This document shows positions 1 through 60,094 of a stretch of DNA of 60,094 nucleotides, piece after piece. The stretch lies in the sequence record PZ445424.1. One strand, written 5' to 3'. Both the position numbers and the translations under genes were made by a program. Every line of letters starts with the position of its first letter. Within the stretch, counting starts at the first letter, position 1. Origin of the DNA: a phage. The notes below the pieces were generated by a model that did no database searches, had not been told where the DNA came from, and saw only the letters and a list, made by a program, of their open reading frames with translations.

Positions 1-1560
1 ATGGAGCTAAACCGACAACCTGATAACATGCCGCGAGTAGTCTGGAAGCCACATCCAGGTTCACAGACACTCGCTCTATCCTGTCCTGCTGATATCATTT
101 TATACCACGGTACTCGCGGTCCTGGAAAGACGGACTGCCAGCTTATGCGTTTCCGTAAGAATGTTGGCGTAGGGTACGGTAAATTCTGGAAGGGTATTAT
201 ATTCGATCGTGAATATAAAAACCTTGATGACCTTGTGACCAAATCACAGCGTTGGTTCCCTGAATTTAAAGATGGTGCTAAATTCCTTAGCTCGAAGTCT
301 GATTATAAATGGGTTTGGCCCACTGGGGAAGAATTGCTGTTCCGTGTTGCTTGCAAAGAAAAGGATTATTGGTCTTATCATGGTCACGAATACCCGTTTA
401 TCGGATGGAACGAATTAACAAAGTATCCGGACGGGCGTTTGTTTGAAGCAATGATGTCCTGTAACCGTTCATCCTTCCTACCCGAAGATAATCCAATTAT
501 CAATCCGGACGGTACTGTCACATATTTACCAGACATTCCTCTGGAAGTGTTTGCTACAAGTAACCCGTTTGGTGCGGGGCATAACTGGGTTAAGAAACGC
601 TTCATTGACGCTGCACCGATGGGTAAAATACTCAGGAAAACTACGCGAGTGTTTAACCCGCGGACGCAGAAAGAGGAAGATGTGGTTACGACGCAATGCC
701 ATATCTTCGGATCTTATCGTGAGAACAAAAACCTAAGCCCAAAATATATTGCAGAGCTTATGTCCATCACAGACCCGAATAAACGCGCTGCATGGTTAGG
801 CGGTAGCTGGGACATTACCTCCGGCGGTATGTTTGATGATCTGTGGCGTAGCACTGTTCATAAAATACGCCCATTTCCAATCCCATCAAGCTGGAAGATT
901 ACACGTTCTTTCGACTGGGGTTCTTCAAAACCATTCTCCGTTGGCTGGTGGGCTATTAGTGACGGTTCGGATGTTGTGCGTGAGGATGGTACTACATTCT
1001 CTACTGTTCGCGGTGACTTGTTCCGTATTAACGAATGGTACGGCACTAACGGTAAAACAAACGAAGGTCTACATTTGCTGGACTCAGAGATTGCAAGCGG
1101 TATACTGGAGCGGGAATTGGCCTGGGGTATACACGACCGTGTAGTTCCTGGACCTGCGGATAACTCTATTTGGGATCTGGAGAACAATAACTCTACCGCC
1201 GCAACAATGGCGAAGAAAATCCGTCTTAACGGCAAGCTGTATAACGGTATCCATTGGAAGAGAAGTGATAAATCTGCTGGGTCGCGTAAACGCGGATGGC
1301 AGAAAATGCGTGAGTTTCTTAAAGCTGCATTGCGGGAAGATGCAAACGGTAAACCTTTGCCGGGACCACGTGAAAATCCAGCAATGTATGTTTTCGATAA
1401 CTGCAATTATTTCTTTGAACTGGTTCCAAGTCTCCCGCGCGATGAAGTAGATCAGGACGACGTTGATACGGAATGTGAAGACCATATGGGCGATGAAGTA
1501 CGTTATATGGTTCTGGATCAAGCTGTTTATACAGGCGTTGGTAAAACTATCGGTATTTAA
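1..1560 (+). CDS. terL: Terminase large subunit
   Basis: 519 aa ORF with P-loop-like motif GTRGPGKTD near N-terminus; first gene of structural operon, followed by portal. Starts at window edge, so true 5' end not verifiable. Confidence 0.8.
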   Translation: MELNRQPDNMPRVVWKPHPGSQTLALSCPADIILYHGTRGPGKTDCQLMRFRKNVGVGYGKFWKGIIFDREYKNLDDLVTKSQRWFPEFKDGAKFLSSKSDYKWVWPTGEELLFRVACKEKDYWSYHGHEYPFIGWNELTKYPDGRLFEAMMSCNRSSFLPEDNPIINPDGTVTYLPDIPLEVFATSNPFGAGHNWVKKRFIDAAPMGKILRKTTRVFNPRTQKEEDVVTTQCHIFGSYRENKNLSPKYIAELMSITDPNKRAAWLGGSWDITSGGMFDDLWRSTVHKIRPFPIPSSWKITRSFDWGSSKPFSVGWWAISDGSDVVREDGTTFSTVRGDLFRINEWYGTNGKTNEGLHLLDSEIASGILERELAWGIHDRVVPGPADNSIWDLENNNSTAATMAKKIRLNGKLYNGIHWKRSDKSAGSRKRGWQKMREFLKAALREDANGKPLPGPRENPAMYVFDNCNYFFELVPSLPRDEVDQDDVDTECEDHMGDEVRYMVLDQAVYTGVGKTIGI

Positions 1561-1571
1561 CTGGAGGGTAT

Positions 1572-3068
1572 ATGGGTATTGATGCAACTCACCCGCTATA
1601 TGACAAGTGGAAGGATGCATGGGTTAAGTGCAACGACTGCTATGAGGGTGAAGATAAAATTAAGGAAGAAGGTGTTAAATATCTACCACCTTTAGCTTCC
1701 ATGATTATTGATGGGATGAATAACCCTAATGATTTGGGCTTTCAACGTTGGCTCGCTTATCGTTTGCGTGCTAACTTCCCTGACGATTATTCAAGTGCTG
1801 TCACAAATAATTTAGGTCTGTTGCACCAGAAGCCGCCTACAATCCAGCTTCCTCCTGAAATGGAGTACATGCGGGAGCTGTGTACTGCGGATGGTGAAGA
1901 CATTATTGCTCTGCTACGTCGCATCAACGAAATGCAGTTAAAAAATGGACGTTTGGGCCTGCTGCTGGACTTACCAAAAGGTGAGGATGTAAATAACAGA
2001 CCGTATATTAGCGTTTATGATGCTTTATCCATTATCAACTGGGATGATGGTAAAGATGAACTGGGTAATATCAACTTGAACATGGTTGTACTGGATGAAA
2101 GCGGTCCTGTACGTGTTAATCAGTTTGACTGGAAAGAAGAGAAGCGTTATCGAGTTCTGCAATTAGGTCCGATGGACACAGATGAAGTTGCAGGCGGGGC
2201 GGTCTACTCCCAGCATTTATTCATCAACAATACCAATTATGATGAAGGGCAAATGATTGCTCCTTATTATAAAGGTAAGACTCTGGACGAAATACCTTTC
2301 CAGTTTGTTAATACAACAGATATTACCCCAGCACCGGAAGCGCCTCCATTGTTGGGGCTAGCTAACATCTGCTTAAGCATGTATCGAAGTGACGCTGATT
2401 ACCGTCAAAGTCTGCATATGCAAGGTCAGGACACGTTAGTTGTTGTTGGTGGCTCTGGCGAGAATGGGGATAAAGCCCCTCAACGTATTGGTCCTGGTGC
2501 GGTGATTAACGTTGCTCTTGGGGGTGACGCTAAATATGTAGGCGTTAGCGGCGATGGTTTGTCCGAGCAACGCCTTGCATTGGCGGCGGATAAGCAGGAA
2601 GCTCAGATTAAAGCTGGGCAGATGGTAAACAACACCAAGAGCACGCAGGAATCAGGCGAAGCTATGAAAACGCGTATTGCTGCGCGTACCGCTAGCCTGA
2701 TTCGAATTGCGTATACTGGTGCGGCAGGTTTGGAAAACTTGCTGAAGGTCTGCGCTAAATGGATGGGTGCTGATCCAGAGAAAGTTGTGGTTAAGCCTAA
2801 TCTTGAATTTACCAAGAGCATGTTTAACGGTCAGGACTTTGTTCAAATTATTACTGCACGCAACCTTAAGGCTCCGATCAGTTTGCAGTCTATTCATGGC
2901 TGGCTTGTTGATCAGGGCTTAACCACACTAAGCTTTGAAGAAGAAATGGCAATTCTTGAAGAAGAGCTTAAGAAGTGGCCTCTGCCCGATGATGCTAAAG
3001 CTGATTTAAACGCAGAGCAGCAAGTAAACAAAGATCCTAAGGAAGACAACGCTTCCGATAAAGAATAG
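1572..3068 (+). CDS. Portal protein
   Basis: 498 aa ORF directly downstream of terminase with GGAGGG RBS; size and synteny typical of siphovirus portal; no diagnostic motif confirmed. Confidence 0.65.
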   Translation: MGIDATHPLYDKWKDAWVKCNDCYEGEDKIKEEGVKYLPPLASMIIDGMNNPNDLGFQRWLAYRLRANFPDDYSSAVTNNLGLLHQKPPTIQLPPEMEYMRELCTADGEDIIALLRRINEMQLKNGRLGLLLDLPKGEDVNNRPYISVYDALSIINWDDGKDELGNINLNMVVLDESGPVRVNQFDWKEEKRYRVLQLGPMDTDEVAGGAVYSQHLFINNTNYDEGQMIAPYYKGKTLDEIPFQFVNTTDITPAPEAPPLLGLANICLSMYRSDADYRQSLHMQGQDTLVVVGGSGENGDKAPQRIGPGAVINVALGGDAKYVGVSGDGLSEQRLALAADKQEAQIKAGQMVNNTKSTQESGEAMKTRIAARTASLIRIAYTGAAGLENLLKVCAKWMGADPEKVVVKPNLEFTKSMFNGQDFVQIITARNLKAPISLQSIHGWLVDQGLTTLSFEEEMAILEEELKKWPLPDDAKADLNAEQQVNKDPKEDNASDKE

Positions 3069-3163
3069 TTGCAACTTGCAAGTTGATCGGTTTATATTAA
3101 CGAACACGGGGCTGGGACGGCTCAGCTCCAAAAACGTCACACGGGTGACAACGGAGATAAGAA

Positions 3164-4036
3164 ATGAAAAAGAGTTCTGTAGCTATTAGTGTTGGTATGG
3201 CTTTAATTAATCCACGCGCTCGCGGTGAAGGTGATGTGGAACTGGAATACGAATATGCATCTGCGGAAGAGATCCCGGCAGAGTTTGCAACTCTTTACGC
3301 AGAGCAGGGCGGTAAATACGTTCTTGCAAAAGTTAAAGGTGTAGCCCCTGCTGATAGCGTTCGTCGTCTGGAAAGTGCGTTAGCTAAAGAACGTAACGAC
3401 CATCGTCAGGTGAAGCAACAGATTAGCGCACTTGGGCGTCCGGTTGAAGAAGTCCTTGCGGACCTTGATCGTATCCCTCAACTGGAAGCTGCCGCTAACG
3501 GTAAAGGTACTCCGGAAGACATCGAAAAGATGGTTAAAGCCCGTCTTGCTCCGCTCGAGCGTCAATTACAAACTGTAGCAGCTGAACGCGATTCCGTTAA
3601 GCAGGAAATTGAAGGCTACCGCACTCGCGAAACTAAAGCGAAAATTAAAGACGCAGTTATTGCTGCTGCATCCGGTGCTAAGCTGCGTCCGTCTGCTATC
3701 GAAGATGCGGTGACTTATGCACAGTTGCAAATGACCGTCGACGAGAACGGCAATGTGGTTACGAAAGATGGGGCTGGTGTAACTCCATACCTGACTCCGG
3801 CTGATTGGCTGAACGAAATCCTTCCGAAACGTCCGCACTGGGTTGAAGGATCTGCTGGTGGTGGTGCATCTGGTCCGGGCGCTGGCGGACATCACGGCGA
3901 AGACCCTTACAGTCACGACGGTTGGAACATCTCTAAACAGATGAATCTCTGGAAAACTAATCAATCTTTAGCTAAACGCTTAGCTGAAAAGAATGGCGTA
4001 GACCCGCTGAAGCCTGTACGTCCTGCTAAGAAATAA
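3164..4036 (+). CDS. Scaffolding protein (putative)
   Basis: 290 aa highly charged, predicted helical protein between portal and major capsid genes; GGAG RBS; no protease motif seen. Confidence 0.45.
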   Translation: MKKSSVAISVGMALINPRARGEGDVELEYEYASAEEIPAEFATLYAEQGGKYVLAKVKGVAPADSVRRLESALAKERNDHRQVKQQISALGRPVEEVLADLDRIPQLEAAANGKGTPEDIEKMVKARLAPLERQLQTVAAERDSVKQEIEGYRTRETKAKIKDAVIAAASGAKLRPSAIEDAVTYAQLQMTVDENGNVVTKDGAGVTPYLTPADWLNEILPKRPHWVEGSAGGGASGPGAGGHHGEDPYSHDGWNISKQMNLWKTNQSLAKRLAEKNGVDPLKPVRPAKK

Positions 4037-4050
4037 GTTGACATCCCGAC

Positions 4051-4083
4051 GTCCCTGATGTTAAGTTTCAACACATCAGGGAC
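4051..4083 (+). promoter_or_regulatory. Perfect 11-bp inverted repeat (GTCCCTGATGT / ACATCAGGGAC) in scaffold-capsid intergenic region; possible RNA processing or attenuation stem-loop
   Basis: Read directly from sequence; no downstream T-run, so not a classical intrinsic terminator. A TTGACA hexamer lies just upstream (~4038-4043). Confidence 0.35.
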
Positions 4084-4158
4084 ACGGGTTCCTAAACAGC
4101 CTTCCACGGGGAAAGGCTACCAACAGTAAACAAATCAATCCTTTTCCTGGAGACAAGT

Positions 4159-5220
4159 ATGTCTAAATCTAAAATTATTCTACCATTTGGTCGTGGTGAA
4201 ACTGACCTGACTCGTTTGAAGGATGTCATTGTCCCTGAGATCTTCACTGGTTATGTGCAGACGCAGACCGCTGAACTTTCTGCTCTGATTCAATCCGGTG
4301 CGGTTGTAATGGACGAGCGTTTATCTGCTAACCTTGCTGGTGCAGGTCTGACTTTTAACGAGCCGTTCTATAACGACCTGAAAGATGAAGACGAAGATAT
4401 CGCTGTTGATAAAGGCGATCCGTCCAAACCGTCTAACATCACTACCGGATCTGAAGTTCAGGTTCGTATGAGTCGTTCAAAATCCTGGGGTTCTGCGGAT
4501 CTGGTATCAGCTTTGATTGGTAACGACCCAATGACCGCTATCGGTAACCGCGTGTCTGCGTGGTGGGTCCGCCGTCTGCAAGCTGCATACATCGCAACCT
4601 GGAAAGGTGTATTTGCTAATGCGAAGAAATCTCATAACGACGATTTGACTTTCGACATCTCTGGTTCTTCTTTTGTAAATAACCAGACCAACTTTACCGC
4701 GTCTAACTTCATCAACGCAACTGCAACGATGGGTGATGCTGCCCGCGGTCTGACTATGATTATGGTACACTCTACCGTTCGTAACCGTATGCGTCAGTTG
4801 AACCTGATCGACTTCATTCCAGATGCTCGCGGTGAAACTCAGTTTGAGTATTATCAGGGTCTGCGTATTATTGAAGACGACTCCATGCCACACGATCCGT
4901 CTACTGGTGTGTTTGAAAGCTGGCTGTTCGGCCCGGGCGCAACTGCAATGGGTGCTGGATCACCGAAAGTTCCGACCGCTGTGGTGCGTGACGAAGCCGC
5001 TAACCAAGGCGCTGGTGAAGAAGTTCTTCACAACCGTGTTGAATGGATTCTGCATCCGGTTGGCCATGCTTGGGCTGCTGCTCAAACTGCTAAAGGTGGT
5101 CCGTCTAACGCTGCTACCACTAACAACCTGGCCCATGAAGATTCCTGGCGTCGTGCGTTCCCTGAGCGCAAGCAGCTTAAAGTTGCACGCCTGATCACTC
5201 GTGAGTATCAGGGTTCCTAA
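4159..5220 (+). CDS. Major capsid protein
   Basis: 353 aa ORF with GGAG RBS, positioned after portal/scaffold and followed by a strong intrinsic terminator, as expected for a highly expressed capsid gene. Confidence 0.7.
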   Translation: MSKSKIILPFGRGETDLTRLKDVIVPEIFTGYVQTQTAELSALIQSGAVVMDERLSANLAGAGLTFNEPFYNDLKDEDEDIAVDKGDPSKPSNITTGSEVQVRMSRSKSWGSADLVSALIGNDPMTAIGNRVSAWWVRRLQAAYIATWKGVFANAKKSHNDDLTFDISGSSFVNNQTNFTASNFINATATMGDAARGLTMIMVHSTVRNRMRQLNLIDFIPDARGETQFEYYQGLRIIEDDSMPHDPSTGVFESWLFGPGATAMGAGSPKVPTAVVRDEAANQGAGEEVLHNRVEWILHPVGHAWAAAQTAKGGPSNAATTNNLAHEDSWRRAFPERKQLKVARLITREYQGS

Positions 5221-5251
5221 GGCTTCACTCAACGCCGCGCTGTAGTATTTT

Positions 5252-5278
5252 GGGGACATCTTATGTCCCCTCTTTTTT
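5252..5278 (+). terminator. Rho-independent terminator after capsid gene
   Basis: GGGGACAT-CTT-ATGTCCCC stem-loop followed by TCTTTTTT. Confidence 0.7.
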
Positions 5279-5290
5279 AGGAGAACAACC

Positions 5291-5614
5291 ATGCGTTATC
5301 AACGTTATGAACGACATGACTTGATGGAAAAATCGTTGCAGGTGGAGCCAATTTCAATTACTCTCGATCCTGCTACGATTGACACCACAACTTCAGAAGT
5401 AAAAACGGTTACTGTTAAAATAAACTTTGTCCCAGGCGGAACTACAAACAAAGCGTATAGCGCGTCAGTTGACGGTTCCTCTGCTACAATTAAAGACAAC
5501 GGGGACGGTACAATTACTGTGACCACAACCGCAAGCAGTGGTACTTCAAACTTGACAGTAACGTCCAAGGCAAAGGATAGTGTTACTGGTACATGTGTTA
5601 TTAATGTGACCTAA
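5291..5614 (+). CDS. Ig-like (Big_2-type) domain protein, possible head decoration protein
   Basis: 107 aa, Thr/Ser/Val-rich beta-strand pattern (TVKINFVPGG...TITVTTTASSG...TCVINVT) typical of bacterial Ig-like domains; strong RBS AGGAGAA. Confidence 0.5.
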   Translation: MRYQRYERHDLMEKSLQVEPISITLDPATIDTTTSEVKTVTVKINFVPGGTTNKAYSASVDGSSATIKDNGDGTITVTTTASSGTSNLTVTSKAKDSVTGTCVINVT

Positions 5615-5630
5615 AAATAAGGATTAAACA

Positions 5631-6284
5631 ATGAAGACATTAATTGAAGCATTGTTAGAACTTGATCCGGAAAACCCGAATCATTGGACCAGCGATGGCT
5701 TACCTAAAGTAGACGCTCTGCGTTTCGCTACCGCTAACCCGTCTTTAACCCGCGACGATATTACGACTGCTGCCCCTCTATTCACCCGCGATAACCGCGT
5801 GCTGGAAGAGCCCGAGCCAGTGGAACCTGTTAAATCTGCTGATCCAGTTTTACATGAAGCTGTCAAACAGGAGAAAGCTCATGAAGAACAAAAGAAAGTC
5901 GCGGTTGCAACGATGCAAATCGAAGTTAAGATTAGCGAAGCACTGCGTGCTCTTCTGGAGCCGGAAAAAATCGGTGACGCTTCCAGCTTAACCGATGAAG
6001 AACTGAAAGCGAAGCGCGAAAAGCTTAGCAATGTGGTTAAAGAGATTGCCCACACTAAGCACGCGTTGGAGCTCGCTATCGCAGACGTTCAAGCGGATCT
6101 GGATAAGATTATTGTTGAGCAGGAGCGTCGTCGCCCTAAGTCCGGTCTTACTGCAACTCAAATGTATCTTGAAGCGCAGAAAAAACGTAAACCTGAAGAC
6201 ATGCTTTCTGACCATCGCTTCCAGAATCCTATTGACGATCCGGTCGCCCGTATGGTTGCACGTAATATGATGCGTCGAGGTTAA
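5631..6284 (+). CDS. Hypothetical protein (charged, coiled-coil-like)
   Basis: 217 aa ORF in head module, RBS AAGGA; no recognisable motif. Confidence 0.4.
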   Translation: MKTLIEALLELDPENPNHWTSDGLPKVDALRFATANPSLTRDDITTAAPLFTRDNRVLEEPEPVEPVKSADPVLHEAVKQEKAHEEQKKVAVATMQIEVKISEALRALLEPEKIGDASSLTDEELKAKREKLSNVVKEIAHTKHALELAIADVQADLDKIIVEQERRRPKSGLTATQMYLEAQKKRKPEDMLSDHRFQNPIDDPVARMVARNMMRRG

Positions 6285-6339
6285 CCATGGAAATGAGCCA
6301 TAGACAATATGTGTTGTGGCTCCTCCGACGTAATAGAAA

Positions 6340-6367
6340 ACGGCGTCAAGAAGACGCCGTTTCTGTT
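6340..6367 (+). terminator. Putative intrinsic terminator
   Basis: ACGGCGTC-AAGAA-GACGCCGT hairpin followed by TTCTGTT. Confidence 0.5.
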
Positions 6368-6422
6368 CCTGAAGAAGAGCTCCCACCACTTATCCCTACA
6401 ACCATCGCAATGAGGAAGAAAG

Positions 6423-6929
6423 ATGGAGATTCCACTGATAGTTGAAGATGGTACTGGTGTACCGGACGCCAACAGTTATGTCACCATTGAACAAGTCCGC
6501 ATGTATGCAGCAATGCGAGGTATTGTACTTCCAAGTGAAGACGAAGATCTAAAGACAAAGATCTTTGACGCTATGGATTTTGTGGAAGGGTACAGCCAAC
6601 GCTTTAAAGGTTATAAAATTAACCCACAGCAACCGCTAAATTGGCCACGCTACGGGGTGTTTGTGGACGGGTTCGAGCTACCCCAAAGCCCCTTACCAAA
6701 GGCGCTTATAAACGCTGTTTGCCAGCTTACAGCGGACTCAGCTACTGGCGGTCCTCTTAATGGGAAAACTACTGCATATGCAGTCAAAAGAACTAAAGTA
6801 GAAGGTCTTGAGATTGAATACGCAACTGGTAGCACAGCACAGTCAGGTCCAGCAAAAACATATGATAAAGCTATGACGTTTTTATCACCTTTGCTGGGTT
6901 ATCAAATGGGTAATAGATTGATACGGTGA
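6423..6929 (+). CDS. Head-tail connector / head completion protein (putative)
   Basis: 168 aa ORF, position between capsid and tail genes. Confidence 0.4.
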   Translation: MEIPLIVEDGTGVPDANSYVTIEQVRMYAAMRGIVLPSEDEDLKTKIFDAMDFVEGYSQRFKGYKINPQQPLNWPRYGVFVDGFELPQSPLPKALINAVCQLTADSATGGPLNGKTTAYAVKRTKVEGLEIEYATGSTAQSGPAKTYDKAMTFLSPLLGYQMGNRLIR

Positions 6930-6932
6930 TTT

Positions 6933-7313
6933 ATGAGCTTTCCTTACGAGCAGCTAGTTGAAGCTGCAAAGCAAATGATCAACGATGCTGGTGTTAACTG
7001 TACCCTTGTTGTTATGGAGCAAGGGGAAGGTCAAGATGAATGGGACGATCCGAGCGTTGAAAAACGATACCCATTCATTGGAGCTTTCCTTTCACCGAAG
7101 GAAAAGATGATTGGTGGCAGTCTTGTTTCTGCTGGTGAACTGAAAGTGTTGACTTACCCAATGACACCTCCATTGACTCGCGATAAAGCAATGACTGCAC
7201 GCATTGAGCGTGTGTCACCGGATGGGGAGCTGGAAGTGTGGACAATAAATGAGTTTGTTGATACACGACCAGCTAACGTTTCTGTTCTTTACACTTTTAA
7301 GGTGACGCGATAA
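6933..7313 (+). CDS. Head-tail adaptor (putative)
   Basis: 126 aa ORF tightly packed in head-tail joining gene series. Confidence 0.4.
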   Translation: MSFPYEQLVEAAKQMINDAGVNCTLVVMEQGEGQDEWDDPSVEKRYPFIGAFLSPKEKMIGGSLVSAGELKVLTYPMTPPLTRDKAMTARIERVSPDGELEVWTINEFVDTRPANVSVLYTFKVTR

Positions 7314-7720
7314 TGGGATTCGGGGCGGATATTCGACGTGCAAGTCAGAAGGTACTTGTTCAGACAAGCGAGCAAGCCAAAAAAGTCGTTGTCAAGTTCA
7401 CAGAGAACGTGATACAGGATACTCCTGTTAAGACCGGACGCACAAAAGGTGGTTGGCGGTCATCCATTGGTGCGCCGTATGCAACGGAAACTATCCGCCT
7501 CGATCCTACTGGAGAGATGGCTAAAGCTGAAGCCCGAGTTGTTGCACGCCAACTACCTAATGATAAAGACTGGACTTTCTATTTTAGCAACCTGACACCA
7601 TATGCTGGCAAACTGGAGTTCTTAGGTTGGTCACAGCAAGCCCCGAACGGTATGGTTCGTATTAACGTAGCGAAGCTTCCAATGTTGATACGTCAAGCTA
7701 TAGCAGAAGGAAAACTATAA
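7313..7720 (+). CDS. Neck / tail completion protein (HK97 gp10-like, putative)
   Basis: 135 aa; contains DTPVKTGRTKGGW resembling the conserved TG-R motif of HK97 gp10-like proteins; overlapping stop-start with neighbours. Confidence 0.5.
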   Translation: MGFGADIRRASQKVLVQTSEQAKKVVVKFTENVIQDTPVKTGRTKGGWRSSIGAPYATETIRLDPTGEMAKAEARVVARQLPNDKDWTFYFSNLTPYAGKLEFLGWSQQAPNGMVRINVAKLPMLIRQAIAEGKL

Positions 7721-8169
7721 TGCTTGGATACGATTTCATTAATGATGCATTTAATAAGATGCTACGCGAAGCAGTTGGACCGGATATTGGTATAGCGTGG
7801 AAGAATAAGAAGTTCACACCTAAAGCCAACCAGATGTGGTTAAAGGCAATCAATGCTCCCGCTTCCACTTACGCTGCAACGCTAGGTGATAACGGTCTGA
7901 ATGAAATTCCAGGCTTCTACCAAATCACAGTATATAGTCCTTTAAACACTGGAATGTCTAAGCAGAATCAAATCTTGGATTCTATTCGGAAAAAGTTTAA
8001 ACTGGGCTTGCGTATCCCGTGCCCGGATGACCACACGTTACGGATTGTCAGTTTAGACTTTTCGCAAGGTGGACAAACTTCGCTGAACGATTTTACCAAA
8101 GGCGGGGTTGAAGATAACTGGGACGTTAACTTTATCACAATCTATTGGTCGGCTCGTGAGCCGAGGTAA
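7720..8169 (+). CDS. Tail terminator protein (putative)
   Basis: 149 aa ORF immediately upstream of major tail protein gene; synteny only. Confidence 0.4.
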   Translation: MLGYDFINDAFNKMLREAVGPDIGIAWKNKKFTPKANQMWLKAINAPASTYAATLGDNGLNEIPGFYQITVYSPLNTGMSKQNQILDSIRKKFKLGLRIPCPDDHTLRIVSLDFSQGGQTSLNDFTKGGVEDNWDVNFITIYWSAREPR

Positions 8170-8183
8170 GAGAGGATCTAAAT

Positions 8184-9107
8184 ATGGCTACAGGTTCACG
8201 TTATTCGTGTTATTACGTCAAAGAAGATGTGAGCAACACAACTCCAGCAAGCGCGAAGTTTACCCCGTTTCGTGTAACGAGTTCCGGTCTGGATATTAAC
8301 ATTGCGACGCTGGAGTCTGAAGAGCTGCGTGATGACGCAGAAACCGCAGACTTCCGTCTTGGCGCTCGAAGCGTTGAAGGTACGGTAACAGGCGAAATGT
8401 CATTCGGTACATTTGACGACCTCATTGCGGCAGCACTGCGCGGTGAATGGCAGGACAACGTTCTTAAAGGTGGTATTATCCGCCAGTCATTTACTTTTGT
8501 AGACTATAACGCAGATCTGCCATCTGGTAAATACACAATCTATCGCGGTTGTGAAGTTAACAGCATGACTTTCTCATTGTCTGCTGAAAACATGACCACA
8601 GTAGAGTTCGGTATTGTTGGTCGTTCTATGGAGATTGCGGAATCCTTACCTGCTGGATCTTCTATCAAAGCGCGTACAACTACTTCTCCGATGGACGGCT
8701 TCTCTGGTCGCTTGCTGGAAAACGACGAAGAGATTAGCGTTATTACGGAAATCGGTCTTACTGTTGAAAACGATATTGCACCGCGCTTTGTTGTTGGTTC
8801 TAAGTTCTCCATTGAACCGTCCGCTGGTCGCCGTGCGGTAACTGGTACAGCTAACGTTTACTTCCTGGATAACAAGCTGCGTATGAAGTATCTGGATGAA
8901 GTGGAAACTTCAATCAAGTTTGATCTGATTGACCCAAGCAATCCGGAACAAAAATACACTGTGGAAATCCCTCGCGTGAAATTCACTGAAGCCCCACGTC
9001 CTATTGACGGTGAAGGAGATATCATGCTTAATATGGGCTACCGCGGATTGCTTGACCCAACAACCGCAAGTTCCATCAAAATTACCCGCGTTTTAGCGGC
9101 AGCATAA
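8184..9107 (+). CDS. Major tail (tube) protein
   Basis: 307 aa ORF preceding tail assembly chaperone and tape measure genes; RBS GAGAGGA. Confidence 0.6.
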   Translation: MATGSRYSCYYVKEDVSNTTPASAKFTPFRVTSSGLDINIATLESEELRDDAETADFRLGARSVEGTVTGEMSFGTFDDLIAAALRGEWQDNVLKGGIIRQSFTFVDYNADLPSGKYTIYRGCEVNSMTFSLSAENMTTVEFGIVGRSMEIAESLPAGSSIKARTTTSPMDGFSGRLLENDEEISVITEIGLTVENDIAPRFVVGSKFSIEPSAGRRAVTGTANVYFLDNKLRMKYLDEVETSIKFDLIDPSNPEQKYTVEIPRVKFTEAPRPIDGEGDIMLNMGYRGLLDPTTASSIKITRVLAAA

Positions 9108-9116
9108 GGATAAGAA

Positions 9117-9524
9117 ATGACCGACACCAAAAAAGGCAAAGTTGCAGTAGCTAAAAGCTTCCGTGATTTTAAAACTGTGAGCCGGGCAAACGACCCGGCA
9201 AACACTAAGCCTATGAATGTGGTTATTCCTGGTGTAGGCGACACTGGCGAAAAACTCTACATTCGTAGCCGCTACTGCACAGAGTATCGTGACGCAGAAT
9301 TGAAAGCACAGCGTCAACTGTTGGCGCTTATGCAGGGTAAAGACGGTGAAGTAACGGATGCTATGAAGGAAGATATCCTTACCCGTTCACTGTGTAACCT
9401 TGTAGCAGGTTGGACTTTTGACGAGCCACCGACTGTTGATAACGTGTTTGAGTTCTTAACGGAGAACCCAACTGTTCGAGAAGACCTTAACGTATTTGCC
9501 GCTAAAGATAGTAATTTTTTCTAA
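9117..9524 (+). CDS. Tail assembly chaperone (G-like)
   Basis: 135 aa acidic protein directly upstream of tape measure gene; ends in slippery sequence T TTT TTC TAA. Confidence 0.55.
   Translation: MTDTKKGKVAVAKSFRDFKTVSRANDPANTKPMNVVIPGVGDTGEKLYIRSRYCTEYRDAELKAQRQLLALMQGKDGEVTDAMKEDILTRSLCNLVAGWTFDEPPTVDNVFEFLTENPTVREDLNVFAAKDSNFF
9515..9521 (+). promoter_or_regulatory. Candidate -1 programmed ribosomal frameshift slippery heptamer U UUU UUC
   Basis: Heptamer X XXY YYZ sits on the last two sense codons of the chaperone ORF; the -1 frame is open from here to the tape measure start. Confidence 0.45.
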
Positions 9525-9922
9525 AAGCGCGCAGACAGTTAATTGATAAGAAGATCCTCCAATGGGAACTAAATAGTAAAGCCCCCGGCGGGGGATCTTC
9601 TTTATTATCGCAACTGCAAAAGGTTGAGGAACAGTCTGGTAAGACGCCCCCTAAGCTTAAAGAATATCGGGAAAAGGAAATACCGCTTTGCTTCGAATAT
9701 CTATCTACTTTATTTGATGATATCTACACTGGAGGAGATTTTAGTTATACAGAATTGCACAGCTATCAAGTGACAATGGGCTTACATCTTCAACCGTACG
9801 AATGTGAAATACTGCGGCAGCTATGGCTTGAAAAGCGCGTGTCAGAAGCTGAACAAAATGCTAAACTCATGGAAAGTCAACTGCAAAATCAAAATAAAGG
9901 TAGAAGAAAAAGGAGAAGATAA
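9521..9922 (+). CDS. Frameshift extension of tail assembly chaperone (GT-like fusion, putative)
   Basis: 133 stop-free codons in the -1 frame (LKARRQLIDKK...KGRRKRRR) with no strong internal start; stop TAA overlaps the tape measure ATG (TAATG). Not in ORF track because it lacks a start. Confidence 0.45.
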   Translation, partial: LKARRQLIDKKILQWELNSKAPGGGSSLLSQLQKVEEQSGKTPPKLKEYREKEIPLCFEYLSTLFDDIYTGGDFSYTELHSYQVTMGLHLQPYECEILRQLWLEKRVSEAEQNAKLMESQLQNQNKGRRKRRR

Positions 9923-12900
9923 TGGCCGAAACCGCTTCGCTAGTAATCAGAGTTGACGCGAGAGGGATTAGTACCGCGGACTCTATGTTGCGGAACTTAG
10001 CGCGTACAGGTGACACAGCGGAGCGGTCTGCTCAACGTGTTACCTCCAGCTATAAAACATTGTCTAACACATCTAACGAACTTGCAACTGTCACAAGTCG
10101 TTTGGATGCTGCAATTGTAGGAATGATTAGCGTTGACACTATTAGCCGTGTTATATCGCTGTCTGACTCCTGGACCATCCTTACCAACAAACTTGAACTA
10201 GCTCGCATGGGTAATGAAACAGTTGCGGATTCTCAGCAACGTGTATTTGATATTGCCCAGCGTTCGCGTACAAGCTTAGAAGCAACTGCAACTCTGTACT
10301 CCCGTCTCCAGCGTGCGATGAAGAATACTGGCATGACAGGTATGGAGCTCGGGCGCATCACTGAAACAATCAACAAAGCAATGATCGTTTCTGGTGCAAC
10401 GTCCCACGAAGCAAGTGCTGCCCTTATTCAGTTTTCGCAAGCGATGGCATCCGGTGTTTTGCGCGGGGATGAATTCCGATCTGTTGCGGAACAAGCACCG
10501 CGCCTAACTCAAATCATGTCCGATGCATTAGGTGTTACCATTGGACAATTGCGTGAGCTGGCGTACAGCGGAAAGTTAACAGCTGATGTGGTTATCAAAT
10601 CGTTGTCTGGTGCTGCGGATACAATTGATAAAGAATTTAGCCGCACTATGCCAACGTTCAACCAGCAATGGACGGTTGCAACAAACAACCTGACTAAGTT
10701 TATGGGCGAATCCCAAAAGACTCAAGGTGCGGTCGCTGCATTGGGACAGACGTTTGTTGCATTATCTGAAAACTTAGGAACGGTTGTAACGGTTGGTTCA
10801 GCTTTAGCCACAGTGATTACCGCCCGTATCATTACGGCAATGCTTGCTAAGACTAAAGCGTCTATAGCTGCTGCAAAAGCATCACAAATGGAAGCTGCAC
10901 AAACAGCGGCAACTACTGCGGTGATGCAAAGCTCTATTGGCGTTACTGCACAGAAAGCGGCTGCGGATCGTGCTGCTTCGCTTGCAGCGTTACAGGTTGC
11001 TCGCGGGTCATTAGCGGTTGCTAAAGGTACGGCAGCGGAAGCGGGCGCACGTCTTGCCCTTATTAATGCTACCCGTGCGCATTCTGCGGCAATTATGGCG
11101 GACGTGCAAGCGCGGCAAGCGCTCAATGCTGCGCTTAATGCAACTGTACCAGCCGCAAGCCGGGCAGCTACAGCAATGAGCGTGCTGCGCGGTGCTATGG
11201 GGTTAATTGGTGGTCCTGTTGGTGTAGCAATGCTGGCAGCGGGTGCAATTTACTCCTATAAAGCGTCGCTGGAAGCAGGTCGTGCGGAAAACAATCAGTT
11301 TGCGGATAGTGTTGATTCTGTACGCGAAAAACTGATGCAAATGACGGAAGCTCAGCTCGCAGCTAACGCTGTCAAAGCTAGAGCAATCCTTCCTGAGCTT
11401 GAAGAGCAACTGAAGCGGGAGCAGAACGCTCTAAAATCTGCAACAGAAACACAGAAGTTCTATGAAGCACAATTAAAACGCCGTGCCGCGTCCGGCCGTG
11501 ATACAGCTAGTGCCGAGAAGAACTTACAAATTGCAACGGATAACGTCAAGCTTGCTGCCGAGCGTGCTGAAGAAGCTCAACGCCGTTACAACAATGTCTT
11601 AGAAATGACAAGCCCTGCTATCGAGAAGATAATTCCGTTAGCTCGTCAGCTTGCTGCTGATATGAAGGCTGTTCTTAACATCAAATCCGGTCCACTTATT
11701 GACGAGAAAGTCCTTGACCGTTTTAAAGGTCAGTTAGGTGACGTTAACCGTGAGATTGACGTTAACACGGTTAAGGGTGCTGGCAATGCTCGCCAAGCTG
11801 CAATCCTTAGTGGACTGTATCAGACGCTGGGCAAGGATGCAGACACCTATGGAAGTCTAATTCGCAAAGTAGCTATGGGGCAGGACGTTAGCTCAGAGGC
11901 AACAAGCGAATCCGCTAAAGAGCTTGTTAAATATGCTCAAGATTTAGCCCAAGCTCTTGGCAAAAACTACGATCTTGAAGAAGCAGAGAGAAACCGAACT
12001 AAAGCGACAAAAGACGGTATTAAAGCAGAACAACAGAACGCCAAAGTTATTGACGATTTACGCAATAAGCTTAACGAAGTAACCACAGGGGTTAAGGAAA
12101 ACGCCAAAGCGAAAGCGCAAGCGGTAGCACTTAATAAGCTCAATGCGTCTGCAACGGCTGCGGAAAAAGCAGAAGTCGTTAGTCTTGCTGCTGCAATTTA
12201 CGATGCAGAAGAAGCTCAAAAGAAACTGGACGAGCGTAAGAAGAATCGTAAAGCTGCCGAAGACTTGTTAGGGGAAGGTAGAACAGACTACGCTAAAATT
12301 GAATACGAAATGCAAGAAAAGATCATGAAGCTTCATAGGGATCAAGAAGCAGATGACCTTGAGCATTACAAACTGTATGAGGATGCTAAGACTCAAGTAT
12401 TGGCGCAAGCTAACCTTCAAAGGGAAAACCTGAATAAAGTTCTTATGAACAGGATGATATCCTTTTCTCAGGACTCGTTAGGAATTATAATGGATGGTCT
12501 GTCACAGGCTGTAAGCCAGCAGAACTTCTTTTATAAAGCCATGTTTGCCGCACAGAAAGCAATGCAAATCCCGTCAATCCTTGCCAACACGGAAACGGCA
12601 GCATCCGCGGCGCTTGCATGGGGTACACAGCAAGGCGGTGCTACAATGGGCGCAACAATGGCAGCTATAGTGAAAACTATGGGTTATGCCTCGGCTGCTA
12701 CTGTGGGCGGCTTAGCAATTGCTGGTATGGCTCACGATGGTATTGATAACGTTCCGCGTGAAGGTACATGGTTGCTGGATAAGGGTGAACGTGTACTTAA
12801 TGCTCCGTCTAATGACAAGTTAAATCGCTTCCTGGATAGTCAAGCTTCACAACAAGGTGGCGTGAATATGTCCGGTGGTGTTAGCATTGTTCAGTATATC

Positions 12901-13038
12901 ACGGTGCAAGGAAATGGCGATGCCGCACTCACACAAGCCATGCAAAAAGCAGCCCGTGATGGCGCTGAGCAGGGATATAATAAAGTTCTTAATGACTTTG
13001 CATCCCGAGGAACAATTCGTAGAACTGCAATGGGGTAA
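9922..13038 (+). CDS. Tail tape measure protein
   Basis: 1038 aa, Ala/Gln-rich helical protein with Gly-rich hydrophobic segment; canonical position after chaperone. Confidence 0.85.
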   Translation: MAETASLVIRVDARGISTADSMLRNLARTGDTAERSAQRVTSSYKTLSNTSNELATVTSRLDAAIVGMISVDTISRVISLSDSWTILTNKLELARMGNETVADSQQRVFDIAQRSRTSLEATATLYSRLQRAMKNTGMTGMELGRITETINKAMIVSGATSHEASAALIQFSQAMASGVLRGDEFRSVAEQAPRLTQIMSDALGVTIGQLRELAYSGKLTADVVIKSLSGAADTIDKEFSRTMPTFNQQWTVATNNLTKFMGESQKTQGAVAALGQTFVALSENLGTVVTVGSALATVITARIITAMLAKTKASIAAAKASQMEAAQTAATTAVMQSSIGVTAQKAAADRAASLAALQVARGSLAVAKGTAAEAGARLALINATRAHSAAIMADVQARQALNAALNATVPAASRAATAMSVLRGAMGLIGGPVGVAMLAAGAIYSYKASLEAGRAENNQFADSVDSVREKLMQMTEAQLAANAVKARAILPELEEQLKREQNALKSATETQKFYEAQLKRRAASGRDTASAEKNLQIATDNVKLAAERAEEAQRRYNNVLEMTSPAIEKIIPLARQLAADMKAVLNIKSGPLIDEKVLDRFKGQLGDVNREIDVNTVKGAGNARQAAILSGLYQTLGKDADTYGSLIRKVAMGQDVSSEATSESAKELVKYAQDLAQALGKNYDLEEAERNRTKATKDGIKAEQQNAKVIDDLRNKLNEVTTGVKENAKAKAQAVALNKLNASATAAEKAEVVSLAAAIYDAEEAQKKLDERKKNRKAAEDLLGEGRTDYAKIEYEMQEKIMKLHRDQEADDLEHYKLYEDAKTQVLAQANLQRENLNKVLMNRMISFSQDSLGIIMDGLSQAVSQQNFFYKAMFAAQKAMQIPSILANTETAASAALAWGTQQGGATMGATMAAIVKTMGYASAATVGGLAIAGMAHDGIDNVPREGTWLLDKGERVLNAPSNDKLNRFLDSQASQQGGVNMSGGVSIVQYITVQGNGDAALTQAMQKAARDGAEQGYNKVLNDFASRGTIRRTAMG

Positions 13039-13041
13039 CAT

Positions 13042-13626
13042 ATGCTCACTTGGCCCGAAGAAATTAGACCGTCCGAAATGGAATGGTATCTTGTTTCAAA
13101 CTCTGTAGAATTTACAAGCCCCTTCAATGGGGCTTCACAAACTGTATCCTATCCTGGGTCACGATGGGAAGCAACATTAACGTTCAGCAATTTAAATGAC
13201 TGGCAATCCAGAAAGATTGAATCAACGTTAGCTAAGCTTGACGGTAAAGCTGGTCGTATCATGCTTCAGGATTTTGGTCGCTGGGGTCGTGCACCGATTG
13301 GATCACCTGTGGTTAATGGCGCAAACAATACGGGGACAACTTTATCAACCAAAGGTTGGACTCCTAACAGAAAGGTTCTATGGGAAGGGGATTACATCGC
13401 AGTAAACAATGAATTAAAATTAATAACCGAAGATGCTTGGAGCGATTCTTCTGGTAACGTGATTTTAAATATTGCCCCAATGCTGAGGACCATTCCACCA
13501 AACGGGGCTAAAATTGAGACGCAGAAACCACAAGGAGCTTTTCGTTTATCTGACAACACTAACGGGGTTAAGCGTCAACCAGCTTTTAATAATTCATTTA
13601 CTTTAAAATTCTCGGAGGCGTTCTAA
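13042..13626 (+). CDS. Minor tail protein (distal tail, lambda M-position)
   Basis: 194 aa ORF directly after tape measure gene. Confidence 0.5.
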   Translation: MLTWPEEIRPSEMEWYLVSNSVEFTSPFNGASQTVSYPGSRWEATLTFSNLNDWQSRKIESTLAKLDGKAGRIMLQDFGRWGRAPIGSPVVNGANNTGTTLSTKGWTPNRKVLWEGDYIAVNNELKLITEDAWSDSSGNVILNIAPMLRTIPPNGAKIETQKPQGAFRLSDNTNGVKRQPAFNNSFTLKFSEAF

Positions 13627-14210
13627 TGCTATTCAGCCCTTTCAGCAATACGCTTCTTAATGCGATGGAGCAGCCAAACGTTAGTTTGGTCCTTGCTGCG
13701 GAAATTGACTTTCCTTCTGGCGTAACGCGTGTACATACTGGCACAGGTGTTGTTGTTATTAATGGACAGACGTTCCTGGGTGTCGGTACGCTTGGCGACG
13801 TAGGATCTGTAACGGAAGAAAACAGCACAAGCTCCAGCACAATGTCCATGGCGCTAAGCGGTCTGGATATGAGTCTTGTTGGGGAGACGTTAAACGAAGA
13901 AGTTATCGGACGTAATGTTGTCTGCTATATTGCAGTGATGAACGATCAAGGTAACGTCATTGCTGCTAATATTTTGTTTGAAGGTTTCATTACAGACACC
14001 GCATTACAAGCAGGTCAACAGAATGCATTGAGTTATGTTATTTCCAACGTGTTTGAGCGTTGGTCACAAGGTTTACCGGATCGCTATACGGATGAAAGTC
14101 AACAGCGTTTATATCCGGGCGACCGTTTCTTTAGATATATTGCACAAATGGCTGAACGTTCAATCTTTTGGGGGAGTAAAAAAGATGCGCCAGGGTTCTC
14201 CTATGAGTAA
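13626..14210 (+). CDS. Minor tail protein, lambda gpL-like
   Basis: 194 aa; N-terminal region (VSLVLAAEIDF) resembles gpL N-terminus; overlapping stop-start. Confidence 0.5.
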   Translation: MLFSPFSNTLLNAMEQPNVSLVLAAEIDFPSGVTRVHTGTGVVVINGQTFLGVGTLGDVGSVTEENSTSSSTMSMALSGLDMSLVGETLNEEVIGRNVVCYIAVMNDQGNVIAANILFEGFITDTALQAGQQNALSYVISNVFERWSQGLPDRYTDESQQRLYPGDRFFRYIAQMAERSIFWGSKKDAPGFSYE

Positions 14211-14619
14211 GTTGCCAGGCTGGCAGACACGTTTATTAACCACAGTAAAGGAGTTGTCATCGACTCCTTTTTCTTGGGGTGAAAATGATTGCTGCACCTT
14301 CGCGGCAAAATGTGTTGATGCGCAATACGGAACAAATATCTACGAACAAGTCGCTGGAAAATATAGTACAGAGCTTGGAAGTAAAAAGTTCACTATTGAA
14401 AGAGTTGGAACCGCTTACCTTCCATTGTTATTGGATACATATCTGAGCGAACGCGTTGACAAGAACTATGCGCAAAGGGGCGATGTGGTTACATTTGAGG
14501 GAGCATTGGGCTTAACTGCTGGCATATTATGGACTGGATATGTATGGGCTATGGGTCCGAACGGTGTGGAAACATTCCCGCTTAATAAGATCAAAATCAC
14601 GGATATTTGGAGGGTCTAA
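14185..14619 (+). CDS. Tail assembly protein K-like (NlpC/P60-like domain)
   Basis: Start refined to ATG at 14185 (GGGGAG RBS 7 nt upstream); ENDCCTF and QRGDVV motifs resemble the C-terminal domain of lambda gpK. Confidence 0.5.
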   Translation: MRQGSPMSKLPGWQTRLLTTVKELSSTPFSWGENDCCTFAAKCVDAQYGTNIYEQVAGKYSTELGSKKFTIERVGTAYLPLLLDTYLSERVDKNYAQRGDVVTFEGALGLTAGILWTGYVWAMGPNGVETFPLNKIKITDIWRV

Positions 14620-17600
14620 TGCCACCAGCAATAATTGGAGCAGCAATAGCTTTAGGTGCGTCGGCTGCTGCTGCGGCTAGTATTATTTCAGCAACTACTG
14701 CTCTCGTTATCGGTATTGCTGCAACTGCGGCAGGTGCTCTTTTAACTAAGACACCAAATATGAACTTTGATGCTTACAAGGGGCAGCAAGAGCGTAAACA
14801 GGTTCTGCGTGCGGCTACAGCGTCACGTTCTGTTGTATATGGCACGACCGTAGCGTCCGGACTATTAGCATTTGCGGAGGAAGAAGCTGGAGATCAAGAT
14901 GAAGGTGAATGGATGCATCTTGTTGTTGTTCTTGCTAGTCATAAATTGGAAGGTATTGAAACGATTTGGTTGGGTGATGACGGAATCGATTGGTTTGGTG
15001 AAAACGCTACTTGGGAGTTTCATAACGACCGTCAGACTGTTGACCCATTCATGTTAAGACATTGTCCTTCCTGGAAGGAGGATATGATTGGCAAGGGTAT
15101 TGCATGGCTACGTTTAAGCTTAAAGTTTGATGCTGAAAAATTCCCATCAGGTTTGCCAAACGTCAAGGTGTTGAAAAAGGGACGTAGAGTCTATGACCCA
15201 CGTTCCGGTCAAACTGTCTTTAGCGATAATGCTGCTCTTGTTATTCTTGATTATTTCCGCACGTATTTAAAGCGCAAGGACGAGAATATTAACTGGGACC
15301 AATTCAAGGAAGCTGCTAACATCTGCGATGAGTTTGTTACTAACGCAGATGGCACTACGGAAAGACGCTACCGCATTAACGGTGAGTTTGAAGTGGATGA
15401 AGCACCTGCCAAAATCCTTGATGCTATGCTTGAAGCTTGCGGCGGGGAGCTTACCTATATTGGTGGTAAACACGGTCTGTTAGTTGGTGCTTATTACGGT
15501 CCAGCTACCATGACTCTGGATGAAAGCTGCATTGCTGGGGACATTAAGATTATCCCTGAGACATCTTATAAAGAACGCACCAATACCATTACAGGTACAT
15601 TTGTTGACCCGAAGCAAACATACGCTGAAGCAGATTTTCCTCCAGTTGTGGTTAAGGAATGGGTGGAAAAAGATGGAGGCGAAATAACGCAAGACATGGA
15701 TTTCCGCTTCGTTACAAGTGAATATCAAGCGCAACGGCTCGCTAATATTATTTTACGTCGTAAGCGTGTTGGTCGAACAATTGAAGTGCCGTGTAACATG
15801 AAGGGGTATAAATTCCGCCCGGGCATGTATGTCAACGTGGCAATTTCAAATATTGGAATGAAAAATGTTGAGATGCGCGTCACTAAATGGTCATTTGATC
15901 CTAAAGGTGGGATTAATCTTGTCCTTCGTCAAGACTTCCTGGAAATGTGGGACGACGCTATTGGTAAACCAATGGAGCGCCCGGATCTGGTAGACCTTCC
16001 GTCTGGTGCTATTGCTCAACCGCAAAACCTTCAGTATCAGGTATTGCAGATTAGCGATGTTGTGCAGGGTGTTTTAACGTGGAGCAATATTGGACAGGTA
16101 GCGTATAACCGCGTAGCCGTGCGACAGGGAGGTACAACGGTTTGGACCGCACAAGTCCCTGGCCAAAATGTTCGCGTTACTGGGTTGCTGCGTGGCGCGT
16201 ATACAGCGCATGTTCAAGCGGTAGCTTATAGCGGAGCAATATCGCCGGAAGCATATCTGGAATTCAATATTCAAGCACCACCTCCGCCAACTTCTATTGA
16301 AGTGCAACAGGGTTACTTTGCTATAAGTTTGATCCCAAAATCTGCGGATATTGCAAACGTTAGCACGCAATATGATTTCTGGACGTCCGGTGAAACAAGA
16401 TTGTCTTCCGTATCTACGGATATTGTGGAACGAGAAGCAACTCGTAAAGGTATGGGTACAACATGGACTTCAGAAGGCTTGAAGAATGACCACACTTATT
16501 ACTGGTATGTTCGAACCATCAACGCTTTTGGATCGTCTGCATTTGTAGAGGTTGCTGCATTGTGCTTCACAACCGCTACAGACCTGATGCCGCAGATTGA
16601 CGCAGAGTTCAAAAATACGGAAACGTTTAAAGAGCTCACTGCTGAGATTTCAGGTGTCAAAGATGGCGTTACCCAACTCAGTCAAACTGTAGTAGATACA
16701 GAAAAGCGTTTAAGCCAAAGTGTTAGCAACGTTCAGCAGAGCGTTATTACTTTGGACGGTGTTGTTCAGGATCAAGGTGTTACCATCAATGAACAAGGAC
16801 AGCTCATTGATGCACAGGGTAAATTGATTGATACTCAAGGTAAGACCATTGAGACGGTTAGCGCAACTGTACAGGAGACAAGTAAAGCGATTGTAGATCT
16901 GGAAGGTAATGTTAACGCTCAATGGGGTGCTAAGGTACAGGTTGACAGTAAAGGACAAAAATACGTTGCTGGTATCCAGTTGGGTATGGAAGGGTCTGGT
17001 GGTGCTGTCCAATCTTACTTCATGGTAAGTGCCAACAACTTTGCAATTTATAACCCGACAAATAGCGTAGCAGAATTGGCATTTGCTGTTAAGAACGGTC
17101 AAGTGTTCATGAAGGCTGCGTTTATTGAAAACGGTACGATTGATAGCGCTAAAATTTCAAACCAGATTCAGTCAACAAACTACGCTAGCAATAGCGCGGG
17201 TTGGATGATTAACAAGAATGGTAGTGCTCAGTTTAACAACGTAACGATAAGAGGTACTGTATACGCTAGCAACGGGTCTTTCACGGGTACAGTCAACGCC
17301 ACAAGCGGTAAATTCAAGGGTACTGTGGAAGCTACCAGTTTTGTGGGTGATGTTGCGAATATGTGTGTCATTGCTGAGTCTGCAATACCAAACACACAAA
17401 CTACAAGTTCAAGAACCTGGACAAAAACTTTCAAAGACTCATCTGGTTCAACATTATCTAAAGACTTTGTGTTGCTATTAAGTTATAGTTTAACTGCATA
17501 TACATCAAGTCAAGCAAGTCGTATAATTGTGACTGCTAACATAGGGGGGACATCAGTTACAAGGAGGATTGAGCGAGCTGCTAATGGTTCCGCCATGGAT

Positions 17601-17741
17601 GTAACCATACCTTTAGCAGTGAAAGGAAAGACAGCGTCGAGCGTAACAATAAGCGTTAAGGAGGAATATACGAATGTCTATGGGAGTTGCTTGCGTCCGT
17701 CTGTAATATTAATGACTCGCGGAACTGGTAGTTGGTCGTAA
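14619..17741 (+). CDS. Tail tip / host specificity protein, lambda gpJ-like
   Basis: Start refined to ATG 14619 (GGAGGG RBS, TAATG overlap). Clear similarity to lambda J central region (GYFAISLIP, YYWYVRTINAFGSSAFVEV, KYVAGIQLGMEG); hydrophobic Ala-rich N-terminus. Confidence 0.85.
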   Translation: MPPAIIGAAIALGASAAAAASIISATTALVIGIAATAAGALLTKTPNMNFDAYKGQQERKQVLRAATASRSVVYGTTVASGLLAFAEEEAGDQDEGEWMHLVVVLASHKLEGIETIWLGDDGIDWFGENATWEFHNDRQTVDPFMLRHCPSWKEDMIGKGIAWLRLSLKFDAEKFPSGLPNVKVLKKGRRVYDPRSGQTVFSDNAALVILDYFRTYLKRKDENINWDQFKEAANICDEFVTNADGTTERRYRINGEFEVDEAPAKILDAMLEACGGELTYIGGKHGLLVGAYYGPATMTLDESCIAGDIKIIPETSYKERTNTITGTFVDPKQTYAEADFPPVVVKEWVEKDGGEITQDMDFRFVTSEYQAQRLANIILRRKRVGRTIEVPCNMKGYKFRPGMYVNVAISNIGMKNVEMRVTKWSFDPKGGINLVLRQDFLEMWDDAIGKPMERPDLVDLPSGAIAQPQNLQYQVLQISDVVQGVLTWSNIGQVAYNRVAVRQGGTTVWTAQVPGQNVRVTGLLRGAYTAHVQAVAYSGAISPEAYLEFNIQAPPPPTSIEVQQGYFAISLIPKSADIANVSTQYDFWTSGETRLSSVSTDIVEREATRKGMGTTWTSEGLKNDHTYYWYVRTINAFGSSAFVEVAALCFTTATDLMPQIDAEFKNTETFKELTAEISGVKDGVTQLSQTVVDTEKRLSQSVSNVQQSVITLDGVVQDQGVTINEQGQLIDAQGKLIDTQGKTIETVSATVQETSKAIVDLEGNVNAQWGAKVQVDSKGQKYVAGIQLGMEGSGGAVQSYFMVSANNFAIYNPTNSVAELAFAVKNGQVFMKAAFIENGTIDSAKISNQIQSTNYASNSAGWMINKNGSAQFNNVTIRGTVYASNGSFTGTVNATSGKFKGTVEATSFVGDVANMCVIAESAIPNTQTTSSRTWTKTFKDSSGSTLSKDFVLLLSYSLTAYTSSQASRIIVTANIGGTSVTRRIERAANGSAMDVTIPLAVKGKTASSVTISVKEEYTNVYGSCLRPSVILMTRGTGSWS

Positions 17742-17747
17742 TAAATA

Positions 17748-17777
17748 ATTAACCCCTCAAACGAGGGGTTAATTTTC
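17748..17777. terminator. Bidirectional intrinsic terminator between J-like gene (+) and lipoprotein gene (-)
   Basis: AACCCCTC-AAAC-GAGGGGTT hairpin flanked by T-rich tracts on both strands. Confidence 0.6.
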
Positions 17778-18009
17778 AATAATCAATCACACAGTTTGAA
17801 GGTGAACCAATTCTTCGGTATTCATGATCAATCTCATGGCACCATTGTCCAGTCATTGGAAGCTTTTCGGTATCATAAATTAAAGAACCGTTACCATCAC
17901 GATCTAACGGTTTTGGAATTACGCCGGAATTAGGTTTACCAGTATTTAAACCGTTACCACATGCAGTGAGGGATAAAGTTAATGCCAGCATAATTAAAGC
18001 GCGTTTCAT
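17776..18009 (-). CDS. Small lipoprotein, candidate receptor-blocking superinfection exclusion protein (Cor/Llp-like)
   Basis: 77 aa; signal peptide with lipobox LTAC-G (MKRALIMLALTLSLTACGNG); strong RBS AAGGAGG; antisense between host-specificity gene and tail fiber gene. Confidence 0.55.
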   Translation of the reverse strand: MKRALIMLALTLSLTACGNGLNTGKPNSGVIPKPLDRDGNGSLIYDTEKLPMTGQWCHEIDHEYRRIGSPSNCVIDY

Positions 18010-18045
18010 TGGGCCTCCTTTGTGTTGTTGTCAAGGTTCAATTCT

Positions 18046-18073
18046 AATATACTTGTTGTGTTGAGTAAGTCAA
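18046..18073 (-). promoter_or_regulatory. Sigma70-like promoter for lipoprotein gene (TTGACT-16 nt-TATATT on - strand)
   Basis: Read on reverse complement: -35 TTGACT (18068-18073), 16-nt spacer, -10 TATATT (18046-18051), ~30 nt upstream of the RBS. Confidence 0.45.
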
Positions 18074-18091
18074 ATAAATGTGGGAGATATT

Positions 18092-21000
18092 ATGGCAACT
18101 CGTTTACGTGGTACTTTAGTTGATGGTTTAAATAAACCAATTGTCAACGCTACAGTTGCGCTTTTAGCAAAAGGGAATAGCTTATTGGTATTATCAGGCA
18201 GTGAAGCTATCTTTAAAACAAGCGCAACCGGAACATATGATATTACAGTCCAAACAGGCTATTACAAGGTTATTATCGGTCCGCAAGGTAGCGAGCCTTA
18301 TAAAGCTGGTGAAATTGCTATTTACGCGGACAGTAAAGAAGGTACGCTCAATAACTATTTAACTTCCTGGGCACCGGAAGAGCTAACTCCGGAAGTCATT
18401 GCTCAGGTAAAAGATTTGGTTGCACAAGCTGAGACAGCTAAAAATGCTTCTGCTGCATCTGCAACTAAATCCGAGCAGGAACGCGTTAAAGCAGAGACTG
18501 CGGCTCAGAATGCTGTAAACACTGCTAACGGTATGAAAGCTTCTATTGGTTTGACTACTGCACCTAGACATGTTCCTGATATCACAGTAGAACCTACAGC
18601 ATTCTTAGGTTTCATACGAATCGTACGATCTACCACAGTTGGTTATCCGGATATAGCTTCATCAGAAAACGTATTGGCTGGTTTTGTCACTGCTATGGAC
18701 GGAACCCCTGGATATGTTGGGGTATTTGTTGGCGACTTCACCGGAACAGTATATACCTATCGTTGGACAAAGAACGTCGGCGCGGTGTGGTGGAAGCAAG
18801 TTAATTATTCTACTGTAAACAGATACTCCCAGCTTAACGCAGAGACTAATTTTACAAACCAATTAGGTAATGCGAAAGTCCTTATTGATAATAATAAAGT
18901 TTGGGGTGCTTATGATAACGACAATAAACGCTATATACCCCTTGCAATAGCTCAGGGTGGTACTGGAGCGGTGAATGTTAATGATGCTTTGGAAAACTTT
19001 GGGTTAGGTCGTAACTCCGCGCCACGTTTCAAACATCTTGATCTGGACAATGCATCAAATTCTACACAAGCCGCTTCTGGGATTCTAAACGGCTATCTCC
19101 GTGATTCTAGCGGTGTGCAAAGAACTAAGCATAGATTATATTCAGAAATTAAAAGCGACGGCAAAGCGTGGCTAACCATGCAAATCTATTCTGATGAATC
19201 CACACAGAAGACTTTAGGTTATAACATTGACGGCGATTTCCAAATCGTACGTAATTTTATCGGGCAGTCCTTACAATTATCGGATTTAACCACAACTCAT
19301 AAAAATCTACAAATTGATAGATTCAAGCAGTTGTCTTCTGGCACAAGGGTCTACGGAGGTCCAGCCGATGAGCGATATTTTGAAGTTCATACTGGAGCAT
19401 GGGGTGTTTATAACGTAACAGAAAATAAATGGATACCTTTAGCTATATCACAAGGCGGGACTGGCGCTGTTACAGTTGCAGACGCCAAAAAGAACCTTTT
19501 AATCCCCGACGGTGGACTTGATACAGCCACCCGTGTGGATAAACCTGCTGGGGCAGAAGATAATAAATACTATCCAATTATTATCAGCCAACCTAGCGGT
19601 TATGATGGTAGTTACCTAACAGAGATTGAAATGACTACCCCTTCGCGGAGTGCTTCACAAAGTCCTAACTGTAACATTTTAAGAGCTTGGGTTCGAAGTG
19701 CTGGATGGGGCGATAAAGGAACTGTTGGCTTTGCTAATTTCTTTGCTTATGACAGTAAAGAGGTTGCAATTTTATGTATACGTGGTACGACTAAAGGTCA
19801 ATACCCTCATAACGCTGTATATGTGAAGGGTGACGCTTTTCCTGTTTATATTAGAAAAACAGTTGGATCGCGTATCACTGTTCCTACTGCGGATTGGTCT
19901 GCGGATGCAAGCGCATCCGACAAATGTATTTATAAATGGGGAATTACCGGTGATCAAGATGGCGTAGGTGACGAATATGGATGCAGAAATATACTAGACT
20001 TTGTCAAAGGCTTAAATGGATTTTACTGCAATGATTATTTCCGTGATGCTGGAGGAAATGCTTATCTTAAAGACGGTATGAACTACGGCGGGGATATAAA
20101 ATTACAAGTCCGTAAATTGGAAATAAATGGTAATCTTACAGCAGGAAACGCTATAACGGCTTTTGGTCCTACTGTAGCAAATAATACATTTGTATCACAG
20201 TTAACGAATGCGGATGCTAGCCAAGCATTACATCAAAGCGAGTTTAGAGCCGGGGAAAGCGGTGGGCAAATTGTTGTTCGAGATATGACCTCATCTGCTA
20301 ATCATAAATTCTTTAACTTTAATCTGGACGGGAGCTTTAGTCCTCCAAATGGTTTGTTAAGCTCCACTGGTGTAGATTGGAACAGTCAAATTAATACCGT
20401 CAATAAGTTCTATGGAATTGCTGGACAAGTCAACTCAGCAGAAAACAATGTTGTTTACGGGGGCATTCACGTAGGTTTTAGCGGTAATTATGCATTTCAA
20501 CTAGCTGGTAGGAATAACAAAGCAAGTTTTCGTACATTTGAAGCAGGAACTCCTGGGCCTTGGATGCGTCTTATCACGGATCAGTATGCAGACTTCAAAG
20601 TACCAATTTTTGCTAACAAGAATGGTGAAGCTATAACCATTAAATCGACAGTAGCTGACAACTCTGAATCTGGCTATATTGCTGGGAGAAATAATGCCAA
20701 TGCCCGTTTATGGTATATAGGAAAATCCGGTCCTCAAGAAACTGTGGTTATCCGTAACGATATGAACGGAAACCAAATACTGTTAAGGGATGGTGCTGGC
20801 GATATAAGCTTGGATACAAAGGACGGGAACAAGGTTGTATACGCAAACGCGTCGAACTTTAGACTTGTTAATAGTAATGGAAAATATACAAGATTAGTAA
20901 CATCCGGAACTTCAACTCATGCAATTAGCATGGATAATTGGGGTACAACTACAAGACCAACTGTATTTGAATGTAAGTACGAAGATCCTTCTACTTCTGC

Positions 21001-21478
21001 TAACGTTAGTTGGATATTCTACGGTCAAGTAAATACCGATGGATCTAGAGTATTTCAAGTTAATGGTTCCGTTAACTGTGTAACTTTAAATCAAAGTTCC
21101 GACCGTGATCTTAAAGACAATATTAAACCAATCAAAGACGCAACAAATGCTTTGCGGAAAATGAATGGTTATACATACACACTCAAAGAGGACGGCTTAC
21201 CCTATGCTGGTGTTATTGCTCAGGAAGTGATGGAAGCTTTACCTGAAGCTGTTAGCAGCTTCACAAAACACGAGTATATGGAAGGTCAAGATGAAGACGG
21301 TAATGATACCAGATATGATTTTGGTAAGCGATATCTTAGCGTCGACTACTCCGCAGTAACTGGACTTCTTGTTCAGGTCTGCCGTGAAGCGGATGATAGG
21401 ATTAGTAAACTTGAAACTGAAGTTGAGGAACTCAAAAAGTTAGTTGCAACACTTGTTAATAAAGAACCTCTACCATAA
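18092..21478 (+). CDS. Tail fiber protein with C-terminal intramolecular chaperone (peptidase S74-like) domain
   Basis: Start refined to ATG 18092. C-terminus (DRDLKDNIKPIKDATNALRKMNGYTYTLKEDG...GVIAQEV) matches the S74 autoproteolytic chaperone motif; internal repeat QGGTGAV occurs twice. Confidence 0.8.
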   Translation: MATRLRGTLVDGLNKPIVNATVALLAKGNSLLVLSGSEAIFKTSATGTYDITVQTGYYKVIIGPQGSEPYKAGEIAIYADSKEGTLNNYLTSWAPEELTPEVIAQVKDLVAQAETAKNASAASATKSEQERVKAETAAQNAVNTANGMKASIGLTTAPRHVPDITVEPTAFLGFIRIVRSTTVGYPDIASSENVLAGFVTAMDGTPGYVGVFVGDFTGTVYTYRWTKNVGAVWWKQVNYSTVNRYSQLNAETNFTNQLGNAKVLIDNNKVWGAYDNDNKRYIPLAIAQGGTGAVNVNDALENFGLGRNSAPRFKHLDLDNASNSTQAASGILNGYLRDSSGVQRTKHRLYSEIKSDGKAWLTMQIYSDESTQKTLGYNIDGDFQIVRNFIGQSLQLSDLTTTHKNLQIDRFKQLSSGTRVYGGPADERYFEVHTGAWGVYNVTENKWIPLAISQGGTGAVTVADAKKNLLIPDGGLDTATRVDKPAGAEDNKYYPIIISQPSGYDGSYLTEIEMTTPSRSASQSPNCNILRAWVRSAGWGDKGTVGFANFFAYDSKEVAILCIRGTTKGQYPHNAVYVKGDAFPVYIRKTVGSRITVPTADWSADASASDKCIYKWGITGDQDGVGDEYGCRNILDFVKGLNGFYCNDYFRDAGGNAYLKDGMNYGGDIKLQVRKLEINGNLTAGNAITAFGPTVANNTFVSQLTNADASQALHQSEFRAGESGGQIVVRDMTSSANHKFFNFNLDGSFSPPNGLLSSTGVDWNSQINTVNKFYGIAGQVNSAENNVVYGGIHVGFSGNYAFQLAGRNNKASFRTFEAGTPGPWMRLITDQYADFKVPIFANKNGEAITIKSTVADNSESGYIAGRNNANARLWYIGKSGPQETVVIRNDMNGNQILLRDGAGDISLDTKDGNKVVYANASNFRLVNSNGKYTRLVTSGTSTHAISMDNWGTTTRPTVFECKYEDPSTSANVSWIFYGQVNTDGSRVFQVNGSVNCVTLNQSSDRDLKDNIKPIKDATNALRKMNGYTYTLKEDGLPYAGVIAQEVMEALPEAVSSFTKHEYMEGQDEDGNDTRYDFGKRYLSVDYSAVTGLLVQVCREADDRISKLETEVEELKKLVATLVNKEPLP

Positions 21479-21495
21479 CCACATCTAACTTCAAC

Positions 21496-21521
21496 AGCGC
21501 GTCTTCGGGCGCGCTTTTTAT
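21496..21521 (+). terminator. Rho-independent terminator after tail fiber gene
   Basis: AGCGCG-TCTTCGGG-CGCGCT hairpin followed by TTTTTATT. Confidence 0.7.
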
Positions 21522-21649
21522 TGGCTGTCAATCCTAATTTACAAAATCTTTACATATGGATCATTGTAAAAACCATGTTAAGGGGTATGCTTTACTTCGT
21601 AACCAGTTGGTTACATCCGCTTAACAAATCCATATATGGAGATTTTCCT

Positions 21650-21934
21650 ATGTCTGACATGACTCTTTTACCTACTAATCTCGGTGGCGACGGTTTCGGT
21701 GGTGAAGCTGGTGCGGCTGGTATCGGTGGCGCGATCGGTGGCTTAATTGGTTCCTGGATCGGTAATGGTTGGGGTGGCAATGGTGGTTGGGGTGGTCGCG
21801 GTAACTTTGCCGGCCCGGTGGAAGTGCAAGCTTCTGTTGACACCAACGCAATTCTGCAAGCTATCAACAACGGTACTCTTCAGACCATTCAGGGGCAGAA
21901 CGGTACTAACCTGACTGTTGGATTATGGGAGTGA
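21650..21934 (+). CDS. Glycine-rich small protein (membrane-active peptide-like)
   Basis: Start refined to ATG 21650 (GGAG RBS). Gly-zipper tract GGDGFGGEAGAAGIGGAIGGLIGSWIGNGWGGNGGWGG. Confidence 0.4.
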   Translation: MSDMTLLPTNLGGDGFGGEAGAAGIGGAIGGLIGSWIGNGWGGNGGWGGRGNFAGPVEVQASVDTNAILQAINNGTLQTIQGQNGTNLTVGLWE

Positions 21935-22158
21935 TACCGCCTACGCCGGGCACTATCGAACGACCCGTGAATGTGATGTATGTCGGCTTCCACCAGTTTA
22001 AAATCACGATCGCTCCAAACTCCATTAGTCAGTCAGATCTTGATCGTATGCACGTTTACGTCAGCGATGGTACAGACTTTGCAGGTGATTTTATTAATAA
22101 GTTTCTTGGCGTGCAACCGGAGCAACCTGTAGAAGCCCGCGAACATATTAGTCCGTGA
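21925..22158 (+). CDS. Hypothetical protein
   Basis: 77 aa ORF overlapping end of preceding gene; weak RBS; start uncertain. Confidence 0.25.
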   Translation: MGVIPPTPGTIERPVNVMYVGFHQFKITIAPNSISQSDLDRMHVYVSDGTDFAGDFINKFLGVQPEQPVEAREHISP

Positions 22159-22240
22159 CCACCAATGATTGATCAGGAAGTGTTGCAGCCAAAGACCGCT
22201 CAAACGGTCCCTCAGAAACCGGAGCAGAAGGTGAAACCAA

Positions 22241-22525
22241 ATGACGAAGAATGAAGGTATTGATAAAGTTGTTGAAGGACTTTCTATTCGTGCTCATGTC
22301 ATAGTCGATGAAGGTCATGATCAACTCACAATTATGAAATCTGCATTCAGCGATTTCAAGTCGCTTGGAAACTTAAGCGGGTTAATGACAGTAGTGTCGA
22401 CCGGAAAATTAACCCAGCAGCAAATCAGTCTGGCTCAGCGTATTGCTGTTAAAGTTATTGCGGTACTTGGGATGATTGAAGCTGAAAAGCCCAGTTCCAA
22501 GCAGGATAACGAAAGCGACCTTTAA
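22241..22525 (+). CDS. Hypothetical protein
   Basis: 94 aa ORF with RBS GAAGGTGA. Confidence 0.4.
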   Translation: MTKNEGIDKVVEGLSIRAHVIVDEGHDQLTIMKSAFSDFKSLGNLSGLMTVVSTGKLTQQQISLAQRIAVKVIAVLGMIEAEKPSSKQDNESDL

Positions 22526-22536
22526 GGAGGTCTACG

Positions 22537-22740
22537 ATGTGTGGTAATACTAACCGTTGCTGTCTAGGCAGTCCTGCAACACAAGCAGGTATACTTCAGG
22601 GGCAATTAGCTCAAGCAGCGTGTAATTGCAAAACTTTTCAACCAGTAGCGCCAACTCCTGTGTTTGTGAATGCTTTTGCACCGCCTGTTTTCAATACTTT
22701 TGGCGTATACCCATACGGTGCTTTCTTTCGTATATTCTAA
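22537..22740 (+). CDS. Hypothetical small Cys-containing protein
   Basis: 67 aa, N-terminal cysteines (CGNTNRCC, CNC); strong RBS AAGGAGG; last + strand gene before the convergent terminator. Confidence 0.4.
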   Translation: MCGNTNRCCLGSPATQAGILQGQLAQAACNCKTFQPVAPTPVFVNAFAPPVFNTFGVYPYGAFFRIF

Positions 22741-22748
22741 GAAGAGAA

Positions 22749-22768
22749 AAGGGGGCAAACGCCCCCTT
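22749..22768. terminator. Bidirectional intrinsic terminator at late/early block boundary
   Basis: AAGGGGGC-AAAC-GCCCCCTT hairpin between convergent genes, T-tracts on both strands. Confidence 0.65.
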
Positions 22769-22771
22769 TCT

Positions 22772-23053
22772 TTAACGCTTATGAAAAGCTGACAGGATTG
22801 CAAGTGTTACAGCACCCAATCCGACGACGGTAGCATAAGTGAGTTGATGTTGAACTTTAACAAAACCGTAATAGGTGCTAGGGATCTCCACAACCCCAAA
22901 CGCCATAGCAAAACTTGTCCCAAGCAGTGCAACAGCAAGGGCGCGTAATAACGCCCTGCTCATTGCTATAAAACCTTTCTCGTTACTGTCTCCCGTCATT
23001 ATAACCACAATTATAAGAAACAGTGCAACAACTACCAGAAGCAATTCCATCAT
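22772..23053 (-). CDS. Small membrane protein (about 3 TM segments)
   Basis: 93 aa with hydrophobic stretches LLLVVVALFLIIVVIM and VTLAILSAF. Confidence 0.45.
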   Translation of the reverse strand: MMELLLVVVALFLIIVVIMTGDSNEKGFIAMSRALLRALAVALLGTSFAMAFGVVEIPSTYYGFVKVQHQLTYATVVGLGAVTLAILSAFHKR

Positions 23054-23262
23054 TTGCGTCTCCTGTACATGTATTGATCATAAGCAGTCGCAATAATAGT
23101 GACTGGCCAGCAAGCGAGTATACATAGAAGACTTACAATCTTCTCCCAACGTTTCTTATAGGCTAGCGCATAATCATAGTTATTCCAACAAAAGAAATAA
23201 GTCATTGCTGCAATAACTGCGCCAATTACAAAATACATAACCACATATTCAGTCATTAACAA
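23050..23262 (-). CDS. Small membrane protein (2 TM segments)
   Basis: 70 aa; two hydrophobic segments and basic C-terminus RRRK; overlapping stop-start with neighbours. Confidence 0.45.
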   Translation of the reverse strand: MLMTEYVVMYFVIGAVIAAMTYFFCWNNYDYALAYKKRWEKIVSLLCILACWPVTIIATAYDQYMYRRRK

Positions 23263-23446
23263 ACTCCCATGTTAAATGATTACGATATACACCGTTGTCT
23301 ACATACCGTCCGGGACGTGGATCAAAGCTAGGTACAGTAAATGCTAACGTTCCCGCAGTGTAAAGTTGCACCTTTTGTCCGTCCCACGGTCCGCCTATCA
23401 ATTTAAAGGTCTGTCGATAACCTTTTGCTGCTCTAGCCATATTCAC
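23249..23446 (-). CDS. Hypothetical protein
   Basis: 65 aa ORF in tightly packed - strand series. Confidence 0.4.
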   Translation of the reverse strand: MNMARAAKGYRQTFKLIGGPWDGQKVQLYTAGTLAFTVPSFDPRPGRYVDNGVYRNHLTWEFVND

Positions 23447-23483
23447 TCCTTAAAATACCCGCGCGAACGCGGGTATTATTTTA

Positions 23484-23690
23484 TTACGCTTCCGGTGATT
23501 CCGGAGTTGACTCATCTGGAACAACAATAACGTCCGCTAAAACTTTTAACGCTTCTTGCTGCTCCGCGGTCATATTATTCCAGTAATAGACGTGAATGTA
23601 AACTACTGGTTTATCCCCATGTTGCCACGGTTCGCGACTTACTACATCCACACCTAAATCGCTTGCTACGCTCTTTTCTTTACCAGCCAT
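23484..23690 (-). CDS. Hypothetical protein
   Basis: 68 aa acidic ORF. Confidence 0.4.
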   Translation of the reverse strand: MAGKEKSVASDLGVDVVSREPWQHGDKPVVYIHVYYWNNMTAEQQEALKVLADVIVVPDESTPESPEA

Positions 23691-23722
23691 GCTAATATAC
23701 CCCTTTAAGGTTTTACACGCGG

Positions 23723-24016
23723 CTAGCCCCCAAAAGTACCCCTATGATCAAGGGTTCTAATGCGCTGCTCCAGCCAACGTGCGTTCTTTTCAAAATGTTT
23801 ATTGGTACGCGCTGCTTTGCACGCATCAATAATACCTAACTCACATCCAAGCTGCGTTTGCCCCATCACGTAAGAATGAGTTAACATGCTGGATACAAGG
23901 TCTTCACATTGTAACTTAATAGGATGGTCTTGGCATAGTTTCTTTGCTGCATCTTTTAAATCCACAGCTTGGACACCAGGCGCTATCAGCAAAGTTACGA
24001 GTAATAAACGTTTCAT
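23723..24016 (-). CDS. Secreted protein (signal peptide, Cys-containing)
   Basis: 97 aa; N-terminal signal peptide MKRLLLVTLLIAPGVQA with AxA-like cleavage site; four Cys in mature part. Confidence 0.45.
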   Translation of the reverse strand: MKRLLLVTLLIAPGVQAVDLKDAAKKLCQDHPIKLQCEDLVSSMLTHSYVMGQTQLGCELGIIDACKAARTNKHFEKNARWLEQRIRTLDHRGTFGG

Positions 24017-24300
24017 TATGCTTTCCCTTTACGACATAAGGCTTGAAGTTCCAGAAGCGCATCAATGTCTTCCTGTGGAGTTACACCAACGTGAATTGGA
24101 TATTTAGCGCGGCATTCGTTGCCGACTTCAACAGTGTGGTTAATGTAGCCGTAAACACATCCACCAATAACAGTGAAGATAAGCGCAACAATCATTGTAA
24201 GGTATTTACCTTGTTTGCGTTCTTCATTTTGTTTATTAAGCTGACGGTTAAGTTCCACAGCATCAATTTTACCTTTATTGTAATCGTCTACTAAGCTCAT
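24016..24300 (-). CDS. Membrane-anchored protein (single TM)
   Basis: Start refined to ATG at 24300 (RBS AGAGGAGA); TM segment LTMIVALIFTVIGGCVYGYI. Confidence 0.45.
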   Translation of the reverse strand: MSLVDDYNKGKIDAVELNRQLNKQNEERKQGKYLTMIVALIFTVIGGCVYGYINHTVEVGNECRAKYPIHVGVTPQEDIDALLELQALCRKGKA

Positions 24301-24364
24301 TTTGTATCTCCTCTTGTTGTATGCATATATTAAAACAGACCCGCGAAGGGTCTGCAAGTAGAAT

Positions 24365-26350
24365 TTAGGCGTATCCCATGTCTTCGAGATACTTCTCTGC
24401 TTTAGCTATATAAGCATCATAATCTATGTCGTCCGGTACTTTATCCGGTAGCGTCATGATCGGAACACCTCCCGCGCTACCAGCTACACGGTTGCCCGAG
24501 TTAGCATAGATTATTTCAGGTGTTTCTTCATTAGTGCTTAAGTACCAGCGTACAACCTTACCCAAAAATTCGCCATTCCATACCGCACCGCCTTTTACCG
24601 CACGTAGGATAATGAATTTTCTAATATCGTTGCAATTGCGTATAGTACGAGAAACAGGCGTACCGTGGGCCAAACATTCACATACAGCTTCCATAATAAT
24701 TTCACCAGTACAGTTCTTTTGAAGACCTGTTTTTGCGAACCACCCTTTACGTTTGATTTCAACATTTCCTTCCTCGTCAGGTTCTTTTACTGCTACATAG
24801 TTGTTGACGTTAGCACTGTACAACTTGTCATAGTAGTTGGATTCCATTTCAAAACCTGTGACAGACTCCCACCACTTGATCATGCTATCGACGAACTCCT
24901 GCATGTGGTCAGGGTACTTAACCACAATACCATCCGTGTTAGCTGAAATTACTTTAACACCGTTCAGTTCAAACGCTTCAATAAGCATTAACAGCGATAG
25001 CTGTCCGGTTAATGTAACTTGTATCAATAATTGCGGAGCGTACAGTACGGACCACATTGATCCCAACTTACCGAACGATCCGTTGATTACGATCTTCAGC
25101 GTATTGGCTGTGTTCTTGTCCCCTGAGTGCTTAGCTGCAATACGTCGGTCTACAATGCTTTTATAAACACGAAGAAACGCTGGTCCCAACTGCTCAGGAT
25201 ACAAGCCCTGATTAAGAATAATAGAAGGGTAATAGGACGTTACGTCAATGTCCCGCTTCTTAATACCTGGCTCTTTACCGTGACCAGCACATTCTTCAGA
25301 GCTGTGCAAACCGCCAATACCCATACGGTAAACACCGTCTGCAATCTTAATCTCAAGCCCTGTTAACGCTGGGGGTAGGCTAACACCACCGTTATCGCTA
25401 ACAACAAAGCGGCAGTCCCGAACAATATCCAAAACACTATTCATTAGAGGTGTTTGAAAACGAATGAAATCCGGTATGTTGTATGCATACTTTGTTCCAG
25501 GATAAACTTGTGGACGCTGTGGGCGCACGCCCGTCAACGCTTGAATTTCGTGTTTAATTACGTCTTCTGCAATCTGCGCATCAGAACGTGAACGCAGATC
25601 CACACCATATTCTTGCGACATAATTTCACGCAAGTGAATAGGCTCTTGCAATGCAATAAAACATTCTTCCGTCTGTACAAGGTCGTTAATACAGTACCAG
25701 CGTACAATTAACATCTGGTCCTGCGTTAACATTGTATTTGGCTTGAACGGTAAATCCTGCATACGGCGAGTATGTACACGTCCGCCATATTGTTTCAAAC
25801 CACCAGATCCAGGCAGAACTTCCATAATATCAATGTGGTTAACGTTCTGCATACGCTTAAGGCGGTAACTCTTCAACACATCGGAAGGACGCCAGTCTTC
25901 CACGATTATCTTATCGGTTGCATCTTTAAGCTGAGCATTAGAGCAGCCGTTAAGCGCAAGCGTAGCAATGGGCATATCGTACCCGTTACCGTTAAAGCTT
26001 ACGATAAGGAAGTTTGTCATTACCCAGTTAAGTAACAAGCAATTCAAACTACAACCGTGATACATCTCGAAGTAGACAACTTTCTTAGTTCGTACTCCGC
26101 GAAATGCAATTAAGAAATAGTTTGGATAACATTCGATATCGTATACAAGCGGTTCGCGGTTAATCCATGCTTGAATAAGTTCATCCTGCGTATACAGGTT
26201 GTATTGGAAGTTCCGTGCTTCCTCAAGGTTAGGTAGATAATCCGGGCGCTCCCAAGTGCGCTCCGGCGGTAAACGTTTAACTTTTTCTTTCTTTGCTTTT
26301 GGCTCAGGCGGTAAGTCCTGCCAAAAGAAACCAATAGCATCTGTCCGCAT
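24365..26350 (-). CDS. DNA polymerase, family B-like
   Basis: Start refined to ATG 26350 (TAATG coupling with upstream gene). Exo I DxE (VYDIECYP); motif A DxxSxYPSII (DVTSYYPSIIL); motif B KxxxNSxYG-like (KIVINGSFGKLG); motif C variant SANTDGI in place of YGDTDS. Confidence 0.7.
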   Translation of the reverse strand: MRTDAIGFFWQDLPPEPKAKKEKVKRLPPERTWERPDYLPNLEEARNFQYNLYTQDELIQAWINREPLVYDIECYPNYFLIAFRGVRTKKVVYFEMYHGCSLNCLLLNWVMTNFLIVSFNGNGYDMPIATLALNGCSNAQLKDATDKIIVEDWRPSDVLKSYRLKRMQNVNHIDIMEVLPGSGGLKQYGGRVHTRRMQDLPFKPNTMLTQDQMLIVRWYCINDLVQTEECFIALQEPIHLREIMSQEYGVDLRSRSDAQIAEDVIKHEIQALTGVRPQRPQVYPGTKYAYNIPDFIRFQTPLMNSVLDIVRDCRFVVSDNGGVSLPPALTGLEIKIADGVYRMGIGGLHSSEECAGHGKEPGIKKRDIDVTSYYPSIILNQGLYPEQLGPAFLRVYKSIVDRRIAAKHSGDKNTANTLKIVINGSFGKLGSMWSVLYAPQLLIQVTLTGQLSLLMLIEAFELNGVKVISANTDGIVVKYPDHMQEFVDSMIKWWESVTGFEMESNYYDKLYSANVNNYVAVKEPDEEGNVEIKRKGWFAKTGLQKNCTGEIIMEAVCECLAHGTPVSRTIRNCNDIRKFIILRAVKGGAVWNGEFLGKVVRWYLSTNEETPEIIYANSGNRVAGSAGGVPIMTLPDKVPDDIDYDAYIAKAEKYLEDMGYA

Positions 26351-27303
26351 TAGACACGTTCTCCAATTAATACACCGCGAAGATTTTCCCCAAAGAATGC
26401 GCAAGGTTGGGGGTATAAACTAAAGTCCGCAGTCTTAACCACATTTTCAAGCAATAGCAGGATGTCAATATTGTACACTCCCGTTATTGTGCGGTCCTGT
26501 AATACGAAGCTTGCACCTTCTGCATCATCATAGTGAGTACGGGCTAGACCGTTTTCAATATATACGCGAGGTCGGTCTTCTGCGAACGGTTTAATTTTAT
26601 GCAAGCCTTCAAAAAGACCTGGATCAACAGGATGTGCATTGCATGGAACATTTAAAATACGACGTATATCGGGCCATTCCGCATCAATAAGCTGTGTCCG
26701 CAACCAGCGACCTTCCGGATAATGAAACGTTACGTTATTTTTACTAACCTGAATATGCGTCGGGTTAGCTTTAATACGCAGTATTTCTTTAATTGCAACG
26801 GAAGGTATTATGCAATCGATAGGGAACTGATTACCAAACCAGTATTCCGCAATAGTGACGTTATTTGTAGCAAACAGGCTACCGTTATTAATCAGGATAC
26901 CGCAAGCCCACGGACGGGAAGCATCGGACCCAACAAATGGAGCAACGGACTTTACACCATGCACGAAGCGAGCACCGTCTATTTCGTACAAATCACCTTC
27001 AGGGAATACGTGAGGCGTTTCCTTGTCAATGCAGCGTATAGCAACACGAAACGGTCCGGACTTGATATTAAGTTTACCGTTAGCCATCATTGTTAACTGT
27101 ACGGTTTCGTCACAGTTTGAAATAGCTTTAATCATAGGCCCAGCTTCGGGCTTGCAATCAATATCCAGCTCAATAGGGCTACCCAGTGCAATAACACCGT
27201 TAAAGCCTTGCACCTGCCCGTCACGAATAAGAAAACTGGTAAGCCCTTCTACCAGTTCCTTTTTAGCAACGGAACCTTGAACAAATTTAAGAGCGTCAAG
27301 CAT
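26350..27303 (-). CDS. Hypothetical protein, translationally coupled to DNA polymerase
   Basis: 317 aa ORF, stop overlaps polymerase start; no motif recognised. Confidence 0.4.
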   Translation of the reverse strand: MLDALKFVQGSVAKKELVEGLTSFLIRDGQVQGFNGVIALGSPIELDIDCKPEAGPMIKAISNCDETVQLTMMANGKLNIKSGPFRVAIRCIDKETPHVFPEGDLYEIDGARFVHGVKSVAPFVGSDASRPWACGILINNGSLFATNNVTIAEYWFGNQFPIDCIIPSVAIKEILRIKANPTHIQVSKNNVTFHYPEGRWLRTQLIDAEWPDIRRILNVPCNAHPVDPGLFEGLHKIKPFAEDRPRVYIENGLARTHYDDAEGASFVLQDRTITGVYNIDILLLLENVVKTADFSLYPQPCAFFGENLRGVLIGERV

Positions 27304-27539
27304 TAGGAGTCCCCATCTAAGTCTACAAGATACTCAATCTTTAATCTAAAAGGCCCCATATACGATGTAATGGCCATAATACGACCCTCGTTTTTCTCCC
27401 ATATCCAGGGCTCAGGGGGTGGTGGGGTAACTTTTGGTACATAGCCCGCGTTTGTTAACTTAGCGATAGCAACACGACCTACCGCTTTACCCCCAGCTTT
27501 AGATTGGGAAGTAATATATTCTTCACACACAGGTGTCAT
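27303..27539 (-). CDS. Hypothetical protein
   Basis: 78 aa ORF; contiguous with DpdA-like gene. Confidence 0.4.
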   Translation of the reverse strand: MTPVCEEYITSQSKAGGKAVGRVAIAKLTNAGYVPKVTPPPPEPWIWEKNEGRIMAITSYMGPFRLKIEYLVDLDGDS

Positions 27540-27766
27540 TAGCGATCCTCGATTGCTCTAATTGTGGTTAAATCTAATTCACAGGTTGGAGGGTATCCAT
27601 AAAGTCCCATTTGTTTTCCTTGTGCATTAAACCATGTGCCTGACGGATCCTGCCACTGCTTGGGTGTCTTGTGGAGAAATACTACTCTGTTTTCACCGTA
27701 ATAATTAATTCTTACGCCTGTGTGAGTATATTTACGTTTACCTTTTGGTCTTCTTAAGTTAGCCAT
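27539..27766 (-). CDS. Hypothetical protein
   Basis: 75 aa basic ORF immediately downstream of DpdA-like gene. Confidence 0.4.
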   Translation of the reverse strand: MANLRRPKGKRKYTHTGVRINYYGENRVVFLHKTPKQWQDPSGTWFNAQGKQMGLYGYPPTCELDLTTIRAIEDR

Positions 27767-28686
27767 CAGAACAACTCCATTACACGATCACGGAATGTGC
27801 CGTCATGGGTAGCGTTAATGTTTGCAGCAATTACACCATACGCCCATAAGTTGAAGGCAGCACGTGATTCATAGATTGTTGATAAACGTTCGTAAGTGAA
27901 ACCGTTTTGCTCAAGGTATTTAAGGACAGCGTCTTGTTCAATTTCAGTTAATGTTGAAACATGCTTACCAAAATGATGGCGGTCCGGTGACTTATCAGAT
28001 ACGCGCATTGGACCCCACGGAGGAGTAACCACACTTCCAAACGCAGCCGCTTGAATCCAGGAGGATGAGTCACAGCTATACCACGGATAACGCTCCATGA
28101 TGGTAGTGGACGTAATACCAAATGCATGAAGCTTAATCTTAGGGCGACCGCTACCATCGCAAATGTATTTGTCCCACATGCGGTCCAACCAAGTTTTAAG
28201 CGTGTCCGTGGAACGCCCTACCATGCCCCCAATCGTGATATATTCGTAGTTCTTCATGTAGTATTCAAGATAGCGGAAGTCCTCCCCAAAGTGAAAGCAC
28301 GGTAACGGTTTAGCACCGCGTGCTTCCATTTCAAGCTGGTTACGGTATGTTTGCAGCGGATCACCGATACCGTCGAGCACTGACGCCATTACAGCACCAT
28401 CTTCTACGCGAAGGATGTCTTTGTTGCGCTTGATGTATTCGCAGTATTCAACAATATCAATGTGAGCACCCAAAGAGTGCGCAGAGAATGCACCGGAGTC
28501 GAGAAACACTTTAGCCCCATCCGCACGCATTTGATCAACATACTTCTGACGTCCAACGTAGTGGTATGATTCCAAAATATGGGGCAGATTGCGCGTGATA
28601 TTTTTCTCATGCTCAGACAGCTTTTCATAACGCTGCTGTCCAGGCATATATCCGTTTGTGTAAACTGCTGCCATAAAAACGTTCAT
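27766..28686 (-). CDS. dpdA: DpdA-like DNA-guanine transglycosylase (TGT superfamily)
   Basis: 306 aa; VFLDSGAFS matches the catalytic-Asp DSGG(F)Q motif of tRNA-guanine transglycosylases; embedded among FolE/QueD/QueC/QueE genes; GGAG RBS. Confidence 0.65.
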   Translation of the reverse strand: MNVFMAAVYTNGYMPGQQRYEKLSEHEKNITRNLPHILESYHYVGRQKYVDQMRADGAKVFLDSGAFSAHSLGAHIDIVEYCEYIKRNKDILRVEDGAVMASVLDGIGDPLQTYRNQLEMEARGAKPLPCFHFGEDFRYLEYYMKNYEYITIGGMVGRSTDTLKTWLDRMWDKYICDGSGRPKIKLHAFGITSTTIMERYPWYSCDSSSWIQAAAFGSVVTPPWGPMRVSDKSPDRHHFGKHVSTLTEIEQDAVLKYLEQNGFTYERLSTIYESRAAFNLWAYGVIAANINATHDGTFRDRVMELF

Positions 28687-28689
28687 TTC

Positions 28690-28896
28690 TTACTCCACGT
28701 TGTTTAAAGCGACTACTTCAATGAGATAATTTTCTTTCTTAAAGCATTGCTCGCTTAAGATCTGTTCAACTCTAACATGCAGATCCGCATGAATTTGTTT
28801 TGCGTTACTGCTTTCAGCAATACCGTCCATACATAACAGAACTCTGAAAGTACCTTTTTCTACAGCTCGAACGTTGAAAAAGTATTGTCTTACCAT
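28690..28896 (-). CDS. Hypothetical protein
   Basis: Start refined to ATG at 28896 (GGAGGG RBS); 68 aa. Confidence 0.35.
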   Translation of the reverse strand: MVRQYFFNVRAVEKGTFRVLLCMDGIAESSNAKQIHADLHVRVEQILSEQCFKKENYLIEVVALNNVE

Positions 28897-28912
28897 ATTC
28901 CCTCCAATGACT

Positions 28913-28949
28913 AAAAAGCCCATACCAGTATTATGACCGATATGGGCTT
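28913..28949 (-). terminator. Putative intrinsic terminator inside the deazaguanine cluster (downstream of folE)
   Basis: On - strand: AAGCCCATA / TATGGGCTT 9-bp stem with 16-nt loop, followed by TTTTT. Confidence 0.4.
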
Positions 28950-28967
28950 GATCTGTAAAGCTATCTA

Positions 28968-29609
28968 TTATTTACAAGCTTCGAGGAACTCCCGGCGCCA
29001 TTCTTTACCAATATTGCTACCATGCTCCAGTTCTGTAGCGCCCCGGAATGCTTTGGTAATAGTAGAGCTGCCGCATACCTGCTTGACCCCGCGCGACTCC
29101 ATACACATATGCTTAGCATCGATGTAAACGCACACAGCTTTCGGGTCTAAATGCTCCTGGATGGCATCTGCAATCTGGTTAGTAAGACGTTCCTGAACTT
29201 GCAGTCGACGACTAAAAGCATCAACCACGCGAGACAGTTTACTGAGCCCCACAATGCGACCGTTAGGAACGTACCCCACAACAGCACGACCAATAATGGG
29301 AGCCATATGGTGCTCGCAATGACTGTAAACAGGAATATCCCGTACAATAACCATTTCATTAGTATTTTCCGCCCCATCCTCAAAGGTCTTAAACAGCCCA
29401 GCAATATCTGCATCGTAACCGCTAAACCATGTAGCATAAGCTTTAGCTACACGATCTGGAGTCTCTGCTAATCCTGGACGTAACTCAATGCAATCTTCAA
29501 TCTGAGTTAGTAAAGTATGCACCGCGCGAGCAATACGGAATTGAGTACCTTCGTTATCAATAGTAAATTTTGGCATGGTTTGCAGTTTCCTTGTTGTTAA
29601 TGTGGTCAT
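28968..29609 (-). CDS. folE: GTP cyclohydrolase I
   Basis: 213 aa; canonical motifs [10 protein letters not shown] and [10 protein letters not shown]...RLQVQERLT. Confidence 0.85.
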
Positions 29610-29610
29610 A

Positions 29611-30126
29611 TTACAGGCTATAGTTTACGTGACATTTCGAAGTTTCTTCGATGGTGCATTCTACAAGTTGAACACCATGTTCGTCAAGCAGTTGCGGCCC
29701 AATCACGTTAACCATATATGCAGCTAAGTTTTCCGCAGTTGGGTTGAACGGCAGTGATACCAATGAACCTAAATAATCCATTTGATCCCGATGCGACATA
29801 TTGTCCATAGTTGTCGTATCTACAAATTTATTTAAGCTCTCAATGAGTTGATCATGCTCCCAATGCAGGAACTTATGATCCCAGTTGTTTTCCAGCCACT
29901 GGCAAAGTGTAGTCTTAACCACACTAAAGTCGATAACTCGCCCAACATCGTCCAGTTGCTTAAGGGACGCAAAGTCAGCTTCGTGCATGACTGTATAAGG
30001 AACTTTTGGTGCAACCTTAAAATGAAACTTATAGTTGTGACCGTGAAGATGACGGCACTTGCTTTCATGACCTACAACACGATGTCCGGCGCAAATTTCA
30101 TGTGAACGAATTACTGTATAGCTCAT
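29611..30126 (-). CDS. queD: 6-carboxy-5,6,7,8-tetrahydropterin synthase
   Basis: 171 aa; zinc-binding motif CRHLHGHNY and N-terminal CAGHR typical of QueD/PTPS. Confidence 0.8.
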
Positions 30127-30713
30127 TTTAATACCTCTTTAGACTGTTCGATTTCTAACGCACGCTGTGCGGATGCAATAATATCTTTCAAGTCTTCTAC
30201 CAGACTTTTATGACCGCGTTCGCCAGGCTGCAACGCCTTTTTAATCAAATGTTGTAAAGCTGGGTTAGTTGTTTTCCAAGCTTCCAAGACATCATACACG
30301 TCCACGATGCATTTTACAACATTTCCGTTTTCATCTTTACCATAAATAATTTTCTGATATTTATTCATGGGAATTTTAGATGGTTCGTATTTCGTAAAAA
30401 CTGCACCATTAAATGTATTACTTATGCTTATTTCACTAGAAGGTTGATGATACACTCCGGAGCGAGTATTTTCCCGGGCTTGTTTGACGTAATCATCCGC
30501 AACGATATATCTCCAGGCTATAATATCTTGAATTTTATAAGGGCTATTCTCATCCATAGCTGAACGCCCTTCTATAGCCCAGTCCCATCCATGTAATAGA
30601 TTCTTAACGTGTGTGCCGTTTCGCAAACGAACTTCAAACTTTTCATTGCGAAGAAAGATTGGCATTCCTTTCCCATCGTGCTGGTGCCAAATTTTATTAA
30701 GATTATCTTTCAT
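30123..30713 (-). CDS. Hypothetical protein embedded in deazaguanine cluster
   Basis: About 196 aa (start taken at ATG 30713, weak RBS); no recognisable motif; flanked by queD and the transporter gene. Confidence 0.45.
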   Translation of the reverse strand: MKDNLNKIWHQHDGKGMPIFLRNEKFEVRLRNGTHVKNLLHGWDWAIEGRSAMDENSPYKIQDIIAWRYIVADDYVKQARENTRSGVYHQPSSEISISNTFNGAVFTKYEPSKIPMNKYQKIIYGKDENGNVVKCIVDVYDVLEAWKTTNPALQHLIKKALQPGERGHKSLVEDLKDIIASAQRALEIEQSKEVLK

Positions 30714-30715
30714 TT

Positions 30716-31195
30716 TTACGCTCTCGCTGTACGTGAATGAACTTCGTAAACAACCCAAAGGATGGCAGATGCTGTGAACTTACTTAAGCTCATTGCTACC
30801 ATCGATCCTGGATTAACAATACCTATAATACTTAAGAACACAATGGAGTCAATCGGTACAGCTACCAAAGAGCTAATAAATACACGTTGATGAAACGGCT
30901 TCTTAGTAATCGTGTATACCGCATAGTCCGCAAACTCGCTAAGAGCAAAGGATGCAACGGATGCAACTACAACAGCAGGATCCCCAAATACCCAGCTAAG
31001 GATGCAACCCACAATCATTGCAGGAATAACGCCTTTGCCAGCGTTACGCTGTGCGTAGTCACGCAACACAAAGATAATACCTACAAAGAAAGCCATCATC
31101 GGGACTACGCCAAGAGGCGTATTGAGCATTGGAAGGTAGGAAAAGCCCAGGTTTACGAATGTAATTGCAGCCAGATAAGCGACGATAAATTTCAT
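30716..31195 (-). CDS. Queuosine-precursor transporter, YhhQ/DUF165-like membrane protein
   Basis: Start refined to ATG 31195 (RBS GGAGAA). Multi-TM protein; FFVGIIFVLRDYAQRNAG and VPIDSIVFL resemble conserved YhhQ segments (FLATDLTVRIFG, NVSDTLAFF). Confidence 0.55.
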   Translation of the reverse strand: MKFIVAYLAAITFVNLGFSYLPMLNTPLGVVPMMAFFVGIIFVLRDYAQRNAGKGVIPAMIVGCILSWVFGDPAVVVASVASFALSEFADYAVYTITKKPFHQRVFISSLVAVPIDSIVFLSIIGIVNPGSMVAMSLSKFTASAILWVVYEVHSRTARA

Positions 31196-31315
31196 ACTTT
31201 TGTTCTCCAGTTTTAACAGCGTTATTCGCTGGTTGTTGGGTTTAAAAGCTTTAGTAGTATAGTTGGGTTCCCGCACCCTAAACAATGCGCTAGCGGTGCG
31301 GTTTTCTTGGTAAGA

Positions 31316-32023
31316 TCAAGCTTTGCTAATAAATTCGCTGTACCCTTTAGCACGCAGTTTGCACGCAGGACATTCACCGCAACCATAACCCCAGTCATGC
31401 AGAGTACGACGGACGCCGTTATAGCAAGTATGGGACTGTTCAATTACTGTGGTTAAGAAGCCAACCTTATCCGCCAGCTCAAACGTTTCTGCTTTATTTA
31501 AACGCATAAGCGGGGTAACGAAATGAATATCTGTTTCATATCCAACGTTTAACGTAGCTTCAAGCAAGTCTACAAACTGCTGGCGGCAATCCGGATAACC
31601 GCTATAGTCTGTTTCACAGACGCCTGTAACCACATATCGGGCACCAACTTTCTGCGCGTAGGCGTGCGCGGTAGTCAGGAAAAGAGCATTACGGTTTGGC
31701 ACAAAGCTTGCTGGAAGGTTGTTGTGCTGTTCGTGATGTTCGTTAACATCACCTTCGTTCCCAATTAAAGCGCTATTGCCAATCTGTTTCAAAGCAGGTA
31801 ATTCAAAGACAACAAATGGGACATCGTGCTCTTTACAAATTTGATTAGCACAAGCCAGCTCAATGTTATGACGTTGACCGTATGCAAAACCAATAGCGTA
31901 GACCTTATCATAGTTATTAAGGGCAAGACCCAAACAGGTCACGCTGTCCTGGCCGCCAGACAGGACGACAACGGCGGAGTTATGATTTTTTACAGGGAAT
32001 ACCAGTTTATCTAACTTATTCAT
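31316..32023 (-). CDS. queC: 7-cyano-7-deazaguanine synthase
   Basis: 235 aa; PP-loop VVLSGGQDSVTC; C-terminal zinc motif CGECPAC; not fused to an amidotransferase domain. Confidence 0.85.
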   Translation of the reverse strand: MNKLDKLVFPVKNHNSAVVVLSGGQDSVTCLGLALNNYDKVYAIGFAYGQRHNIELACANQICKEHDVPFVVFELPALKQIGNSALIGNEGDVNEHHEQHNNLPASFVPNRNALFLTTAHAYAQKVGARYVVTGVCETDYSGYPDCRQQFVDLLEATLNVGYETDIHFVTPLMRLNKAETFELADKVGFLTTVIEQSHTCYNGVRRTLHDWGYGCGECPACKLRAKGYSEFISKA

Positions 32024-32024
32024 T

Positions 32025-32213
32025 TTAGAAACCTTTAAGGCTAATATTAAGGTTAACGACTACTTGTTCAACTACATCTTCAGAGGTCATCTGACGCTTA
32101 TGAATTTCAAGCTCCGAGTATATTTTCTTGGATGCAGCACGACAAATAGCGTCATTTAACTCGTCCTGTAAACGTTGAATTTTCTGCATAAGAATTACAG
32201 TCTCTTCATTCAT
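32025..32213 (-). CDS. Hypothetical protein
   Basis: 62 aa ORF between queE and queC. Confidence 0.35.
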   Translation of the reverse strand: MNEETVILMQKIQRLQDELNDAICRAASKKIYSELEIHKRQMTSEDVVEQVVVNLNISLKGF

Positions 32214-32418
32214 CTTCTACACCTTTAATATGGCAAGGGTTGATTGTTACGTTTGACATCACAATTGGATGATTGCGTGCCCCGATTGTACTAACGTGAT
32301 TAATATCTAATTCAACATGCACACCCTGCATAGTAGCGTGAGCAATTGCAGAATTAAGTTTTTCTACCAGCTCAGTGATCATTTCCTGATGCTGTTTCGC
32401 TTCTTCCAAAGTGATCAT
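32206..32418 (-). CDS. Hypothetical protein
   Basis: 70 aa ORF. Confidence 0.35.
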   Translation of the reverse strand: MITLEEAKQHQEMITELVEKLNSAIAHATMQGVHVELDINHVSTIGARNHPIVMSNVTINPCHIKGVEDE

Positions 32419-32676
32419 TTAAACCTCCGTTAATGTTTGAGTCCAGTCTAAGCCTTCAAGGTCTACATCAGCTATTTCATCGTACTCGTAAGCTCCCGGA
32501 TCTGCTGGCAGCCATCTATCAAATCGATGGCTGAGTTCTGGAGGAATTGCTTCATACCCCCAAACCTTCCCATCCTTGTCGGCTGCTAGATAATCAACTC
32601 GACTTGGAACGGTTAAAGTGACACCACAAAAATTAACATCTTTAGTATGCACAACCTGACTTAACACACGCATCAT
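32419..32676 (-). CDS. Hypothetical protein (paralog of 54548-54847)
   Basis: 85 aa; shares DGKV...Y.A.P and VDLEG-DW--TL-E motifs with the + strand ORF at 54548. Confidence 0.4.
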   Translation of the reverse strand: MMRVLSQVVHTKDVNFCGVTLTVPSRVDYLAADKDGKVWGYEAIPPELSHRFDRWLPADPGAYEYDEIADVDLEGLDWTQTLTEV

Positions 32677-33380
32677 TCAACCCCAATATATTTGTGAACC
32701 TGAAGCTGCAAAGTGTACCCGTGTTTCATACAGCTTTGGACAACGGCTTGGATATTACTGTGGTTAAGGTCTTCATCCTGCTCGTCCATTGGCTGTAAAT
32801 ATATCTTACCCTTGAACCCCTTCGGAGGTCTAGCGATAAATGGCGTAGCTTGATGATCTAATGCTTGAAGAGGTAAACCGTCTTCCACGTTTACACAGCA
32901 CGCTTTAAGTACATATTTAAATGCATTAGCTCGGTACAGCACAGAAGGATGAATCTTTGAGGTTTTAGGACTACATACAATCACAGGCAACTGTGAAAAG
33001 TTCTTAGGTAAAGGCATAGACCCATTAGTTTCAATCTGCACCAAATAGCCGCGCGATAACAGTTGTTCAATAAACGGGTTAATTTGCTGACGGAACGGTT
33101 CACCCCCAGTGATAACCACAAGTGAGGTGGTATTACCAGATTCCAACTTGCGGCTTTCAATTAAACGCATAATATCGACAATGTGATAAAGACTACGACC
33201 AACAGTATAATCTGTATCACAGCCCGGACATTGCAGGTTACACCCAGCAAGTCGCACAAATACAGCAGGTTGGCCGCAGAACGGACCTTCACCCTGAATG
33301 GTAGAGAATACCGAATGCACGTCTAAATACATATCGTTTTCTTTAGAACGAGACTCGGGAGCTTGTTGATTAATATTCAT
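32673..33380 (-). CDS. queE: 7-carboxy-7-deazaguanine synthase (radical SAM)
   Basis: 235 aa; CNLQCPGC (Cx3Cx2C) cluster motif and VVITGGEP SAM-binding motif; RBS AGAGGA. Confidence 0.8.
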   Translation of the reverse strand: MNINQQAPESRSKENDMYLDVHSVFSTIQGEGPFCGQPAVFVRLAGCNLQCPGCDTDYTVGRSLYHIVDIMRLIESRKLESGNTTSLVVITGGEPFRQQINPFIEQLLSRGYLVQIETNGSMPLPKNFSQLPVIVCSPKTSKIHPSVLYRANAFKYVLKACCVNVEDGLPLQALDHQATPFIARPPKGFKGKIYLQPMDEQDEDLNHSNIQAVVQSCMKHGYTLQLQVHKYIGVE

Positions 33381-33449
33381 CTTAAATCCTCTAGTGAAAA
33401 AGAAAGCGCCTCATTGGGCGCCTTCATTATAACGTGATATGTTTTGATA

Positions 33450-34250
33450 TTACAAGCCGTTCAAGGCTTCCGGTACTGGTACAGGTACGCGACCAGTCAC
33501 ACCATTAAATTTCTTCCAGCGTGCATACTGGGTTTTAACGGTATCTTCGTTCAGACCATGTCGACCAGCCAGGTTCAGAACATAAGAGATCGGAGCAGGC
33601 TGACCCAGCGTAGCGCTAATCTGGTCCATCAGAGCCCAAGCACGACCGCAGGAAGTTTCCGGTTGCGGACGACGAACACCGTTCTGTTCCGGCATACGAT
33701 TAGCTTCTTTTTCTTTCTCGCGGAGCTCTTTAGCGCGCGCTTTTTCCGCTTCTTTTTCTGCCTGTTTTGCAGCACGGATCTTGTCTTTGAAGCCTTTAAT
33801 AGTAGCTTCCAGACCATCCACCAGACCCTGAGCAGAAGTTACAGCACCAGACAGGTCTTCACCTTTAGACTTCTTAACGACAGCTTTCAGCTCTTTCAGA
33901 GCTTCTTTAATGGTCTTCAGGTTTGCAGATCCCTGAGTTTCTGCTTCCGTGATCTGTTCAACAGTGCTTTCGTCGGTGACGGTAGCCAAAGAGTTTTTCA
34001 GAATATCAGCAGCGTTAGCAATCGCATTAAATTTGTTTTCCGCTTCAATGCGGATTTCAGCTTGTTTCTTTTCAGCGGCAGCTTTTTTCTCTGCTTCTTT
34101 TTTCTCTTTTGCTACGCGTGCAGCTTCAGCAGCAGCGGCTTTCTTAGCTTCTGCGTCATTCACAGTAGCTTCTTTCTTTGCAGGTTTAGCAGATTTTGCA
34201 GCGGCAGCGGCGGCTGCGGCAGCAGCTTTTTTGTCTTCAATGTTGCTCAT
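33450..34250 (-). CDS. Ala/Lys/Glu-rich low-complexity protein with structured C-terminal domain
   Basis: Start refined to ATG 34250 (GGAGTG RBS). Poly-Ala run and KAAAEKK repeats encoded by GCN-rich DNA; the overlapping + strand ORF is an antisense shadow. Confidence 0.5.
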   Translation of the reverse strand: MSNIEDKKAAAAAAAAAAKSAKPAKKEATVNDAEAKKAAAAEAARVAKEKKEAEKKAAAEKKQAEIRIEAENKFNAIANAADILKNSLATVTDESTVEQITEAETQGSANLKTIKEALKELKAVVKKSKGEDLSGAVTSAQGLVDGLEATIKGFKDKIRAAKQAEKEAEKARAKELREKEKEANRMPEQNGVRRPQPETSCGRAWALMDQISATLGQPAPISYVLNLAGRHGLNEDTVKTQYARWKKFNGVTGRVPVPVPEALNGL

Positions 34251-34377
34251 TCTCTTCACTCCGAATTGTTATGGGTTCGTTTGTTACCAACGGGGTTAAA
34301 TGTACCAAAGGATTTTGTGACACGCAACCCCTTATCTGAACATTTTTAAAAATATTTTTGATCAAGCTTAGAACTTA

Positions 34378-34872
34378 CTAGCTCTTTGCCCCTCTGCCCG
34401 GCGTCCATGCGGCTTGCAATGCGGGTTGCTCACAAACGACCCTGGCACCGGAAATAATACCACCCTCCCGTTCAGCATCGTATTTGACACGGGCAGGTTT
34501 CCAAAGTCCTTCATCCATTGACGGAACGTATTGCCCAATTTGAGGTGAGCAAAAGCCTTGGATATCGTATTCCACACAGAATTCGGCTTGTGCGCTGATT
34601 TGGGTGTGATCCATGATTGTTTCTGGAAGTTGCGTAAAGTAATCAAACAAAATGCGCTCAACGATTTCCCGTTCATAAGGTGCAGCTCCTAAGTTTTCTG
34701 TCAAGTTAATATAAAGCATTTGAAGATCAACATCTTCAAGATCGTGTAAATCGTCTACTGGTGTTACCAGTGTTGACTCAGGGCAACAAATAATTCCAAG
34801 TTGGTGTAGTGTCAGCCAATTGGGATGCTTTGCCAAGAGTTCAAATTTATCTGTATCAATCAGGACGTACAT
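34378..34872 (-). CDS. Hypothetical protein
   Basis: 164 aa ORF. Confidence 0.4.
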   Translation of the reverse strand: MYVLIDTDKFELLAKHPNWLTLHQLGIICCPESTLVTPVDDLHDLEDVDLQMLYINLTENLGAAPYEREIVERILFDYFTQLPETIMDHTQISAQAEFCVEYDIQGFCSPQIGQYVPSMDEGLWKPARVKYDAEREGGIISGARVVCEQPALQAAWTPGRGAKS

Positions 34873-35291
34873 TGTTCAGCTTCCTTTAACATTAGAAAGA
34901 CAATCATAACCGCGCGAAAGGGTCTTGCATCTGTATATTCGAATCCAGTCACCTTTACCCCCAACCAAGACATATCAATGTCTGTAGTTGCTGTCCATCC
35001 ACGATCGGTAGAAAGAAGACTTATGTTATTTTCTTCAAGGATAGACAAACCTTGAGAAGCATTTGAACAAGGATCAAAGTCAATTCTAACAGGCTCCCCA
35101 TCGCTAAAGTACGCACTGTCAATATTCGTATAATCTAGAATGAAAGGCCCATCCTCATCAATTTGAATGTCACAGTATCTTGCCACTAATGTATTGATTT
35201 CAGAGTCTGTAAGTTTGCTGTAATCCGTCATTTTTCTAACCCTATAAATAAGTAATGCCCCAATAGTAGGGGCATTAGATGTTGAAGTCAA
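34860..35291 (-). CDS. Hypothetical protein
   Basis: 143 aa acidic ORF. Confidence 0.4.
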   Translation of the reverse strand: MTSTSNAPTIGALLIYRVRKMTDYSKLTDSEINTLVARYCDIQIDEDGPFILDYTNIDSAYFSDGEPVRIDFDPCSNASQGLSILEENNISLLSTDRGWTATTDIDMSWLGVKVTGFEYTDARPFRAVMIVFLMLKEAEQCTS

Positions 35292-37274
35292 TTAGAACGG
35301 GACGTAATCCGGATCATCTACTTGTACAGGATTAACCACATTATTCACTGTTATGCCTTGCGTATTCTGTGAAACAATATCATCCCAGCTCACATCATCG
35401 TTATAGCTTGGACCTTCGGTTGTTCCATCCTGCCCGTATACTTTAACCTGAATAGCTTCGTCGTCCTGCGGTGCTTCAAACTTACCGAAACACGTACCAT
35501 CATAATCATAGTTCAATATTTCAGGCCATTTCTTATTGGTATGAACTTTGATGTATTTCGGCGTTTTGAGCATTGCAGCAACATCAAGAGCTTCTTCAAT
35601 AGTTTGTGGTAAAGGAAGATGAGTCCTTTTCTTCCACCATGCAACCGCTTTACGACCTGCCCAGTCACCGTGAAGTAGAGCTACCCATTCGCTGAATATT
35701 TTACTACCGCAATAATAAGTCACCTTCATTGTTGGAGGTTTGGAGCTGTCATTGCGTTTAGTGTGCTTCGCATAAGTGACATGCGTAACTTTAAAGTCTT
35801 CAACTACCGGAATGTCCTGTTTGATCAGTGCTTCTGTACTTGCCGCCTTTTTAAGTTTCGTCTGGAACTTAAACTCATGACCGCAAAATCCTTCTTTAAC
35901 ATAATCCGTTCCACGTAGTCTGAATCCCTTCAAATATAATTGTTGAGCTTGTTCCTGTGTAACGCTGTCCATAGGAATTGGTGCAAAGCCACCGCAATAG
36001 CGAGCAGATGCATGATTATACGACCCGCACACATCGCATTCTTTAACCGGAGCAGTACCAGCACCTTTTTCGCCCGGGCGCTTGGGTTTAACAGGGTCGT
36101 TAATAGGGCCCAAACGGCGCGTATTACCGCTGAAATCCAGTACAAGGCAGTTTTGCTTGGGGCTTGCTGCAATAGCTTGCAAGCGGCCTTCCTGCGTGGA
36201 AAGATCAAAGCCTTCAGCGTATACCGGACGCGTACCGCGACCCAGCATCTGAACCCATAGCACCGCCGACGCAGTGGGGCGAAGCATAATAATCAGATCA
36301 AGCATCGGATGGTCGAAACCTGTGGTTAGGACGTTGTTATTCGTCAACGCTCGAAACTCTCCACGCTTGAACTTTTCAATAATTTCATCACGCTCTTTTG
36401 CATCAAGCTTTGAATGGATACATCCGCAACTAATACCCATATCGTTCAGCATATCACACGCGTCTTTAGCGTGTTCAATGCCAGAACAAAATATAAGCCA
36501 GCTTTGGCGGTCTTCACCACATTCAATGGCTTCCTCAAGCGCGCGGAGTGTTGCATCGTCGCGGTTCACCGCGCTTTGCAGCTCACTCTGGATAAACTCA
36601 CCGCCGCGTTTACCTACCCCGTTGAGGTCCAGCTCCATCTTAGTACGCTTTGGTACAACCGGAAGAAGATAACCTTGCTCCAGGAACCAGTTGAAGGCTT
36701 CCGGAGTAGTTGCATCGAACGTTACCTTATCAAATAACGCATCATCGTCTTCGTTTTCCTTAACGATTGAACCATACCCCAGTCGATAAGGTGTAGCGGT
36801 AAGACCGATGATTTTTAAATACGGGTTAACTTCACGCAATGCTGCAAAGAACTTCTTATACATTGTTGCATCACGCGGACTAATAAGGTGCGCTTCATCC
36901 ACAAAGATTAGATCAACCTTGCCGAACTTTTTAGGATGCTTAGCGACGGAAGCAATCCCCGCAAATGTGATAAGATTATAAACTTCTTTACGCTTCAAAC
37001 CTGCACTGTAAATACCTGCTGGCGCTTCAGGCCAGACTTTCATTAATTTATCATAGTTTTGCGCAATCAACTCTTTGACGTGAGTTAACATCATTACGCG
37101 CTGGTTTGGATACCATTTATAAAGCAGATCGAGGAACCCCGCGATAACGAGCGATTTTCCTGTCCCTGTTGGTAACAGGATCAAAGGGTTCCCCGCGTTA
37201 CCCTTTTCAGCATCAAAATAGCGGAATACGCTATAAACTGCTTCCTGTTGATAATCGCGGAGCTGCATAATCAA
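35292..37274 (-). CDS. DNA helicase, superfamily 2 (DEAH box) with C-terminal Cys cluster
   Basis: 660 aa; DYQQEAV, Walker A LLPTGTGKS, DEAH box (FVDEAHLIS), TATPYR motif; C-terminal CDVCGSYNHASARYCGG zinc-ribbon-like. Confidence 0.7.
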   Translation of the reverse strand: MIMQLRDYQQEAVYSVFRYFDAEKGNAGNPLILLPTGTGKSLVIAGFLDLLYKWYPNQRVMMLTHVKELIAQNYDKLMKVWPEAPAGIYSAGLKRKEVYNLITFAGIASVAKHPKKFGKVDLIFVDEAHLISPRDATMYKKFFAALREVNPYLKIIGLTATPYRLGYGSIVKENEDDDALFDKVTFDATTPEAFNWFLEQGYLLPVVPKRTKMELDLNGVGKRGGEFIQSELQSAVNRDDATLRALEEAIECGEDRQSWLIFCSGIEHAKDACDMLNDMGISCGCIHSKLDAKERDEIIEKFKRGEFRALTNNNVLTTGFDHPMLDLIIMLRPTASAVLWVQMLGRGTRPVYAEGFDLSTQEGRLQAIAASPKQNCLVLDFSGNTRRLGPINDPVKPKRPGEKGAGTAPVKECDVCGSYNHASARYCGGFAPIPMDSVTQEQAQQLYLKGFRLRGTDYVKEGFCGHEFKFQTKLKKAASTEALIKQDIPVVEDFKVTHVTYAKHTKRNDSSKPPTMKVTYYCGSKIFSEWVALLHGDWAGRKAVAWWKKRTHLPLPQTIEEALDVAAMLKTPKYIKVHTNKKWPEILNYDYDGTCFGKFEAPQDDEAIQVKVYGQDGTTEGPSYNDDVSWDDIVSQNTQGITVNNVVNPVQVDDPDYVPF

Positions 37275-38179
37275 TCTTTCCCGTAATAGTTAGCTACTTG
37301 ATAGTTTTGACAACCAACTTTTTGACCCTGAGTATCTACTGCAACGGAATGGAAATTGCAATACCATGTTCCATCATCTTTTGGCTCAAGAAATTGACAT
37401 GTGCGACAGTTTACTTCCGGCATAGTTTTACGCCAGCACAATGAGGAGTGGTCACACCATTTGCATTCGAAGAAGGTAGAGTCTTTGAATGCACGGTCAG
37501 GAATATCAGTAGCAATAGCAATCTGCACACCACGATCAATATACATGTCCGCAGTGACCGGATCAAATGGAATAATTTCTGCGTAAACTTCATCATCGTT
37601 CTTGTTTACAGCAAGATATAACGCTGCGCCAAGTCCAAGCTTTCGCATGTACACGTTCATCTGTACATAGTGCTCAGGTTTAGCTTCTTTGACACCTTTA
37701 GCTTTCAGCTTCTTGAAAGACTTATCATTATGGGTCTTCATTTCAGTAAGCACAGGCATTCCAGGCTGCACGTCCGGACAACCTATAACCACACCATCGC
37801 AGGAACCGCCAAAGTGTCCACCCGCTTCACTGATACGGAACTGGTGTCCGTTTTCATCCTGCTGGTAGACCTGCATACCTGCCGCAAGAAGCATAGCAAT
37901 AAAGCGCGCTTCTTCCAGATGTCCGCGGTTAAATAAGCGGAGCTGGCGTCCATCAAACTCTTTACGCGTAGCCCAGCGATATCCGTAGAACAGCTTGCGA
38001 GCACATTGCTGTCCAATAAGGGAAGCACCTAAGTGGCTGCGATTTCCGCTTTCAGGACGATATGCGTCTTCAATTGTGGGAATAACTACGCCGAGATATT
38101 TACGGTAAGTCCCACCCTGATCTTTTTGCACACCGTCATTGATTGCTTGAAGTGTTTTTTCTGCAATATAAATAGCCAT
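37271..38179 (-). CDS. PD-(D/E)xK exonuclease, RecB/Cas4-like with predicted Fe-S cysteines
   Basis: 302 aa; D...EMK core, QxxxY motif (HYVQMNVY), N-terminal Cys plus C-terminal Cys cluster CKWCDHSSLC...C. Confidence 0.55.
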   Translation of the reverse strand: MAIYIAEKTLQAINDGVQKDQGGTYRKYLGVVIPTIEDAYRPESGNRSHLGASLIGQQCARKLFYGYRWATRKEFDGRQLRLFNRGHLEEARFIAMLLAAGMQVYQQDENGHQFRISEAGGHFGGSCDGVVIGCPDVQPGMPVLTEMKTHNDKSFKKLKAKGVKEAKPEHYVQMNVYMRKLGLGAALYLAVNKNDDEVYAEIIPFDPVTADMYIDRGVQIAIATDIPDRAFKDSTFFECKWCDHSSLCWRKTMPEVNCRTCQFLEPKDDGTWYCNFHSVAVDTQGQKVGCQNYQVANYYGKD

Positions 38180-38244
38180 TGGAGTACCTTAGAAAAATAA
38201 GCCGTCTTTCGACGGCTTAGGGACACTACAGAGGGAGGGTTAAC

Positions 38245-39114
38245 TTACTGCTGCCACGGCGGGACTGCTGCTTGTGCCGGATGCGGTTCAGCTTGCTGCT
38301 GTGGCTGCGCTTGCTGCTGTGGTGCTGCTGCCTGGCCCGGCTGTGCTACCTGCTGCGCCCACGGCTGCTGAGCTGCTTCCGGTGCTACTGGCTGTTGTAC
38401 CGGAGCTTGCTGAACTGGCTGCTGCGGCGCTGCGTTTTGAGCAGGATTATCCCACGGCTGCGGTGCTGCGTTCTGCCACGGTTGAGCTGCTGCGCCCTGC
38501 TGCGGTGCTGGTTGCTGAACAGGCTGCTGTTGCTGTACCGGAGCTTGCTGCTGTACAGGTGCTTGCTGTTGCTGAGCAAACGGGTTAGCTGCTGGTTGCT
38601 GTGGCGCTGCGCCCGGGAAAGTTGGCTGCTGTGCTGGCGCACCTGCACCAAACGGGTTAGCTACTGCTGGAGCACCCATTGATGGAGCCTCTGCTGCTTT
38701 TTCTGCATATTTAACCGGATCGTTAATGTTAGCGTAACCGTTAGGCTCGTTGCTGTCTTCATAACCTTCCTGAGAACGAACTTTCAGACGCAGGTTCAGC
38801 GGAATGTTATGCAATTGAGCAGGAGTATCCCAGCGAATTACACCAACTGCATGAGACAGAGCGCCCAGTTGCTCGTAAGCGATACGAACAGTATCTTCGT
38901 TGTCATTGATGACGTTATAACGAGCGAAGATTTTACGACCTTTAGCAAAACCGTCAATGATGCTAAACGTTACCTGGATCGCCATACCGCCATTTTTGGT
39001 CGCTTTAAACTCAGACGCTTCAATTACTGCTTTATACCAACCTTTTGGCAATGCGCCGTAAGAAGGTGCTTGATATTGGCTCGCGTCAAAGGTGAATTTA
39101 GTTGGCATAGTCAT
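38245..39114 (-). CDS. DUF669-like ssDNA-binding protein with Gln/Pro/Ala-rich C-terminal tail
   Basis: 289 aa; structured N-terminal ~130 aa followed by QQPxxQQ low-complexity tail; adjacent to Sak4-like ATPase, the usual DUF669 context. Confidence 0.45.
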   Translation of the reverse strand: MTMPTKFTFDASQYQAPSYGALPKGWYKAVIEASEFKATKNGGMAIQVTFSIIDGFAKGRKIFARYNVINDNEDTVRIAYEQLGALSHAVGVIRWDTPAQLHNIPLNLRLKVRSQEGYEDSNEPNGYANINDPVKYAEKAAEAPSMGAPAVANPFGAGAPAQQPTFPGAAPQQPAANPFAQQQQAPVQQQAPVQQQQPVQQPAPQQGAAAQPWQNAAPQPWDNPAQNAAPQQPVQQAPVQQPVAPEAAQQPWAQQVAQPGQAAAPQQQAQPQQQAEPHPAQAAVPPWQQ

Positions 39115-39842
39115 TAGTTAATACCTTTCATTTTGTTGATAACAGAACCTAAGTGTGGGACTTCAACCGCATCTAAACGTCCCGAACGATCCTTAGCGAT
39201 TGTATTAAAGTCCGGTTGAGTTTGCAAGTAACGATATGAGTTACCTTGCTGATCTTTATTTACATTCAGACGAAATACTTCGTCGAAGAAATAAGGGAGC
39301 ATTTGTCCCAATTTGGACCCAGGCATAGATGGAGCATACGCGGTAACACCGGAGACTTCATCTTTGTCTTTGCCCATTTTAGCAGACATATAAACATGTT
39401 TGCCAGGGATATCGCGAAATTTACGGATCAGATCTTGCATCTTTTCAAGCAAAGTACCATAAGCTTGACGAGGATCTTTTGTTCCTTTTTTCGCATTGTT
39501 TAAACATTGTTCAGCAATTTCGCTCAAGCTGTCAAGCGCAATAGAATCGAAATACTGCTGGTTAGCTGGAGTTACACACCACTGATAAGCAGCTTCAACG
39601 TCCTCCAGACATTTAACTTCGATAACAGGAATGTCATAAACAATCGGCAATCCCATGTTACCATAAACACGATTAAGGTTTTCCGCTGCAATAGATAACA
39701 GACCGGACTCTGCGCTGATCAAAATTGGTTTAGGTAGTGTGGCTACAAGGCTGGTTTTACCCATACCCGCTTCACCGTAAACCAGAATTTTAACGCCTGT
39801 GTCTTGCACTACTTGTGAAGACATTTTAATTTCAATGGCCAT
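39114..39842 (-). CDS. Sak4-like RecA-family ATPase (AAA_24)
   Basis: 242 aa; Walker A VYGEAGMGKTS near N-terminus; size and context typical of phage Sak4. Confidence 0.6.
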   Translation of the reverse strand: MAIEIKMSSQVVQDTGVKILVYGEAGMGKTSLVATLPKPILISAESGLLSIAAENLNRVYGNMGLPIVYDIPVIEVKCLEDVEAAYQWCVTPANQQYFDSIALDSLSEIAEQCLNNAKKGTKDPRQAYGTLLEKMQDLIRKFRDIPGKHVYMSAKMGKDKDEVSGVTAYAPSMPGSKLGQMLPYFFDEVFRLNVNKDQQGNSYRYLQTQPDFNTIAKDRSGRLDAVEVPHLGSVINKMKGIN

Positions 39843-39907
39843 TTAACGCCTCTCTTTTAAGTTCGTGCTCATTGTAACGTAATATACTTTGAACCCTCAA
39901 TTACTTT

Positions 39908-40822
39908 TTAATCTAAAGCCTGATCAGTTTCATCGCGGAAATGCATAAAGTTAGCAAAACGCGGTTTATCTTTAACTCCATGAGGGAAGTGCTTATATGA
40001 AATAGTCCGACCTTTAATCTTATCAGGATTATTCCAATAATAAATCTTATCCTCTTGCGTTAATTTACCAGGACTAACGTTGATTGTATTGCCCGTCTTA
40101 ACGTCTTTACAAACAAGCGTCCCGATCATACCATTAGGAACTTTATTTTCCTGATGTGAAGATCGTGTAGTCCTTCCCAGCTCGTTAACAGTAGCTTCAT
40201 TAAGATTAGTTTCACCCTCAATAATATCGAGGACAATAGCGTCTTCCTGAATAAAGCGTTTAATACGAAGATATCCACCTTCTCGAACTGTACCGCGCCC
40301 ATGCTTATAAGGCTTTTCAGGATCACGGATAATAATACCTTCATAACCCATATCAAGCCAGATGTTTTCCCAGTAGAGCAGCTCTTGCAAAGACTTAACC
40401 ACATACATCGGCACAACTTGCAGGTCGAGCAGTTCACCTTTCGCGTGCTGTGTGGTTATAAAATCTTTCATCATGTTGTAGCGTGCTTCATAGCCCAGCT
40501 CTGCAACACTTTCCGCGCACAGATCAAAGATGTGCCATTTCAGGAACGGTTCGCCTTCAATTGTGTTTACCGCACTGGTTGTTTTACGACACAGATCCGG
40601 GTCCGTTTCAACACCTGCTGCAAGCTCGCCGTCATAGCCCATGTACTGGGGACCGCTGAAAATTGCGCTTGTATGGCGGTTTTTAAACAGCTTTAAGCTG
40701 CGCCCTACTATTTGCCCATCCGGATTTAAACCGCGTACACCGTCGATTTTAGGCAGTATGCAGCACGGAAACTTAATCTTTTCTTCAATCGCGTCAGTTG
40801 CTAAATGTGGTTTAAAAGACAT
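39908..40822 (-). CDS. ATP-dependent DNA ligase
   Basis: 304 aa; adenylation motif I KIDGVRG (KxDGxR); EGIIIRDP resembles motif IV. Confidence 0.7.
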   Translation of the reverse strand: MSFKPHLATDAIEEKIKFPCCILPKIDGVRGLNPDGQIVGRSLKLFKNRHTSAIFSGPQYMGYDGELAAGVETDPDLCRKTTSAVNTIEGEPFLKWHIFDLCAESVAELGYEARYNMMKDFITTQHAKGELLDLQVVPMYVVKSLQELLYWENIWLDMGYEGIIIRDPEKPYKHGRGTVREGGYLRIKRFIQEDAIVLDIIEGETNLNEATVNELGRTTRSSHQENKVPNGMIGTLVCKDVKTGNTINVSPGKLTQEDKIYYWNNPDKIKGRTISYKHFPHGVKDKPRFANFMHFRDETDQALD

Positions 40823-40823
40823 A

Positions 40824-41447
40824 CTACAACCTCATCCAAGTTTGATAGTCAGCTTCTGTATAATGCTGTTCACGCTCACGTTTAGTAAGCATATCAGCTT
40901 TCTCTTTCATACGGGTATTACGACGTAAATGCCCGCTACCATTTTTAGGTCTATTCTCCTTTTTCTTTGCTTCGGAAATAAGCTCTTTGCATTCCTGCAA
41001 ACGGATTTTGCTTCTTTCCAACCGCATAGCAGAACGCGCACGTTCATCACAAAATCTTTGAGCTTTGCTACGCTGGTCCTGATTACTTGTATGACCTTTA
41101 ACGTGGCGAAACTCAATAGTAAGGTTATATTTACGAAGTTGATCGTTCAACCATTTGAAAGCTGTACCTTCCTGTTCGCTTTTCCAGCTTGCCTCTTTAT
41201 ACACTTTAATAGCAGTTGAACAATCTGTTTGCACAATTAGATGATCTCCCGATTGAATCAAATTAGCTTTCAATCCTTCCCAAATAACATTACAAATTGC
41301 CATTGTTTCGGCTGCATTGTTATCCGGAGCACCGCGTAATGGGCCACCATTAGCATTATTTCCACGGTTACAGACTACCCATCCACCATATCCCGCGGCT
41401 TTTGTATTTGGGCAAAAACTTGCATCAGAAATAATTGTTACTCTCAT
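40824..41447 (-). CDS. Ribonuclease H (type 1) with basic C-terminal extension
   Basis: 207 aa; RNase HI motifs ISDASF...AGYGG, NNAAETMA, QTDCSTAI, HVKGH...DERARSA. Confidence 0.75.
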   Translation of the reverse strand: MRVTIISDASFCPNTKAAGYGGWVVCNRGNNANGGPLRGAPDNNAAETMAICNVIWEGLKANLIQSGDHLIVQTDCSTAIKVYKEASWKSEQEGTAFKWLNDQLRKYNLTIEFRHVKGHTSNQDQRSKAQRFCDERARSAMRLERSKIRLQECKELISEAKKKENRPKNGSGHLRRNTRMKEKADMLTKREREQHYTEADYQTWMRL

Positions 41448-41492
41448 TGTTTTTCCTTAATAAAAAGGGGGGTCGAAAGACCCCCTTGTAAG

Positions 41493-41723
41493 TTATGCAG
41501 GAATAGATTCTTCCGGTTCTTCAGGGATCACGATTTCAATCTCTTCTTCATTTTGGAAGGTTAGACGGAAACCATCTCCTGGGCGCCCGAAAGCAAAAGT
41601 AAGGGCTATCGTATTATCCTGCTCGTAATGACAGATACTTTCTACTTTCATTTCGTTACCGTAAAAGTCACGGTAAATCATTCCAGGAAGCGCATCGGTC
41701 GCTTTGATCTTTCTTACAGCCAT
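41493..41723 (-). CDS. Hypothetical protein
   Basis: 76 aa ORF. Confidence 0.35.
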   Translation of the reverse strand: MAVRKIKATDALPGMIYRDFYGNEMKVESICHYEQDNTIALTFAFGRPGDGFRLTFQNEEEIEIVIPEEPEESIPA

Positions 41724-41734
41724 TATTCCCCCGT

Positions 41735-42538
41735 TTACAGTTTGTCTTTGAACTCTTCAATATATTGCTCGATCGGATACTGCTTACGCTTGAAACGATC
41801 AAACAAGATTTTAGCAGATTCTACGTCTTCGTCGCTCTCTTTACTTGCGCCCGGTGCCATAAAATCACGCCATGTAAAACCGTTCAGATTATGCATCTTA
41901 GCGATGTGTTTATTGTAACGACTTTCCCAGTCAATACGCTGAGCACGACCCTGGAGCTGAGCTGGCGGAATACCGCGTCCAAGAACTTGCACATATAGAT
42001 CTTTCTGACGTTGTACAGCTTCGCCGTTATAAGGTCCGGTTTTAAACTCAACAACACTACCTTTAAGATCTACACCATCCGCAAAGTTGTGTAGCATAGT
42101 TTCAATAACGTCATTCAATGTTGGAACAGTCACTTTGCCCTGGGCAATACCTGCCAAATAACCGACATTTTCTTCACCGTACAACTCGATCAGTTCTTTC
42201 TTGGTCGCTTCTGCTTCTTTGTTTGCGGACAAAGCCAACATCTGTTGTTCGAACATGTGCTCCTGTTCCAGGAAGTGGGCATAGCGTTCTTCGTCCACTT
42301 TGCAAACAATCCATTTATATTCAACATCCTTGCTGAAGTCCGGATACTGATCCACTTCTACTACTTCCGTAGTAAAGAACTTGCCGTTATATTGAATAAC
42401 AACAGTATCGCCCGGCTGTAATTCGTCGCTTTCCAGGGCACGGTAGGTATAAAGACGACCACCTGCTTCAAACTTAACTTTGACAGTTACAACACCTTTT
42501 AACAGGGCATGATACGCTTTCTGAAATTCTTTACGCAT
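41735..42538 (-). CDS. Hypothetical protein
   Basis: 267 aa ORF, no motif recognised. Confidence 0.45.
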   Translation of the reverse strand: MRKEFQKAYHALLKGVVTVKVKFEAGGRLYTYRALESDELQPGDTVVIQYNGKFFTTEVVEVDQYPDFSKDVEYKWIVCKVDEERYAHFLEQEHMFEQQMLALSANKEAEATKKELIELYGEENVGYLAGIAQGKVTVPTLNDVIETMLHNFADGVDLKGSVVEFKTGPYNGEAVQRQKDLYVQVLGRGIPPAQLQGRAQRIDWESRYNKHIAKMHNLNGFTWRDFMAPGASKESDEDVESAKILFDRFKRKQYPIEQYIEEFKDKL

Positions 42539-42579
42539 TTTAGTTTCCTCTTGGGCGGATCAACCGCCCGTTAATGTGG

Positions 42580-42990
42580 TTAAGCTTTATTTGGAACGAT
42601 TTCCAGTGACGCGGAACCAACTTTCGATTCAACGCACTGGTTAAAGACTGCGGCTTGCTCCGCTGTAAGTTTACGCCAAGCCGCAACTTTCAACACAGGT
42701 TTATTTTCTACAAGCTGATCAACGTTAACACCAACTTTAATCAGATCGCCCAGGATTCCGTTAAGACTTGGAAGATCAATCTTACGATCAATCTTGTGAG
42801 TCATTTTCATAACCCCGCCAGTAATTTCAACTTTATTAGTCCCCTCAGACGGCGCTGGGAAATATGATTTAATAATCTTTTCGCGTAGTGCTCGCTCGCG
42901 AGCTTGAAGCTTTTGTAATTCTGCTTTGGTTTTATACCACTCAATAACATCTGCTTCGGTTGCTTGTACTGCTTTATCTGCGTCGAACAT
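42580..42990 (-). CDS. Hypothetical protein
   Basis: Start refined to ATG 42990 (RBS AGAGGA); 136 aa. Confidence 0.4.
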   Translation of the reverse strand: MFDADKAVQATEADVIEWYKTKAELQKLQARERALREKIIKSYFPAPSEGTNKVEITGGVMKMTHKIDRKIDLPSLNGILGDLIKVGVNVDQLVENKPVLKVAAWRKLTAEQAAVFNQCVESKVGSASLEIVPNKA

Positions 42991-43231
42991 TTTTCTATCC
43001 TCTGTTGTGTTTCGATGTATGTATAATAGCACATCCATGTGACAGGGCAAGACTCAATCTGTATCAATTAATCTTTTTAAACGGATTAGTAATCTAGCAA
43101 CCTTCCTCCATTCAGCATCCTCCATTAATGGTGAAGGCTTATACGCTTCAGGTATCGGACAAGGTATATAGGGTTCCATGTCAGATATTACTTGCTTTGA
43201 TAACTTTTTCTTCCGTTTACCCATAAATAAC

Positions 43232-43819
43232 CTATTTCAAATAGCGGGAAGTCATGATTGGATGCAAAGACACTTCTTCCTCAGATGTAACCACATTGGC
43301 AGACGTGCCCGTGGACCCAAAGCCATTAGCACCGCGCTCAGTAGTCTTAAGCTCGTCCACTTCTACCAGTTGCACGCAAGGCACCTTAATAAGCATAGCT
43401 TGCGCAATACGATCACCATGACTAACGGTAAAACTACCATCATGATCAATAGTAAGCTTAACTTTAACTTCGCCAGTGTAGTCGCTATCAATAACGCCCA
43501 CGCAGTTTGCCAAACGCACGTCATTTTTGAATCCATGTCCGCTACGGGAATAGACCATAAGCGCATATCCTTTAGGGATATCAAACGCTAACCCTGTGCG
43601 GAATATGTGCTCGTAAGAGAAAATGATTTGTTCACAACCGTCTTCACTTTTGAGATCCGCGTGCAGGTCAAAGCAAGCTGCCCCGGCAGTGGCGAACGCT
43701 GGTAGAATTGCGGTGTCCGTTAAGCGCTTCACACCGACCGGAATTGTGCTTAATGATGCGGCAAATTTTTCAACATCAATTGCAAAAGAATTTTTTGTGA
43801 TATTTAATACGTCAGTCAT
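43232..43819 (-). CDS. dut: dUTP diphosphatase (dUTPase)
   Basis: 195 aa; five dUTPase motifs: AGAACFDL, YSRSGHGF, GVIDSDYTGE, GDRIAQ, RGANGFGSTG; N- and C-terminal extensions. Confidence 0.8.
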   Translation of the reverse strand: MTDVLNITKNSFAIDVEKFAASLSTIPVGVKRLTDTAILPAFATAGAACFDLHADLKSEDGCEQIIFSYEHIFRTGLAFDIPKGYALMVYSRSGHGFKNDVRLANCVGVIDSDYTGEVKVKLTIDHDGSFTVSHGDRIAQAMLIKVPCVQLVEVDELKTTERGANGFGSTGTSANVVTSEEEVSLHPIMTSRYLK

Positions 43820-43828
43820 AATTTCACC

Positions 43829-44296
43829 TTATTGAATTGAACCGCGATCAATTAACCATTGTTTCGCGTGCGCTTTAAAAATAATGCGATAGTCATCAAG
43901 ACTAATCTCCGCGCGGATGGAATCTTTAACTTCGTACCACTGCCACTCGCCATTGCTAAAGACAACTGGATTGAGTGGTAGAACAACCTTCCATCCTTTA
44001 CGTTCTATTTTATACATCAGAACTGGATATCTGCCAAGCTCTTTAGCGGATTGAACAGTCTGCTTCCACCATGTGTTCACCTGTGGTGTAGCATGGTTTT
44101 TTACTTCAACCGCATGGTGGCATGTATTGCTAATGTCGCAACCACCGACCGCACTTTGATTCTGGTTACGCTGAGCAATAGGTTTCTCCGGTAACTGCAT
44201 CCCCAGCTCTGCGTAGATTTCGGCATAAATTGCATTAAAGAAATCGCATACTTCCCGCTCACCGCGTTGACCTTTAGCGCGAATATTTACTGCCAT
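43829..44296 (-). CDS. Putative PD-(D/E)xK nuclease (Holliday-junction resolvase-like)
   Basis: 155 aa; GERE...GGCD...VEVK pattern compatible with a PD-(D/E)xK core; weak assignment. Confidence 0.35.
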   Translation of the reverse strand: MAVNIRAKGQRGEREVCDFFNAIYAEIYAELGMQLPEKPIAQRNQNQSAVGGCDISNTCHHAVEVKNHATPQVNTWWKQTVQSAKELGRYPVLMYKIERKGWKVVLPLNPVVFSNGEWQWYEVKDSIRAEISLDDYRIIFKAHAKQWLIDRGSIQ

Positions 44297-44297
44297 T

Positions 44298-44600
44298 TCA
44301 AATCCCCTTTAAAGACTCACCAATAATCCGTTTAATTTTACATAGTCTGCGAACTTGAGTAAAGAACGCTCCGTTTTTCCATGGTACGCCAAAATCTCCG
44401 GTTGTGATTGGTTGCATAAAACCTGGAAGAACAATGCTAGCGCTAGCTGTAACTCCATCCGGTTTATTGTCAATAGTGATAATATAGTCTTCGTCCATTT
44501 TACTCATAATGCAACCAGACTCGACATCCGTCCCCATATAACGCACTTGCACAGACCATCCTGATTGCGACAGGTGCTGTTTAAATTCTTCATATGTCAT
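44298..44600 (-). CDS. Hypothetical protein
   Basis: 100 aa ORF; candidate promoter TTGAGA-15-TATAAA immediately upstream on - strand. Confidence 0.4.
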   Translation of the reverse strand: MTYEEFKQHLSQSGWSVQVRYMGTDVESGCIMSKMDEDYIITIDNKPDGVTASASIVLPGFMQPITTGDFGVPWKNGAFFTQVRRLCKIKRIIGESLKGI

Positions 44601-44672
44601 ATAATCTCCAAAAGTTGAATATAAAACACTTCATAAAGAATTTTATATTGAAGTTCTGTTGATCTCAAGGAA

Positions 44673-44704
44673 CAAAAAAGCCCAGGCATAAGGATTCCTG
44701 GGCT
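44673..44704 (-). terminator. Rho-independent terminator (- strand)
   Basis: On - strand: AGCCCAGG-loop-CCTGGGCT followed by TTTTTT. Confidence 0.6.
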
Positions 44705-45016
44705 CTCTTGATTGTCGGATAGCTTACTTTGACTGCCGTCTTCGTCTATCCTGGCCTACTTGTACAGCCTCGCCAAAGGCTGGTGACGGTTTGGTACATC
44801 TGGCGCCGTCGCGTTAAACATCGTTCACATCGTTCAGTAAGTTGCGGGTTTACCCTGTCCGCTCCAGGAAGCCCAGCGAAAGTAGTTGCTGTAAGGAGGT
44901 ACAGCTACCGCTTTCAAGGGCTTGAGTTAAGCATCGTTCACTAAGTTAATGTTGTTAAATTGTTAAACCTCGTTAACTGTGGTTATCTTAAAGGATGCAG
45001 TCTTGAATGGCAAGCT

Positions 45017-45334
45017 TCAATTTTGCGCGGTCCCCTTTGCCGCTTTTGGTGCTAAAGTACCATCATTTAACATCAACTCAAAACCTGTTACTTGATCGGT
45101 TGGAACAATAGGGTAATTCATGATAGCCATGTGGATACAACACCCTCCATCACATTCGTCGATGTATTCACTACCCCAATAGTATAAATGACCATCTCTT
45201 CGAATATCCATTGCTGTAGGGAAATCTACAAGAATTCTTTTGATTTCTTTTCGTCCTTCTTTATGCAGATTAGTTTCAATACGGATAAGCTCCGCATAAA
45301 TTGCTTCACAGATAGTATTTACAATTCCCATCAT
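45017..45334 (-). CDS. Hypothetical Cys-rich protein
   Basis: 105 aa; ECDGGCCIH motif. Confidence 0.4.
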   Translation of the reverse strand: MMGIVNTICEAIYAELIRIETNLHKEGRKEIKRILVDFPTAMDIRRDGHLYYWGSEYIDECDGGCCIHMAIMNYPIVPTDQVTGFELMLNDGTLAPKAAKGTAQN

Positions 45335-45529
45335 TTACCCCCTTAAGTTTTGAATCATTCTATCACAGGCAGCTTTTACAGAAGAGTTCTGCCAGTCTTC
45401 TTCAATTTGTGAAGGTTCTTCAGGCGAATAAGCAGCACTAATCAAGCACTGATTATAACCTTCAATATAAGCTTGCTTTGCGGTATCGACTATTGCTCGT
45501 AAAGCGATATTGAATAATTGTTGATCCAT
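45335..45529 (-). CDS. Hypothetical protein
   Basis: Start refined to ATG 45529 (RBS GAGGTG); 64 aa. Confidence 0.35.
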   Translation of the reverse strand: MDQQLFNIALRAIVDTAKQAYIEGYNQCLISAAYSPEEPSQIEEDWQNSSVKAACDRMIQNLRG

Positions 45530-45537
45530 TTTACACC

Positions 45538-45612
45538 TCACAGAATGTACATAAACCAGAAATAACCAGCTACGAAAATAGCACCCGCAAATAATTTTAA
45601 AAGCTCGAACAT
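45538..45612 (-). CDS. Candidate small hydrophobic peptide (24 aa, MFELLKLFAGAIFVAGYFWFMYIL)
   Basis: Unlisted mini-ORF with strong RBS GGAGGG 4-5 nt upstream of ATG; its stop overlaps the RBS of the next gene; single TM-like helix. Confidence 0.3.
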   Translation of the reverse strand: MFELLKLFAGAIFVAGYFWFMYIL

Positions 45613-45770
45613 TGTTCCCTCCGTTAACTTTATGCTGTAAGTATAGCAGGACTTACGATGTATGCAACAACTTTAGACTTGAAATACATCTATAAAATAG
45701 CACGATTTGCCTTTACCTCTGATCCGTCTAGCTGTACTATTAACACATAAACAGAGCGGAGGATTACAAA

Positions 45771-45995
45771 ATGGTCATGCTGAATAAAGTATATAGCACA
45801 ATGGGCGCGGATTATAAAGTTGTACGTCACCCGCGTACTGGTAAATTTGAAGCATATATCCGTCCAATGGGTGAAGGTTGGATGTATTACGGTACTTATG
45901 ACGACGCTGAGCAAGCTTATGAAGAAGCGGAAAGTGCGGCGGAAGCATCCGAAATTATGGCAAGGTACGACATCGATAATTACTACCTCAACTAA
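45771..45995 (+). CDS. Hypothetical acidic protein (lone + strand gene inside - strand block)
   Basis: 74 aa; strong RBS GGAGG 8 nt upstream; followed by a bidirectional terminator. Confidence 0.5.
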   Translation: MVMLNKVYSTMGADYKVVRHPRTGKFEAYIRPMGEGWMYYGTYDDAEQAYEEAESAAEASEIMARYDIDNYYLN

Positions 45996-46000
45996 CAATA

Positions 46001-46027
46001 AAGGGCCGAAAGGCCCTTTATTTATTT
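46001..46027. terminator. Bidirectional intrinsic terminator (GNRA-loop hairpin)
   Basis: AAGGGCC-GAAA-GGCCCTT followed by TATTTATTT on + strand and a T-rich tract on - strand. Confidence 0.65.
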
Positions 46028-48358
46028 GCTTAAGTCTTTGAAAACACTCTCAATTGACTCGTCTATATACCATCCCAACCCCCTGAAATTACGCTTTAAC
46101 GCATCCTCACGTGTGACTGGGACGAGTGCTCCCATATCTACAAGTTGTTTGATAGTGAGGTCTGTTGCAGTACCTGCTCCCATCCTGTGATTCTTGAATG
46201 CTGCCAAGCCGTAGGTTCTGCGTGTGATGGTTGCCTTCGGAATAATACCGTCAACGCGCAGCTCCTTACGATCACATGCAATTTTACCGCCAAGATAGTC
46301 TTTGCAGACCTGACAGATAGCCTTCACACGCGTTTCATCATCACCACCGATAGTACCTTTTTCCCATGCGTTGATCATAATGTCCTGCCCATGCGTAACA
46401 AAATCTACTGCCCATTGCATGTGATTAGGCTGAACGACAGGATTGATCCAGTTTTCCCCAACTGCTAGCAGGGATGCAAGACGCAGAGCTTTAAGGTGTG
46501 CACGGTTCCACGGCTGACGAATTGCTTCGTCTTTTGTTGCGTTAATGTGTTCATCGCACAACAAGTTAAACTCCCGTTCAATCCTTTCCGCTTCAGGGCT
46601 TAACTGGACGGTAACGGTCTGGAACTTTGCCATTGTCACTAACGTGTGGTTAACGAGATGGCAAACCATGTCCTTTAATTGTTGTGGCATTGTGATTTCA
46701 GGATTTTCGTTTGCAGGAACACGATCCCCTTCATATTGCACAATGTGGAAACGGGACAAGAAACCGTCTTCCATCATTTCACGGGTTAATGCTTCAAAGA
46801 AGGTGTCCGGTGTTGTTTCACCCAGTATGCTGAATGCCACCCCTTCCATTGTCTTGGTATTATTAGCCTTATCAGAATATCCGATACCGCCAACAACATC
46901 CATCGCACCAGATTTTTGATACACATCTGTAATAGTTTGCTTCAAGGTGTAGTTCGCAGTGCCAGGCTGAGCTGTCGCCATACCTTTGATGGTTTTACCG
47001 AACTCACCGTTAATATTCACAAACGAAGTGTGATCCGCAAAACTTTTACGCAAGGCAGGACCGGAAGCATAGTTAGTCATATCTACAAATTCATGCACTT
47101 GCGGTAATTGCTCGCCCACTTGCTTACAAATATAGCTGGGCCCAGCGTGAAGCATTTCTTTACCCACACCTGATCGGGCAATGAGCACAAAGTAACCGTT
47201 CAACCCTGTATTGGTGATAGTATTCCACACCTTACCGCACACTCCGGATAAGAATGCTAACGATGCGGTGATTGCAATTTCTTTCACCGGACGCTGCGAT
47301 GCCTTGTAGATATACTTCGCAAGCTCCCCAGCAAGCCCCGGCGGCCATTCAATAGCGGTTGCATCAATGGACGTACTTTCTGCAACTACTATTTCACCGG
47401 ACGGGCTAACTGTGGTCACAGGCATTTCCGTTACCTGCTGCATTGCACTGTGTGCGGCTTGCATACGGGCAGCGTAATCCCGCGCCAGCGCCGCTACGTT
47501 TTCCTGGGCAATGCGCTCACGCTCCATGCGACCGCGACACATGCGCAAACAACGGTCAATATGAACATTGTTCTTATTAGCCTTCTCACGTTTGCCCAGT
47601 GCACTGTAACGGAACAGACGGCGACATTGCTCATTACTTTCTGTGTAGAATGCATACATGGAAATAAGGGCAAGATCTGCTTCAGACTGGGAAGGGAATC
47701 CCATTTCAACCCATTCACCATTGAATAGGCGTGCATACTTATCCCCGTTGTCCGCTTCAAGCGCACGCTGATGAATGGTTGCATCGTCTTCTACCGGATC
47801 TTTTTCTACCAGTTCAATTTCATATGTCTTGCGTTGAAGATCAATTTCATTCACAAGCATAGTAAGATAATGATCACGTTCTGCAACTGGTTTGTTATAG
47901 ACAGGATTGCCCGTGCAGATAATAAAACGCTCCTGACTATAAACTTCGACACCATCACGACGGCGACCTTTACCGATATTTCCTCTTAACCACAGGTGGA
48001 CACCCAAGCCTGAGCGACTTACTTCGGTGTAAGTATCAAACGCAGTCATGATCTGTTCGAAGCGGCGCAACTGCTCCGGCGTCGTGTGCTTCTTAGGATC
48101 CGGTTCATTGGTTGCATTCTTCACATCCAGGTCGATGCAGGTGAACGGGTCTTGCGCAGTAAGCACAAAGCCAATATAAGGTTTATTGAAATGAGCAGCA
48201 CAACCTTTGGCAGCTTCAAACGTCATTAGCATATCCGGATCGGTAACATCCGCAGCCATCAGGCGCCCGATATCGTTATCCCACACAAGCGGCTTTTTAT
48301 CCGCATCGGCGACCGCCCATTGTGGGAAAGCTTTAATTTCAGCGGGAAACAATTCCAT
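46022..48358 (-). CDS. Replication protein with primase-polymerase (Prim-Pol) N-terminal domain
   Basis: 778 aa; Prim-Pol motif I CIDLDV and motif II SRSGLGVHLWLRG; central SQSEADLAL resembles primase C-terminal region; possible P-loop VLIARSGVGKE. Confidence 0.6.
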   Translation of the reverse strand: MELFPAEIKAFPQWAVADADKKPLVWDNDIGRLMAADVTDPDMLMTFEAAKGCAAHFNKPYIGFVLTAQDPFTCIDLDVKNATNEPDPKKHTTPEQLRRFEQIMTAFDTYTEVSRSGLGVHLWLRGNIGKGRRRDGVEVYSQERFIICTGNPVYNKPVAERDHYLTMLVNEIDLQRKTYEIELVEKDPVEDDATIHQRALEADNGDKYARLFNGEWVEMGFPSQSEADLALISMYAFYTESNEQCRRLFRYSALGKREKANKNNVHIDRCLRMCRGRMERERIAQENVAALARDYAARMQAAHSAMQQVTEMPVTTVSPSGEIVVAESTSIDATAIEWPPGLAGELAKYIYKASQRPVKEIAITASLAFLSGVCGKVWNTITNTGLNGYFVLIARSGVGKEMLHAGPSYICKQVGEQLPQVHEFVDMTNYASGPALRKSFADHTSFVNINGEFGKTIKGMATAQPGTANYTLKQTITDVYQKSGAMDVVGGIGYSDKANNTKTMEGVAFSILGETTPDTFFEALTREMMEDGFLSRFHIVQYEGDRVPANENPEITMPQQLKDMVCHLVNHTLVTMAKFQTVTVQLSPEAERIEREFNLLCDEHINATKDEAIRQPWNRAHLKALRLASLLAVGENWINPVVQPNHMQWAVDFVTHGQDIMINAWEKGTIGGDDETRVKAICQVCKDYLGGKIACDRKELRVDGIIPKATITRRTYGLAAFKNHRMGAGTATDLTIKQLVDMGALVPVTREDALKRNFRGLGWYIDESIESVFKDLSK

Positions 48359-48364
48359 ATTTAA

Positions 48365-48568
48365 TTAAGACCTCCGACGCTTATCGCCTTGCATCTTTTC
48401 CAGGACGGGTTCTGCTAATGAACGTTTATAGATGTACACGCTACCGATTTTAATAGCGCCGGGAATGCATTCGCGCATTCTGGAGAGCTTAAATTTTGAA
48501 ATACCGAACTGGTTTTCAATTTCGGTAGTTGTTATATAGTTGTGATTAAATTCTTCGACGTGGGTCAT
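48365..48568 (-). CDS. HTH DNA-binding protein (AlpA/excisionase-like)
   Basis: 67 aa; ITTTEIENQFGISKFKLSRM helix-turn-helix-like; basic C-terminus; directly upstream of the Prim-Pol gene, as in AlpA-primase pairs. Confidence 0.45.
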   Translation of the reverse strand: MTHVEEFNHNYITTTEIENQFGISKFKLSRMRECIPGAIKIGSVYIYKRSLAEPVLEKMQGDKRRRS

Positions 48569-48629
48569 AGCTCCTCCTTTGTCCGCACACTATACACAGA
48601 TAAGAGGAGCCATTGCAATGCGTTTTGCG

Positions 48630-49376
48630 TTACACGATATGGGGGCAATAATATTTATCCATAACAAACTGAAAAACTTCTTCAGGTGTACGGTCATTAC
48701 GAAGTTCAATCATATGATTGTCCAGCCATTGCAAACTCTCCTCAGCCTTATCTCTATTATTAAAGTGCAATAGCGCTGAAGGTGTATCGCCATGAGGTAT
48801 AACTTCAAGTCTAAATACACCTGTTTCCAGATGCGTTATGTTGCAAGTCGGCCAAACGCCGCGGTTTTCCCATACAGAAGGCGCATCCTCAAACCTGCAT
48901 GAGCTATACCATTTATTGCGAAGAGATGTGATCTCCTTACTTGTTAACGGGGCACCCTTAACCCTTTCATGCTCCTCCAGCCAGGCTTTAAATTTTGGGT
49001 TAGGTTTGCGCCCGGGCTTCCCGCCTTTCGCCTTTGCGCTTTCTTTAAACGCTTGCTCATATGGGTCTGAACCCTTGCCCATGTGGTAATTGAATTTTCC
49101 CGTATAGCTGCGAAGCTCTTTGGCATCCAACTCACGTCCCAACTTATCGCTCACCCATGCAAGGAAAGCCTCCCGCTCTGCATCCAGCTTACCCGCTTTC
49201 GGTCTTACAGATTTTTTAACTGGCTGCTCCACATCCTCGTTGAAGTAATCTTCCACCATAGCAAGCGCCTGTAATTTGGTTGGAGCACCACGCAACCGTG
49301 AGCACGCTTGCACAACCCAAGCCGCGAAGCACATATCCTTAACCACAGTGTTGGAGGTAATAATTTCTTCACTCAT
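48630..49376 (-). CDS. Hypothetical protein
   Basis: Start refined to ATG 49376 (RBS AGGTGG); 248 aa, basic central region; first gene downstream of the repeat-rich region. Confidence 0.45.
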   Translation of the reverse strand: MSEEIITSNTVVKDMCFAAWVVQACSRLRGAPTKLQALAMVEDYFNEDVEQPVKKSVRPKAGKLDAEREAFLAWVSDKLGRELDAKELRSYTGKFNYHMGKGSDPYEQAFKESAKAKGGKPGRKPNPKFKAWLEEHERVKGAPLTSKEITSLRNKWYSSCRFEDAPSVWENRGVWPTCNITHLETGVFRLEVIPHGDTPSALLHFNNRDKAEESLQWLDNHMIELRNDRTPEEVFQFVMDKYYCPHIV

Positions 49377-49476
49377 AATCCACCTGTACGCGTAGAAAGA
49401 AAGGTAATCATATAACAAAGTTTTTGTAATCGCAAAACCTTCGCAAAACTTTGTCTTTCCTGCATTATATTAAACG

Positions 49477-49706
49477 ATAGTGCTAGTGGCCAGCATAGTG
49501 GCATCACCGCTTATAGTGCGCCGTTACTGGCTTCACTATAGTGTGCCACTATACGCTCACTATACACTAATAACTAATTTTATTTTGTTTAGTGGTAATA
49601 AAGTTTTGGGTTTTTGGGGGAGACCCCTATATATCCCGGAAAAAACAAAGAAATAGTAGTAGTAGTGAAAAACATAGTGAAATGCCACTATCTCACTATC
49701 ACTACT
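49477..49706. repeat. Iteron-like cluster: at least 11 copies of hexamer ATAGTG/CACTAT including palindrome CACTATAGTG and (TAG)4
   Basis: Copies at 49477, 49495, 49513, 49534-49543 (palindrome), 49547, 49558, 49653-49667, 49674, 49686, 49694; followed by an AT-rich tract at 49740-49900. Confidence 0.6.
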
Positions 49707-50081
49707 AATTTAATGTGATTCATGGGGGTGTCTATGTACCAAAAACCTAAAACTTTCAGTCAACAGACTAAAAACGGATAGAAACTAAAAGTTAATAAGT
49801 AATACCATAAATATATATAAAATAAGGATTTATTAGTAATGTATATAGTACCTATTGGTATTATTTGAATGTTTTTGGGTCATTGTTAAAAAGTCCCAAA
49901 ACTCGCAAAACCTGAACGGATGCAGATCAAAAGTGAGAAGTCAAGTGCTTTTGAGGGAAATTTATTGAACTATTGTGATCGGAAGGTATATCAAGCTATA
50001 ATGCGCTTAATCGCGGGATATTGGAGGAGGACTTTATTGCGCGGTTAACCGGACCAGTAGGAGGGCTGGCCCGGAAGTAGT

Positions 50082-50408
50082 TTAGAGCTGTACAGGTGTG
50101 AAGTGGGTTAGCATATCGTCGGACATGATACCCGACAGTTTTTCGCTTACCCATTCGGACCAAATACTATCCGGTTCCTGGCGGTGCACAAACCAGATTT
50201 CGGATGTGCCTTCTTTGCGCATCGGTTGCACTTCTACAAGGAACTTGTCCTGCATAAGGCGGGTGAAGCATACGCTGGTCATTGGAACCGGCTTTTCGTC
50301 TTTATTGTAATAAGGAATTAATATTTTATTTCCGAAGTTGGCAACTTCATAAACTGTTCCTTTGCGAAGCCCTCTGATGTCTGTGTAAGAGAGGATAAAT
50401 GTTCTCAT
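50082..50408 (-). CDS. Hypothetical protein
   Basis: 108 aa ORF with GGAG RBS. Confidence 0.45.
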   Translation of the reverse strand: MRTFILSYTDIRGLRKGTVYEVANFGNKILIPYYNKDEKPVPMTSVCFTRLMQDKFLVEVQPMRKEGTSEIWFVHRQEPDSIWSEWVSEKLSGIMSDDMLTHFTPVQL

Positions 50409-50458
50409 GTTTACTCCTAGGGCTCCCGCAGAAGCCCGTTGGTTAATGTGGTTATAGA

Positions 50459-50941
50459 TTATGCGTCAAGTCCGTGGTTGGCGTGAAATTTGTAATGCTC
50501 TTCCGCTTGTTTACGGGCCTGTTTTGCGTCCTCTATAGTATCATATAAACCTAGATACTTTTTCAATCCGTTTATTTGAATGTAAGCCTGAAATTTACAT
50601 GCCTTTTTATTAAAGTAAACTCCTGTTACTCCGGTAGAGTTGTTTATTGCCCTGCTAAGATTTTTACTATTATCGCTTGGCAACACTAAGCGCAAATTCT
50701 CTATGCGGTCGTCCCATGTACAATGATTAATATGGTCTATTTGATGCCCTTCCGGTATCGGGCCTTTATGCAACTCCCATACTAACCTTGAACGACGATA
50801 TAGTTTTCCCTTGTATCCTATCAGGATGTATCCGCGCTTATTTGGTACACCAGCTTTACTACCGATAGAAATCTGTTTAGCTGGTTTTATTTTCCAAAAT
50901 AATTCTCCGTTTTGATAGCTGAAGATATTATTTAAGTCCAT
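50459..50941 (-). CDS. HNH homing endonuclease with AP2-type DNA-binding domain
   Basis: 160 aa; HNH motif EGHQIDHINH...NDRIENLRLV; AP2-like SGVTGVYFNKK...KYLGLYDTIEDA. Confidence 0.8.
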   Translation of the reverse strand: MDLNNIFSYQNGELFWKIKPAKQISIGSKAGVPNKRGYILIGYKGKLYRRSRLVWELHKGPIPEGHQIDHINHCTWDDRIENLRLVLPSDNSKNLSRAINNSTGVTGVYFNKKACKFQAYIQINGLKKYLGLYDTIEDAKQARKQAEEHYKFHANHGLDA

Positions 50942-51539
50942 GATAAGTTCTCCAAGCGTAGAACTGAATGGCGACCGTTGTCCCGTTGTAAGAAGGCATT
51001 GCAGCTTTCATTTCTTTCAGCTCCGGCGTGCGGCCCAGTTCGGCTAAAAGTTTGTCGCCCATTGCCCACACTTCGGCGGTTTTTCCTTTCAGAGGCTTGC
51101 GAGCGCCATTTTTGAAATCGCAGCGAGCAGCTTTTGCATCCTGTTTTGGCGCGGCAGCTTTTGGCTCTTCAATTTTGATTTCAGAAACCTGCGTGGCAGC
51201 TTTTGCATGTTTCATATCTTTCTCTTCCTCCTGCTCCAGAGCTTCGAGGCAGCTTTTGACAATTTCCGGATTTACCATCGGGCGCAGTACCGAGACGCTG
51301 GCAGCTGGCGCGGCGGTCGGTGCCGGAACTTTCTGCTCCGGCTGTTGCGCTTTTTTATGGTCGCGCAGCACCTGAAGCACTTCCTTCTCGACGATGTAAA
51401 AACCGATCTCGTCCTGATGGATTAGCTGTTCGTGTGCGTCGCGTGCAACCTGGCCCCAGCGGGTCTTCAGAGCGCGGCGTGCATTCGTTTTCATGGTGTA
51501 ACGCATTTTGTCCTGTTCGCGGTGAGTTACTTTAGACAT
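50928..51539 (-). CDS. Hypothetical protein (Ala/Pro/Lys-rich centre)
   Basis: ORF track 50928-51584 uses a GTG start; first ATG gives start ~51539. Local reading of the printed sequence showed a 1-nt inconsistency here, so the exact start is uncertain. Confidence 0.4.
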   Translation of the reverse strand: MSKVTHREQDKMRYTMKTNARRALKTRWGQVARDAHEQLIHQDEIGFYIVEKEVLQVLRDHKKAQQPEQKVPAPTAAPAASVSVLRPMVNPEIVKSCLEALEQEEEKDMKHAKAATQVSEIKIEEPKAAAPKQDAKAARCDFKNGARKPLKGKTAEVWAMGDKLLAELGRTPELKEMKAAMPSYNGTTVAIQFYAWRTYHGLK

Positions 51540-51612
51540 GGTATAGCTCCTTTCGTTAATATTAGTTTGCTTATTACTGCCCACCGTAATGATGAGCAGT
51601 GTATAAGAAAAC

Positions 51613-51861
51613 TTATTGCACGATTGCTACGAAATCGGCGGTTGCGATATCCATGCTTGCGAAAGCAACGATGCTATAGTCGGTGTCGTTGTCCGCGTTA
51701 AAAGCTTTGAGGAACTGCTGTACTGCTGCTTTATGGTTAAGAGTTACGTCGATAGCATAGTCCCAGCTATAGACTTTGCGCTTGCCAAAACCTTTAACTG
51801 CAATGCGAGCGCTTTTAGTGTTGGTTGGTGCCAAAAATTTGGTGACGATAGAAGTAGCCAT
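51613..51861 (-). CDS. Hypothetical protein
   Basis: 82 aa ORF. Confidence 0.4.
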   Translation of the reverse strand: MATSIVTKFLAPTNTKSARIAVKGFGKRKVYSWDYAIDVTLNHKAAVQQFLKAFNADNDTDYSIVAFASMDIATADFVAIVQ

Positions 51862-51929
51862 AATGTAATCCTCGTTTTGTTTAAGTTGACTTATTATTGC
51901 CCAGTCAGATCAACTAGGCAAGATATAAA

Positions 51930-52142
51930 TCACTTAATTTGTACCAAATCGTATTCTTTGTAAATTTCGCTAATGTACATATCGAACTGACCCATTAAGA
52001 AGATTTCGGCCTCCTCCCAGCTTGGGGCAGATACATAACCAGCTATTTTACCGGACGCGAGTTCCACTAATTTGAATTCCATGATGCAACCCTTAATGTG
52101 GTTAAGCAGTATTGCTTTGTTGAAGTAATAATAGCCTTGCAT
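51930..52142 (-). CDS. Hypothetical protein
   Basis: 70 aa ORF; first gene of the - strand block next to the divergent intergenic region. Confidence 0.4.
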   Translation of the reverse strand: MQGYYYFNKAILLNHIKGCIMEFKLVELASGKIAGYVSAPSWEEAEIFLMGQFDMYISEIYKEYDLVQIK

Positions 52143-52408
52143 CGTGATATTGAATAGGCCAAAAGTGCTATTTTAGATCTATTTCGTATCTATAGTTGCG
52201 CACATGCAGCTACGTAAAAATTTAGCGCGAACAATACTGCAGACAATATAGATTTTGTGTGCGTCTTCCATAGTGCAGATAACGTCTATTATGTTAAATA
52301 GCTAAGTTGTTGATTTATGGTATGCCCTGCAATGCATTGGATAGTTAAGTGGTCTAAGTTATTGTTTTAAAAGGAGTTAAAATTTTGCTGTCTGCCAGCT
52401 GTAAAACG

Positions 52409-52429
52409 TTATGTCATTTACTGACATAA
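52409..52429. promoter_or_regulatory. Perfect palindrome TTATGTCA-TTTAC-TGACATAA in divergent intergenic region (candidate operator)
   Basis: 8-bp arms, 5-nt spacer, within the ~600-bp non-coding region separating - and + strand blocks. Confidence 0.4.
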
Positions 52430-52759
52430 AATGTTGTCACCGAAATAGCACGTTTGGCCTAGACACAGATCAGGTCATGCGGTACTATATAGTCAAAGGA
52501 AAGGGAAGCAGAAGTTGCAAAGTACCAATCCCCGAGTAGTAAAGGTTAGGGAAAGCTGAATAGCTAAAGTACCTAACAGGTAGTCGGAAGGTGAATCGTC
52601 CGGATGAAAAAGGCCGGCAAGTGTTGAGACAAGGGCACGTTGAGTAACTCCCGAACAGGGGGTCTCCAAGACACCTTCTCCGGTCCTGCGGGATCCGGGA
52701 CTTTCCGGGACTACCAACCAAAGAAGCGACAAAATAGTAGACAAAGAGAGGTAGGTATC

Positions 52760-52903
52760 ATGACACGCAAATACACGCTTACACGCGCACAGCACGCGCT
52801 ATTATTGCAGGTCATGCGCATGGAGTACGAAGAGACTACATGGGCGCAGGCTATGCAGACAGGGCGTGAGTTCTACGCGCAACTAATAGCACAAAATGCC
52901 TAG
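52760..52903 (+). CDS. Hypothetical small protein
   Basis: Start refined to ATG 52760 (RBS GAGAGG); 47 aa. Confidence 0.35.
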   Translation: MTRKYTLTRAQHALLLQVMRMEYEETTWAQAMQTGREFYAQLIAQNA

Positions 52904-52961
52904 ACAACATGATCGGTCTGGTGGATACTACACACATCAACCAAACAACGGGGTAAACAAA

Positions 52962-53189
52962 ATGCGTAGTTTCAAATGTGTAAGCGTAAATGCTACTGGT
53001 AACGGTCTGTTCACAGCAGGTAATGTATATGACTTCAACATGGAAAGTTATAAAGACACAACGCTTACAGGTGTAATGTTCGGTGGCGCTCGTGTCGTTC
53101 GCTGCCATTTAAACAAGAACACGGAAAATGAATATACCCTTATCAGTCGCTACACGGGCGAGCCGTTAGCTGTGTTCCATGCAGCTTAA
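52962..53189 (+). CDS. Hypothetical protein
   Basis: Start taken at ATG 52962; 75 aa. Confidence 0.4.
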   Translation: MRSFKCVSVNATGNGLFTAGNVYDFNMESYKDTTLTGVMFGGARVVRCHLNKNTENEYTLISRYTGEPLAVFHAA

Positions 53190-53217
53190 GCTATAACGCA
53201 CACAGCGCCACGCTAGC

Positions 53218-53254
53218 GAGCTAATGCACATAGGCAATGGTAATGCATTAGCTC
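53218..53254. repeat. Perfect 11-bp inverted repeat GAGCTAATGCA / TGCATTAGCTC with 15-nt loop
   Basis: Read directly from sequence in the intergenic region upstream of the second HNH gene. Confidence 0.5.
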
Positions 53255-53265
53255 GGGCGAAACAG

Positions 53266-53318
53266 GCGCACAGCGTCGCGCACAGCTCGCACAGCGCACA
53301 CAGACCCACACAGGCCCA
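53266..53318. repeat. Imperfect tandem repeats of GCGCACAGC (about 5 copies)
   Basis: gcgcacagc gtc gcgcacagc tcgcacagc gcacacagac ccacacaggcc; an additional copy at 53197-53210. Confidence 0.5.
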
Positions 53319-53419
53319 GCCGTGCAACCCGACCCATCCTTTTCCAGGTACTTGGAGTGCTGGGGAGTGCCCTGTCCATCCTGATAGTAAGTCCTTGTCT
53401 AAATCTCACCTGTCACATA

Positions 53420-53432
53420 CCCCCCCCCCCCC
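53420..53432. repeat. Homopolymeric poly(C) tract, 13 nt
   Basis: 13 consecutive C in intergenic DNA about 100 nt upstream of the HNH endonuclease gene. Confidence 0.6.
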
Positions 53433-53530
53433 ACCTACCATAAAAAGTGACCCTTAGGAGTTTCACGCTTTCTATATACTGGGTTTAGTGCTAAAATATA
53501 GGTGATGTAAACTTGATCAGAGGCATTGAA

Positions 53531-54004
53531 ATGAACTGGAATAACATATTTGAATACAGGGATGGTGTTCTGTATTGGAAGGTGAGTAGACGATGTATAA
53601 ACGCAGGAGACAGAGCTGGATACGTTCAAGAGGACGGATACACGAGAATAGCATTTGAAGGCAAGCAATACCTGCGTCACCGAATAGTGTGGTTAATGCA
53701 CGGAAGAACTATTCCGGAAGGTATGGAAATTGACCACATTGACCATGACCGCCAAAATGACCGAATTGAAAATTTACGTTTAGTTACTGCTGTAGTAAAC
53801 TGTCAAAATAAAGGAAAATATATCAGTAACACAAGCGGCGTTACTGGTGTAAGCTGGGACAGAAAGAATTTAAAATGGTTTGTAACTATAAGAGTCAATA
53901 AAAAGAATGTATTTTTAGGTCGTTTTGACAAATTTGATGAAGCAGTTAAGGTACGAAAGGAAGCGGAATTGCTGTATAATTTCCACGAAAACCACGGTAA
54001 ATGA
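53531..54004 (+). CDS. HNH homing endonuclease with AP2-type domain (paralog of 50459-50941)
   Basis: Start refined to ATG 53531; motifs EGMEIDHIDH...NDRIENLRLV and SGVTGVSWDRK shared with the - strand paralog. Confidence 0.8.
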   Translation: MNWNNIFEYRDGVLYWKVSRRCINAGDRAGYVQEDGYTRIAFEGKQYLRHRIVWLMHGRTIPEGMEIDHIDHDRQNDRIENLRLVTAVVNCQNKGKYISNTSGVTGVSWDRKNLKWFVTIRVNKKNVFLGRFDKFDEAVKVRKEAELLYNFHENHGK

Positions 54005-54023
54005 TGGTTAAGCGGAGGAAATT

Positions 54024-54209
54024 GTGAGACTTGGACCTTATCTTGGTTTCTATGGTCGTGCTTTTTGGAATGATGAAACAAACAGGTTTGAAGGTTGGCT
54101 AATTACACCAGATCGTTTTACATTTCACAGTGTGAAAGAGAAGAACATCGTTCTTAATTTTCAAAAATGTGTCACTAAATATGTAGAGGAGCAAGAAGAA
54201 TGCGTGTAG
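54024..54209 (+). CDS. Hypothetical protein
   Basis: 61 aa ORF, non-ATG start in ORF track. Confidence 0.3.
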   Translation: MRLGPYLGFYGRAFWNDETNRFEGWLITPDRFTFHSVKEKNIVLNFQKCVTKYVEEQEECV

Positions 54210-54496
54210 AAGAAATTGTTGAAGGTAAAGAGTACCGTTTGCTAACCGATATCGGTGCTGTAGGCTATACTCCGGACGGTGCAGCTTGTTTTAATGTCTT
54301 ACCGCAAGCGGCAATTGTCACAGTTAATAAGGTTGTGACAAATTTATACACTACTTCGCCTGACGGCAATTGGCCACATGCTGTTATTGTCACCTTCGGT
54401 AAAGATGGTTATGTTGATCTTGAAGATGACGAAAATGACGCTTATGAAGTAAGTTATACCGGACTTGTAAGTCCTAATTTCCTGGAGGAAGTGTAA
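54200..54496 (+). CDS. Hypothetical acidic protein
   Basis: 98 aa ORF with RBS GGAGCAAG. Confidence 0.4.
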   Translation: MRVEEIVEGKEYRLLTDIGAVGYTPDGAACFNVLPQAAIVTVNKVVTNLYTTSPDGNWPHAVIVTFGKDGYVDLEDDENDAYEVSYTGLVSPNFLEEV

Positions 54497-54547
54497 TTAT
54501 CAATCTATAATGGGCTCTACGGAGCCCTTAATTATCTGGAGGTTGTT

Positions 54548-54847
54548 ATGCTGTATTTAGGAATGGACGAAACTGGACACGCAATTCCTTCTGTTAACAA
54601 AGAGACGCAAGTATTTACAGACTATTACGGGTCTGCTATCCCTGTAGAGCCCTGGGCTAACTTTATCGCTGTAGACGCAGACGGTAAAGTACATTGTTAT
54701 GACGCCAAACCTTCTTGCTATGAATCTGGTAAGCAATGGATGCTTGGCGTATACGGATCACATGTCCGCTACTGCGGTGAAGTTGACCTTGAAGGTATGG
54801 ACTGGCGCGATACGTTGAAGGAGATTACTACATATGTCCGCAGCTGA
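54548..54847 (+). CDS. Hypothetical protein (paralog of 32419-32676)
   Basis: 99 aa; shares C-terminal VDLEGMDWRDTLKE motif with the - strand ORF; RBS GGAGG. Confidence 0.45.
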   Translation: MLYLGMDETGHAIPSVNKETQVFTDYYGSAIPVEPWANFIAVDADGKVHCYDAKPSCYESGKQWMLGVYGSHVRYCGEVDLEGMDWRDTLKEITTYVRS

Positions 54848-54923
54848 AGTTACCACATTCATAATAGCTTTTGCGGTTGCTTTATTTCTTCTAGCTAAGT
54901 TAGATTTATTTATGGGGTGACTC

Positions 54924-55148
54924 ATGCGATTACTTATGGTTATTGGCGTTATAGTTGCCGCTTTCGTTGTATTTGAAATTGTAGACTCTAAAGAAATGGA
55001 GCGACAGAATTGCCAACGTACTGGTAACAGCCGGGATGATATCATTTGGCAATATATTTACGATGCAAAAGGTAACGTTATGTCAATGTATCCTCAGGTT
55101 ATTACTGAGTATGAATATAAATGTGATGACCGTAACAGGTGGAGATAA
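54924..55148 (+). CDS. Small membrane protein (1 TM)
   Basis: 74 aa; N-terminal hydrophobic helix LLMVIGVIVAAFVVF. Confidence 0.4.
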   Translation: MRLLMVIGVIVAAFVVFEIVDSKEMERQNCQRTGNSRDDIIWQYIYDAKGNVMSMYPQVITEYEYKCDDRNRWR

Positions 55149-55150
55149 TA

Positions 55151-55420
55151 ATGGAAGTTACTGAAGCTGCTAAACGCATGGTGAAATTCTATGTTGGTTC
55201 TGATTCACCTTTAATTCGCGCTTTTGGTCAGGAGCTTTATGTTTTCCAGGGTGATCGAGAGGAGGCTGAAGAGGTTGCTCAGAAGATTCTTGATTTACAA
55301 GAAAAAGCTAAACGGGCGGATGCCCTGGAAGCTGTAGCAAAGGACTTCCTGCGTCGTAACGCTAACGGTCCTTTGTTCTATCGTGATTTGTATAACCGTT
55401 TTAAGGAGATTGTGAAATGA
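55151..55420 (+). CDS. Hypothetical protein
   Basis: Start refined to ATG 55151 (RBS AGGTGGAGA); 89 aa. Confidence 0.4.
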   Translation: MEVTEAAKRMVKFYVGSDSPLIRAFGQELYVFQGDREEAEEVAQKILDLQEKAKRADALEAVAKDFLRRNANGPLFYRDLYNRFKEIVK

Positions 55421-55686
55421 TTACTGCTCAAGAAGCTCGTGAATTAAGTGATAAGCTGGATATTAGCGAAGATATTGCAGTCATTAGTGATAGTATTCGC
55501 GCAGCTGCTACAAAGGGATACAACAAAGTATTACTGGTGACTAAATACGGAGCTGTTGGTAATCCTGACACTCAAGACCCGACCACTATGAAGATTGCTA
55601 AATGGTTAGCAGATTCAGGTTTTACTGTTCTATACTATCCTTCAATGGACCAACGGGATAACGAGCGTACTGAGGTGGCATGGTGA
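55417..55686 (+). CDS. Hypothetical protein
   Basis: 89 aa ORF with overlapping start-stop. Confidence 0.4.
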   Translation: MITAQEARELSDKLDISEDIAVISDSIRAAATKGYNKVLLVTKYGAVGNPDTQDPTTMKIAKWLADSGFTVLYYPSMDQRDNERTEVAW

Positions 55687-55753
55687 TTGAAGAAAATATC
55701 AAATATTGGAAAGGTTTTATTGACGAAATGCTGAAACCATTGGAGAAGAAATA

Positions 55754-56146
55754 ATGCTATTAGTCGTCACCGGAGGTCGAGATTTTAAGCATGTGGAGTA
55801 TATTTACGCTCAATTGGATAAGCTGCATATGCAAAGAAGGATAACCACACTTCGCCACGGTGACGCTGACGGTGTTGACCGGATTTGCGCACATTGGGCG
55901 GAGCGGAACGGTATTAAGACGGAGGCGTTTCCTGCGCCGTGGGACAATCTTTCGCTTCCAAATACTAAGATACGGTATAACGCCAGAGGTGCTTATAATG
56001 CACAAGCGGGCGCTTACCGTAATCAATTAATGCTGGATACTGATCCTAAACCAGATCACGCTATTGTGTTTCCGGGCGGGGCTGGTACTATGGACATGTA
56101 CAGACGGATTAAAGCATCCGGTATTCCTTACACATTAGCGGAGTAA
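55754..56146 (+). CDS. SLOG/DUF2493-like Rossmann-fold protein (putative)
   Basis: 130 aa; LLVVTGGRDF...HGDADGVDR...IVFPGGAGT pattern resembles the SLOG/LOG-like fold. Confidence 0.4.
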   Translation: MLLVVTGGRDFKHVEYIYAQLDKLHMQRRITTLRHGDADGVDRICAHWAERNGIKTEAFPAPWDNLSLPNTKIRYNARGAYNAQAGAYRNQLMLDTDPKPDHAIVFPGGAGTMDMYRRIKASGIPYTLAE

Positions 56147-56149
56147 ATA

Positions 56150-56620
56150 ATGGCTGACGTTAAAACTATTGTTGATGCAATGAACGAATCCAAAGATTGC
56201 CAACTGAAGAAGTCGTTTGAAGTAAAACAGGTTACAGAGACTCAGTTGGTCTGTAATTTTGCGCGTTATTGTGGACTGGGGCGCGGGAAAGACTGGAACG
56301 GGCTTATTGTTATGCCCACATCACAGATCCTTGTCTATGTCCGTAATGTTGTAGAAGATCTTTTACGTCTCCAAATAGATATTGGTGACGTAGAAATTAA
56401 CATGACCGCGAGCTCTACTATTGTGGTTAAATGGCAGTCGGGCGAGACACTTCGTTTGGAAGCGTGTCATTGTGCTAAGAGCTTGCACCACCTGCGCGGT
56501 TGTCACTACCAGTTTGTTGGGTTTGTGCATCCGCAAGGGTTGAGCGAGCGTACGGCGCTGGTAGCGCGTTTGCTGCTGCGTCCTTATAATAACGAGCCAG
56601 AAGTCATATACGAGGCATAA
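56150..56620 (+). CDS. Hypothetical protein
   Basis: 156 aa ORF. Confidence 0.4.
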   Translation: MADVKTIVDAMNESKDCQLKKSFEVKQVTETQLVCNFARYCGLGRGKDWNGLIVMPTSQILVYVRNVVEDLLRLQIDIGDVEINMTASSTIVVKWQSGETLRLEACHCAKSLHHLRGCHYQFVGFVHPQGLSERTALVARLLLRPYNNEPEVIYEA

Positions 56621-56622
56621 AA

Positions 56623-57048
56623 ATGTCAGTAAATTTTGTCAAACAGCCAACTTTAAATACATGCGTTTCTGCGTGTTTGGCAATGATCCTTAATAAACCT
56701 GTTGAGAAGGTGATTGAGGAATTTCATAGTCGTTATTATAACAACTGGGAAATCACTATCAGCGAATATTTGACTAAAAACGGCGTCCAGCATCATTGTT
56801 CAGAAGGTGGTGGGCGCGAAACTTTGCATATGGGAGGTTTGTTCCTGTGCACTGTCCCAAGTCTCAATGTTCCTGGAGCACTGCATCAGGTTGTGATCGA
56901 TACAACCAATCACAAGTTTATTGTACATGACCCGATTAAAGGTTGGGAAGGTAAAAAGTTCTACGTTGGTCCGGATCAAGATCCTGAACAGCCAGGAGCA
57001 TTTATCATTCATACTTGGGTTAAAGATGTTGAAATTGTGCTTAATTAA
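56623..57048 (+). CDS. C39-like (papain-fold) cysteine peptidase domain protein
   Basis: 141 aa; QPTLNTCVSACLAMIL matches the Q...C(G)xAxLxM catalytic-Cys motif of peptidase C39 domains; His candidates in LHQVVID / IVHDP. Confidence 0.45.
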   Translation: MSVNFVKQPTLNTCVSACLAMILNKPVEKVIEEFHSRYYNNWEITISEYLTKNGVQHHCSEGGGRETLHMGGLFLCTVPSLNVPGALHQVVIDTTNHKFIVHDPIKGWEGKKFYVGPDQDPEQPGAFIIHTWVKDVEIVLN

Positions 57049-57110
57049 AAACCTTGCTATCAGATAACCATTCATTGTATTGTGTACCCATCGAATAAGA
57101 GGGGTACACA

Positions 57111-57296
57111 ATGACCAAACTATACGCCGGATTGTTTTTATTTGCGACGTTAATGTTCGCTGGGCTTTATACCTATACAGTAGTCGAACAACCTTCCACG
57201 GTTATCCGAATCTTTGCAAGTACAGGGCTTTGTATCTGTCTTATTCTATTTGTTTTATGCATTGTTATTATCCAAGACCAAAGGAAAATTAAATGA
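57111..57296 (+). CDS. Small membrane protein (2 TM)
   Basis: 61 aa; two hydrophobic helices; strong RBS. Confidence 0.4.
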   Translation: MTKLYAGLFLFATLMFAGLYTYTVVEQPSTVIRIFASTGLCICLILFVLCIVIIQDQRKIK

Positions 57297-57757
57297 CCAC
57301 AATTGCGTTTGATGGAAAAGTATTAGCTGCGGACCGTGGAGTTATGCGCGGGGAAGCTGTGACTGCTTATAAGAAAGTTCATAGCGTAAATGGACATCGT
57401 GGACGGTTTTTACTGGGATTGTGCGGCCTTACAGCATTTACCGATCAGGTGTTGCGTTATTTTAATAGCGCGGAACCTGTTAAGTTCCCTGATATTAAAC
57501 TTTACAGCAAAGATGATGATTACGGGCAAACTTGCGGTCTTGCTGTCACTCCGGAAGGCACTTGCCATTTTATTTATAACGATGGTACTTTGAGCGAACC
57601 CATGCTGGATGGATGGGGATCTGAGGGTAGCGGTTGTGTGTTTGCTGCTGGCGCGTTAGCTGCTGGTGCAAGTGCGAGCGAAGCTATTGAGTTAGCAATT
57701 AAACACACCACATGCGCATTCCTAGGAGTTGATACAATATCATTTGAGGGTTTTTAA
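57293..57757 (+). CDS. HslV/proteasome beta-subunit-like Ntn-hydrolase (putative threonine peptidase)
   Basis: 154 aa; N-terminus MTTIAFDG with Thr at position 2 as in HslV (MTTIVSV); GSEGSGCVFAAGALAAG parallels HslV GSGGPYAQAAARAL. Confidence 0.5.
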   Translation: MTTIAFDGKVLAADRGVMRGEAVTAYKKVHSVNGHRGRFLLGLCGLTAFTDQVLRYFNSAEPVKFPDIKLYSKDDDYGQTCGLAVTPEGTCHFIYNDGTLSEPMLDGWGSEGSGCVFAAGALAAGASASEAIELAIKHTTCAFLGVDTISFEGF

Positions 57758-58018
57758 ATGACTACATTCAGTCACCTGATCCCACCTGCTTATCATAGTA
57801 AGGTAGTTGACCACGGGACGCATGTTGTAATTGGTGGCGAAATCTTTATCACAGATAACGAGGAAATCGCCATTGCAATTATTGACAGCACTCAGCATGA
57901 CTTTATGGTTATCCTGCAACACGAACCAGATAACTTCACTTTTTACTCCAGCTACGGGGTCGATAAAGGTGGAGAAAGCCTTGTTAGCTGGTACATTAGC
58001 GAGTGGTTTGACGGGTAA
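57758..58018 (+). CDS. Hypothetical protein
   Basis: 86 aa ORF. Confidence 0.4.
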   Translation: MTTFSHLIPPAYHSKVVDHGTHVVIGGEIFITDNEEIAIAIIDSTQHDFMVILQHEPDNFTFYSSYGVDKGGESLVSWYISEWFDG

Positions 58019-58100
58019 TCTCCTTAGATCAATTCTCCTTGCGCCGTATCAAGTTTCTCTGTTACCCTTGAGTGGTTCATGTCAAGCGGAGGAACTCGAT

Positions 58101-58538
58101 ATGGCACTTCAACCTCGTGGTATTCGTAATAACAATCCAGGTAATATTCGCTGGGGTGACAATTGGCAGGGCTTAGTTCCTGCTGATAAGCGAACCGATA
58201 AATCTTTTGCTCAATTCACGCAACCGATTTACGGCATTCGTGCGCTAGCGAAAATCCTGACAAACTACACCAAACGTGAAGGCTTGCCCAATGTGGGTAA
58301 GAAAAACATCGACACTGTACGTGAAATTATCGCTCGCTGGGCACCGCCTAACGAAAACGATACGGAAGCGTATATTCGCTCTGTTGCCAAAGCAATTGGT
58401 GTTCAACCTAACGATCCAATTAATGTCTTTGACAAGGCAATTATGTCAGGATTGGTGAAAGCAATCATTCGTCATGAAAATGGCATGATGCCCTATACCG
58501 ACGACGTAATTAACCGCGCTATTGCAATGGTAATTTAA
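58101..58538 (+). CDS. Putative endolysin (peptidoglycan hydrolase), assigned by position
   Basis: Start refined to ATG 58101 (GGAGG RBS); 145 aa soluble protein directly upstream of holin and spanin genes; motif GIRNNNPGNIRWG; enzymatic class not identified. Confidence 0.4.
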   Translation: MALQPRGIRNNNPGNIRWGDNWQGLVPADKRTDKSFAQFTQPIYGIRALAKILTNYTKREGLPNVGKKNIDTVREIIARWAPPNENDTEAYIRSVAKAIGVQPNDPINVFDKAIMSGLVKAIIRHENGMMPYTDDVINRAIAMVI

Positions 58539-58574
58539 CTGACGGGGCGTTAGCCCCTTTTATTTGGAGGGAAC

Positions 58575-58919
58575 ATGTTCAATTCACCCAACGAACATTG
58601 GGCAGTTCTAGCGGGGTTTGCGTTTATCTCCCTCATTGGGGGAGCTCTCGGTTATGTCATGCGTACAATAGACGCTGGTAAGAAAGTACGGGCAAGCATT
58701 GCATTTCTTGAAGGCTTATCCGCCGCTTTCTTTGGCGTTATAATGTATGCGATCTACAGGGAGTTTAACATCAGCCTTTGGTTCGCTTTTGGCCTTGCTG
58801 GCCTATTTGCTTGGGCAGGTTCACGTGCTACGCTAAAAGCCCTAACGTCGCTTATAGCTTCACGGACAGGGATCAAACTCGATTCAGGGGACTGCAAACA
58901 TGAAAACGATTCTAAATAA
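58575..58919 (+). CDS. Holin (3 TM segments)
   Basis: 114 aa; three hydrophobic helices and charged C-terminus; located between putative endolysin and spanin genes. Confidence 0.55.
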   Translation: MFNSPNEHWAVLAGFAFISLIGGALGYVMRTIDAGKKVRASIAFLEGLSAAFFGVIMYAIYREFNISLWFAFGLAGLFAWAGSRATLKALTSLIASRTGIKLDSGDCKHENDSK

Positions 58920-59376
58920 CTTCTTCGGTTTTATAAAAACTAAACCGCGTCTGTTTATCGAGTATTTGATGATCGGCGCGGTTGTGTTTTTATGCGGGGT
59001 GGCTGCTTACTTGTGGTCACAGAACGAGCTCAGCAAAACTAATTTAAATCATGCTGAGCAAAGACTAACCGTTGTAGAACAGGACAATGCAAAGCTGGGC
59101 GAGGCTGTTGTATTTCTTGCTTCCCAACGGGAGAAGGATACTGAATCATATCGAAAATTGGCTTCAGCAATTGAAAGTGAGCAACATAACCACAGGTTGC
59201 TTCAGGACAAATTAAAAGCACTGGAGAAAAGCAATGCCGACGTCAAAGCTTATCTTAATGAGCGTGTTCCTGATGATTTGCGCAGGCTGCTCGACGGAGA
59301 TACAACCTCCACCACCGCCGCAGATAGTGAAGATAAAACTTCCAGCTCATCTGTTGGTAGAATGTCGGGAAGTTGA
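58900..59376 (+). CDS. Inner-membrane spanin (Rz-like)
   Basis: 158 aa; N-terminal TM helix (LMIGAVVFLCGVAAYLW) followed by coiled-coil-like periplasmic domain; overlapped by a lipoprotein ORF in another frame. Confidence 0.6.
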   Translation: MKTILNNFFGFIKTKPRLFIEYLMIGAVVFLCGVAAYLWSQNELSKTNLNHAEQRLTVVEQDNAKLGEAVVFLASQREKDTESYRKLASAIESEQHNHRLLQDKLKALEKSNADVKAYLNERVPDDLRRLLDGDTTSTTAADSEDKTSSSSVGRMSGS

Positions 59377-59539
59377 TAAATATCCTTTGGTTTATACAAG
59401 GGATATTATCCAACGTTTGCAGGATACAGAAACAGCTCTGACTGAATGTAAACTGAGGGTTAAGGAAATCATACGCTATGAAGCTGAAAATGTTTCGCTT
59501 GATTTTGTAGGATCAAGCAATTATATTCAGCCTAAATAG
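59234..59539 (+). CDS. Outer-membrane spanin lipoprotein (Rz1-like)
   Basis: 101 aa in +1 frame, starting inside the i-spanin gene and extending past its stop; signal peptide with lipobox-like ICAG-C followed by PPPPP tract. Confidence 0.5.
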   Translation: MPTSKLILMSVFLMICAGCSTEIQPPPPPQIVKIKLPAHLLVECREVDKYPLVYTRDIIQRLQDTETALTECKLRVKEIIRYEAENVSLDFVGSSNYIQPK

Positions 59540-59559
59540 CAATAAGAAAGGGGGCTTCC

Positions 59560-60094
59560 ATGAACGGGGCAAGTCAAGAGCAATATGATCGTGACTGGAC
59601 GAATTACATCCAGTATGCAAATAGCTTGTCCGCTGACGAGATGGCAATACGTGACAAAGTTGTTGCTGAGTATATGTTCGACTACAATTGGACTAACGCT
59701 TGCATGAGATGCGGGTTCAATGCTATGTTTGCACAGGAGCTTGGCCAACGCTTTGCCACGGACTGTTACGTTCGATGGAAGCTCAAGGAGATTGAAAGAT
59801 CCCGTGTTCAACGTACTTCTGAGCAAGCTAACATTGAAGCAGACCTAGAGCGTCAGCATATCATTGAAGCATTAAAACGTGAAGCTCATTATACAGGACC
59901 GGGATCTTCTCAAGCTGCTAGAGTAGCCGCATTGGGCAAGCTTGCACAAATTTATGATTTGGATGCTCCCAAGAAGGCTAAAATTGATGTTACTAACAGA
60001 GGCGGCGTAATGATAGTCCCTGCTGTAGCAAATATTGACGAATGGGAAAAAACTGCATCCGAGTCTCAACAACTGCTAGTTAAAGAGACTGAAG
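59560..60094 (+). CDS. Terminase small subunit (putative), 3' end beyond window
   Basis: Open frame from ATG 59560 (RBS AAGGGGG) to the window end with no stop; absent from ORF track because truncated; would sit directly upstream of terminase large subunit on a circular map. Confidence 0.45.
   Translation, partial: MNGASQEQYDRDWTNYIQYANSLSADEMAIRDKVVAEYMFDYNWTNACMRCGFNAMFAQELGQRFATDCYVRWKLKEIERSRVQRTSEQANIEADLERQHIIEALKREAHYTGPGSSQAARVAALGKLAQIYDLDAPKKAKIDVTNRGGVMIVPAVANIDEWEKTASESQQLLVKETE

What the first reader, a model, noticed from the sequence alone, without database searches (positions are those of the whole stretch)
27766..33380. Complete phage-encoded 7-deazaguanine DNA hypermodification cluster (DpdA + FolE + QueD + QueC + QueE)
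Five proteins with textbook motifs for preQ0 synthesis from GTP sit in one - strand block: FolE ([13 protein letters not shown]), QueD (CxHLHGH), QueE (Cx3Cx2C radical SAM, GGEP) and QueC (SGGQDS PP-loop, CGECPAC). With them is a TGT-superfamily protein carrying the catalytic DSG motif (VFLDSGAFS). In phages this combination is established to insert 7-deazaguanines into genomic DNA, not tRNA, as protection against restriction; from memory this was reported for E. coli phages 9g and CAjan. The cluster also contains five small unassigned ORFs and one unassigned 196-aa ORF.
Basis: partly seen in the sequence, partly recalled or inferred. Interest (0 to 1): 0.85.

Follow-up and report, generated by a model that had tools for sequence, protein, structure and literature searches.

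The report
Known phage dPreQ0 DNA-modification gene cluster
This is the already published and annotated gene cluster by which the E. coli phage WildeMaa (Bas23) makes the modified base preQ0 and swaps it for about a quarter of the guanines in its own DNA to escape restriction enzymes, so the finding is correct but ordinary.

Summary
All five enzymes sit at the stated coordinates with the stated motifs.

- **Source.** The window matches Escherichia phage WildeMaa (Bas23, MZ501112.1, genus Seuratvirus) at 100% over the segments compared. Its GenBank record already names DpdA, FolE, QueD, QueC and QueE.
- **Missed gene.** The record also names a YhhQ-type preQ0 transporter.
- **Link to a tested phage.** DpdA is 305/306 identical to DpdA of phage CAjan. 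In CAjan, LC-MS/MS, gene deletions and nanopore mapping showed dPreQ0 at GA and GGC sites, about 25-32% of G, dependent on dpdA, folE and queC.
- **Product.** No glutamine-amidotransferase domain matches anywhere in the window, and no ArcS- or QueF-like enzyme is annotated. The expected product is therefore dPreQ0, not the archaeosine (dG+) of phage 9g.
- **Predicted level.** GA plus GGC contexts hold 28.4% of all G in the window.
- **What remains open.** Five ORFs between the enzymes stay unassigned. The 196-aa one ends in a very widespread, uncharacterised 60-aa phage module, and I found no evidence linking it to the pathway.

Novelty: already known. Interest: low.

The parts
27766..28686 (-). 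dpdA: DNA guanine transglycosylase of the phage DpdA1 type, which inserts preQ0 into DNA (306 aa)
28690..28923 (-). orf77: unassigned small ORF (bas23_0038)
   Evidence: It has no Pfam, PHROG or NCBIfam hit. It has no counterpart in CAjan, which carries the unrelated gp36 at this position.
28968..29609 (-). folE: GTP cyclohydrolase I, the first step (GTP to H2NTP)
   Evidence: Pfam PF01227 scores 1.8e-63. TIGR00063 scores 194.6 bits against a cutoff of 181.6. It is 89% identical to CAjan gp37 over residues 32-213, and the N-terminus differs.
29611..30126 (-). queD: 6-carboxytetrahydropterin synthase
   Evidence: Pfam PTPS scores 6.9e-21. PHROG 2389 scores 1.8e-52. The CRHLHGH motif is present. 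It is 72% identical to CAjan gp38, with a divergent internal insert.
30123..30713 (-). orf196: unassigned ORF (bas23_0041). The N-terminal domain is specific to Seuratviruses, and the C-terminal module of about 60 aa is widespread in phages.
30716..31195 (-). yhhQ-like: short (159 aa) VUT/YhhQ-family membrane protein, a putative preQ0 salvage transporter
   Evidence: Pfam Vut_1 scores 4.5e-5 (24.3 bits, just under the cutoff of 27.2). TIGR00697, the queuosine precursor transporter model, scores 1.4e-4. Most homologues carry PF02592, and some are named queuosine precursor transporter. It is 98.7% identical to CAjan gp41. It has several hydrophobic stretches. In CAjan it is dispensable for modification.
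31316..32023 (-). queC: 7-cyano-7-deazaguanine (preQ0) synthase, without a Gat domain
   Evidence: Pfam QueC scores 9.2e-75. TIGR00364 scores 243 bits against a cutoff of 150.3. It aligns only to positions 132-351 of the 418-position PHROG 1550 profile. Only the QueC half of 9g Gat-QueC (residues 241-457) matches the window. It is 97.4% identical to CAjan gp42.
32025..32213 (-). orf62: unassigned small ORF (bas23_0044)
   Evidence: It matches PHROG 24420, of unknown function. It is 92% identical to CAjan gp43. It is weakly similar to the neighbouring orf70.
32206..32418 (-). orf70: unassigned small ORF (bas23_0045)
   Evidence: It matches PHROG 26258 and has no Pfam hit. It is 97% identical to CAjan gp44, whose label 'radical SAM domain-containing' is not supported by Pfam here.
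32419..32676 (-). orf85: unassigned small ORF (bas23_0046), overlapping the end of queE by 4 nt
   Evidence: It matches PHROG 1972, of unknown function. CAjan has no counterpart.
32673..33380 (-). queE: radical-SAM 7-carboxy-7-deazaguanine synthase
   Evidence: The Cx3Cx2C (CNLQCPGC) and GGEP motifs are present. PHROG 2076 scores 1.5e-68. The five best NCBIfam hits are all QueE models at 73-97 bits, all below their cutoffs. It is 99.1% identical to CAjan gp45.
33402..33455 (-). Intergenic signals upstream of queE: a promoter-like site (33455-33426) and a terminator-like hairpin with a T-run (33425-33402)
   Evidence: These are consensus scan hits only, and the number of such sites in the region is not above chance. 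They lie in the 69-nt gap between orf269 and queE. Whether they function was not tested.

Best explanation
The block is the Seuratvirus-type 7-deazaguanine DNA modification module of Escherichia phage WildeMaa (Bas23).

Proposed pathway:
1. FolE, QueD, QueE and QueC convert GTP to H2NTP, then CPH4, then CDG, then preQ0 inside the infected cell.
2. A short YhhQ-like membrane protein may add salvaged preQ0.
3. DpdA, a TIM-barrel transglycosylase of the tRNA-guanine transglycosylase superfamily, flips out guanines in double-stranded phage DNA after replication. It uses D206 as nucleophile and D63 as general base, and exchanges the base for preQ0 at 5'-GA-3' and 5'-GGC-3' contexts.

About a quarter to a third of G would become dPreQ0. 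That blocks many type I and type II restriction enzymes but not type III. It also exposes the phage to defences that recognise the modified base.

Shown for this sequence: gene content, intact motifs, the DpdA fold, and the lack of any match to the 9g Gat domain. Shown for this phage in the literature: resistance to type I and II restriction-modification systems. Inferred from the near-identical phage CAjan: the chemical identity of the base, the target motifs, the level of modification, and the requirement for dpdA, folE and queC.
For: - **Identity.** The window matches MZ501112.1 at 100% over the two segments compared, 1-25000 and 27500-33500. GenBank annotates DpdA, FolE, QueD, YhhQ, QueC and QueE.
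- **Orthology to CAjan.** DpdA 99.7%, QueE 99.1%, YhhQ 98.7%, QueC 97.4%, FolE 89%, QueD 72%.
- **CAjan experiments.** LC-MS/MS found 70,628 dPreQ0 per 10^6 nt, about 32% of G, and none in the dpdA deletion mutant, which became restriction-sensitive. Deletions of folE, queC and dpdA lost the nanopore signal, while the yhhQ deletion did not. The motifs are GA and GGC.
- **DpdA fold and residues.**
- **No amidotransferase.** Only the QueC half of 9g Gat-QueC matches the window. The whole-genome annotation lists no ArcS-, QueF- or Gat-like enzyme.
- **Predicted level.** GA plus GGC contexts hold 28.4% of G here, against 23.96% plus 4.28% published for CAjan.
- **Phenotype.** The BASEL paper states that Seuratvirus phages carry dPreQ0. 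Among Queuovirinae, only Bas19 and Bas25 show some sensitivity to type I/II systems, and all are sensitive to type III.
- **Trade-off.** A G217E change in the DpdA of another dPreQ0 phage abolished modification and allowed escape from the Dag1 glycosylase defence. G217 is invariant in my alignment, but I did not verify that the numbering is equivalent.
Against: - I found no direct chemical measurement on WildeMaa virion DNA in the literature I searched.
- DpdA gets no Pfam hit and no sequence-level PDB hit. It scores only 17 bits on the bacterial DpdA equivalog model, whose cutoff is 200, so its family assignment rests on PHROG, fold and orthology.
- The C-terminal third of the DpdA model has low confidence (pLDDT below 50 from residue 209).
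- QueE, QueD and YhhQ fall below some curated cutoffs.
- FolE and QueD differ noticeably from their CAjan counterparts. Their motifs are intact, but their activity is inferred.
Confidence: 0.95

Rival explanations
1. The cluster installs a different 7-deazaguanine, such as dG+ as in phage 9g, dADG or dPreQ1, rather than dPreQ0.
For: The same core enzymes (DpdA, FolE, QueD, QueE) are shared with the dG+ phage 9g at 64-80% identity. Several unassigned ORFs lie inside the cluster and could in principle be tailoring enzymes. Trace dADG occurs in some dPreQ0 phages.
Against: No Gat domain matches anywhere in the window. No ArcS- or QueF-like enzyme is annotated. CAjan has near-identical QueC and DpdA and contains dPreQ0, with every other derivative below 6 per 10^6 nt. 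The unassigned ORFs have no enzyme-like profile hits.
Confidence: 0.03
2. The genes act on RNA. They would boost or alter queuosine or preQ0 modification of tRNA during infection, and DNA would not be the target.
For: Many database records annotate the DpdA homologue as 'queuine tRNA-ribosyltransferase'. The fold is shared with tRNA transglycosylases.
Against: The best structural match is the DNA enzyme bacterial DpdA. In CAjan, whose DpdA is 99.7% identical, deleting dpdA removes all dPreQ0 from DNA and restores restriction sensitivity. The protein has only the catalytic barrel. It is 306 aa against 577 aa for ArcTGT, so it lacks the extra tRNA-binding domains.
Confidence: 0.01
3. The cluster is present but inactive or only partly active in this particular phage. 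The diverged FolE N-terminus or the QueD insert would be the likely cause, and any modification would rely on host preQ0.
For: FolE is 89% identical to its CAjan counterpart with a replaced N-terminus, and QueD is 72% identical. In CAjan, folE and queC deletion mutants still incorporate about 12-fold less preQ0 from host metabolism.
Against: All ORFs are intact and carry their catalytic motifs. FolE passes the equivalog cutoff. The same FolE and QueD variants are common among Seuratviruses at 90-95% DNA identity. The BASEL paper does not list Bas23 among the restriction-sensitive exceptions.
Confidence: 0.02

Closest known systems
Escherichia phage CAjan 7-deazaguanine cluster (Seuratvirus; Hutinet et al. 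2019, PMC6884629; Kot et al. 2020, PMC7544227)
   Same: The gene order is the same: queE, two small ORFs, queC, yhhQ, the gp40 homologue, queD, folE, a small ORF, dpdA, lying between the helicase and DNA polymerase clamp genes. DpdA is 99.7% identical, QueE 99.1%, YhhQ 98.7% and QueC 97.4%. GA plus GGC contexts hold the same share of G, 28.4% against 28.2%.
   Different: The accessory content is mosaic. WildeMaa has orf77 and orf85 and lacks CAjan gp36 and gp39. The FolE N-terminus, the QueD insert and the first two thirds of orf196/gp40 are replaced. No chemical data exist for WildeMaa itself.
Enterobacteria phage 9g dG+ (archaeosine) cluster (Nonagvirus)
   Same: The overall layout and neighbourhood match. 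DpdA is 69% identical, FolE 80%, QueD 71% and QueE 64%. The C-terminus of 9g gp07 carries the same module as orf196.
   Different: 9g has a 471-aa Gat-QueC fusion that gives dG+. Here QueC is 235 aa, only 27.6% identical to the QueC half of that fusion, and no Gat domain is present. 9g has no yhhQ.
Bacterial Dpd system (DpdA/DpdB/DpdC, Salmonella Montevideo; PDB 7UI4; PMC10164549)
   Different: The phage protein fails the bacterial DpdA equivalog model, scoring 17 bits against a cutoff of 200. The window contains no DpdB ATPase, no DpdC and no restriction module. Published modification levels are below 0.1% of G for bacterial DpdA, against up to about 30% for phage DpdA1.
Pseudomonas phage iggy dPreQ0 cluster (PMC10484667)
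   Same: It is a Queuovirinae-like siphovirus with the gene order queE-queC-queD-folE-dpdA, and its product is dPreQ0.
   Different: iggy DpdA targets GA only, about 16.5% of G. Its QueC is unrelated at the 30% identity threshold, and it has no yhhQ.

Membership tests
Seuratvirus/CAjan-type dPreQ0 DNA modification cluster | A DpdA1-type DNA transglycosylase orthologous to CAjan gp35 | tested here: met
   305/306 identical
Seuratvirus/CAjan-type dPreQ0 DNA modification cluster | The complete preQ0 pathway: FolE, QueD, QueE and QueC | tested here: met
   Profile hits and motifs for all four
Seuratvirus/CAjan-type dPreQ0 DNA modification cluster | No amidotransferase (Gat-QueC or ArcS) and no QueF, so the pathway stops at preQ0 | tested here: met
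   tblastn with 9g Gat-QueC matches only its QueC half. The Gat part of the PHROG 1550 profile is unmatched. The genome annotation lists no such gene. ArcS and QueF were not searched with their own profiles across every ORF.
Seuratvirus/CAjan-type dPreQ0 DNA modification cluster | Same genomic position and order, between the DNA polymerase clamp and the SF2 helicase in the replication module | tested here: met
   Annotations of WildeMaa and CAjan side by side
Seuratvirus/CAjan-type dPreQ0 DNA modification cluster | dPreQ0 present in virion DNA at GA/GGC sites | not testable with these tools
   This needs LC-MS/MS or nanopore data from WildeMaa DNA. It is known only for CAjan.
TGT superfamily / DpdA | [quoted passage not shown] | tested here: met
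TGT superfamily / DpdA | Two catalytic aspartates and the preQ0/guanine pocket residues | tested here: met
   D63, D206, S64, F67, D105, H132, G153, G154 and F189, as listed by Kot et al., are present and invariant in 32 homologues.
Bacterial DpdA (NCBIfam NF041059 equivalog) | Score at or above the curated cutoff of 200 bits | tested here: not met
   It scores 17 bits (E 0.0021) over 66 residues. It therefore belongs to the phage DpdA1 subfamily described, not to bacterial DpdA.
Nonagvirus/9g-type dG+ cluster | A Gat-QueC fusion (glutamine amidotransferase domain fused to QueC) | tested here: not met
   QueC is 235 aa, and residues 1-240 of 9g gp06 have no match in the window.
YhhQ/VUT (PF02592) queuosine-precursor transporter | Profile match at the curated threshold | tested here: inconclusive
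   The protein itself scores 24.3 bits against 27.2 in Pfam and 21.7 against 50.95 in TIGR00697. These are its only hits. Most homologues down to 37% identity carry PF02592, and some are named queuosine precursor transporter. At 159 aa it is shorter than the 187-201-aa forms.
YhhQ/VUT (PF02592) queuosine-precursor transporter | Transports preQ0 | not testable with these tools
   It is dispensable for modification in CAjan under laboratory conditions.
DUF3310 / T7 gp1.7 nucleotide kinase (considered for orf196) | A detectable profile relationship to PF11753 | tested here: not met
   T7 gp1.7 hits PF11753 at 4.5e-23, while orf196 and 34 homologues do not. hhalign probability is 3%. The two proteins hit disjoint sets of PHROGs. 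The only hints are weak Foldseek matches to proteins annotated as nucleotide kinase, at E of 0.014 or worse.

The most novel reading that the evidence does not exclude
One of the unassigned ORFs kept inside the cluster could be a real accessory of the modification system. The best candidate is the orf196 / CAjan gp40 / 9g gp07 family. It holds a place among the que genes in both Seuratvirus and Nonagvirus, and it ends in a 60-aa module so conserved that it occurs in more than 4000 phage protein clusters. Possible roles are steering or timing DpdA on replicating DNA, or countering host defences that recognise 7-deazaguanine DNA. My evidence does not exclude this. It does lean against it, because the module occurs mostly in phages not known to carry DpdA.
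Probability: 0.08. Interest if true: 0.45.

Novelty: already known. Interest (0 to 1): 0.08.

Why it matters
7-Deazaguanine DNA modification is an important anti-restriction strategy of phages. It matters for phage therapy, for sequencing (it degrades nanopore quality) and for the arms race with modification-sensing defences. For this window, however, the cluster adds nothing new. The phage is a widely used member of the BASEL collection, the genes are named in its GenBank record, and the chemistry, genetics and target motifs were worked out in the near-identical phage CAjan. The useful result of this check is negative. The finding is real, correctly interpreted and ordinary, and it should not be ranked as a discovery.

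Tried and rejected
1. **Sequence-level link of DpdA to solved structures.** phmmer and a 32-sequence profile against PDB found nothing. Only structure comparison worked.
2. **Function for orf196.**
   - Foldseek against viral models matched only unnamed proteins, plus weak matches to proteins annotated as nucleotide kinase.
   - The DUF3310 / T7 gp1.7 idea failed with hhalign and with a comparison of PHROG hit sets.
   - An exhaustive profile search showed the C-terminal module in 4271 clusters but brought no annotation.
   - Pfam on ten long fusion partners gave one marginal RNHCP hit.
3. **A preQ1-type riboswitch or other RNA element in the intergenic gaps.** Rfam found nothing at gathering thresholds in the whole window. 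In the cluster it found only a chance-level sraL hit.
4. **Promoter and terminator scan.** The counts are not above shuffled expectation, so the hairpin upstream of queE is noted only in passing.
5. **The afdb50 fold library** was unavailable.
6. **Direct data on WildeMaa DNA chemistry.** Searching the literature for 'WildeMaa' or 'Bas23' gave none.


Full report
**What the window is**

Megablast of the region (27500-33500) and of the first 25 kb against GenBank phage records gives a 100% match over the full query to Escherichia phage WildeMaa. This phage is MZ501112.1, 60,090 bp, genus Seuratvirus, subfamily Queuovirinae. It was isolated on E. coli K-12 from Basel sewage and is phage Bas23 of the BASEL collection. 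The window is the record rotated by 535 nt. It carries one 4-nt insertion beside a C13 tract near window position 53,415. Thirty-three other records cover at least 80% of the region at 90-95% identity. All are Seuratvirus-like coliphages.

**Checking the observation**

The ORF list and translations show all five enzymes on the minus strand at the stated coordinates with the stated motifs.

| Gene | Coordinates | Motif seen | Profile support |
|---|---|---|---|
| dpdA | 27766-28686 | VFLDSGAFS | PHROG 887, 2.3e-96 |
| folE | 28968-29609 | [16 protein letters not shown] | Pfam 1.8e-63; passes its NCBIfam equivalog cutoff |
| queD | 29611-30126 | CRHLHGH | PTPS 6.9e-21; PHROG 1.8e-52 |
| queC | 31316-32023 | SGGQDS, CGECPAC | Pfam 9.2e-75; passes its NCBIfam equivalog cutoff |
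| queE | 32673-33380 | CNLQCPGC, TGGEP | five best NCBIfam hits all QueE models, below cutoffs; PHROG 'QueE-like' 1.5e-68 |

DpdA has no Pfam hit.

The genes are almost contiguous. Spacing runs from -8 to +3 nt, except for gaps of 44, 120 and 69 nt.

One detail is wrong. Its only profile hits are the VUT/YhhQ family (Pfam 24.3 bits against a cutoff of 27.2) and TIGR00697, the 'queuosine precursor transporter' model. Its homologues mostly carry PF02592. GenBank calls it the preQ0 transporter YhhQ.

**Is the 306-aa protein a DpdA?**

Sequence-only searches against PDB fail, both with the single sequence and with a 32-sequence profile. The bacterial DpdA equivalog model scores only 17 bits against a cutoff of 200.

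An AlphaFold model built on 32 homologues has a confident alpha/beta core over residues 1-208. Its C-terminal third is poorly predicted (mean pLDDT 66.5).

Kot et al. named residues for the CAjan enzyme: nucleophile D206, general base D63, and pocket residues S64, F67, D105, H132, G153, G154 and F189. All are present here and invariant across the alignment. The protein is 305/306 identical to CAjan gp35, with one P182A difference outside those sites. It is therefore a phage DpdA1-type enzyme (classification), not a member of the bacterial DpdA equivalog family.

**What it makes and how**

The BASEL paper states that Seuratvirus and Nonagvirus phages share FolE, QueD, QueE and QueC for preQ0 synthesis, with DpdA for insertion. 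A Gat-QueC fusion in Nonagvirus gives dG+ instead of dPreQ0.

I tested this distinction directly. tblastn of the 9g proteins against the window shows DpdA, FolE, QueD and QueE at 64-80% identity. Only residues 241-457 of the 471-aa Gat-QueC match, at 27.6% identity, and nothing in the window matches its Gat half. The annotation of the whole genome lists no ArcS-, QueF- or amidotransferase-like gene. The expected product is therefore dPreQ0.

For CAjan the following was measured:
- 70,628 dPreQ0 per 10^6 nt, about 32% of G, with all other derivatives below detection.
- None in a dpdA deletion mutant, which became fully restrictable.
- Loss of the nanopore signal in folE, queC and dpdA deletion mutants, but not in the yhhQ deletion mutant.
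- Residual 12-fold lower incorporation from host preQ0.
- Target contexts GA and GGC.

In the window, GA plus GGC contexts contain 28.4% of all G, or 62,835 per 10^6 nt. The published figures for CAjan are 23.96% plus 4.28%.

[quoted passage not shown] A recent preprint shows the flip side. A glycosylase defence, Dag1, attacks dPreQ0 DNA, and phages escape by a G217E change in DpdA that abolishes modification. G217 is invariant in my alignment, though I did not verify that the numbering is equivalent.

**Surroundings and differences from CAjan**

The cluster lies in the minus-strand replication module, between the DNA polymerase and clamp genes and an SF2 helicase, as in CAjan and 9g. The enzymes are conserved but the filler is mosaic.
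- orf77 (28690-28923) and orf85 (32419-32676) have no CAjan counterpart.
- CAjan gp36 and gp39 are absent here.
- The FolE N-terminus, an internal QueD insert and the first two thirds of orf196 are replaced.
- Divergence of queC among Queuovirinae has already been published.

**The unassigned 196-aa ORF**

Its last 60 or so residues form a module with the consensus NKYxREIK…VDVYDVLxAWxVxNPALQHLIKKALQPGERGHK…DLxDIxASAxRAxELE. This module is 65-79% identical in many unrelated small phage proteins. It occurs in 4271 cluster representatives at E of 0.001 or better and at the C-terminus of 9g gp07.

By eye it resembles DUF3310, the C-terminal domain of the T7 gp1.7 nucleotide kinase. That link was not supported. 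T7 gp1.7 hits PF11753 and orf196 does not. hhalign probability is 3%. The two proteins hit disjoint PHROG sets.

One protein in the database, P0181, is an in-frame fusion of YhhQ residues 1-54 to CAjan gp40 residues 77-189. It was found in four sequencing runs on CAjan-like contigs. Its junction fits the 550-bp 'yhhQ deletion' at position 31,850 in Table 1 of Kot et al., given the gene coordinates.

If that is the same mutant, the N-terminal domain of gp40 is dispensable for modification, but the conserved module was retained. This is an inference. I commit to "not part of the pathway, function unknown" as the most likely reading.

**RNA and regulatory elements**

Rfam finds nothing at gathering thresholds in the window. 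In the cluster it finds only a chance-level hit, so there is no preQ1 riboswitch. A -10-like box and a GC-rich hairpin with a T-run sit in the 69-nt gap just upstream of queE. Such consensus sites are no more frequent in the region than in shuffled sequence, so I only note them.

**Verdict**

It is already known. The genes are named one by one in the public record of this very phage. The pathway is drawn for this genus in the BASEL paper. The mechanism was established in a phage whose DpdA differs by one residue. Interest is low.

Noticed in passing
window 30126-30371 (-), the C-terminal 82 aa of orf196: A highly conserved module of about 60 aa (…VDVYDVLxAWxVxNPALQHLIKKALQPGERGHK…DLxDIxASAxRA…). 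It occurs in 4271 protein-cluster representatives, mostly at the C-terminus of small phage proteins with unrelated N-termini, and in 9g gp07. It has no Pfam family, no solved relative, and no detectable link to DUF3310 / T7 gp1.7.
   Followed up: yes
L008 3001-3501 and L009-L011 (runs SRR14312197-200); compare window 30123-31195: These contigs encode an in-frame fusion of YhhQ residues 1-54 to CAjan gp40 residues 77-189 on CAjan-like contigs. The junction fits the 550-bp 'yhhQ deletion' at position 31,850 in Kot et al. 2020. If it is that mutant, the mutant also lost the N-terminal domain of gp40 but kept its conserved C-terminal module.
   Followed up: partly
window 32025-32418 (-): orf62 and orf70 overlap by 8 nt and are weakly similar to each other (38% over 26 aa, E 1e-4), which suggests a tandem duplication. 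The CAjan orthologue of orf70 is labelled 'radical SAM domain-containing protein', but Pfam finds no domain in it.
   Followed up: partly
window 33381-33449 (-): The 69-nt gap upstream of queE holds a TATAAT-like box, then the hairpin GAAGGCGCC-CAATGA-GGCGCTTTC followed by T5, then a GAGGA ribosome-binding site. It may be a terminator for the upstream gene, or an attenuator. Rfam gives no match.
   Followed up: partly
window 53415-53432: The window differs from GenBank MZ501112.1 by a 4-nt insertion (CATA) directly before a run of 13 C. It lies near the 3' end of the annotated gene bas23_0080. It may be a homopolymer-associated assembly or version difference.
   Followed up: partly
window 33450-34259 (-): This 269-aa ORF has an Ala/Lys/Glu-rich, low-complexity N-terminal half and a conserved C-terminal part. 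It is 83% identical to CAjan gp46, which is labelled 'FtrA domain-containing transcriptional activator'. No Pfam domain supports that label here.
   Followed up: partly
window 31316-32023 (-) compared with L006 5207-6622: QueC is only 27.6% identical to the QueC half of 9g Gat-QueC, while the other four enzymes are 64-80% identical. This suggests QueC was replaced rather than simply fused or unfused between the two genera. Divergence of queC among Queuovirinae has already been noted in PMC10484667.
   Followed up: partly
window 27303-27539 (-) and 27539-27766 (-): Two small ORFs lie between dpdA and the DNA polymerase clamp gene. orf75 is 100% identical to CAjan gp34. orf78 has no CAjan counterpart and no PHROG, Pfam or NCBIfam hit.
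   Followed up: partly

Follow-up and report, generated by a model that had tools for sequence, protein, structure and literature searches.

A Seuratvirus-type dPreQ0 modification cluster in Escherichia phage WildeMaa and a 196-residue protein within it that resembles a common phage accessory protein

The window analysed here, a stretch of 60,094 nucleotides, represents the entire genome of the Seuratvirus Escherichia phage WildeMaa (Bas23). It is 100% identical to MZ501112.1 but circularly permuted, such that base 1 of the window is base 536 of MZ501112.1. Thus, a search made anywhere in the window covers the complete phage genome. The region 27766-33380 is the published 7-deazaguanine DNA-modification cluster of the Seuratvirus type and is already known. 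FolE, QueD, QueE, a stand-alone QueC, and DpdA, which together make up the dPreQ0 gene set of phage CAjan, are all encoded within it on one strand (Table 1).

Table 1. Genes of the WildeMaa cluster and segments of the 196-aa protein (window coordinates)
Feature	Position	Strand	Length	Assigned from
DpdA, DNA guanine transglycosylase inserting preQ0 into DNA	27766..28686	-	306 aa	phrog_887
Hypothetical protein (bas23_0038)	28690..28923	-	77 aa	ORF, annotated
FolE, GTP cyclohydrolase I	28968..29609	-	213 aa	PF01227, E=1.8e-63
QueD, 6-carboxytetrahydropterin synthase	29611..30126	-	171 aa	PF01242, E=6.9e-21
196-aa gene (bas23_0041), stop codon included	30123..30713	-	196 aa	phrog_23361, full length, E=9e-101
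C-terminal conserved module (residues 116-196), predicted beta-hairpin and three helices	30126..30368	-		AF2 model
Linker (residues 76-115), predicted to be disordered; both length and sequence hypervariable	30369..30488	-		pLDDT
N-terminal domain (residues 1-75), predicted small beta domain, variable, lineage-specific	30489..30713	-		AF2 model
YhhQ-like putative preQ0 transporter	30716..31195	-	159 aa	Vut_1 and TIGR00697, below cut-off
QueC, 7-cyano-7-deazaguanine synthase, stand-alone	31316..32023	-	235 aa	PF06508, TIGR00364
Three small hypothetical genes in the QueC-QueE interval	32025..32676	-	62, 70, and 85 aa	PHROG matches only
QueE, 7-carboxy-7-deazaguanine synthase	32673..33380	-	235 aa	Radical_SAM and Fer4_12 matches

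CAjan (Seuratvirus, dPreQ0 type; Hutinet 2019; Kot 2020) shares both genus and gene order with WildeMaa, and DpdA, QueE, YhhQ, and QueC are 97-99.7% identical in the two phages (QueC, 97.4%). DpdA matches nothing in Pfam and scores 17 bits against the NCBIfam DpdA model (cut-off 200), but it matches phrog_887 ('queuine tRNA-ribosyltransferase') with E=2e-96, is 99.7% identical to CAjan DpdA, and is likewise annotated as DpdA in MZ501112. QueE is 99.1% identical to its CAjan counterpart and carries the same name in MZ501112. The YhhQ-like protein falls below the cut-offs of both Vut_1 (25.5 bits; cut-off 27.2) and TIGR00697 (21.7 bits; cut-off 50.95); its identity to CAjan YhhQ is 98.7%. FolE is 89% identical to CAjan FolE. 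QueD, at only 72%, and the 196-aa protein, at only 55%, depart further from CAjan; the orthologue of the latter, gp40, occupies the same slot. An extra 107-aa gene, gp39, lies between gp40 and queD in CAjan only. Of the three small genes, those for 62 and 70 aa have counterparts in CAjan gp43 (92% protein identity) and gp44 (97%), respectively, whereas the annotated CAjan cluster contains nothing that corresponds to the 85-aa gene. The 77-aa protein matches no PHROG or NCBIfam family and gives no BLASTP match to CAjan gp36, which sits in the same slot.

The original prediction described QueC as a stand-alone protein, and the ORF does match QueC from end to end, with 251.2 bits to PF06508 (E=9e-75; cut-off 22; residues 17-230), 243 bits to TIGR00364 (cut-off 150.3), and no other substantial domain match. 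Members of the QueC family carry a PP-loop ATP-binding motif, SGGxDS, and a C-terminal zinc-binding cysteine cluster. Both are seen in the WildeMaa protein: SGGQDS, within VVLSGGQDSVT, near the N-terminus, and C-x8-C-x2-C-x2-C (CYNG...GCGECPAC) near the C-terminus. The accompanying claim, that the window encodes no amidotransferase, QueF, or ArcS, also stands, as none of these is found among the Pfam matches of ORFs of at least 90 aa, a scan that took in every such ORF of the genome. Apart from DpdA, the same scan yields no protein of the ArcS or TGT/PUA type; nor does it yield a DpdB-type or DpdC-type family or any family that would suggest a tailoring enzyme. In tblastn searches, the Gat-QueC proteins of JenP2 (Nonagvirus) and PAJD-1 (Nipunavirus) match through their QueC halves only (residues ~240-457; window 31337-32002). 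Their Gat halves (residues 1-240) give only noise in the window, as does the QueF-like protein of Sphingomonas phage MMDA13 (E >= 0.18 in each case). The sole QueF-family signal, a match of PF14489 inside FolE at 24.9 bits, is below the cut-off of 27.3 and presumably reflects a fold common to both families.

By the published rule, QueC leads to dPreQ0 and Gat-QueC to dG+ (Hutinet 2019; Maffei 2021); Maffei 2021 assigns dPreQ0 to Seuratvirus phages and dG+, by way of the Gat-QueC fusion, to Nonagvirus phages. Nonagvirus phages such as 9g and JenP2 belong to the same subfamily as WildeMaa and have the same QueE-QueC-QueD-FolE-DpdA core order, and the DpdA of the Nonagvirus phage ChristophMerian is about 69% identical to that of WildeMaa. 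However, Nonagvirus QueC carries a fused class-II glutamine amidotransferase domain, lacking in WildeMaa, the QueC halves are only ~29% identical, and the product is dG+, not dPreQ0. CAjan, like WildeMaa, has the stand-alone QueC and no amidotransferase. Its DNA contains 70,628 dPreQ0 per 10^6 nt, with dADG, dG+, dPreQ1, and dQ each at <6 (Hutinet 2019). These four were the other derivatives assayed by targeted mass spectrometry, and because the method was targeted, an unknown minor derivative in CAjan would escape notice. Inactivation of CAjan DpdA eliminates all modification. A bacterial system, Dpd (DpdA/DpdB/DpdC), is likewise described as using DpdA to place preQ0 into DNA (PMC10164549).

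In WildeMaa, FolE, QueD, QueE, and the stand-alone QueC would convert GTP to preQ0 by the published pathway, and DpdA would then replace guanines of the phage DNA with preQ0. The original prediction, that an unfused QueC with neither amidotransferase nor reductase points to 7-cyano-7-deazaguanine, is supported by the annotation of the gene in MZ501112.1 ('dPreQ0 synthase QueC'), by the published rule, and by orthology to CAjan. It adds nothing, however, to the published Seuratvirus/Nonagvirus rule and the GenBank annotation. Given orthology to CAjan at 97-99.7% identity, WildeMaa DNA is predicted to contain dPreQ0 and nothing further.

The 196-aa ORF between yhhQ and queD is confirmed, with its ATG at 30713. 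A gap of 2 nt separates it from yhhQ, and at its other end the stop codon shares bases with the start of queD (ATGA). In addition, 52 of 54 residues compared in its C-terminal module are identical to those of CAjan, and 22 of the codons for these identical residues differ synonymously. The tight packing and the conservation of protein despite codon change both argue that the ORF is a genuine, expressed-looking gene under selection and, judged by the same substitutions, that the module is under very strong purifying selection. A longer version of the ORF, starting at TTG (211 aa; 30123-30758), is rejected as a real gene, as all the homologues listed start with MKDNL at the ATG. Homologues that align over the full length were found on Seuratvirus-type contigs of ~60 kb and on short fragments; among the 50%-identity cluster representatives, a single one attains E<=1e-30. 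The protein had been noted earlier as lacking any recognisable motif, and it indeed matches nothing in Pfam (E<=10), NCBIfam, or the PDB sequences (phmmer and profile searches). The checks proposed for it included profile searches and structure prediction with Foldseek; the Pfam, NCBIfam, and PDB sequence searches are blank, and a weak resemblance to DUF3310 emerges.

The protein appears to consist of two domains joined by a linker. In the AF2 model, the N-terminal domain has strands at residues 26-30, 35-37, and 64-69, with pLDDT values of 53-80. It retains 37 of 65 aligned residues in CAjan; a profile search returned a single Seuratvirus fragment and nothing beyond Seuratvirus, and a weak similarity is seen to the N-terminus of P0076, a metagenomic homologue. 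In the linker, pLDDT is <50 over residues 78-114 and only 7 of 39 residues are identical to CAjan. The C-terminal module (C-module), modelled as an isolated domain, reaches a pLDDT of 88.6 and a pTM of 0.70. Its invariant residues are Y119, D138, Y140, D141, H155, K158, K159, G164, R166, H168, K169, D174, S181, and R184.

Sequence similarity places the C-module in a very large family of phage domains for which Pfam has no model. The module is found in 2177 cluster representatives at E<=1e-3 and in 717 phage records, of which 367 are from Salmonella and 192 from Escherichia phages; carriers among the matches listed include Jerseyvirus, Kagunavirus, and Drexlerviridae. DpdA, by comparison, occurs in 237 records, only 3 of them Salmonella, and the module thus appears to reside mostly in phages without DpdA or deazaguanine genes. 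It occurs alone or joined to many different partners. As a protein of 76-82 aa, it stands by itself in Sf12, SETP13, and Escherichia phage 26, in which no que genes are present in the ~5-6 kb around it. The neighbourhood of P0076 contains SSB, lysozyme, and small unknown genes; que genes were not found there. A Pfam scan of 89 longer module-containing proteins identified just one RNHCP and one SH3_15 domain as fusion partners, and a further scan of module proteins identified one BRCT domain. Pseudomonas phage Itty13, considered as a module-bearing deazaguanine phage, is temperate and has no que genes annotated in the ~32 kb examined, and was set aside. In JenP2, a 252-aa protein with the C-module and an unrelated N-terminus is encoded between QueE and Gat-QueC. 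The module is therefore found inside the clusters of two genera, a linkage that could represent a functional tie rather than shared ancestry.

The original prediction proposed the 196-aa protein as a candidate modifier with an undescribed tailoring or accessory activity; such an enzyme would carry preQ0 or dPreQ0 through a further modification step or assist DpdA with the insertion. Its position, embedded in the cluster and overlapping queD, and the presence of a C-module protein in the Nonagvirus cluster speak for such a role, and the published CAjan deletions (folE, queC, dpdA, and yhhQ only, with modification unchanged by loss of yhhQ) leave out the orthologue. Helpers are conceivable, too, in that 9g DpdA alone replaces only about 0.3% of G with preQ0 in E. 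coli. Yet this DpdA suffices for insertion of preQ0 into plasmid DNA in E. coli without DpdB, and 9g DpdA plus Gat-QueC, with no other phage gene, reach 9-18% of G. CAjan has the orthologue, and still its DNA carries dPreQ0 with none of the four other assayed derivatives above the level given earlier. Furthermore, the conserved module is mostly found where DpdA is not, and it is missing within +/-8 kb of DpdA in PAJD-1, MMDA13, and AQKL99, three phages that retain the QueE-QueC-QueD-FolE-DpdA order. The protein matches no known enzyme family and shows no resemblance to DpdB or DpdC (Pfam and NCBIfam), and its N-terminal domain and linker have diverged much more rapidly than the enzymes of the pathway. 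Known tailoring enzymes for 7-deazaguanines are DpdL, DpdM, and DpdN in phages and DpdC in bacteria, and the blank Pfam and NCBIfam searches argue indirectly against a resemblance of the 196-aa protein to any of them. A tailoring or helper function is consequently very improbable, and this half of the earlier interpretation is not supported; the dPreQ0 half is, although it had already been published.

The uneven divergence of the protein would fit a role in interaction with the host. Acting against host defence or in host take-over, or often triggering defence itself, it would bind a conserved host target through the C-module, and an arms race would have shaped the N-terminal domain and linker. 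The 196-aa gene is the most divergent of the cluster, at 55% identity to gp40 among neighbours at 97-99.7%; the extra gene gp39 adjoins it in CAjan, and the orthologues range from 167 to 201 aa in length. The module has also been shuffled onto many unrelated partners and occurs alone among small early genes. In addition, DUF3310 proteins are toxic or sensed by the host: Waterfoul gp47 is cytotoxic, and T7 gp1.7 activates Avs5. Nevertheless, no known anti-defence family is matched, and the extreme conservation of polar residues in the module would fit an enzyme equally well, making this explanation possible but rather doubtful. A role in DNA binding or regulation, as a small component of the replication module, would also be compatible with a helical module bearing invariant Lys, Arg, and His, with the one family member that has a BRCT domain, with the zinc-ribbon-like Cys motifs of others (P0091, P0093; RNHCP), and with the replication and recombination genes that adjoin it in several phages. 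However, the C-module is roughly neutral in charge (13 K+R versus 12 D+E), Pfam detects no HTH or other DNA-binding family, and Foldseek of the full-length model against the PDB gives nothing below E=0.28. We regard a regulatory role of this kind as very unlikely.

The one resemblance to a characterised protein involves T7 gp1.7, a nucleotide kinase whose only conserved domain is DUF3310 (residues 122-184; 81.5 bits to PF11753). Foldseek of the domain-only model against BFVD yields a probability of 0.99 to entries labelled 'Nucelotide kinase' and 'SaV-like', with E=0.05-0.2; the clean local matches cover 56-57 columns with an rmsd of 2.2-2.3 A and a TMq of 0.53. The label 'SaV-like' stands on one BFVD entry and presumably derives from the SaV protein of a lactococcal phage. 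When aligned with diverse DUF3310 members from eight phages, the C-module is collinear motif by motif (hhalign P=0.01-0.03, probability 1.6-4%, with shallow profiles of Neff about 2.7-3); a first alignment against T7-like gp1.7 sequences alone gave a probability of 1% and a spurious segment. The collinear motifs are [K/H]Y, an acidic-hydrophobic strand, x-x-hKK/KY-x-L, G-x-K, and DL. Two indirect links point the same way. The JenP2 module has one bridging match to the DUF3310-type phrog_25460 (E=0.032), and an N-terminal domain that is paired with the C-module in an Acinetobacter phage also matches the N-terminus of phrog_23238, the C-terminal region of which is matched by DUF3310 proteins. 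Like the domain in gp1.7, the C-module is small and lies at the C-terminus of an early phage protein, and DUF3310 is likewise shuffled onto varied N-termini. The length of gp1.7, also 196 aa, is a coincidence.

Other comparisons do not detect this relationship. PF11753 is not matched at E<=10 by the query, by seven database homologues, or by six divergent phage members of the family that were scanned as a possible bridge to DUF3310, and BLASTP of the 196-aa protein against gp1.7 gives only noise. A solved structure is not detectable by sequence for either the C-module family or DUF3310, and the two fall into separate PHROG families. Thus, the modelled fold and the aligned motifs provide a weak suggestion that the C-module and the DUF3310 (SaV-like) domain of gp1.7 are distantly related.

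If this relationship is real, the module might itself be a gp1.7-like nucleotide kinase tied to the pathway, phosphorylating (d)GMP or other NMPs and thereby sustaining GTP for FolE or dNTPs for replication. T7 gp1.7 phosphorylates dTMP and dGMP to the diphosphates (Tran 2012, as cited in a later paper), the C-module contains many invariant basic and acidic residues, and its gene is flanked by genes of a GTP-consuming pathway. However, the homology to DUF3310 falls short of statistical significance, invariant residues of the module depart from the DUF3310 consensus (K-K for K-Y, and H for N), and que genes are missing from most phages with the module. A kinase serving the pathway is therefore unlikely. 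A more specific proposal, which we consider a long shot, is that the module is an undescribed, very strongly conserved branch of gp1.7/DUF3310 that was recruited, in enterobacterial Queuovirinae, into the deazaguanine operon as a nucleotide-handling enzyme. Were this true, it might phosphorylate GMP or dGMP for FolE or use as substrates the deazaguanine nucleotides that DNA turnover sets free, and a knockout would lower or alter dPreQ0 or dG+.

We favor the explanation, to which we assign a probability of about 0.72 as a whole, that WildeMaa has the published dPreQ0 cluster and, within it, an accessory bystander with a DUF3310-like module. The 196-aa protein looks like a common phage accessory protein, neither a core nor a tailoring component of the pathway. 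It would be a two-domain early protein, in which a fast-evolving N-terminal beta domain is connected by a disordered linker to the C-module. With its invariant His, Lys, Arg, and Asp residues, the module would probably bind a ligand that carries phosphate, be it nucleotide or nucleic acid, or else a conserved partner in the host, and the variable N-terminal part would adapt the protein to its lineage. The gene would then lie where it does because it was inserted at a variable site of the replication module, and not because it takes part in making or altering preQ0. Hypothetical genes inserted between the core genes have been reported in some phages (iggy paper).

As the sole sizeable gene of the cluster without an assignment, bas23_0041 is unlikely to encode a hidden tailoring enzyme and has low priority in a search for new deazaguanine chemistry. 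The family of its C-module is very large, very strongly conserved, shuffled among many phage proteins, and without a Pfam model, and it may be related to the nucleotide-kinase domain of gp1.7. Definition of this family, together with the biochemistry of one member, would provide an annotation for hundreds of phage genes that are now labelled "hypothetical" or, wrongly, "ATPase", "terminase", or "DNA ligase".

The region 27700-33400 is 100% identical to MZ501112.1, the record of Escherichia phage WildeMaa (Bas23; Queuovirinae, Seuratvirus) of the BASEL collection. Base 1 of the window is base 536 of that record, a circular permutation of the same 60-kb genome. Thus, the window is the entire phage genome, and what is absent from it is absent from the phage. 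The sole length difference detected between the two is four extra bases in the window (CACATAC... vs CAC...), in intergenic DNA at about 53416-53432, just 5' of a run of 13 C.

Features of the 7-deazaguanine DNA-modification cluster and other genes discussed
Feature	Coordinates	Strand
DpdA	27766-28686	-
77-aa ORF	28690-28923	-
FolE	28968-29609	-
QueD	29611-30126	-
196-aa ORF	30123-30713	-
YhhQ-like membrane protein	30716-31195	-
QueC	31316-32023	-
Three small ORFs	32025-32676	-
70-aa ORF	32206-32418	-
85-aa ORF	32419-32676	-
QueE	32673-33380	-
269-aa protein	33450-34259	-
Paralogue of the 85-aa ORF	54620-54826	+
130-aa YAcAr protein	55754-56146	+

QueC had been described as a stand-alone protein of 235 aa, and this is borne out: matches to PF06508 and TIGR00364 span its full length, leaving no space for a second domain. 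A Pfam scan of all window ORFs of at least 90 aa returned families with replication, recombination, structural and lysis functions and none for a glutamine amidotransferase, QueF or ArcS. In tblastn searches of the window, the Gat halves of the Gat-QueC proteins of JenP2 (Nonagvirus) and PAJD-1 (Nipunavirus) gave only noise, as did a phage QueF-like protein; the two fusion proteins align solely through their QueC halves. Within the reach of these searches, the reported lack of amidotransferase, QueF and ArcS genes therefore stands. Window QueC shares only about 28-29% identity with the corresponding half of the Nonagvirus and Nipunavirus Gat-QueC but 40% with QueC of Sphingomonas phage MMDA13; DpdA retains about 68-72% identity across these genera. 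This suggests that QueC was swapped, and is not merely Gat-QueC minus its Gat domain.

The original prediction of a preQ0-type modification is supported as far as sequence can tell; it is also already published, and so not new. MZ501112.1 names the queC gene "dPreQ0 synthase QueC", and Maffei (2021) reports dPreQ0 in Seuratvirus and dG+ in Nonagvirus, the latter owing to a QueC-Gat fusion. DNA of the Seuratvirus CAjan contains 70,628 dPreQ0 per 10^6 nt, with dADG, dG+, dPreQ1 and dQ each below 6 per 10^6 nt, and inactivation of dpdA eliminates the modification (Hutinet 2019). Four proteins of the window cluster are nearly identical to those of CAjan (DpdA 99.7%, QueE 99.1%, YhhQ 98.7%, QueC 97.4%). 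Deletion of the CAjan yhhQ orthologue leaves modification unaffected. At 159 aa, the window's 'YhhQ preQ0 transporter' is a short protein, and it misses the curated cut-offs of both family models, scoring 25.5 bits for Vut_1 (cut-off 27.2) and 21.7 bits for TIGR00697 (cut-off 50.95).

Judged by its layout and conservation, the 196-aa ORF is a real gene. It begins two bases after yhhQ ends and terminates in a TGA that shares bases with the queD ATG (ATGA), an arrangement typical for co-translated operon genes. An upstream TTG was ruled out as the start by MKDNL, the N-terminus of every homologue printed, which places the start at 30713. The stretch 29611-30713 (CAjan 30670-32082) is a local variability hot spot in an otherwise near-identical cluster. 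The 196-aa protein shares 55% identity with its orthologue gp40, which occupies the same slot in CAjan; QueD is 72% and FolE 89% identical to the CAjan counterparts. CAjan has an additional 107-aa gene (gp39) between gp40 and queD. In an AlphaFold2 model built with 90 homologues, residues 1-75 form a small beta domain, residues 78-114 (pLDDT <50) are a disordered linker, and residues 116-196 make up the C-terminal module. Relative to gp40, the N-terminal domain keeps 37 of 65 residues and the linker 7 of 39. Within the module, 52 of the 54 amino acids at 137-190 are identical, with 22 of those codons synonymously changed. Modeled by itself, the module forms a beta-hairpin followed by three helices (pLDDT 88.6, pTM 0.70). 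Comparison of 90 sequences shows 14 invariant positions, described as polar or aromatic: Y119, D138, Y140, D141, H155, K158, K159, G164, R166, H168, K169, D174, S181 and R184.

The suggestion that this protein modifies preQ0 or dPreQ0 is not supported. CAjan has gp40, and its DNA shows dPreQ0 only. DpdA of the Nonagvirus 9g by itself puts preQ0 into DNA in E. coli, and together with Gat-QueC reaches 9-18% of G without further phage genes. The 196-aa protein matches no enzyme family, and its gene is by far the most variable of the cluster, unlike those of the pathway enzymes. In the literature, 6 of the 12 CAjan cluster genes are listed as unassigned, and "hypothetical genes inserted in between" core genes are described in some phages.

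The distribution of the module also argues against a modifier. The 196-aa query, searched against 1.84 billion cluster representatives, gave one match at E<=1e-30 and 2177 at E<=1e-3. Full-length relatives are found in ~60-kb Seuratvirus-type contigs and in short fragments; among the matches listed, all others but one N-terminal fragment align through the module. The module is free-standing (75-110 aa) or lies at either end of proteins of up to 446 aa, whose fusion partners are nearly devoid of Pfam domains. It occurs in 717 records of the phage genome collection (Salmonella 367, Escherichia 192), and Jerseyvirus, Kagunavirus and Drexlerviridae are represented among the carriers whose records were retrieved or listed. 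DpdA, in contrast, occurs in 237 records, only 3 from Salmonella phages, so most module carriers lack a deazaguanine system. In Shigella phage Sf12, SETP13 and Escherichia phage 26, the module is a stand-alone protein of 76-82 aa with no que genes in the surrounding ~5-6 kb. PAJD-1, MMDA13 and Vibrio phage AQKL99 share the order helicase...QueE-QueC-QueD-FolE-DpdA-clamp-polymerase, and the module is absent within 8 kb of DpdA in all three. One observation runs counter to this: the JenP2 cluster likewise holds a module-bearing protein, which lies between QueE and Gat-QueC, is 252 aa long and differs entirely at its N-terminus. A subtle accessory role in modification may still apply.

Module proteins, both stand-alone and fused, bear public names that are unsupported (Sf12 gp71, phrog_17613, BFVD entries A0A5Q2F242 and A0A6M3YTD0); among these names are 'ATPase' (Sf12 gp71 and phrog_17613), 'Terminase large subunit' (a 133-aa protein of Pectobacterium phage MA13) and 'Phosphodiesterase' (Alteromonas phage R7M). 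In Aeromonas phage vB_AhyS-A18P4 gp37 (468 aa; 3923-5329 of our record L026), the module lies close to the N-terminus, and the C-terminal part holds a BRCT domain (PF00533, E=2.4e-4); as no other Pfam family matched, BRCT may be the source of the UniProt name 'DNA ligase'.

Within the cluster, the 85-aa ORF between QueE and QueC matches phrog_1972 and lacks a counterpart in the annotated CAjan cluster; a second locus of the genome, 54620-54826, encodes a paralogue (32% identity, E=2e-7). The 70-aa ORF belongs to phrog_26258; both this family and the CAjan orthologue gp44 bear the name 'radical SAM domain-containing protein'. However, 70 aa is far too small for a radical SAM enzyme, and the name was probably transferred from the adjacent QueE. 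The 269-aa protein (phrog_11298) has a long Ala/Lys/Glu-rich low-complexity N-terminal half; at the corresponding position CAjan has gp46 (covered in part), labelled 'transcriptional activator FtrA domain-containing protein'. The 130-aa protein, 'hypothetical' in GenBank, has a YAcAr (YspA/cpYpsA-related SLOG) domain (E=5e-18).

The motif pattern of the module resembles that of DUF3310, the domain at the C-terminus of the T7 nucleotide kinase gp1.7. PF11753 lies at residues 122-184 of gp1.7 and gave no match for the 196-aa query or its relatives at any threshold tried. In a Foldseek search of BFVD with the module-only model, the top entries are family members (TMq 0.55-0.80); next come "Nucelotide kinase" and "SaV-like" proteins (probability 0.99, E-values only 0.05-0.2), with clean local matches over 56-57 columns (rmsd 2.2-2.3 A, TMq 0.53). 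Another Foldseek run gave a similar picture. When a diverse module alignment was compared by hhalign with a DUF3310 alignment (T7-like proteins plus eight distant phages), the match was collinear (P=0.01-0.03), pairing nKY/sHY, VDVYDVL/IEaIEVI, QHlIKKaL/GNiLKYrLR, GHK/gKK and DL/DL. The same link is indicated by the JenP2 module, which matches the DUF3310-type phrog_25460 (E=0.03), and by Acinetobacter phage C62 gp14, whose N-terminal domain matches the N-terminus of phrog_23238, a family with a C-terminal region matched by DUF3310 proteins. No solved structure for either family was detectable by sequence. The module may be related to DUF3310; we consider the odds of a single superfamily somewhat better than even, and those of kinase activity in the 196-aa protein much lower. 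T7 gp1.7 phosphorylates dTMP and dGMP. It also activates Avs5, and a mycobacteriophage DUF3310 protein is cytotoxic. In one genomic slot of the Acinetobacter Obolenskvirus phages C62, LZ35 and AP22, a common N-domain is joined to the module in C62 gp14 and LZ35 YD_62, and to DUF6378 instead in AP22 ORF87 (PF19905, E=7.5e-8); the shared N-terminal scaffold thus appears to receive different small helical modules at its C-terminal end by exchange.

The 196-aa gene is best described as encoding an accessory early protein: its N-terminal part varies with the lineage, and the module that follows is common to many phages and under strong constraint. The sole new element here is the delineation of that module as a large phage domain family that lacks a Pfam model.

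Follow-up and report, generated by a model that had tools for sequence, protein, structure and literature searches.

A short, phage-borne Vut_1/YhhQ-like membrane protein encoded in the deazaguanine DNA-modification cluster of a Seuratvirus-like phage

Introduction

In Escherichia coli the salvage of preQ0 and preQ1 requires YhhQ, a protein of the VUT family of TCDB that is reported to have six transmembrane segments with the C-terminus inside, and whose host, strain K-12, has no ECF modules; the published alignment of the family shows little strict conservation (Zallot et al. 2017, PMC5372724). Substrate specificity varies within the corresponding orthologous group, COG1738, some members handling preQ0/preQ1 and others queuine (PMC11570991), and type III preQ1-I riboswitches are said to regulate yhhQ in gamma-proteobacteria (PMC10622847).

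Homologues of YhhQ were noted in some phages by Hutinet et al. 2019 (PMC6884629). Kot et al. 2020 gave the name yhhQ to the gene of phage CAjan and depicted it as another route to preQ0; deletion of folE, queC or dpdA in the same phage abolished or strongly reduced the modification of the DNA, while the ΔyhhQ mutant, in rich medium, carried dPreQ0 as the wild type does (PMC7544227). The gene is also discussed in the paper on phage Iggy, in which CAjan figures as the Queuovirinae representative with yhhQ downstream of queC (PMC10484667), and the paper on phage EC151 uses the keyword 'preQ0 transporter' and presents a phylogeny of it (PMC8310023). The dPreQ0 system shields the genomes of the Queuovirinae from restriction enzymes, and a phage-encoded importer, if such it is, would make environmental preQ0 usable besides what the phage synthesizes on its own.

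We have analyzed the homologous gene in a phage sequence of 60,094 nucleotides (record PZ445424.1; hereafter the window). Neither the gene nor its name or proposed role is new: the GenBank CDS bas23_0042 carries the product 'preQ0 transporter' and the note 'preQ0 transporter YhhQ', and several papers deal with it, so that for this genome nothing new is added by its identification, which had been made correctly from the raw sequence in a preliminary description of the window. The questions considered here are what kind of protein it encodes and how it compares with the characterized transporters. The reading that we favor, with a probability of roughly 0.6, is that the protein imports a 7-deazaguanine base that feeds the DNA guanine transglycosylase DpdA, where both the substrate and the direction of transport are points that we infer.

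Results and Discussion

The gene and its surroundings

The 5.7-kb stretch around the gene is 100% identical to Escherichia phage WildeMaa (MZ501112.1), which is the BASEL phage Bas23 of the genus Seuratvirus, subfamily Queuovirinae, and is matched at 90-95% identity by about 33 further Seuratvirus-like genomes. On the minus strand the order is queE, three small ORFs, queC, a gap of 120 nt, the transporter gene, an ORF of 196 aa, queD, folE, a small ORF and dpdA; the coordinates are collected in Table 1 together with those of related loci in other phages. The gene does lie between queD and queC, as first described, but it adjoins only the latter, 120 nt downstream of it, and is separated from queD by the 196-aa ORF. 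The ATG of this ORF is 2 nt past the TAA of the transporter gene, and its own stop overlaps the start of queD. It has no match in Pfam and no sequence match in the PDB, and its C-terminal ~100 aa are common to several other PHROGs of unknown function.

Table 1. Coordinates of the transporter gene, of the deazaguanine cluster that surrounds it, and of related loci in other phages (the latter given with the locus label).
Feature	Position	Strand	Basis and remarks
159-aa short-clade Vut_1/YhhQ-like membrane protein gene	30716..31195	-	GenBank bas23_0042, 'preQ0 transporter YhhQ'
Leader, 120 nt, from the queC stop to the transporter ATG	31196..31315	-	GGAG RBS 31208-31205; 7-bp GC-rich hairpin 31271-31301
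queE, radical-SAM 7-carboxy-7-deazaguanine synthase, first in the cluster	32673..33380	-	Pfam Radical_SAM + Fer4_12; annotated QueE
queC, 7-cyano-7-deazaguanine synthase, immediately upstream of the transporter gene	31316..32023	-	Pfam QueC E=9e-75; annotated
196-aa ORF between the transporter gene and queD	30123..30713	-	PHROG 23361, unknown function
queD, 6-carboxytetrahydropterin synthase	29611..30126	-	Pfam PTPS E=7e-21; annotated
folE, GTP cyclohydrolase I	28968..29609	-	Pfam GTP_cyclohydroI E=2e-64; annotated
dpdA, DNA guanine transglycosylase inserting preQ0	27766..28686	-	PHROG 887 E=2e-96; annotated DpdA
Unannotated DpdA, PS25B.1	L007:36105-36872	-	PHROG 887; abuts the transporter gene
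Unannotated DpdA, BUCT006	L008:2195-3001		PHROG 887; abuts the transporter gene
Unannotated DpdA, 1.173.O	L009:2195-3001		PHROG 887; abuts the transporter gene
Unannotated DpdA, Rhizobium phage RHph_X2_30	L011:3888-4577		PHROG 887; ~480 nt (two small genes) downstream of the transporter gene
Arthrobacter phage Aoka gp36-gp40	L005:3498-6446		PAPS-reductase-like (PHROG 424), gp37, Vut_1 membrane protein, QueF-like, DpdA

The ORF of the transporter gene is the one singled out in the preliminary description. It starts with the ATG at 31195-31193, separated from the GGAG ribosome binding site by a 9-nt spacer. A longer version of 189 aa with a TTG start at 31285, which appears in the mechanical list of ORFs, was dropped: the ATG is preferred because a ribosome binding site is present and because an ATG is used in all homologues and in the GenBank CDS.

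The 120-nt leader was searched for regulatory elements. A preQ1 riboswitch was not found in it, as no Rfam model of this kind matched at E<=10; the four matches obtained were at chance level, to unrelated families, with 8.7-14.3 bits against cut-offs of 40-101. The same scan upstream of E. coli K-12 yhhQ (L002:8900-9400) likewise gave no preQ1 riboswitch at E<=10, from which it follows that this riboswitch is not a universal feature of the yhhQ family; the 'Eco' riboswitch of the literature is presumably that of a strain or locus other than K-12 yhhQ. We had entertained the idea that the host gene is under a riboswitch feedback from which the phage copy is free, and we dropped it, since with both scans negative no such contrast between phage and host can be drawn. 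No sigma-70-like promoter was called in the leader, a consensus scan giving no more hits than expected from shuffled sequences, and nothing convincing as a terminator was recognized on the coding strand between queC and the transporter gene. Just past the stop of queC there is the inverted repeat CCGCACC ... GGTGCGG; read on the plus strand it precedes TTTTCTT and has a terminator-like score, in a place with no converging plus-strand gene, and a T-run is missing on the coding strand.

Farther upstream, between queE and a 269-aa gene, positions 33402-33455 (minus strand) hold a sigma-70-like promoter with 10 of 12 consensus positions (TTGTAA-18-TATAAT), with a strong terminator, a hairpin plus T-run, immediately behind it; together they are probably the 5' boundary of the transcription unit that extends from queE to dpdA. 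A weak, sub-threshold Rfam match to sraL (19.6 bits) overlaps the same positions. The 269-aa gene (33450-34259, minus strand), which stands directly upstream of the deazaguanine cluster, encodes a hypothetical protein with long low-complexity stretches rich in Ala, Lys and Glu.

Family assignment and selection

The phage protein matches the Pfam Vut_1 model (PF02592) with E=1.9e-5 and 25.5 bits, against a gathering score of 27.2; the match runs from aa 66 to 145, corresponding to model positions 58-140 of 152, and leaves the N-terminal half of the protein unmatched. The NCBIfam YhhQ equivalog TIGR00697, whose cut-off of 50.95 bits, when passed, implies the same function as YhhQ, is missed (21.7 bits, E=1.4e-4, aa 70-128 only). 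The resemblance to conserved YhhQ/DUF165 regions in the first description is, by these two models, above chance and weak. In PHROGs the protein is assigned to family 4899, 'unknown function', with E=4e-48.

Its membership in the superfamily emerges more clearly from its relatives. All 57 sequences of the clade and its bridging relatives match Vut_1 at E<=0.01, the best with E=2e-11. A relative 79% identical to the phage protein scores 27.7 bits, other clade members score 34-47 bits, and the range for the relatives as a whole is 27.7-47.4, while E. coli YhhQ scores 125. A phmmer search of a database of 5.8 billion sequences returned 118 relatives, among which are bacterial PF02592 proteins of 187-193 aa named 'queuosine precursor transporter' (E=1e-13 to 1e-7), which cover 63% of the query at 45-49% identity. 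Around the closest relative in bacteria (P0108), a chromosomal gene standing alone, there are no queuosine-related neighbours, so that its context is uninformative. In an alignment of 58 sequences that includes E. coli YhhQ the invariant columns are N15, D46, A78, S79, D90, S108, D116 and F120; E87 does not vary within the clade and its bridging relatives and differs in YhhQ. On these grounds we consider membership of the protein in the Vut_1/COG1738 (YhhQ/QPTR) superfamily very probable.

Orthology to YhhQ is a different matter. BLASTP against the 221-aa YhhQ of E. coli K-12 gave E=1.3, which is not significant, and an hhalign comparison of the profile of 45 clade members with an alignment of enterobacterial YhhQ gave only a weak match (E=0.019, probability 2.5%), to be read with the knowledge that all sequences in the latter alignment are >=87% identical to YhhQ, so that the canonical profile is not diverse. 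When the profile of the short clade was run against 1.84 billion cluster representatives it collected 1357 proteins at E<=1e-3, of which 96 had E<=1e-30, mostly 150-180 aa long, and did not reach the bulk of the family. Because of the missed thresholds, of the insignificant match to YhhQ, and of the reach and length distribution of the clade profile, the protein is best classified, as far as sequence comparison goes, as a member of PHROG 4899, a compact clade of short proteins carried mostly by phages, and not as a YhhQ orthologue. Of the original designation 'YhhQ-like transporter', therefore, the placement in the superfamily stands, upheld by the Vut_1 matches of all 57 sequences, by the phmmer relatives with E down to 1e-13 and by the location in a que/dpdA operon; the implied orthology does not, in view of the TIGR00697, BLASTP and hhalign results.

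With 159 aa the protein is some 60 aa shorter than YhhQ, and one may ask whether it is a truncated remnant, the product of a decaying or spurious ORF. Besides the length, the scores below the curated Pfam and TIGR00697 thresholds and the lack of a phenotype in the CAjan knock-out could be taken to point this way. The values of dN/dS, however, are 0.034 with respect to slur01, 0.058 with respect to GottfriedDienst and 0.110 with respect to Hafnia phage yong3, and 18 residues are invariant across 45 diverse members of the clade; because of these two observations the gene appears, from its pattern of substitution and conservation, to be functional. Furthermore, the length is steady at 150-180 aa over hundreds of cluster representatives, all six helices of the S-component fold described below are retained, and the gene has a good ribosome binding site in a tightly packed operon. 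A functionless remnant is thus an extremely improbable reading, already effectively refuted by purifying selection and clade-wide conservation. It can also be seen that the gene is under strong selection although in rich medium its loss from CAjan did not visibly alter the modification.

Predicted fold and topology

An AlphaFold2 model built on an alignment of 57 sequences has a mean pLDDT of 84 and a pTM of 0.70. It contains helices at 2-20, 38-70, 73-96, 101-124 and 129-158 and a beta hairpin at 23-32; we divided the long helix 38-70 at K54-G55, which gives six membrane segments. The distribution of Lys and Arg in loops and tails, 9 on the cytoplasmic and 0 on the periplasmic side, fits a predicted N-in/C-in topology, and this six-segment, C-in arrangement agrees with the topology of YhhQ in PMC5372724. 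The early characterization of the product as a multi-TM protein is confirmed by the six segments, the charge bias and the AlphaFold2 helices. In the model the six-helix fold of the S-components is present in full, and the protein is accordingly predicted to have the fold of the ECF/vitamin-uptake 'S' components. A Foldseek search of viral models (BFVD) returned a phage protein annotated as 'putative vitamin uptake transporter'; E. coli YhhQ and the clade and bridging profile, each compared with the sequences in the PDB, gave no meaningful match and no solved structure of the YhhQ family. Some of the invariant residues, N15, D46, D90, S108 and D116, with the addition of E87 within the clade, are candidate contacts for the guanine-like edge of a base.

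Distribution and genomic context in other phages

By tblastn a homologue is encoded in 77 phage records, with hosts that include Escherichia, Vibrio, Rhizobium, Aminobacter, Sulfitobacter and Arthrobacter, among others; Nonagviruses such as 9g are absent from the organism groups reported for these matches. A membrane transporter had at first been regarded as unusual cargo for a phage; with 77 phage records, an annotation in the GenBank record and several papers on the subject, this view cannot be maintained.

In the Vibrio podophages PS25B.1, BUCT006 and 1.173.O the 'hypothetical' gene directly upstream of the transporter gene, abutting or overlapping it, is a DpdA (PHROG 887, E ~1e-60, the values lying between 5e-60 and 2e-62). 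Over the four unannotated DpdA genes listed in Table 1, including that of the Rhizobium phage, the E-values for PHROG 887 range from 7e-39 to 2e-62. In PS25B.1 neither tblastn nor a Pfam search covering 47 of the 48 proteins detects a FolE, QueD, QueE or QueC; since the genes for preQ0 synthesis are missing from this genome, DpdA and the transporter may form in it a two-gene module for salvage and insertion. In Arthrobacter phage Aoka the Vut_1 protein (47.4 bits) is annotated only as 'membrane protein', and its QueF-like neighbor matches Pfam QueF with 29.5 bits; the cluster suggests a salvage-based DNA modification of preQ1 type or G+ type in an actinophage.

Other phages show a different arrangement. 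In RHEph06 (Kleczkowskavirus), Aminobacter phage Erebus and Vibrio phage 1.207.B the gene is located in the replication module, between a DUF669 single-stranded DNA-binding protein (SSB) and an exonuclease, and in several phages it is near SSB, HD phosphatase and exonuclease genes and not near deazaguanine genes; in RHEph06 and in Vibrio phage 2.117.O (a sister phage) DpdA is elsewhere in the genome.

Metagenomic relatives of the short clade occur as fusions (proteins P0242, P0245, P0353, P0325 and P0266; loci L013, L014 and L015). The partners are an HD dNMP phosphatase (PHROG 318, E=8e-59), a nucleoside 2-deoxyribosyltransferase-like domain found in both domain orders (PF05014 with 35.6 bits in P0353, by similarity in P0325) and a domain of PHROG 17812 to which no function is attached; one fusion was found on two independent contigs. 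These fusions hint at an import of bases coupled to deoxynucleoside metabolism, and perhaps at a wider salvage of bases for phage DNA.

Substrate and direction of transport

These results can be interpreted in terms of the following model. The six-helix protein would enter the inner membrane of the host during infection, with both termini predicted to be cytoplasmic, and would act by itself, as an S-component-like facilitator that needs no ECF ATPase module. It would bring in from outside the cell a free 7-deazaguanine base, preQ0 or possibly preQ1, and the imported base would top up the pool of preQ0 made de novo, which DpdA, the presumed consumer, exchanges for guanine in the phage DNA. What we infer in this model is the substrate, the direction of transport, that no other subunit is needed, and that the phage benefits. 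The host has its own YhhQ, and the phage protein falls below both curated thresholds; these are observations that weigh against the import model, and so do the insignificant direct similarity to E. coli YhhQ, the N-terminal half left unmatched by Pfam, and the variable specificity of COG1738. The claim originally made for the gene, that it scavenges precursor from the medium or the host pool, is not supported as stated; the sole experiment available, in CAjan, whose protein is 98.7% identical, found modification unchanged in the ΔyhhQ mutant.

The main rival to this model is a genuine transporter of the VUT fold with a substrate other than preQ0, for instance preQ1, queuine, a different nucleobase or nucleoside, or some small cofactor unrelated to them, serving the general metabolism of nucleotides. 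The clade is far from the characterized QPTRs, its profile reaching only the 1357 cluster representatives, and the fusions fit a nucleobase substrate in general, not preQ0 specifically; the position between SSB and exonuclease/HD phosphatase genes in Rhizobium, Aminobacter and Vibrio siphophages, and the absence of a modification phenotype in CAjan ΔyhhQ, go in the same direction. The genomic context, however, tells in favor of a deazaguanine: DpdA is present in every gene-carrying phage lineage examined, the gene stands next to dpdA, queC or a queF-like gene in at least 5 independent arrangements, and PS25B.1 possesses DpdA and the transporter gene with no genes for preQ0 synthesis. The recurrent linkage to dpdA, queC or queF-like genes is the strongest independent argument for a 7-deazaguanine substrate used by DpdA. 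We regard a different substrate as rather unlikely.

A second possibility is that the protein performs no useful import at all, and has simply inherited the fold: it might be an exporter, a retention device, a membrane anchor or sensor, or might act, for example, in superinfection exclusion. The unaltered level of modification after deletion of the CAjan gene would be explained in this way, and so would the carriage of the gene by a phage that makes preQ0 de novo in a host that has YhhQ. Against this, the polar and acidic residues inside the helices that are invariant and shared with YhhQ (N15, D46, D90, S108 and D116) fit a conserved substrate site, the characterized relatives are importers (PMC5372724, PMC11570991), and a phage with DpdA and the transporter only makes sense only if the protein supplies the substrate. 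Because of the strong selection and of that genome, a role other than import, like a dead gene, is unlikely; we consider the former improbable, more so than a change of substrate.

A further reading is that the short clade of PHROG 4899 is a distinct, minimal, stand-alone S-component-like importer of nucleobases, which together with DpdA alone constitutes a two-gene 'salvage-and-insert' module in PS25B.1, BUCT006 and 1.173.O. We put this forward tentatively, as a possibility with the odds against it; if it is correct, in de novo producers such as WildeMaa the real role or substrate of the protein could differ from the uptake of preQ0.

Comparison with known systems

With respect to the S-components of ECF transporters and to the solitary ones (YkoE, FolT, RibU, ThiT, BioY and BtuM; QueT/QrtT), the phage protein has an identity of only 5-14%, and none of the solved S-components was found at the sequence level by the clade and bridging profile. 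The EcfAA'T partner of the ECF transporters is absent from the phage and from E. coli K-12.

With E. coli YhhQ and the QPTR family (COG1738, PF02592, TIGR00697, TC 2.A.88) the phage protein shares the Pfam superfamily, the residues N15, D46, A78-S79, D90, S108, D116 and F120, a like predicted topology of six segments with the C-terminus inside, and the expectation of operating free of ECF modules (PMC5372724). The linkage to 7-deazaguanine genes is also common to both: the association with queuosine genes known for YhhQ/QPTR is found here as well, the phage gene adjoining queC in WildeMaa and dpdA or a queF-like gene in other phages. It differs from YhhQ in the insignificant pairwise similarity, in missing the TIGR00697 cut-off and in a Pfam match confined to the C-terminal half. 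It differs also in length, 159 versus 221 aa, being shorter because three regions are absent from it in a MAFFT alignment: the first 12 aa at the N-terminus, ~20 aa of the loop joining helices 3 and 4, and the tail at the C-terminus.

The yhhQ genes of CAjan, of the Seuratviruses and of EC151 are essentially the same gene as the one studied here, the protein being 98.7% identical to that of CAjan, 100% to those of Seurat and CSP1, and 65% to that of EC151. There is no substantive difference from CAjan and EC151, for which the function given in the literature is by homology only, and in these phages the gene occupies the same place, directly downstream of queC in the order queE-queC-yhhQ-queD-folE-dpdA.

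Follow-up and report, generated by a model that had tools for sequence, protein, structure and literature searches.

A candidate replication origin in Escherichia phage WildeMaa with a SaPI-like core and an exchangeable repeat array

An intergenic gap at the head of the replication operon of Escherichia phage WildeMaa (Bas23, MZ501112.1; Seuratvirus, Queuovirinae) probably contains a replication origin. It would consist of an AT-rich core with its own family of short repeats and of an adjacent ATAGTG array, which may be bound by the protein 0071 and act as a swappable accessory or regulatory module. The repeat array, the unstable DNA, the G-C skew, and the co-variation of the repeats with proteins of the replication module fit an origin region. 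The window, i.e., the whole stretch of 60,094 nucleotides analyzed, represents the WildeMaa genome, and its coordinates, used throughout, are those of the MZ501112.1 record minus 535. A preliminary description of this DNA had interpreted the ATAGTG repeats as origin iterons or, equally, as an operator array, and had connected them with a primase-polymerase and a putative helix-turn-helix (HTH) protein. The origin interpretation agrees with several indirect lines of evidence, namely the array, the least stable DNA of the window, the skew minimum, the position at the operon head, and the co-variation patterns, but the partner proteins that had been named were the wrong ones.

Repeat families, AT-rich core, and predicted promoters of the intergenic gap

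According to the ORF map and the GenBank annotation, the gap comprises 705 bp (49377-50081). It is flanked by the minus-strand genes bas23_0073 and bas23_0071 and is part of a long transcription unit on this strand. Upstream of it lie small genes and the gene of an HNH endonuclease. Downstream follow, in this order and on the minus strand, 0071 (bas23_0071; 48630-49376), which codes for an orphan protein of 248 aa (phrog_27223) and putative binder of the ATAGTG array, 0070 (48365-48568; 67 aa, phrog_11967), which is a conserved partner of the primase gene, and the gene of a primase-helicase (46022-48358; 778 aa), and then the remaining replication and deazaguanine genes. The repeats had been placed beside the genes of the HTH protein (0070) and the primase-polymerase, but their immediate neighbor is 0071, which had not been mentioned. 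The region of the repeats had also been regarded as non-coding. GenBank does contain a 44-aa ORF, bas23_0072 (49373-49507), over the first repeats, but this ORF looks spurious and is missing from the annotation of close relatives, Greed and CAjan among them. Homologous gaps of 606-829 bp exist in the 14 further Seuratvirus loci from GenBank that were examined and in the related contigs L018, L020, L021, and L029, and the gap is longer in genomes with an inserted HNH gene. For the 0070 family, the PHROG top match named in the Dru_SM1 annotation is the gene of Nipunavirus JG054 in the same position. JG054 has the same gene order, but its gap offers no more than three copies of TTAACAC and one small AT patch, and the comparison was therefore uninformative.

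The ATAGTG/CACTAT repeats (family 1) form the densest hexamer cluster of the window, and such a repeat array exists only once in the genome. Ten exact copies occur within 224 bp (49477-49700) compared with 20 in the remaining 59.9 kb, whereas only 0.075 would be expected from the rest of the genome (Poisson P about 1e-18). Outside the gap, the hexamer is present at or below background. The genome-wide count thus bears out a local enrichment, but the figure of at least 11 copies in the preliminary description is reached only if one-off copies are included. In total, 15 sites with a TAGTG core (8 forward, 7 reverse) are found in 49477-49705. They form two clusters, and within each the forward copies lie on the left and the reverse copies on the right, i.e., they are convergent. 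Cluster 1 (49477-49570) contains the forward copies ATAGTG at 49477, 49495, 49513, and 49538 and CTAGTG at 49483, and the reverse copies CACTAT at 49534, 49547, and 49558 and CACTAA at 49565; the perfect palindrome reported earlier, CACTATAGTG, is present at 49534-49543. Cluster 2 (49653-49705) starts with ATAGTAGTAGTAGTG (49653-49667), a series of overlapping cores that includes the one-off copy GTAGTG (49662) and the (TAG)4 microsatellite also reported earlier, and continues with ATAGTG at 49674, CACTAT at 49686 and 49694, and CACTAC at 49700. One further one-off copy, TTAGTG, is located at 49589. The TAG run of cluster 2 is kept in SeppeHuegi, KurtStettler, and SA126VB, and the TAGTAGTAGTAGTG run is retained even in the distant contig L018. 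An alignment of 63 family-1 sites of five genomes yields the consensus (A)TAGTG(G/A). Among relatives with the same motif, conservation extends over the hexamers and the bases directly beside them, whereas the spacers diverge, and the homologous gap of SeppeHuegi is equally enriched (10 copies vs. 0.25 expected).

In principle, the clusters might act through nucleic acid structure, such as cruciforms, hairpins, or structured RNA. Both clusters of WildeMaa fold far better than shuffled sequence (z about -4.3 to -5). However, this advantage is not conserved, since z for cluster 1 is -2.8 in SA126VB, -1.9 in SeppeHuegi, and -1.6 in CAjan. The arm spacings are not mirror images, and it is the hexamers that are conserved but not the pairing register. 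An Rfam scan of 48500-51000 retrieved only a chance-level match to IMES-5 (E 0.99; 19.6 bits vs. a gathering threshold of 96.1). A function based on structure thus appears exceedingly improbable.

The gap contains a second repeat family, [CG]CAAAA(A)C(C/T)T (family 2), which the preliminary description had missed. Eight copies of [CG]CAAAA(A)C are present where 0.3 would be expected; they are interleaved with the ATAGTG array and flank the AT-rich core. Three of them, CAAAAACTT (minus strand, 49418), TCGCAAAACCT (49430), and TCGCAAAACTT (49441), are situated near a predicted promoter (49418-49451), in what would be the 5' leader of the 0071 operon. Two reverse copies, GTTTTGGGTTTTTGG (49601-49617, minus strand), lie between both ATAGTG clusters. 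The AT-rich core is bordered on the left by CCAAAAACCT, followed by the degenerate TAAAACTT (49739-49756, plus strand), and its right edge (49871-49913) carries GTTTTTGG (reverse, 49871), TCCCAAAAC (49894), and another TCGCAAAACCT (49903).

The core itself (49757-49876) is a putative DNA-unwinding element, as suggested by its low duplex stability and its conservation in all relatives examined, including those with swapped repeat modules. The AT-rich segment of the preliminary description is real, with an AT content of 70-86% in windows across 49750-49900. The least stable 100-bp duplex of the whole window is found at 49777-49876 (82% AT), where dG is -102.5 kcal/mol compared with a mean of -135.3 (sd 7.3) for the 100-bp duplexes of the window. 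The cumulative G-C skew has its minimum at 49401-49600, on the array, although this minimum is shallow and transcription is the main determinant of GC skew in phages. The minimum does not coincide with the divergent transcription switch, which is located near 52.8 kb. An origin dependent on DnaA or IHF was considered and rejected, because the region contains no exact DnaA box (TTWTNCACA; only two matches with one mismatch each) and no IHF consensus site.

Consensus scans predicted two sigma-70-like promoters. The rightward one (49973-50002, plus strand; TTGTGA, 18 nt, TATAAT) marks the right edge of the region. It is conserved in most relatives but not evident in the Hafnia phage yong3, and in Dru_SM1 and SLUR76 it is followed by the inserted plus-strand HNH gene. 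The other is the predicted promoter of the 0071-0070-primase operon (49464-49492, minus strand; TGGCCA, 17 nt, TATAAT). ATAGTG at 49477 and CTAGTG at 49483 fall into its spacer and -35 region. Since the array starts in this predicted promoter, and since homologous promoters are annotated in two relatives (SA80RD and SA126VB), autoregulation of the operon by 0071 is likely. The array may then be an operator besides, or instead of, an origin element. If it were a transcriptional operator only, 0071 would repress or activate the promoter of the replication operon and perhaps also the rightward promoter, and the origin proper would be the core with its family-2 repeats or would lie elsewhere. The first ATAGTG copies within the -35/-10 spacer are in line with this possibility, and so are the -10 element of SeppeHuegi, which itself reads TATAGTG, a further CACTAT (48588) at a promoter-like site upstream of 0070, and the location of both clusters on the promoter side of the AT-rich core. 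The co-variation of the array with 0071 (see below) would look identical, and most of the array-specific evidence fits equally well. However, 15 sites in two clusters that reach 240 bp upstream far exceed the needs of simple autoregulation, and the array is interleaved with the family-2 repeats. Moreover, in relatives with GGAATA instead of ATAGTG the arrays bracket the AT-rich core, one of them at a distance of >600 bp to the promoter of the cassette. This arrangement speaks for a role of the array at the origin too. Hence, we regard a purely transcriptional function as unlikely, and favor an origin region whose array may also serve in regulation.

Exchange of repeat modules and co-varying proteins among related phages

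A comparison of 20 related genomes revealed that the right part of the gap, with the AT-rich core and the rightward promoter, is conserved in all Seuratvirus-like genomes and partly in the distant Hafnia phage yong3, and that the left part is modular. Three types of family-1 array can be distinguished. Type A (ATAGTG) is found in WildeMaa, Greed, SA80RD, SA126VB, Dru_SM1, SeppeHuegi, phiG7, KurtStettler, and contig L018; type B (ATAGGG/CCCTAT) in CAjan, Seurat, SLUR76, L021, and, as a variant, L020; and type C (GGAATA(A)) in Skure, GottfriedDienst, VogelGryff, STP-SP5, ECP2304, and L028. In type C, the arrays flank the AT-rich core on both sides and other small genes replace 0070 and 0071. These exchanges took place in phages that are otherwise 95-99% identical, with ATAGTG being replaced by ATAGGG or GGAATA together with the adjacent 0071. 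For example, L018 (ATAGTG) and L021 (ATAGGG) have one backbone with 95-99% identical flanks, and the single block in which they differ comprises 0071, the portion of the gap with the family-1 repeats, and part of 0070. The type C phages Skure, VogelGryff, and GottfriedDienst share 98-100% identity with WildeMaa in the mid-domain of the primase. WildeMaa and SeppeHuegi are about 93-98% identical over most of 22-60 kb, and their main divergent parts are the C-terminal half of the primase and the block of 0071 and the gap; some shorter blocks, few in number, differ as well. This localized divergence points to a local replication-specificity module and not to clade-wide drift.

One type C record, ECP2304, has a terminal duplication of 3,695 bp, the left end of which lies inside its GGAATAATTTATTCC palindrome. 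This might indicate that the array serves as a signal for packaging or for the genome terminus, such as a pac site or the boundary of a terminal repeat. Known pac sites, for example that of phage P1, can be hexamer arrays. However, such ends occur in no other record, and the duplication, whose right end could not be placed in the WildeMaa window, may be an assembly artefact. The terminase gene is about 10 kb away, and the array co-varies with a gene of the replication cluster and not with packaging genes. We therefore give hardly any credence to a role in packaging. A partition centromere of the parC/parS type was rejected, because the neighborhood of the array (0071, 0070, the primase, HNH endonucleases, and small ORFs) lacks a gene for a ParA- or ParM-like NTPase.

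As judged from sequence identities, it is the orphan protein 0071 that varies along with the hexamer. In its residues 51-125 (codons at 49002-49226, minus strand), pairs of phages with the same motif are 53-82% identical compared with 33-42% for pairs with different motifs, and these ranges do not overlap across the three genome backbones analyzed. In the N-terminal, middle, and C-terminal segments, by contrast, the identity ranges of the motif types do overlap. Because only residues 51-125 separate by motif, 0071 appears to be a mosaic protein in which this stretch may determine specificity. Profile searches of 0071 against Pfam, PHROGs, NCBIfam, and PDB sequences gave no informative match, an exhaustive profile search of 1.84e9 representatives retrieved no distant relatives, and similarity to any known initiator was not detected. 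A suspected internal duplication (residues 60-112 vs. 124-165) was discarded, as BLASTP produced no alignment.

Neither of the partner proteins named in the preliminary description shows such a relationship to the hexamer. The array could be an operator for 0070, which is encoded in the same cassette region and whose sequence pattern resembles, by eye only, an excisionase-type winged HTH. However, the identity of 0070 does not follow the motif. In L021 (ATAGGG), this protein is 73-75% identical to the type A versions, with which it shares the same putative recognition stretch, but only 52% identical to that of CAjan (ATAGGG). L020 and CAjan have 100% identical 0070 proteins despite their differing first clusters. 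Moreover, an HTH in this 67-aa protein was not confirmed by any profile search (Pfam, PHROGs, NCBIfam, PDB sequences). An operator for 0070 is thus highly unlikely. The same applies to the idea that the hexamers are iterons of the primase-polymerase/helicase itself, as the origin version of the preliminary description had implied. The primase gene is nearby, and the Rep and PriRep proteins of SaPIs recognize penta- or hexanucleotide iterons in opposite orientations (PMC9371898). Yet the C-terminal domain of the primase-helicase is 100% identical in phages with ATAGTG, ATAGGG, and GGAATA arrays, namely between WildeMaa (ATAGTG) and Skure (GGAATA), between SeppeHuegi (ATAGTG) and CAjan (ATAGGG), and between L018 and L021, and identity in the primase-polymerase and helix-bundle domains remains at 90-100% in all comparisons. 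That this enzyme reads the ATAGTG hexamer is very improbable.

Profile, sequence, and structure matches confirmed that the gene at 46022-48358 codes for a Prim-Pol protein. In the confident AlphaFold model (pLDDT 89.8), an NrS-1-type primase-polymerase with a helix-bundle domain is followed by an MCM-like AAA+ ATPase and a C-terminal domain that probably is a winged helix. The winged-helix matches were tentatively assigned to the C-terminal domain on the basis of the beta-alpha-alpha-alpha-beta-beta order of this domain, as the aligned range was not reported. A homologue search with the C-terminal domain as lone query was empty, and the full-length protein was used as query instead. By sequence, the primase-polymerase domain matches PriRep5 of SaPI5 (7OLA, E 8e-11); PriRep5 was absent from the top structural matches of the primase-helicase.

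The C-terminal domain (aa 661-778; 46025-46378, minus strand) is the proposed reader of family 2. Other phages have counterparts of this family in the corresponding positions, which are TATAAAC(T/C)T in class II and ATAAAAT(T) in class III. In class II phages, CTATAAACTTATAAACTT takes the place of the left-edge repeats (49739-49756), and TATAAAC-type copies occupy the right-edge positions (49871-49913). Residues 661-778 of the primase are 100% identical within a family-2 class and 37-45% identical between classes. The motif class equals the primase class in 18 of the 20 genomes, which are all the classifiable ones (the remaining two both carry an HNH insertion), although this link is based on three allele classes and physical linkage could contribute to it. 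The Hafnia phage yong3 possesses a fourth allele of the C-terminal domain together with a class II-like motif. The family-2 class is independent of the family-1 type, and seven combinations occur (A+I, C+I, A+II, B+II, A+III, B+III, and C+III). On these comparisons, it is family 2 and not the ATAGTG hexamer that behaves like a set of helicase-loading iterons.

A proposed two-layered origin and its relation to known systems

We infer from these patterns an origin with two layers. In the first, the AT-rich tract (about 49757-49876) and the family-2 repeats that bracket it would form a helicase-loading core. The winged-helix-like C-terminal domain of the primase-helicase would read the family-2 repeats, and the enzyme might then load itself and melt the AT-rich tract in a manner similar to the initiator-helicases Rep and PriRep of SaPIs. 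The second layer would be the binding array of 0071, i.e., the clusters at 49477-49570 and 49653-49705, which this protein may recognize through its residues 51-125. As the array begins inside the operon promoter, its occupancy by 0071 would throttle the 0071-0070-primase operon. In addition, the nucleoprotein complex of 0071 and the array beside the core may control or assist origin firing. Array and 0071 are exchanged as a single cassette, of which ATAGTG, ATAGGG, and GGAATA versions exist.

The core resembles the origins of SaPIs. PriRep5 combines a primase with a self-loading helicase (PMC9371898; PDB 7OLA). The winged helix at its C-terminus recognizes 6-12 iterons of five or six nucleotides, which flank an AT-rich center on either side (PMC9371898). 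WildeMaa likewise encodes a primase and a putative hexameric helicase in one polypeptide of about 780-790 aa, and the C-terminal domain, whose alleles track family 2, may set origin specificity as it does in SaPIs. Repeats of 5-7 bp occur in both orientations around an AT-rich center near the helicase gene, and origin specificity varies between related elements in SaPIs (PMC9371898) as it appears to do here. The arrangement of short repeats in opposite orientations split by an AT-rich center is seen in family 2, with plus-strand copies left of the core and, on the right, one copy on the minus strand (49871) and others on the plus strand (49894-49913). It is not seen in the ATAGTG family, both clusters of which lie left of the core; in type A and type B phages, the hexamer clusters thus differ from classic iteron origins by being confined to one side. 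There are further differences. The C-terminal domain of the helicase tracks family 2 and not the hexamer reported in the preliminary description. SaPI origins are located immediately downstream of rep, whereas the gap of WildeMaa precedes the operon and is separated from the start codon of the primase by 1,019 bp, with 0070 and 0071 in between. Finally, SaPI origins lack a second, interleaved array with its own orphan protein. The unusual part of the WildeMaa region is this independently exchangeable cassette of array and orphan protein.

Other replicons show similarities to the array and 0071. In the ori/O modules of lambdoid phages, closely related phages differ jointly in a segment of the initiator and in the repeats that it recognizes, an AT-rich tract adjoins the repeats, and the binder is a mosaic in which the specificity and C-terminal segments are shuffled independently, a pattern seen here for 0071. 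The four iterons of lambda, each 19 bp long, are located within the O gene, and the lambda O protein recruits the host DnaB via the P protein. In WildeMaa, the sites are 5-6-bp cores outside the gene, the phage brings its own helicase, and 0071 has no detectable similarity to O. The co-variation typical of a lambda-type O module is thus present, but the repeats do not lie inside the gene of the binder. In the alpha/ori/crr system of satellite phage P4, the C-terminal domain of a primase-helicase also binds short repeats, and these also form two separate clusters. However, P4 has one repeat type for one protein and clusters about 4.5 kb apart, and the folds of its primase and helicase differ from those in WildeMaa. 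The heptad or iteron operators of small repressors, for instance those of omega of pSM19035 and of ParR/parC of plasmid R1, resemble the array in being numerous, short, and closely spaced, some only 6-8 bp apart, in direct and inverted orientations. Such operators lie across or beside a promoter, and a single small protein with autoregulatory function binds to them. In contrast to these systems, the WildeMaa array has no partition ATPase nearby and adjoins an unwinding element and helicase-type repeats, the phage is lytic, and 0071 is a protein of 248 aa without a ribbon-helix-helix signature.

A bolder interpretation, which we consider doubtful, is that 0071 is the founder of a new DNA-binding fold. 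It would read TAGTG or TAGGG cores of 5-6 bp, including overlapping cores phased by 3 bp as in TAGTAGTAGTAGTG, and together with the array it would constitute a swappable origin-licensing cassette on a SaPI-like core. If so, every phage lineage would have its own private means of controlling when the origin fires. When near-identical phages infect the same cell, the cassette could also determine which of them prevails, like a determinant of replication incompatibility or exclusivity.

Significance for Seuratviruses and other Queuovirinae

A literature search for origins, iterons, termini, and repeats of Seuratvirus and Queuovirinae found no relevant paper. Together with other Queuovirinae, the Seuratviruses serve as model phages in the BASEL collection, and their DNA contains 7-deazaguanine modifications. 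For these phages, the analysis provides a map that comprises a proposed core origin, a primase-helicase that is a candidate for self-loading and whose putative specificity domain occurs in three natural alleles, and an orphan protein whose proposed cognate array exists in three natural versions. As near-identical phages differ only in these modules, they represent ready-made swap controls. If the proposed origin is correct, the orphan protein family would gain a function, and phage engineering could make use of the region for the amplification of origin plasmids, for orthogonal replicons, and for predicting interference during co-infection. The logic of self-loading helicases and iterons known from SaPIs would then extend to lytic coliphages, and a second, independently exchangeable layer of recognition would be added to iteron origins.

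Promoter-like sequences and the annotated ORF bas23_0072

In GenBank, 49373-49507 is annotated as bas23_0072, a GTG-initiated ORF of 44 aa at the edge of the proposed origin region. This ORF spans the first copies of ATAGTG as well as the predicted promoter, is without annotation in close relatives (Greed and CAjan among them), and is probably not a real gene. The repeat motif also occurs as part of promoter-like sequences. Upstream of the 67-aa gene 0070 a minus-strand site (TTGCAA-18-TATAGT; 48583-48618) takes its -10 element from a lone ATAGTG copy (CACTAT at 48588), and in phage SeppeHuegi the -10 element of the promoter of the orphan gene 0071 likewise reads TATAGTG.

A sigma-70-like rightward promoter (TTGTGA-18-TATAAT) and its downstream sequence occupy 49973-50081. 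The promoter is kept in most relatives and is not evident in Hafnia phage yong3. Directly 3' of it lie approximately 75 bp of near-invariant, hairpin-rich sequence, which is antisense to the 3' end of bas23_0073. By eye, the first hairpin carries apparent compensatory changes in two related loci, one with an ATAGTG-type (L018) and one with an ATAGGG-type array (L021). In Dru_SM1 and SLUR76, the hairpin-rich stretch is replaced by a plus-strand HNH endonuclease gene downstream of the promoter. The conserved stretch could represent a small antisense RNA, a leader RNA, or transcription that activates the origin.

Two further repeats in the window were recorded. The third-densest hexamer cluster is a run of 13 consecutive C in the early region (53420-53432), whose function is not obvious. 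The hexamer count also returned nine GCAGCA/TGCTGC copies within 250 bp (38276-38525), a trinucleotide-type repeat within a coding region.

Phages with GGAATA-type arrays

In the type-C phages, whose family-1 arrays are built from GGAATA, three small ORFs stand in for 0070 and 0071. One of these, in the Skure cassette (1821-2102 of locus L010), shows a weak match to the AP2 domain (E 2e-4, under the gathering score) and is a candidate for the protein that binds the GGAATA arrays. The record of another type-C phage, ECP2304 (OR880647.1; loci L016 and L017), contains a terminal duplication of 3,695 bp, the left boundary of which falls inside the GGAATAATTTATTCC palindrome of its family-1 array. 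This duplication may be an assembly artefact, or it may hint at real terminal repeats that start at the array.

Mosaicism and HNH endonuclease genes around the proposed origin module

Between phages approximately 95% identical elsewhere, the primase-helicase (46022-48358) shows sharp mosaicism: identity is 98-100% over residues 34-310, approximately 70% over residues 311-660, and 42% over residues 661-778. Other divergent blocks separate WildeMaa from SeppeHuegi, with approximately 80% identity at 29000-30000 and 54000-54500 against a background of 93-98%. In the surroundings of the origin module, HNH homing endonuclease genes have been gained or lost among the relatives. One such gene (50459-50941) is present in WildeMaa and CAjan and absent in Greed, and a second is located between the primase gene and 0070 in SA80RD, Dru_SM1, ECP2304, and a relative with a variant ATAGGG-type array (loci L002, L008, L017, and L020, respectively). 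These HNH elements may drive local recombination that shuffles modules.
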